Positions 1 to 10,212 of a stretch of 10,212 bases of DNA are shown piece by piece. Each line of letters opens with the position of its first letter. Positions within the stretch are counted from its first letter, which is position 1. The translations under genes were made by a program, and so were the position numbers. The notes below the pieces were generated by a model, which saw only the letters and a program-made list of their open reading frames with translations, did not search any database and was not told where the DNA came from. Source of the stretch: an uncultured bacterium (GTDB lineage: Bacteria > Krumholzibacteriota > Krumholzibacteriia > WVZY01 > JAKEHA01). The DNA is taken from assembly GCA_965372695.1 (NCBI GenBank), contig CBDVDJ010000049.1, forward strand, positions 1-10,212, written 5' to 3'.

Positions 1-1
1 G

Positions 2-175
2 TTCCTGAGCGGTACGGCGCTTCGCAAGATGCTATCAGAAGGCGGCGACATTCCCGCGGAATTCAGCCGTCCCGAAGTACTGTCTATTCTCCGTGAGTAC
101 TACTCCGGCTTGACGGAGAAAGTGGACGTTAAGCTTCACGGTCACGCGACCGGTGATGCTGAAGCCAGGAAATAG
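2..175 (+). CDS. sat: Sulfate adenylyltransferase (ATP sulfurylase), C-terminal fragment; the 5' end lies outside the window
   Basis: The frame open from position 2 to TAG at 173-175 translates to [57 protein letters not shown]. The ...SGT.LR.ML..G...P.EFSRPEV... stretch matches the conserved C-terminal region of ATP sulfurylases. The position directly upstream of aprBA fits the usual sat-aprBA synteny. Confidence 0.7.
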
Positions 176-256
176 CGGAGTGATACGTATCAACTAACGT
201 TAAGTTCAAGTGTTGGAGGAGCCAAAGGTAAATCCTAATGTACAAAGGAGGGTTTA

Positions 257-655
257 ATGCCTAGCTTCGTAATCACAGAGAAATGCGACGGGTGCAAGGC
301 GCTCGATAAGACGGCTTGCCAATACATCTGCCCGAATGACCTCATGGTCCTGGACAAGGACACGATGAAGGCTTTCAACCAGGATGTAGATATGTGCTGG
401 GAGTGCTATAGCTGCGTCAAGATTTGTCCGGTCCAGGCGATCGAGGTCCGTGGCTATGCTGATTTTGTGCCGATGGGCGCGAGCGTGACTCCGCTGCGGG
501 CAACCGACTCGATCATGTGGACCCTCAAGTTCCGAAACGGCATGCTGAAACGGTTCAAGTTCCCGATTCGCACTACCGAAGAGGGACAGGCGCAGCCATT
601 CGATCACTACCCGACGGGCGACGATGATCTCAAGAGCCAGACGCTCATGTGCTAG
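257..655 (+). CDS. aprB: Adenylylsulfate (APS) reductase beta subunit, a two-[4Fe-4S] ferredoxin-like subunit
   Basis: ATG at 257 follows the RBS AAGGAGG (245-251). The N-terminus MPSFVITEKCDGCK is the hallmark AprB start. Cluster motifs present: CDGCKALDKTACQYICP (the AprB-specific CxxCx7CxxxCP) and CWECYSCVKICP (CxxCxxCxxxCP). The conserved IMWTLKFRNG...KRFKFPIRTTEEG segment is also there. Length is 132 aa. Confidence 0.95.
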   Translation: MPSFVITEKCDGCKALDKTACQYICPNDLMVLDKDTMKAFNQDVDMCWECYSCVKICPVQAIEVRGYADFVPMGASVTPLRATDSIMWTLKFRNGMLKRFKFPIRTTEEGQAQPFDHYPTGDDDLKSQTLMC

Positions 656-777
656 CCGGCTGGACTGAATACCGAAGTCGGCCCGGTCAAGATCGACAAG
701 ATCCTCACGCTCTAGTCGAGCGCAGGTTGTCTGACAACGAACCGATTCTTCGTCAACGAACCAAGGAGAAAGACGAA

Positions 778-2670
778 ATGGCGGAATTTGAAACTATAAC
801 GGTCGAAACAGACGTGCTGATTTGCGGCGGCGGCATGGCCGCCTGCGGCGCAGCGGTGGAAGCGTCTTATTGGGCCAAAAAGCAAGGATTGAAGGTCACA
901 TTGGTTGACAAGGCGGCAATGGACCGCTCGGGCGCCGTCGCGATGGGACTGTCGGCCATCAACCAGTATGTGGATCTGAACAGCGGTAACAACACTCTGA
1001 ACGACTACGCCGACTACGTCCGCAACGACCTCATGGGTATTACCCGCGAGGACCTGGTGGTCAGCATCGCGCGCCACGTAGACTCGTCGGTCCACTTGTT
1101 CGAGAAGTGGGGTCTGCCCATCTGGAAGGATCAGGAGGGCAAATACGTACACGAGGGTCGCTGGCAGCTGATGATCAACGGCGAGTCGTACAAGGTGATC
1201 GTGGCAGAAGCTGCCAAAACCGCGTTGGCAGAGGCAAATGGCGAATACTTCGAACGCGTATTCATCACTCATCCGCTGATGGACGGCGACACGTGTGTGG
1301 GCGCGATCGGCTTCAGCACGAGGGAGAACAAGATATACGTGTTCAAGGCCAAAGCCACGCTGGTTTCCATGGGTGGCGCGGTGCACGTGTTCAAGCCGCG
1401 GTCGACCGGTGAGGGCTTCGGCCGCTCCTGGTACCCGCCGTTCAACTCGGGCGCGAGCGCGTTCTTCACCATCTACGGCGGCGCCGAGATGACCTGCCAG
1501 GAAGTCCGGTTCATTCCTGTCCGCTTCAAGGACGCGTACGGACCCGTGGGCGCCTGGTTCCTGCTGTTCAAGTCGATCGCGACCAACGCGCAGGGCGGCA
1601 ACTACATGCAGGATAATGCCGCGGAGCTCGAAAAGTGGCTGCCTTACGGCAAGGTGAAGCCGCGTCCGGCCAACATTCGTAACTGGCTGATGATGCTGGA
1701 CGTGATGGAAGGCAAGAGCCCGATCTACATGCAGACGGCCGAAGCCATCCAGAGGATCTCCGACGCGGTGCCCGACGAGAAAGAGCGCAAGAAGAAGCTC
1801 AAGGAACTCGAGTCGGAGGCCTGGGAGGACTTTCTGGACATGACCATTTCGCAGGCCATCTTGTGGGCCGCGTCGAACGTCGAGCCCGAGAAACAGCCCT
1901 CCGAGATCATGGCGTGTGATCCTTACTTCATCGGTTCGCATTCCGGCGCGTCCGGCGCCTGGGTTTCGGGACCGGAGGATCTCCAGACATCCAATACCAA
2001 GGATGAATACTTCTGGGGCTACACGAACATGTGCACGGTCAAGGGCATGTTCGCCGCGGGCGACGCCTCGGGAGCCTCGAGCCACAAGTTCTCTTCCGGC
2101 TCGCACGCCGAGGGACGCATCGCTGCCAAGGCCATGGTCGCCTACGCCGTGGACAACAGCTCGCCGCCGAACGTGGACCAGGCCCAGATCGACGCGTTGA
2201 CCGCGGAGATCCTCAAGCCGCTCGAGACTTTCGAGAAGCACAAGGATGCGACGACCGACCCGAACATCAACCCGGAGTACATCCGACCCAAGCAGTTCAT
2301 GTACCGGCTGCAGAAGATCATGGATGAGTACGCCGGAGGTGTTTCGAGTCAGTTCAAGACGAGCGACAAACTCATCGAGAAGGGAATGGAGTTGTTGGCC
2401 TTCCTCAAGGAAGACTCGGCCAAAATCGGTGCGGAGAACCTGCACGAGCTCATGCGGGGCTGGGAGAACGTCCACCGCATGTACCAGGCGGATTCTCACA
2501 TGCGTTCCATCCTCTTCCGCGAGGAGACACGTTGGCCGGGCTACTACTTCCGGTCCGACAAACCGAGCATGGACAACGAGAACTGGCTCGCCTTCTGTAA
2601 CTGTACCTACGACAGGAACACTGGCGAGTGGGAGATGATCAAAAGGCCCGTTAAATACCTTACGCAGTAA
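778..2670 (+). CDS. aprA: Adenylylsulfate (APS) reductase alpha subunit, a flavoprotein of the fumarate reductase/succinate dehydrogenase FAD family
   Basis: The ORF track starts at GTG 649, but the credible start is ATG 778 because it follows the RBS AAGGAGAA (763-770). The N-terminal FAD-binding fold is DVLICGGGMAACGAA. The length of 630 aa and strong AprA-like features support the call, and the gene sits immediately after aprB. Confidence 0.95.
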   Translation: MAEFETITVETDVLICGGGMAACGAAVEASYWAKKQGLKVTLVDKAAMDRSGAVAMGLSAINQYVDLNSGNNTLNDYADYVRNDLMGITREDLVVSIARHVDSSVHLFEKWGLPIWKDQEGKYVHEGRWQLMINGESYKVIVAEAAKTALAEANGEYFERVFITHPLMDGDTCVGAIGFSTRENKIYVFKAKATLVSMGGAVHVFKPRSTGEGFGRSWYPPFNSGASAFFTIYGGAEMTCQEVRFIPVRFKDAYGPVGAWFLLFKSIATNAQGGNYMQDNAAELEKWLPYGKVKPRPANIRNWLMMLDVMEGKSPIYMQTAEAIQRISDAVPDEKERKKKLKELESEAWEDFLDMTISQAILWAASNVEPEKQPSEIMACDPYFIGSHSGASGAWVSGPEDLQTSNTKDEYFWGYTNMCTVKGMFAAGDASGASSHKFSSGSHAEGRIAAKAMVAYAVDNSSPPNVDQAQIDALTAEILKPLETFEKHKDATTDPNINPEYIRPKQFMYRLQKIMDEYAGGVSSQFKTSDKLIEKGMELLAFLKEDSAKIGAENLHELMRGWENVHRMYQADSHMRSILFREETRWPGYYFRSDKPSMDNENWLAFCNCTYDRNTGEWEMIKRPVKYLTQ

Positions 2671-2684
2671 GGGCCTGTGGGTTT

Positions 2685-2728
2685 GCGGGATCTTTGGGCG
2701 TCGCGTCGCGGCGTCCAGAGATCCCCGC
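2685..2728 (+). terminator. GC-rich imperfect hairpin 15 nt after the aprA stop; candidate partial terminator, attenuator or 3' stabilising stem-loop
   Basis: GCGGGATCT (2685-2693) pairs with AGATCCC(C)GC (2719-2728) with a one-nucleotide bulge. The inner near-palindrome GGGCGTCGCGTCGCGGCGTCC (2696-2716) can pair with two G-U wobbles. Downstream is moderately U-containing (gcuuugcaguuauu) but has no clean U-tract. Confidence 0.4.
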
Positions 2729-2852
2729 TCCCGACGCTTTGCAGTTATTCCCGTTCGAACGTCCGGATGTGTTACAGTACTGCGCGGCTGCGGCCGGGTG
2801 GTAACCGCTGTCAGGCCGGCACCTTGGGATTATTGATCTAGTGAGGAAACCG

Positions 2853-3137
2853 ATGGCAAAACACCCTGGAACCTGCACCCATTGTGGATCCCGTCTCGAG
2901 AAGTGGCGTGTTCCCGACGACGCTACCTGGGACGAGGAGTTTTTTTACGTCTGCTTCAACGATGATTGTTCCTACTACAAATCGGGGTGGGCCTGGATGA
3001 AGGAACGTTACAACCAGCGCGCTTCGTACCGGTATGCGGTCAACCCCGGTGCCGCCGTCTCACTGATGATACCGGTCTGGTCGGACTCCGCAACGCGGGA
3101 GATGATCGAGGAGCACACCGAAGGAGGCGAGGAATGA
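2853..3137 (+). CDS. Hypothetical small Cys4 zinc-ribbon protein, 94 aa
   Basis: ATG 2853 is preceded by GAGGAA (2843-2848). An alternative GTG lies at 2841. The Cys pattern is C-x2-C-x22-C-x4-C (CTHCGS...CFNDDC). The stop TGA (3135-3137) overlaps the ATG (3134-3136) of the next gene as ATGA, which supports real translation and coupling. I recognise no family. Confidence 0.5.
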   Translation: MAKHPGTCTHCGSRLEKWRVPDDATWDEEFFYVCFNDDCSYYKSGWAWMKERYNQRASYRYAVNPGAAVSLMIPVWSDSATREMIEEHTEGGEE

Positions 3138-4021
3138 GCGACGACAAGGATCCCGCCCAGTCCAATGACCAGCTCGATAAGCTGAAGGAGAAGATAGTCA
3201 CGGATTATCCCCGGCTGGGCCCTGACGACAACTTCCAGTTCGGGTGTCATCCCGGCGTTTCGTGTTTCAACCAGTGCTGCGGCGACGTAAACATTTTCCT
3301 GTCTCCGTACGACGTGTTGCGCATGAAGAAACGTCTCGATATGACCTCGAGCGAGTTCCTCGAGAAGTATACATTTCTCCCTGTGCAAAAGGACATGAAG
3401 ACGCCCGTGGTTGTGTTGCGCTTGAACGACGACGAGGCCAAGACCTGTCAGTTCCTTACCGAGGGGGGGTGCGGCATCTATTCGGATCGGCCGTGGCCCT
3501 GCCGCATGTATCCCCTGGGACTGGCGGCTCAGAAGGACACGCCGGACGGCTGGCGCGGCGACCGGTTTTACTTCCTCATGGAAGAGGAGGGGTGCAAGGG
3601 GTTCAGCGAGCCCAGGGAGTGGACGGTCCGACAGTGGCTCGAAGATCAGGGGCTCGAGGAGTACGACGAGTGGGGAGAGGCATTCAAGGAATTGACGCTT
3701 CACAAATTCTTCGAGGACGGTGGCACCCTCTCACCGGAGAGGATGCACATGATGTACACCGCGTGCTACGATCTGGACAAGTTTCGGGAGTTCGTGTTCG
3801 AAAGCACGCTCCTGCAGAAATTCGTGGTGGATGAGGACTTCGTGGAAGAGATGCGCTATGACGACGAAGTATTGCTTCGTTTCGCGTTTCTGTGGCTGCG
3901 GTTCAGTCTTTTCGGCGAGAAGACTGTGCAAGTGAAAGCGGACGTCGTCGAGTCGTTCAAGGGAAAACGCGACAAGAAGGGATCGTTCGATCAGAAGTCG
4001 GCGGGGAATACTCCTGAATAA
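3134..4021 (+). CDS. YkgJ/UPF0153-family Cys-rich (putative Fe-S or Zn binding) protein with an unassigned ~150 aa C-terminal extension; paralog 1
   Basis: ATG 3134 follows the RBS AAGGAGG (3121-3127). The ORF track starts earlier, at 2966, in the same frame. The N-terminal motif CHPGVSCFNQCC (C-x5-C-x3-CC) and the later C-x8-C-GIY-x-DRPW-x-CRMYP segment match the YkgJ/PF03692-type pattern as I recall it (C..C..CC ... C.C.IY..RP..CR.F). Additional conserved Cys occur in EGCKG and TACYD. Length is 295 aa. Confidence 0.8.
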   Translation: MSDDKDPAQSNDQLDKLKEKIVTDYPRLGPDDNFQFGCHPGVSCFNQCCGDVNIFLSPYDVLRMKKRLDMTSSEFLEKYTFLPVQKDMKTPVVVLRLNDDEAKTCQFLTEGGCGIYSDRPWPCRMYPLGLAAQKDTPDGWRGDRFYFLMEEEGCKGFSEPREWTVRQWLEDQGLEEYDEWGEAFKELTLHKFFEDGGTLSPERMHMMYTACYDLDKFREFVFESTLLQKFVVDEDFVEEMRYDDEVLLRFAFLWLRFSLFGEKTVQVKADVVESFKGKRDKKGSFDQKSAGNTPE

Positions 4022-4091
4022 AATAGATGATGAGTGGACACGGGTCGACGGAACAAGATCAAGACAAGGGTGATCGGCGGCGCGATCAGGT

Positions 4092-4931
4092 ATGAGGGAA
4101 ATCGAACGGCTGAAGAAGGAGATCCTCGAGCACTACCCCAAGCTCAAAAAGGACGATTCGTATTCGTTCTCCTGCCATCCGGGCGTACCTTGCTTCAACG
4201 CATGTTGCGCGGACGTCAATATTTTCCTGACTCCATACGATATTCTCAGGTTGAAGAACAATCTCGGGATGAGTTCGGACGAATTTCTTTCCAGACATAC
4301 AGTATCCCCGTTCGACAAAAATTTGAAGTACCCGGCAGTTCAGCTGGCGATGAACGACGACGACGAGAAAACGTGTCCGTTCGTCGGCGAACGCGGCTGC
4401 GGGGTCTACGAGGACCGGCCCTGGGCGTGCCGGATGTATCCGCTGGGTATGGGGTCGCAGAAGGACTCCGGCACCGGCGCCGAAAGTGACTTCTATTTTC
4501 TGCTCGAGGAGGACGTGTGCAAGGGGCACGACGAAGACCACAAGCAGACGGTGGCACAGTGGCTGGAGACTCAGGGGATCGCCGAGTACGACAAGATGGG
4601 ATACTACTTCAAGGAACTGACTCTTCACGAGTATTTCCAGACCGGCGAGAATCTCACCGGCCAGAAGATCGAGATGTTCTTCACGGCGAGTTATGACCTG
4701 GACAAGTTCAGGAGCTTTTTGTTCGACACCACGTTTTTCGACAAGTTTGAAGTCGATGAAGAGACGCAGAAGAAAATCAAGTCCGACGACGTCGAACTGC
4801 TCAAATTCGGGTATTTCTGGTTGAGATTCTCTCTTTTCGGAGAGCGAACGTTGAAGGTCAAGGGAGACGTGCTCGAAGCGCGGCAGAAAAGGCTGGAAGG
4901 CAAGAAGAAGCTGGAACAGAAACAGAACTAG
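4092..4931 (+). CDS. YkgJ/UPF0153-family Cys-rich protein with the same C-terminal extension; paralog 2
   Basis: It aligns along its full length with paralog 1, at roughly 55-60% identity by eye (CHPGVPCFNACCADVNIFLTPYDILRLK...GCGVYEDRPWACRMYPLG...FWLRFSLFGERT). ATG 4092 is the first start after the in-frame TGA at 4071. The RBS is weak. Length is 279 aa. Confidence 0.85.
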   Translation: MREIERLKKEILEHYPKLKKDDSYSFSCHPGVPCFNACCADVNIFLTPYDILRLKNNLGMSSDEFLSRHTVSPFDKNLKYPAVQLAMNDDDEKTCPFVGERGCGVYEDRPWACRMYPLGMGSQKDSGTGAESDFYFLLEEDVCKGHDEDHKQTVAQWLETQGIAEYDKMGYYFKELTLHEYFQTGENLTGQKIEMFFTASYDLDKFRSFLFDTTFFDKFEVDEETQKKIKSDDVELLKFGYFWLRFSLFGERTLKVKGDVLEARQKRLEGKKKLEQKQN

Positions 4932-4988
4932 ACCGGGGCGATCGGTTGCCGCCGGTCCGAATCACCACAACGCGATGCGAGGTTCCCT

Positions 4989-5918
4989 ATGAGTGGACTG
5001 CAGCTGCTGATGTACGGTGCCTATGCCGTTTTTTTCATAGGTACGGCGTACAGGGCCTACCGGATGGCGACGATGCCCATGCATCTCCGTTGGGATCTGT
5101 ATCCGATACCGCACGAAAAGGGCAAAGCGGATTACGGCGGTTCATACTACGAAGAAATCGACTGGTGGACAAAACCCGCGAAGGTGTCTGTTTCCAACGA
5201 GTTGAAGGAAATGGCCAGGGAAATCATCTTTATCCAGTCGATGTACCACAATAACCGGTCCCTCTGGATGTTTTCGTTCCCATTTCATTTTGGACTCTAT
5301 TTATCAATCGTATTCGTTCTGCTGGTTTTTCTGGGGGGACTGCTCACGCTGCTCGGAGTACCGGTGTCCGCCGAATCGGCCAATATCTTCGGGAAAGCCC
5401 TGCACTACATTACGATGCCGTTCGGAATCGTGGGCGCCGTTATGGGTGCGTTCGGCGCTCTGGGATTGTTTGTCAGCCGATTCGCCAGGGGCGAACTGCG
5501 AAGGACGTCGGTCTGGACCGATTACTTCAACCTGATTCTGCTCTTCGCCATCTTCGCCAGCGGTCTCGCCGTCTGGGCGACGGAAGACATTTCGTACTCC
5601 GCCTTGAGGGTGTTCATCACGGATTTGATCTCCTTCAAAGGCACGCCCGCTGTGTCTACGGGTTTTGCCGTCCACATGGCGCTGGCGGCTGCGTTCCTGA
5701 TCTACCTTCCCTTTACGCACATGACCCACTTTGTGGGCAAGTACTTCACCTACCACAAGGTGCGATGGGAAGACCAGCCCAACATCAGGGGCAGCAAACT
5801 CGAAAAGCGGATCAACGAGGCGCTTGGTTACCATATCGACTGGTCGGCTCCCCACATTAAAGAGGGAACGTGGGCCGAAGCGGCAACTGCAACCGAGGAG
5901 AAGACCGAAAGTGAGTAA
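4989..5918 (+). CDS. NarI/HdrE/DsrM-family integral membrane cytochrome b subunit: five TM helices with conserved His, a putative di-heme quinol-interacting anchor
   Basis: I count five hydrophobic helices in the 309 aa protein. His residues sit inside helices 2, 3 and 5 (FHFGLY, LHYI, AVHMAL, FTHMTHF), as expected for bis-His heme b ligation in the nitrate reductase gamma fold. The stop overlaps the start of the downstream Fe-S gene. Confidence 0.8.
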   Translation: MSGLQLLMYGAYAVFFIGTAYRAYRMATMPMHLRWDLYPIPHEKGKADYGGSYYEEIDWWTKPAKVSVSNELKEMAREIIFIQSMYHNNRSLWMFSFPFHFGLYLSIVFVLLVFLGGLLTLLGVPVSAESANIFGKALHYITMPFGIVGAVMGAFGALGLFVSRFARGELRRTSVWTDYFNLILLFAIFASGLAVWATEDISYSALRVFITDLISFKGTPAVSTGFAVHMALAAAFLIYLPFTHMTHFVGKYFTYHKVRWEDQPNIRGSKLEKRINEALGYHIDWSAPHIKEGTWAEAATATEEKTESE

Positions 5919-7536
5919 TGACGACAACAACAAGAAAACGACGATAAAGGAGTTCTGCCGCCGGAAAGGGCAGATCGTCAAGCTCGACGTCTCCGAGTTT
6001 CCGCCTTTGCCGCCGCCGTACGACAAACTCGACCTCGAGCCCGGAATCAAGGAGCTCTCGGACGAGTTGAAGGAGAAGTACGAAACGGATCTGGACGGCG
6101 TTTCGGCGCTCAAACTCCCCCGTCCCGAGACGGAGGAAGAAAAGCGCGAGCTGGTCCAGAGTTTCCTGACGGGACTCAAAAAGACTTTCGAGCGGGAAAA
6201 CAACTGGGGATTCCTGCAGCCGTTGTTTCTGACGATCGAGTACTGCGCGAAGTGCCAGACGTGTTCCAGGGCATGCCCTATTTATAACGAATCGGGTCAC
6301 GAGGAGATTTATCGGCCGACGTTTCGCGCCGATATACTCCGGCGCCTGTACAAAAAGTACGTACGACCGGGGGGCAAGATCCTCTCGAAGATCTCGGGGG
6401 AGGACATCGACGCCAGCTGGACGATGATTGCCCGGCTGATGGAGCTGAGTTATCGCTGCACCGTTTGCCGCCGCTGCGCGCAGACGTGCCCGATCGGCGT
6501 TGACAACGGGCTGGTGACGCGTGAACTCCGCAAGATCTTCAGCCAGGAGATGGGAATCCAGGTCGAGCAGCTGCACAAGAAGGGTTCCGTCCAGCAGCTG
6601 AAGTCGGGGTCCAGTACGGGCATGACGCCGGTCGCGTTTCTCGACAACATCGAGTTCCTCGAGGAGGAAGTCGAGGAGCGGACGGGGATGGAGTTCAAGT
6701 GGCCGATGGACAAGTCGGGCGCCGACATTCTGCTCATCCACAACGCGGGCGAGTACCTGGCGTGGCCGGAAAACCCCGAGGCGTTTGCCATCATTCTCGA
6801 GGCGGCCGGTATCGACTATACCCTGTCCAGTGACCTGCTCGGATACGACAGCGTCAATTACGGGGTGTGGTATGACGACGTGCAGTTCGCAAAGGTGGCG
6901 CTCAAACACGTCGAGATCGCCAAGAAGCTCGGTGTCAGAAAGATCGTCCTCGGCGAATGCGGTCACGCGCACAAGGCTCTCACCGTGATCGCCGACCGCG
7001 TGTTCTCCGGAGATTATAATATTCCCCGGGAGAGCTCGCTGACACTTCTGCGCGATATCATAAAGGAAAAAAGGATCAAGGTCGATCCGGCTCGCAACGA
7101 CGACATCATCACGACGCTTCATGATCCGTGCAACCTCACGCGGCTGATGGGGATCGTGGAGCCGCAGCGCGAAGTGATCAAGGCGGTATGCAATAACTTC
7201 CGGGAGATGACGCCCCACGGCGTCCACAACTACTGCTGCGGAGGCGGAAGCGGGTTTGCGATAACCGCCAACACCAACTTCCCCGACTGGCGTACGAGCG
7301 TAGCCGCCCGCGTCAAGCTGCGCCAGATCCTGGACGTGTTCCAGGATGTCATCAAACCGGATCAGAAGAAGTACGTTTGTGCACCCTGCTCGAACTGCAA
7401 GGGAGCCATTCGCGACACACTGGCGGCCTACGGCGTGTACGAGAGATGTAACATCCTGTATGGCGGCCTGGTAGAACTCATCGTCAACGCGATGGTCGAC
7501 GTTCCCGAGGGATTTCTCGAGTGGGAATGGCACTAA
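5911..7536 (+). CDS. HdrD/DsrK-like Fe-S oxidoreductase: two [4Fe-4S] ferredoxin motifs, a Cys-less first CCG-like region and a complete C-terminal CCG domain
   Basis: The start is GTG 5911, in frame with the track ORF at 5731. It sits 10 nt after GAGGAG (5895-5900) and overlaps the upstream stop by 8 nt, which suggests translational coupling. Motifs: CAKCQTCSRACP and CTVCRRCAQTCP (CxxCxxCxxxCP), then HDPCNL...YCCGGGSG...CAPCSNC (the Cx_nCCGx_mCxxC CCG domain). The first CCG-like region lacks the cysteines, as in DsrK/HmcF/TmcB-type proteins. Length is 541 aa. Confidence 0.85.
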   Translation: MSNDDNNKKTTIKEFCRRKGQIVKLDVSEFPPLPPPYDKLDLEPGIKELSDELKEKYETDLDGVSALKLPRPETEEEKRELVQSFLTGLKKTFERENNWGFLQPLFLTIEYCAKCQTCSRACPIYNESGHEEIYRPTFRADILRRLYKKYVRPGGKILSKISGEDIDASWTMIARLMELSYRCTVCRRCAQTCPIGVDNGLVTRELRKIFSQEMGIQVEQLHKKGSVQQLKSGSSTGMTPVAFLDNIEFLEEEVEERTGMEFKWPMDKSGADILLIHNAGEYLAWPENPEAFAIILEAAGIDYTLSSDLLGYDSVNYGVWYDDVQFAKVALKHVEIAKKLGVRKIVLGECGHAHKALTVIADRVFSGDYNIPRESSLTLLRDIIKEKRIKVDPARNDDIITTLHDPCNLTRLMGIVEPQREVIKAVCNNFREMTPHGVHNYCCGGGSGFAITANTNFPDWRTSVAARVKLRQILDVFQDVIKPDQKKYVCAPCSNCKGAIRDTLAAYGVYERCNILYGGLVELIVNAMVDVPEGFLEWEWH

Positions 7537-7555
7537 CCGCGCGGAGGGACCTATT

Positions 7556-7930
7556 GTGGCCAAGAAAATCCTGATTGTAGACGACGAAGCCGACGTCAGA
7601 ACTTATCTGGAAGTACTGTTCCAGGAAAACGGGTACGAAACCGCGGTAGCCGCCGACGGCGACGAGGCGATGCCGAAAGTTCATGAGTTCAAACCGGACC
7701 TGATCTCTCTCGACATCATCATGCCGCGCGAGAGCGGCCAGAAATTTTACCGCACGCTGGTAAAAGACGCGGAGTTCGGCAAAACACCCGTCATTATCTG
7801 CAGTGGTGTAACGCGCTACAAAGAGCTGTTCTCGCGCGACCACAAGACGATGCCCAAACCGTTTGCCTTCATCGAGAAACCGATCGACAAAGGCGAACTC
7901 CTGGGCAAAATCAAGGAAGCCATCGGGTAG
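7556..7930 (+). CDS. Stand-alone response-regulator receiver (CheY-like REC domain only)
   Basis: GTG 7556 follows the RBS GGAGGGA (7543-7549). The acidic pocket is ILIVDDEADVR, the phospho-acceptor Asp lies in LISLDIIMP, and the conserved Ser/Thr (ICSG) and Lys (IEKP) are present. There is no output domain. The protein is 124 aa and starts 19 nt after the hdrD-like stop. Confidence 0.85.
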   Translation: MAKKILIVDDEADVRTYLEVLFQENGYETAVAADGDEAMPKVHEFKPDLISLDIIMPRESGQKFYRTLVKDAEFGKTPVIICSGVTRYKELFSRDHKTMPKPFAFIEKPIDKGELLGKIKEAIG

Positions 7931-7939
7931 CGCCGTGAT

Positions 7940-7961
7940 GGCCCGGGGCGCCACCCCGGCC
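7940..7961. terminator. GC hairpin in the 34-nt gap between convergent genes; possible bidirectional terminator
   Basis: GGCCCGGGG (7940-7948), a cgcca loop, then CCCCGGCC (7954-7961). It lies between the REC stop (7930) and the stomatin stop (7965-7967). There is no U-tract. Confidence 0.3.
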
Positions 7962-7964
7962 TCG

Positions 7965-9113
7965 TCACGCTGCTTCCGGACCTTCGGCGGCGGCGGTTCC
8001 GGCGGCGGAGCCGGCGTCTGTCCCGGTATCCCCGGGCAGGTCGGCCGTCTTTGCGAGCGCCGTCAGGCCGCCCAGAACACCCAACCCCATCGATTCGACC
8101 GCTGATGACGGTACGATGATCATCGACCCCTTCTGCCGCAACCCCTCGTAGACCATGTTCATCGCGCGCAGGTGCAAAGCGACCGGATTGTCCTGGTAGT
8201 GGTAGGCGGCGGCGGCGAATTTTTCGGCGATCTCGGTCTCGGCGGTGCCGAGGATGATCCGGCTCTGGCGTTCGCGTTCCGCCTGCGCCTGTCGTGACAT
8301 CGCGTCTTCGAGGCCTTTGGGTATCACGATGTCGCGGATCTCGACGTCCTGGGTGGTGACACCCCACGCGTTGGTTTTTTTGTCGAGGAGCTTCTGGATC
8401 TCGGAGCCGAGACGGTCCCGTTCCGACAGCAGGGTGGCGAGGTCGTTTTTTCCGATCGCGTTACGCAGCGCCGTCTGCGCCGACAGGATGACGGCGTCCT
8501 CGAAATGCTCGACTTCGAGTACGGACTTCTGCGCGTCCCACACCATCCAGAACGCGATCGCGTCGACGCTGACCGGCACCGTGTCCGCCGTCAGCGTTGT
8601 CTCGGCGCTGAAGTCGGTGACGCGGATTCGCTGGTCTACGAACTGGGCGACTTTGTCGATGACGGGAATGACGGCGAAGAGCCCCGACGACCGTATCGCC
8701 TTGAATTTGCCAAATCGCAGCACGACGGCGCGTTCCCATTGATAAGCGATCTGCACAGACGTCGACACCAGTACTGCGACGGTGATGGTGACGAGTAACA
8801 CGTCGTCCAGCGGCCGCATGACGAGGTACGCGATGAAACAGTCCGCCGTGGCGAGCACGACGACGGCTTCCCATATCTGTGTGAGCCGTATCAAGCCCGC
8901 CAGGATAAGCGCCGATCCGAGAAACAACGCAACGGCGTCCGCGCTGAAGCCATGGAGGCGGAGGTGGACGATCAGGCCGGCGACGAACAGTGCCACCAGC
9001 AGCAGAACGTTCAGGGGTGCAAACCTGAAATCGGCCCTCATGGTGGCGGCAAAGCGTTCCAGTGAAATACCGGGTACCGATCGGCCTTCAGCCGTTTTTA
9101 CGGATCCAGTCAT
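7965..9113 (-). CDS. SPFH/band-7 (stomatin/prohibitin-like) membrane protein with an extended multi-TM N-terminal region and a low-complexity Ala/Gly/Thr C-terminal tail
   Basis: The core YQWERAVVLRFGKF...GLFAVIPVIDKV...TADTVPVSVDAIAFW...ILSAQTALRNAIGK is a typical SPFH domain. ATG 9113 follows the RBS AAAGGAG with an 8-nt spacer and overlaps the gntR stop as ATGA. The ~125 aa before the SPFH domain contain about four hydrophobic helices. An internal Met (MRPLDDVLLV...) would give a conventional single-hairpin stomatin, so the true start is somewhat uncertain. Confidence 0.8.
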   Translation of the reverse strand: MTGSVKTAEGRSVPGISLERFAATMRADFRFAPLNVLLLVALFVAGLIVHLRLHGFSADAVALFLGSALILAGLIRLTQIWEAVVVLATADCFIAYLVMRPLDDVLLVTITVAVLVSTSVQIAYQWERAVVLRFGKFKAIRSSGLFAVIPVIDKVAQFVDQRIRVTDFSAETTLTADTVPVSVDAIAFWMVWDAQKSVLEVEHFEDAVILSAQTALRNAIGKNDLATLLSERDRLGSEIQKLLDKKTNAWGVTTQDVEIRDIVIPKGLEDAMSRQAQAERERQSRIILGTAETEIAEKFAAAAYHYQDNPVALHLRAMNMVYEGLRQKGSMIIVPSSAVESMGLGVLGGLTALAKTADLPGDTGTDAGSAAGTAAAEGPEAA

Positions 9114-9487
9114 GACGACGACTCCTTTCGTTGCCGCAGTCCTTCCAGCACATCGTCGAGCATGAGCCCGTAGCTGGAAGCGCGAGCCATTAGTTCGGTC
9201 AAAATCTGATCGAGCATTCTCTGTTTTTCCAGCCGGTCGATCTCCGGCTTGCGGCTGCCGATAAAAGTCCCCGAGCCCTGTTGTGTGTCGAGCGTTCCTT
9301 CGATTTCGAGTTCGCGGTACGCGCGCACCACTGTGTTCGGGTTGATCGCGAGTTCGACGGCGAGCTGGCGAACCGTCGGCAGGCGGTCTCCGGGGCCAAG
9401 CTCGCCGCTGGCAATGCCGAACTTGATCTGTTCGATAATCTGCCGGTAGAACGGCACGCCGCTCTTGTTATCCAGAATAAATCCCAT
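9110..9487 (-). CDS. GntR-family transcriptional regulator, short YtrA-like subfamily (125 aa)
   Basis: The winged-HTH signature is PFYRQIIEQIKFGIASGELGPGDRLPTVRQLAVELAINPNTVVRAYRELEIEGTLDTQQGSGTFI. The short C-terminal dimerisation tail is typical of YtrA-like members. ATG 9487 follows a GGAG RBS. Confidence 0.9.
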   Translation of the reverse strand: MGFILDNKSGVPFYRQIIEQIKFGIASGELGPGDRLPTVRQLAVELAINPNTVVRAYRELEIEGTLDTQQGSGTFIGSRKPEIDRLEKQRMLDQILTELMARASSYGLMLDDVLEGLRQRKESSS

Positions 9488-9506
9488 AGGCTCATCTCCG
9501 TTTATC

Positions 9507-9540
9507 GTACTATAAGACTAGTGTACTAGCATTATAGTAC
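9507..9540. promoter_or_regulatory. Perfect 9-bp inverted repeat GTACTATAA-N16-TTATAGTAC; candidate GntR/YtrA operator
   Basis: The arms are at 9507-9515 and 9532-9540. The spacer GACTAGTGTACTAGCA carries a direct ACTAG-TGT-ACTAG and a third GTAC. The repeat sits 20 nt upstream of the gntR start and overlaps the predicted -10 and transcription start. GntR operators are typically GT-Nx-AC palindromes. Confidence 0.5.
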
Positions 9541-9558
9541 AATATGAGAGTGTGTCAA
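9531..9558 (-). promoter_or_regulatory. Near-consensus sigma70-type promoter on the - strand: TTGACA-N16-TATAAT
   Basis: On the - strand the sequence reads TTGACA (plus coordinates 9558-9553), a 16-nt spacer, then TATAAT (9536-9531). The predicted TSS near 9524 gives a ~37 nt leader for gntR-stomatin. The region 9496-9640 is markedly AT-rich compared with its surroundings. Confidence 0.5.
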
Positions 9559-9636
9559 CCCCCGGGCGGAAATATAATCATAACCTATGTTATTATAAGC
9601 GGTTATCAGGCATGGCTGTTCGACGTGCCCGCGGGA

Positions 9637-10212
9637 TCAGTGTTTCGTCAGGATGTGTTTGACGTCTTTTATATAAATGACGTATCGGCCCTGGTAGGGG
9701 TCGAATTCGCCATAGGCGAGGTAGTTCCCGTCCGGCGACCACGCGGGATACTGGGCAAACTGGGTGTCGAAGGTCAGCTGGACCTCGTCGGTCCCGTCGG
9801 GGTTGCGCATGTACACCTTGCCGCCCCGGCAGAACGCGATCGTATCATAGGGCCGGTTCCAGTCGGGATGGACGCAGGCCTCTCCGTAAGGCGTGATGGC
9901 GACTTCGTTGCCGCCGTATCTCGGCATGACGATGATCTGCGCGCCGTTTAGCCCGGGATGCGTGCGCTGAAACGCGATACGGTGTCCAAGGATCCCCCAC
10001 GTGGGGTGGAAATCGCCGTTGCCGCTGGACACCTTGATGAGTCCCGAAGATTCGAGTAGATATATGTAGTAAACGACGCCGCCATGGGCGAGCGTGTCGG
10101 CCTTGGAGAAGGCGAGTTTCCCCGTAGCGCCCGGAGGAGCCACGGCCACCTCGAAATCCTTCTGTTCAGTGTTGGTTACCGGCGCCTCCCAGCTGATCGC
10201 ACCCGTATAAAT
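9637..10212 (-). CDS. PD40/WD40-like beta-propeller repeat protein (TolB-like), 3' portion; the gene continues beyond the window edge
   Basis: The repeat motif YPAWSPDGNYLAY and repeated aromatic/Gly-rich propeller-blade-like segments are present. The frame stays open upstream of the listed GTG at 10149, through to position 10212 (...ISWEAPVTNTEQKDFEV...), so the gene is N-terminally truncated by the window. Confidence 0.65.
   Translation of the reverse strand: MYTGAISWEAPVTNTEQKDFEVAVAPPGATGKLAFSKADTLAHGGVVYYIYLLESSGLIKVSSGNGDFHPTWGILGHRIAFQRTHPGLNGAQIIVMPRYGGNEVAITPYGEACVHPDWNRPYDTIAFCRGGKVYMRNPDGTDEVQLTFDTQFAQYPAWSPDGNYLAYGEFDPYQGRYVIYIKDVKHILTKH

Follow-up and report, generated by a model that had tools for sequence, protein, structure and literature searches.

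How APS reductase (AprBA) connects with the membrane has long been a missing piece of dissimilatory sulfur metabolism. Purified QmoABC and AprAB interact, with QmoA being the Qmo subunit that contacts AprAB, yet electron transfer from quinol to APS failed in vitro, and a third partner was therefore proposed, although the authors saw no candidate gene co-localised with sat-aprBA-qmoABC (PMC3333476). An extra gene in the Desulfovibrio qmo operon, DVU0851, has been described as Desulfovibrio-specific. In Gemmatimonadota, Planctomycetota, Ignavibacteria/Kapabacteria, Zixibacteria, Nitrospirota, Elusimicrobiota and other phyla, two conserved genes occupy the spot after aprBA. Published gene maps draw this pair only as "hyp-hyp," giving no family, distribution, partner or function; the map of Thermonerobacter thiotrophicus, for instance, shows aprA, two conserved hypothetical genes and qmoC (PMC6338057), and a family member from an uncultured sulfate-reducer fosmid (CAJ31182.1) is annotated as "conserved hypothetical protein (UPF0153)." Our literature searches found no functional study of this YkgJ-like family or of its link to apr.

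The family to which one of the two genes belongs, PF03692, includes E. coli YkgJ (b0288, 109 aa), and its sole member with biochemistry is FliB of Salmonella, a flagellin lysine methyltransferase that carries a CX4CX3CC motif, eight conserved cysteines and one [4Fe-4S] cluster, and whose sequence extends past the cysteine domain (PMC8598068). By analogy, FliB shows that a C-xn-C-x3-CC motif can hold a [4Fe-4S] cluster.

Two extended YkgJ-like proteins and a zinc-ribbon partner

The window (the whole stretch of DNA analysed, 10,212 nucleotides) contains two adjacent + strand genes of this type, namely, ykg copy 1 (positions 3134 to 4021, 295 aa), a clade-A extended YkgJ protein, and ykg copy 2 (4092 to 4931, 279 aa), a clade-B protein orthologous to the single copy of the syntenic relative L084. 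An earlier sequence-only reading had described these genes as aligning end to end and as members of the YkgJ/UPF0153 family, and both statements hold: the proteins are 53% identical over 276 residues with one 1-residue gap (E = 1e-113), and both exceed the gathering score of PF03692 (CxxCxxCC), at 36.5 bits (copy 1) and 38.4 bits (copy 2) versus 23, the match being limited in both to residues ~33 to 129. The quoted motifs (C38-x5-C44-x3-C48C49, GCG(I/V)Y-x-DRPW-x-CRMYP, YDLDKFR, and WLRFSLFGE(K/R)T) were found in both copies, with the exception of EGCKG, which is present in copy 1 only and reads DVCKG in copy 2. Conservation of the cysteines was likewise borne out, given that eight of them (C38, C44, C48, C49, C105, C113, C123, and C154) are invariant in 113 homologues as well as in 17 family-wide members, and all eight are present in copy 2.

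As that reading had also stated, the C-terminal tail carries no recognised domain. More specifically, the C-terminal half had no Pfam match even at E ≤ 10, no NCBIfam match, no sequence match in the PDB (with a single sequence or with a profile), no PDB fold match, and no SAM-binding signature, but an alignment of homologues revealed that K185 and D215 are invariant, and H190 and R218 nearly so. Neither copy had any Pfam match other than PF03692, including any homology to QmoA, QmoB or QmoC; no transmembrane segment was detected (no hydrophobic 19-mers above 1.6), and there was no CCG domain (no PF02754; hhalign probability of 0.2% against the DsrK/HdrD-like protein of the window). An AF2 model of copy 1 reached a pLDDT of 79, with the lowest confidence near the cysteine loops (pLDDT 62 to 68). 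Both genes encode intact, soluble members of an extended (~250 to 300 aa) PF03692/YkgJ subfamily, in which an N-terminal 7-Cys YkgJ domain is followed by an eighth invariant cysteine and a specific, ~130-aa helical C-terminal domain.

This layout sets the subfamily apart from its described relatives. E. coli YkgJ, whose length had been given as around 110 aa, shares the C...C...CC motif and the later C-x7-C-x9-CR(M/x)(Y/F) cysteines, but Ykg is 2.6 times longer and has the eighth invariant cysteine, the subfamily-only helical domain, an obligate zinc-ribbon partner and linkage to apr; hhalign between the two was insignificant (2.9% probability). Ykg resembles FliB in its N-terminal CXnCX3CC motif, eight conserved cysteines and sequence beyond the cysteine domain, but differs in having CX5 rather than CX4 and in occurring in an APS reductase context instead of a flagellar one, this comparison being made by description only. 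With the AprBA partners QmoABC, QmoAB-HdrBC and AprM, Ykg shares a place straight after aprBA and a proposed job in linking AprBA to quinone, but it has no sequence or fold similarity to them and lacks a flavin/HdrA-type domain, a CCG domain and a membrane segment. Moreover, Ykg coexists with Qmo or HdrDE-like modules and does not replace them.

Using the C-terminal domain alone as query, we obtained 521 matches among 1.84 billion representatives. In the listed near-full-length matches (≥ ~240 aa), the domain sits at approximately residues 120 to 290, two exceptions aside, and it is preceded by a YkgJ domain in 16/16 aligned matches. Many matches of ~134 aa could have represented stand-alone C-terminal domain proteins, but they begin within the FYFL...C.G motif and were taken as fragments from short contigs. 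Candidate fusions were also rejected: P0151 (377 aa) is rather Ykg read into out-of-frame narI sequence, P0302 (508 aa) reads through znf, ykg and qmoA as a result of a frameshift, and an apparent ZnF-Ykg fusion in L076 is an artefact, with an in-frame TAA at 7983 to 7985 whose '*' symbol MAFFT had removed.

Both ykg copies are under purifying selection, as had been surmised, with dN/dS values relative to close relatives of 0.11 to 0.15 for copy 1 and 0.05 to 0.28 for copy 2. Copy 2, described earlier as visibly more AT-rich, is only marginally so (GC 52.7% versus 56.4%; GC3 74.9% versus 77.3%).

Overlooked in the sequence-only reading was znf (2853 to 3137, + strand), encoding a 94-aa acidic, Trp-rich C4 zinc-ribbon protein that is the steady partner of the YkgJ-like gene. 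Its stop overlaps the start of copy 1 as ATGA at 3134 to 3137; such a 4-nt overlap between znf stop and ykg start occurs in 30 loci, and a znf gene of ~90 aa lies upstream of ykg in 77/77 loci. ZnF scored 29.9 bits against PF04606 (Ogr/Delta; GA 26.3), its cysteine spacing of CxxC-x22-C-x4-C was present in 19/22 sequences checked, and it has five invariant Trp residues, a median pI of 5.0 and a net charge of -1 to -10. Phage Ogr likewise has the spacing C-x2-C-x22-C-x4-C. ZnF differs from Ogr/Delta zinc fingers in that it is acidic and Trp-rich, exceeds the 47-position domain model in length, and is always paired with ykg beside apr, with no phage context.

Linkage of the znf-ykg module to aprBA

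To the flanks, the assignments of the earlier reading were correct, with aprB and aprA upstream of the doublet and genes for NarI/DsrM-like and DsrK/HdrD-like proteins downstream, all on the + strand. The first of these, aprB (257 to 655), encodes the APS reductase beta subunit (PF12139, E = 1.7e-32; match to 1jnr_B, E = 2e-57). It is truncated by a TAG at codon 133, a position occupied by GAA in L004 and GAG in L001, and its conserved tail runs on in frame to 715. The alpha subunit gene, aprA (778 to 2670), scored 866 bits against TIGR02061 (cut-off 642; E = 1e-260). The spacer between aprA and znf contains a GC-rich hairpin of 20 bp (2685 to 2728, + strand); the fold of 2668 to 2852 had an MFE of -83.4 kcal/mol (z = -2.75) and there was no Rfam match. 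The hairpin may serve to stabilise the mRNA 3' end or act as an attenuator.

Downstream, a NarI/DsrM-like membrane cytochrome b (4989 to 5918; PF02665, E = 1.6e-13; 41 hydrophobic windows) is followed by a DsrK/HdrD-like protein with two [4Fe-4S] motifs and a CCG domain (5911 to 7536, the start being taken from the L001 gene call; Fer4_8 and CCG matches). The former reached 40 bits against the DsrM model NF038037 (cut-off 300) and the latter 335 bits against the DsrK model NF045796 (cut-off 400). Since both scores fall under their cut-offs, we refer to this module as DsrMK/HdrDE-like rather than DsrMK. The NarI/HdrD-like pair is accompanied by a stand-alone response-regulator receiver (7556 to 7930, + strand; PF00072, E = 3e-20), which is found in the same position in L001, L004, L072, L076 and L084.

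Our survey of ykg loci covered 80 species genomes, representing more than 10 phyla. The supposition that the genes travel with apr or hdr genes held for apr but not for hdr: aprA is the immediate same-strand upstream neighbour in 59/63 loci, whereas the gene after ykg is qmoA in 52/72 loci, a NarI/HdrD-like gene in only 3/72, and another gene in 17/72. Of the remaining four loci, two (L072 and L074) carry aprBA close by but in opposite orientation, a third (L047) has aprB together with an incomplete aprA of poor match, and only in L066 is no apr gene within reach. Moreover, the stop of ykg and the start of qmoA overlap by 4 nt in 41/54 loci. Loci of Nitrospirae, Schekmanbacteria and Kapabacteria presented the same linkage picture, and in a distant subfamily apr was within reach in 7/8 loci having enough flank. 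The gene order of Thermonerobacter thiotrophicus matches that of L071, L075, L080 and L087, which would place its hypothetical genes in the same family by gene order alone.

A location between aprA and an Hdr-like module had been regarded as unusual. On the contrary, one ykg copy immediately following aprBA is the normal arrangement, seen in at least 554 species genomes. Thus, the ykg family is tied to aprBA and not to the Hdr-like module, and znf and ykg form a two-gene module that directly follows aprBA in many phyla, whatever membrane module comes next. This arrangement has exceptions. Loci of the L092 type have their ykg genes and znf on opposite strands, separate from aprBA and following a sigma-54 activator, indicating that co-transcription with apr is not universal. 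In addition, Desulfovibrio and like classical sulfate reducers are not known to have a gene between aprBA and qmoABC, in which case the ZnF-Ykg module would not be universally required.

Cassette replacement and the origin of the doublet

The sequence-only reading had explained the doublet as an old tandem duplication. The old divergence stands, but local duplication does not, as the two copies belong to separate deep clades of the family, each is nearer to single-copy genes in other phyla than to its neighbour, and L084, with identical flanking synteny, has copy 2 only. The L084 copy and window ykg2 share 75 to 77% identity and the same flanks. Comparing L001 with L084, we found that amino acid identities differed between the cassette part (AprB 74%, AprA 73%, ZnF 49%, Ykg1 55%) and the flanking part (Sat 91%, Ykg2 77%, NarI 82%, HdrD 90%, response regulator 88%). 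Similarly, AprA of the window is 81 to 90% identical to that of clade-A loci versus 73% to that of L084. Between the window and L001, dS was 0.29 to 0.35 for aprB, aprA, znf and ykg1, versus 0.94 to 1.39 for narI, hdrD and the response-regulator gene, with ykg2 being saturated. Nucleotide identity was 0.84 to 0.95 over windows 301 to 4200 (0.89 to 0.95 in coding stretches) and 0.71 to 0.86 elsewhere, and the breakpoint in both dS and identity falls exactly between the ykg copies.

These results demonstrate that the doublet marks a junction rather than a duplication. A foreign aprB-aprA-znf-ykg1 cassette, opened by aprB and closed by ykg copy 1, took the place of the resident aprBA-znf, and the resident ykg2 stayed beside its NarI/HdrD-like partner genes. 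This replacement cleanly illustrates the way in which apr genes spread. It is true that the two genes are adjacent, 53% identical and located beside the NarI/HdrD-like pair, as would be expected of paralogues duplicated in situ to serve that Hdr-like module. Nevertheless, this origin is already contradicted by the closer kin in other phyla, the single copy of L084 and the breakpoint between the copies, and such a service by the fact that most family members adjoin qmoABC rather than Hdr-like genes; we regard this explanation as having only the slightest chance of being correct.

Candidate roles of ZnF-Ykg

The ykg genes probably encode an uncharacterised helper of APS reductase, and the likeliest role that we infer for them is that of a soluble metal-cluster adaptor connecting APS reductase with its quinone-linked electron module. 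The explanation that combines an extended YkgJ subfamily, a cassette junction and, as its conjectural part, an Fe-S adaptor role is the one we favour overall, with moderate confidence. The ZnF-Ykg pair would then assist APS reductase as a cytoplasmic Fe-S (or Fe-S/Zn) accessory that docks AprBA to QmoA(BC), to a lone QmoC-like protein or to a DsrMK/HdrDE-like pair, and it may pass electrons between AprBA and the quinone-linked module. One face of Ykg would fit AprBA and the other the membrane module, and after an AprBA swap both copies would be needed, i.e., the incoming one for the new AprBA and the resident one for the HdrDE-like pair. Alternatively, retention of ykg2 could be a mere accident of the recombination breakpoint or reflect some unrelated present role. 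A bolder form of the adaptor proposal would make ZnF-Ykg the missing third component of AprBA-Qmo (or AprBA-HdrDE-like) systems, either coupling APS reduction or sulfite oxidation physically and electronically to the quinone pool or bringing a second low-potential donor for confurcation, with the helical C-terminal domain as a new fold on which respiratory modules dock; this would apply to all of the many phyla carrying the pair. We consider this form unlikely; even so, the position of znf-ykg, its usual coupling to qmoA and its block transfer with aprBA make it a concrete, testable candidate for a third partner. The pair is also a practical marker for annotating apr loci in metagenomes.

Other roles have to be weighed against that of an adaptor. 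ZnF-Ykg may instead be a dedicated maturation or assembly factor of APS reductase, matched to its own AprBA lineage and outside the working electron path, with tasks such as Fe-S or FAD insertion or holding of the AprB tail during assembly. That znf-ykg travels with aprBA as one transfer unit is consistent with such a factor, as is the parallel between Ykg clades and AprA similarity to the window (81 to 90% for clade-A loci, 71 to 76% for clade-B loci). The module is not known from some apr operons, an absence that would be expected of a lineage-specific helper. However, purifying selection on ykg2 has persisted since its cognate aprBA-znf gave way to the cassette, the ykg/qmoA overlap (41/54) points to production of Ykg in equimolar amounts with a structural subunit and not to a catalytic helper, and tandem X/Y pairs are untypical of chaperones, leaving maturation a doubtful reading that nonetheless retains a real share of the weight.

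Considerably less probable is that Ykg acts as a FliB-like, [4Fe-4S]-dependent protein-modifying enzyme (e.g., a methyltransferase) on AprA, AprB or Qmo, with the C-terminal domain binding the substrate. The CX5CX3CC motif and eight invariant cysteines of Ykg recall the CX4CX3CC motif and eight conserved cysteines of FliB, and the invariant or nearly invariant polar residues of the C-terminal domain would suit an active or binding site, but the cysteine spacing is off by one residue in a comparison with FliB as described rather than as aligned, the C-terminal domain shows neither a SAM-binding signature nor a Pfam match, and tight pairing with a zinc-ribbon protein and qmoA is unparalleled in the fliB context. 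A regulatory pair, in which an Ogr/Delta-type ZnF activator and a redox- or sulfite-sensing Fe-S partner, Ykg, control apr/qmo expression, is more improbable again. It would accord with the above-threshold Ogr_Delta score, the cysteine spacing found in 19/22 sequences and the L092 genes that adjoin a sigma-54 activator away from aprBA; against it, ZnF is acidic and Trp-rich instead of basic, there is no helix-turn-helix, and a mid-operon position with translational coupling to qmoA would be unusual for a regulator.

As for the adaptor proposal, Ykg1 and Ykg2 possibly form a heterodimer. A metagenome scan for further family members, using P0305 alone as query, is relevant in this respect: two members occur in tandem in L091 to L096, L099 and L103, and they are ~40% identical to each other (as measured in L092 and L103). 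In L092, where the ORFs were read, the tandem ykg genes overlap by 4 nt, so that another lineage with two overlapping, translationally coupled family members lends indirect support to the heterodimer idea.

Architecture of the two proteins and their zinc-finger partner

The window carries, on the plus strand, aprB (257-655), aprA (778-2670), a small zinc-finger gene, znf (2853-3137), two adjacent extended YkgJ-like genes, ykg copy 1 (3134-4021, 295 aa) and copy 2 (4092-4931, 279 aa), and genes for a NarI/DsrM-like cytochrome b (4989-5918), a DsrK/HdrD-like Fe-S/CCG protein (~5911-7536), and a 124-aa receiver-only response regulator (RR) without output domain (7556-7930). As the sequence-only reading had described, Ykg1 and Ykg2 align end to end (53% identity over 276 residues, E = 1e-113). 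Judged by profile score, both are bona fide members of PF03692, the family that this reading had named (36.5 and 38.4 bits, respectively; gathering score, 23), the match covering only residues ~33-129. They differ from E. coli YkgJ, which is 109 aa, close to the size given in that reading (~110 aa), in length and in direct profile similarity; they are unrelated to Qmo and AprM and, by profile comparison, to CCG-domain proteins. Copy 2 had been called visibly more AT-rich, and the direction was right but the margin small (GC, 52.7% versus 56.4%; GC3, 75% versus 77%).

The conserved tail was correctly perceived to carry no recognised domain: searches with the C-terminal half of Ykg1 and Ykg2 returned no Pfam match even at E <= 10, and nothing from NCBIfam or from PDB sequences. 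Against 1.84 billion representatives, the C-terminal domain alone matched 521 proteins; in the roughly full-length matches listed it lies at ~residues 120-290, leaving room for a preceding YkgJ domain, and the Cys domain was present in all 16 matches aligned. Two odd matches among the longer ones were frameshifted read-throughs, and the shorter matches look like contig-end fragments. In an alignment of 113 homologues, including relatives of both copies, eight cysteines are invariant (C38, C44, C48, C49, C105, C113, C123, and C154 in copy-1 numbering), and the same eight are invariant in 17 sequences sampled family-wide, including members only ~40% identical. The YkgJ domain holds the first seven; the eighth belongs to a CxG motif that opens the extension, in which W168, K185, H190, D215, R218, W254, and an LFGE-x-T motif are also invariant or nearly so. 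An AlphaFold2 model from the same alignment (mean pLDDT 79, pTM 0.76) predicts a helical C-terminal domain (~165-270) at pLDDT 89-97, with the cysteine loops at lower confidence (pLDDT 62-68).

The znf gene starts with the ATG at 2853, preceded by a ribosome-binding site (GAGGAA), and encodes a 94-aa protein matching PF04606 (Ogr/Delta; 29.9 bits versus a threshold of 26.3), with C-x2-C-x22-C-x4-C spacing, five invariant tryptophans, and the conserved motif VCFND-x-C-x-Y-x3-GW-x-WM...SYR...PVW. No membrane segments were found in Ykg1, Ykg2, or ZnF. The 182-nt aprA-znf spacer contains, just past the aprA stop, a 20-bp GC-rich hairpin (2685-2728; MFE z = -2.75) with no T-run and no Rfam match, a possible determinant of how strongly znf-ykg is expressed relative to aprBA.

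Genomic neighbourhood of the family

One scan placed relatives in at least 554 species-representative genomes, and we examined the 80 best loci, all in metagenome-assembled genomes (Gemmatimonadota, Planctomycetota, Desulfobacteraceae UBA2156, "delta proteobacteria," Ignavibacteria, Zixibacteria, Elusimicrobiota, Kryptoniota, Krumholzibacteriia, and Bacteroidetes). Neighbouring genes were mapped by tblastn. ZnF is an obligate partner, a znf homologue lying directly upstream of ykg at 77/77 loci of sufficient sequence, and aprA was directly upstream on the same strand at 59/63. Among the exceptions, aprBA is close by but on the opposite strand in L072 and L074, L047 has aprB and a partial, poorly matching aprA, and L066 is the sole locus without an apr gene within 8 kb. 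Downstream of ykg, the next gene was qmoA at 52 of 72 loci and a NarI/HdrD-like pair at 3 of 72; elsewhere it was TauE plus a QmoC-like gene (L008, L018), dsrC-dsrMK (L024), dsrAB (L077), qmoC (L071, L075, L080, L087), or unrelated genes (e.g., L067, L069). In the window the znf stop and ykg start share 4 nt (ATGA, 3134-3137), as they do at 30 other loci; the ykg stop and qmoA start likewise overlap by 4 nt at 41/54 loci. These counts therefore define aprB-aprA-znf-ykg as the constant unit, with ykg translationally coupled to qmoA at loci that have Qmo. Thus, of the proposed link to apr and hdr genes, the apr part holds: it is APS reductase, rather than the Hdr-like module in particular, to which the family is tied. 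Contigs from Nitrospirae, Schekmanbacteria, and Kapabacteria gave the same picture, as did a distant subfamily found in metagenomes of marine sediment. This widespread znf-ykg module is the more interesting result than the doublet.

Some members of the distant subfamily also come in tandem (L091-L096, L099, L103), as proteins that we named X (267 aa) and Y (251 aa). X and Y are ~40% identical to each other in L092 and L103, keep all eight cysteines in both, and in L092 are each 60-64% identical to their L103 counterpart; in L092, where the ORFs were read (3583-6963), they overlap by 4 nt. At the X/Y loci znf is encoded on the strand opposite to the pair; in L092 and L095 aprBA, likewise on the opposite strand, lies a further ~2.8 kb and ~2.6 kb beyond znf, respectively. 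Since pairs recur and one is translationally coupled, a dimeric working unit, as judged from gene arrangement, is plausible for Ykg-type pairs. The L092 pair lies directly behind a PAS/sigma-54 activator. A Nitrospirae contig (L085; features at 1-260 and 11872-12177) carries two unlinked family copies; the second, a CxxCxxCC gene of 264 aa, lies together with a 58-aa neighbour beside hppA-qmoCBA, and a DUF6955 gene separates sat from aprB.

Several further features accompany these loci. The RR gene lies directly 3' of the HdrD-like gene in L001, L004, L072, L076, and L084 as in the window, and appears to be part of the NarI/HdrD-like module. Between ykg and the NarI/HdrD-like genes, L072 (9095-9715), L074 (9053-9574), and L076 (8931-9446) encode a ~170-aa protein with, by eye, a MerR-type-looking N-terminal helix-turn-helix and a Cys-rich C-terminus (CW...C...C...CW...C...C..C), which may be a redox-sensing regulator of that module. 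One locus of clade A (see below), L019, belongs to Desulfobacteraceae UBA2156; three Desulfobacterota MAGs of this provisional genus are reported, in a review, to have only oxidative-type DsrAB, with DsrL-2 (PMC10591310), and clade-A loci may therefore largely represent sulfur oxidisers, and clade B other lifestyles.

Origin of the ykg doublet

The feature noticed in the sequence-only reading is real and its interpretation partly right: the copies diverged long ago, as had been guessed, and both are under purifying selection (dN/dS: copy 1, 0.11-0.15; copy 2, 0.05-0.28). The local duplication it proposed is contradicted by several lines of evidence. In a neighbour-joining tree, copy 1 falls within clade A (Gemmatimonadota and Planctomycetota, genes linked to Qmo) and copy 2 within clade B (Ignavibacteria, Zixibacteria, and Elusimicrobiota). 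Both copies occur only in the window and its close relatives L001 and L004 among mapped loci, and on one JGI contig (P0003, P0121). In L084, a relative with the same flanks, TauE and a QmoC-like gene (minus strand) precede sat-aprBA-znf-ykg-narI-hdrD-RR, and Band7 and GntR (minus strand) follow it; the single ykg is of clade B; a second JGI contig (carrying P0122) has this gene order and one copy.

Amino-acid identity between L001 and L084 forms a mosaic: 91% for Sat in the left flank; 74% (AprB), 73% (AprA), 49% (ZnF), and 55% (Ykg1) in the cassette; and 77% (Ykg2), 82% (NarI), 90% (HdrD), 88% (RR), 85% (Band7), and 88% (GntR) in the right flank. The cassette proteins AprB, AprA, ZnF, and Ykg1 are 69-90% identical to those of clade-A loci. 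When the window was compared with L001, dS was 0.29-0.35 for aprB, aprA, znf, and ykg1 versus 0.94-1.39 for narI, hdrD, and RR, and saturated for ykg2. Nucleotide identity was 0.84-0.95 in windows across 301-4200, where the aprA-znf spacer and the ykg1/ykg2 junction gave the only dips, and 0.71-0.86 on either side. This mosaic, the dS values, and the identity break between the copies show that a foreign aprB-aprA-znf-ykg cassette, transferred as one unit, replaced the resident aprBA-znf, and that it moved between the window and L001-type lineages after their split. Copy 2 is the resident ykg left in place, and the ykg1/ykg2 adjacency is a recombination junction, not a duplication; the doublet is a lineage-specific by-product of cassette exchange.

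Two further observations concern the window. Codon 133 of aprB (653-655) reads TAG in frame, against GAA in L004 and GAG in L001 (Glu), and the 19 codons beyond it, PAGLNTEVGPVKIDKILTL, remain in frame and conserved up to a stop at 713-715; this window-specific nonsense change, removing the AprB C-terminal tail, could reflect sequencing or assembly error, recent mutation, or read-through. On the minus strand, a perfect sigma-70 consensus (TTGACA-16-TATAAT, 12/12; 9558-9531) lies ~45 nt upstream of a GntR-family gene (9487-9110) that overlaps a Band7/SPFH gene (9113-7965) by 4 nt, and is likely the promoter of this two-gene operon, whose synteny is shared by L001 and L084.

Proposed role of ZnF-Ykg

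We propose that ZnF-Ykg would act as a soluble metal-cluster accessory connecting AprBA with its quinone-linked electron module, because the module adjoins aprBA whichever membrane module follows and its production is coupled to that of QmoA, reported to be the subunit through which Qmo contacts AprAB (PMC3333476). A metal cluster is suggested by FliB, in which a PF03692 motif was shown to hold [4Fe-4S] (PMC8598068). Retention under selection of the resident copy near HdrDE-like genes after the AprBA swap also argues for such a role, and is what partner-specific faces on Ykg would predict. Below this adaptor role we rank three alternatives: ZnF-Ykg as a maturation factor for AprBA, Ykg as a modifying enzyme resembling FliB, and ZnF-Ykg as a regulatory pair. 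ZnF shares PF04606 with phage Ogr, but its acidity (median pI 5.0) argues against Ogr-like DNA binding.

znf-ykg represents a known protein family extended by an uncharacterised domain. No functional or comparative work on the extended family came up in our literature search; judging by gene order, Thermonerobacter (PMC6338057) is among earlier sightings of the pair, and one member, on a sulfate-reducer fosmid from 2005, carries the annotation "conserved hypothetical protein (UPF0153)." The module is a concrete candidate for coupling AprBA to the membrane.

Beyond the window's left edge, L001 (2559-5173) and L084 (1666-4253) carry a divergent set upstream of sat-aprBA, encoding a lone QmoC-like protein (Fer4 + NarI-like), a small protein, and a TauE/SafE-family exporter. 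Neither qmoA nor qmoB was found in the stretches fetched around this set (up to 9-10 kb either side), and, on this gene content, organisms of the L001/L084 type may run AprBA on QmoC-like and HdrDE-like modules only.
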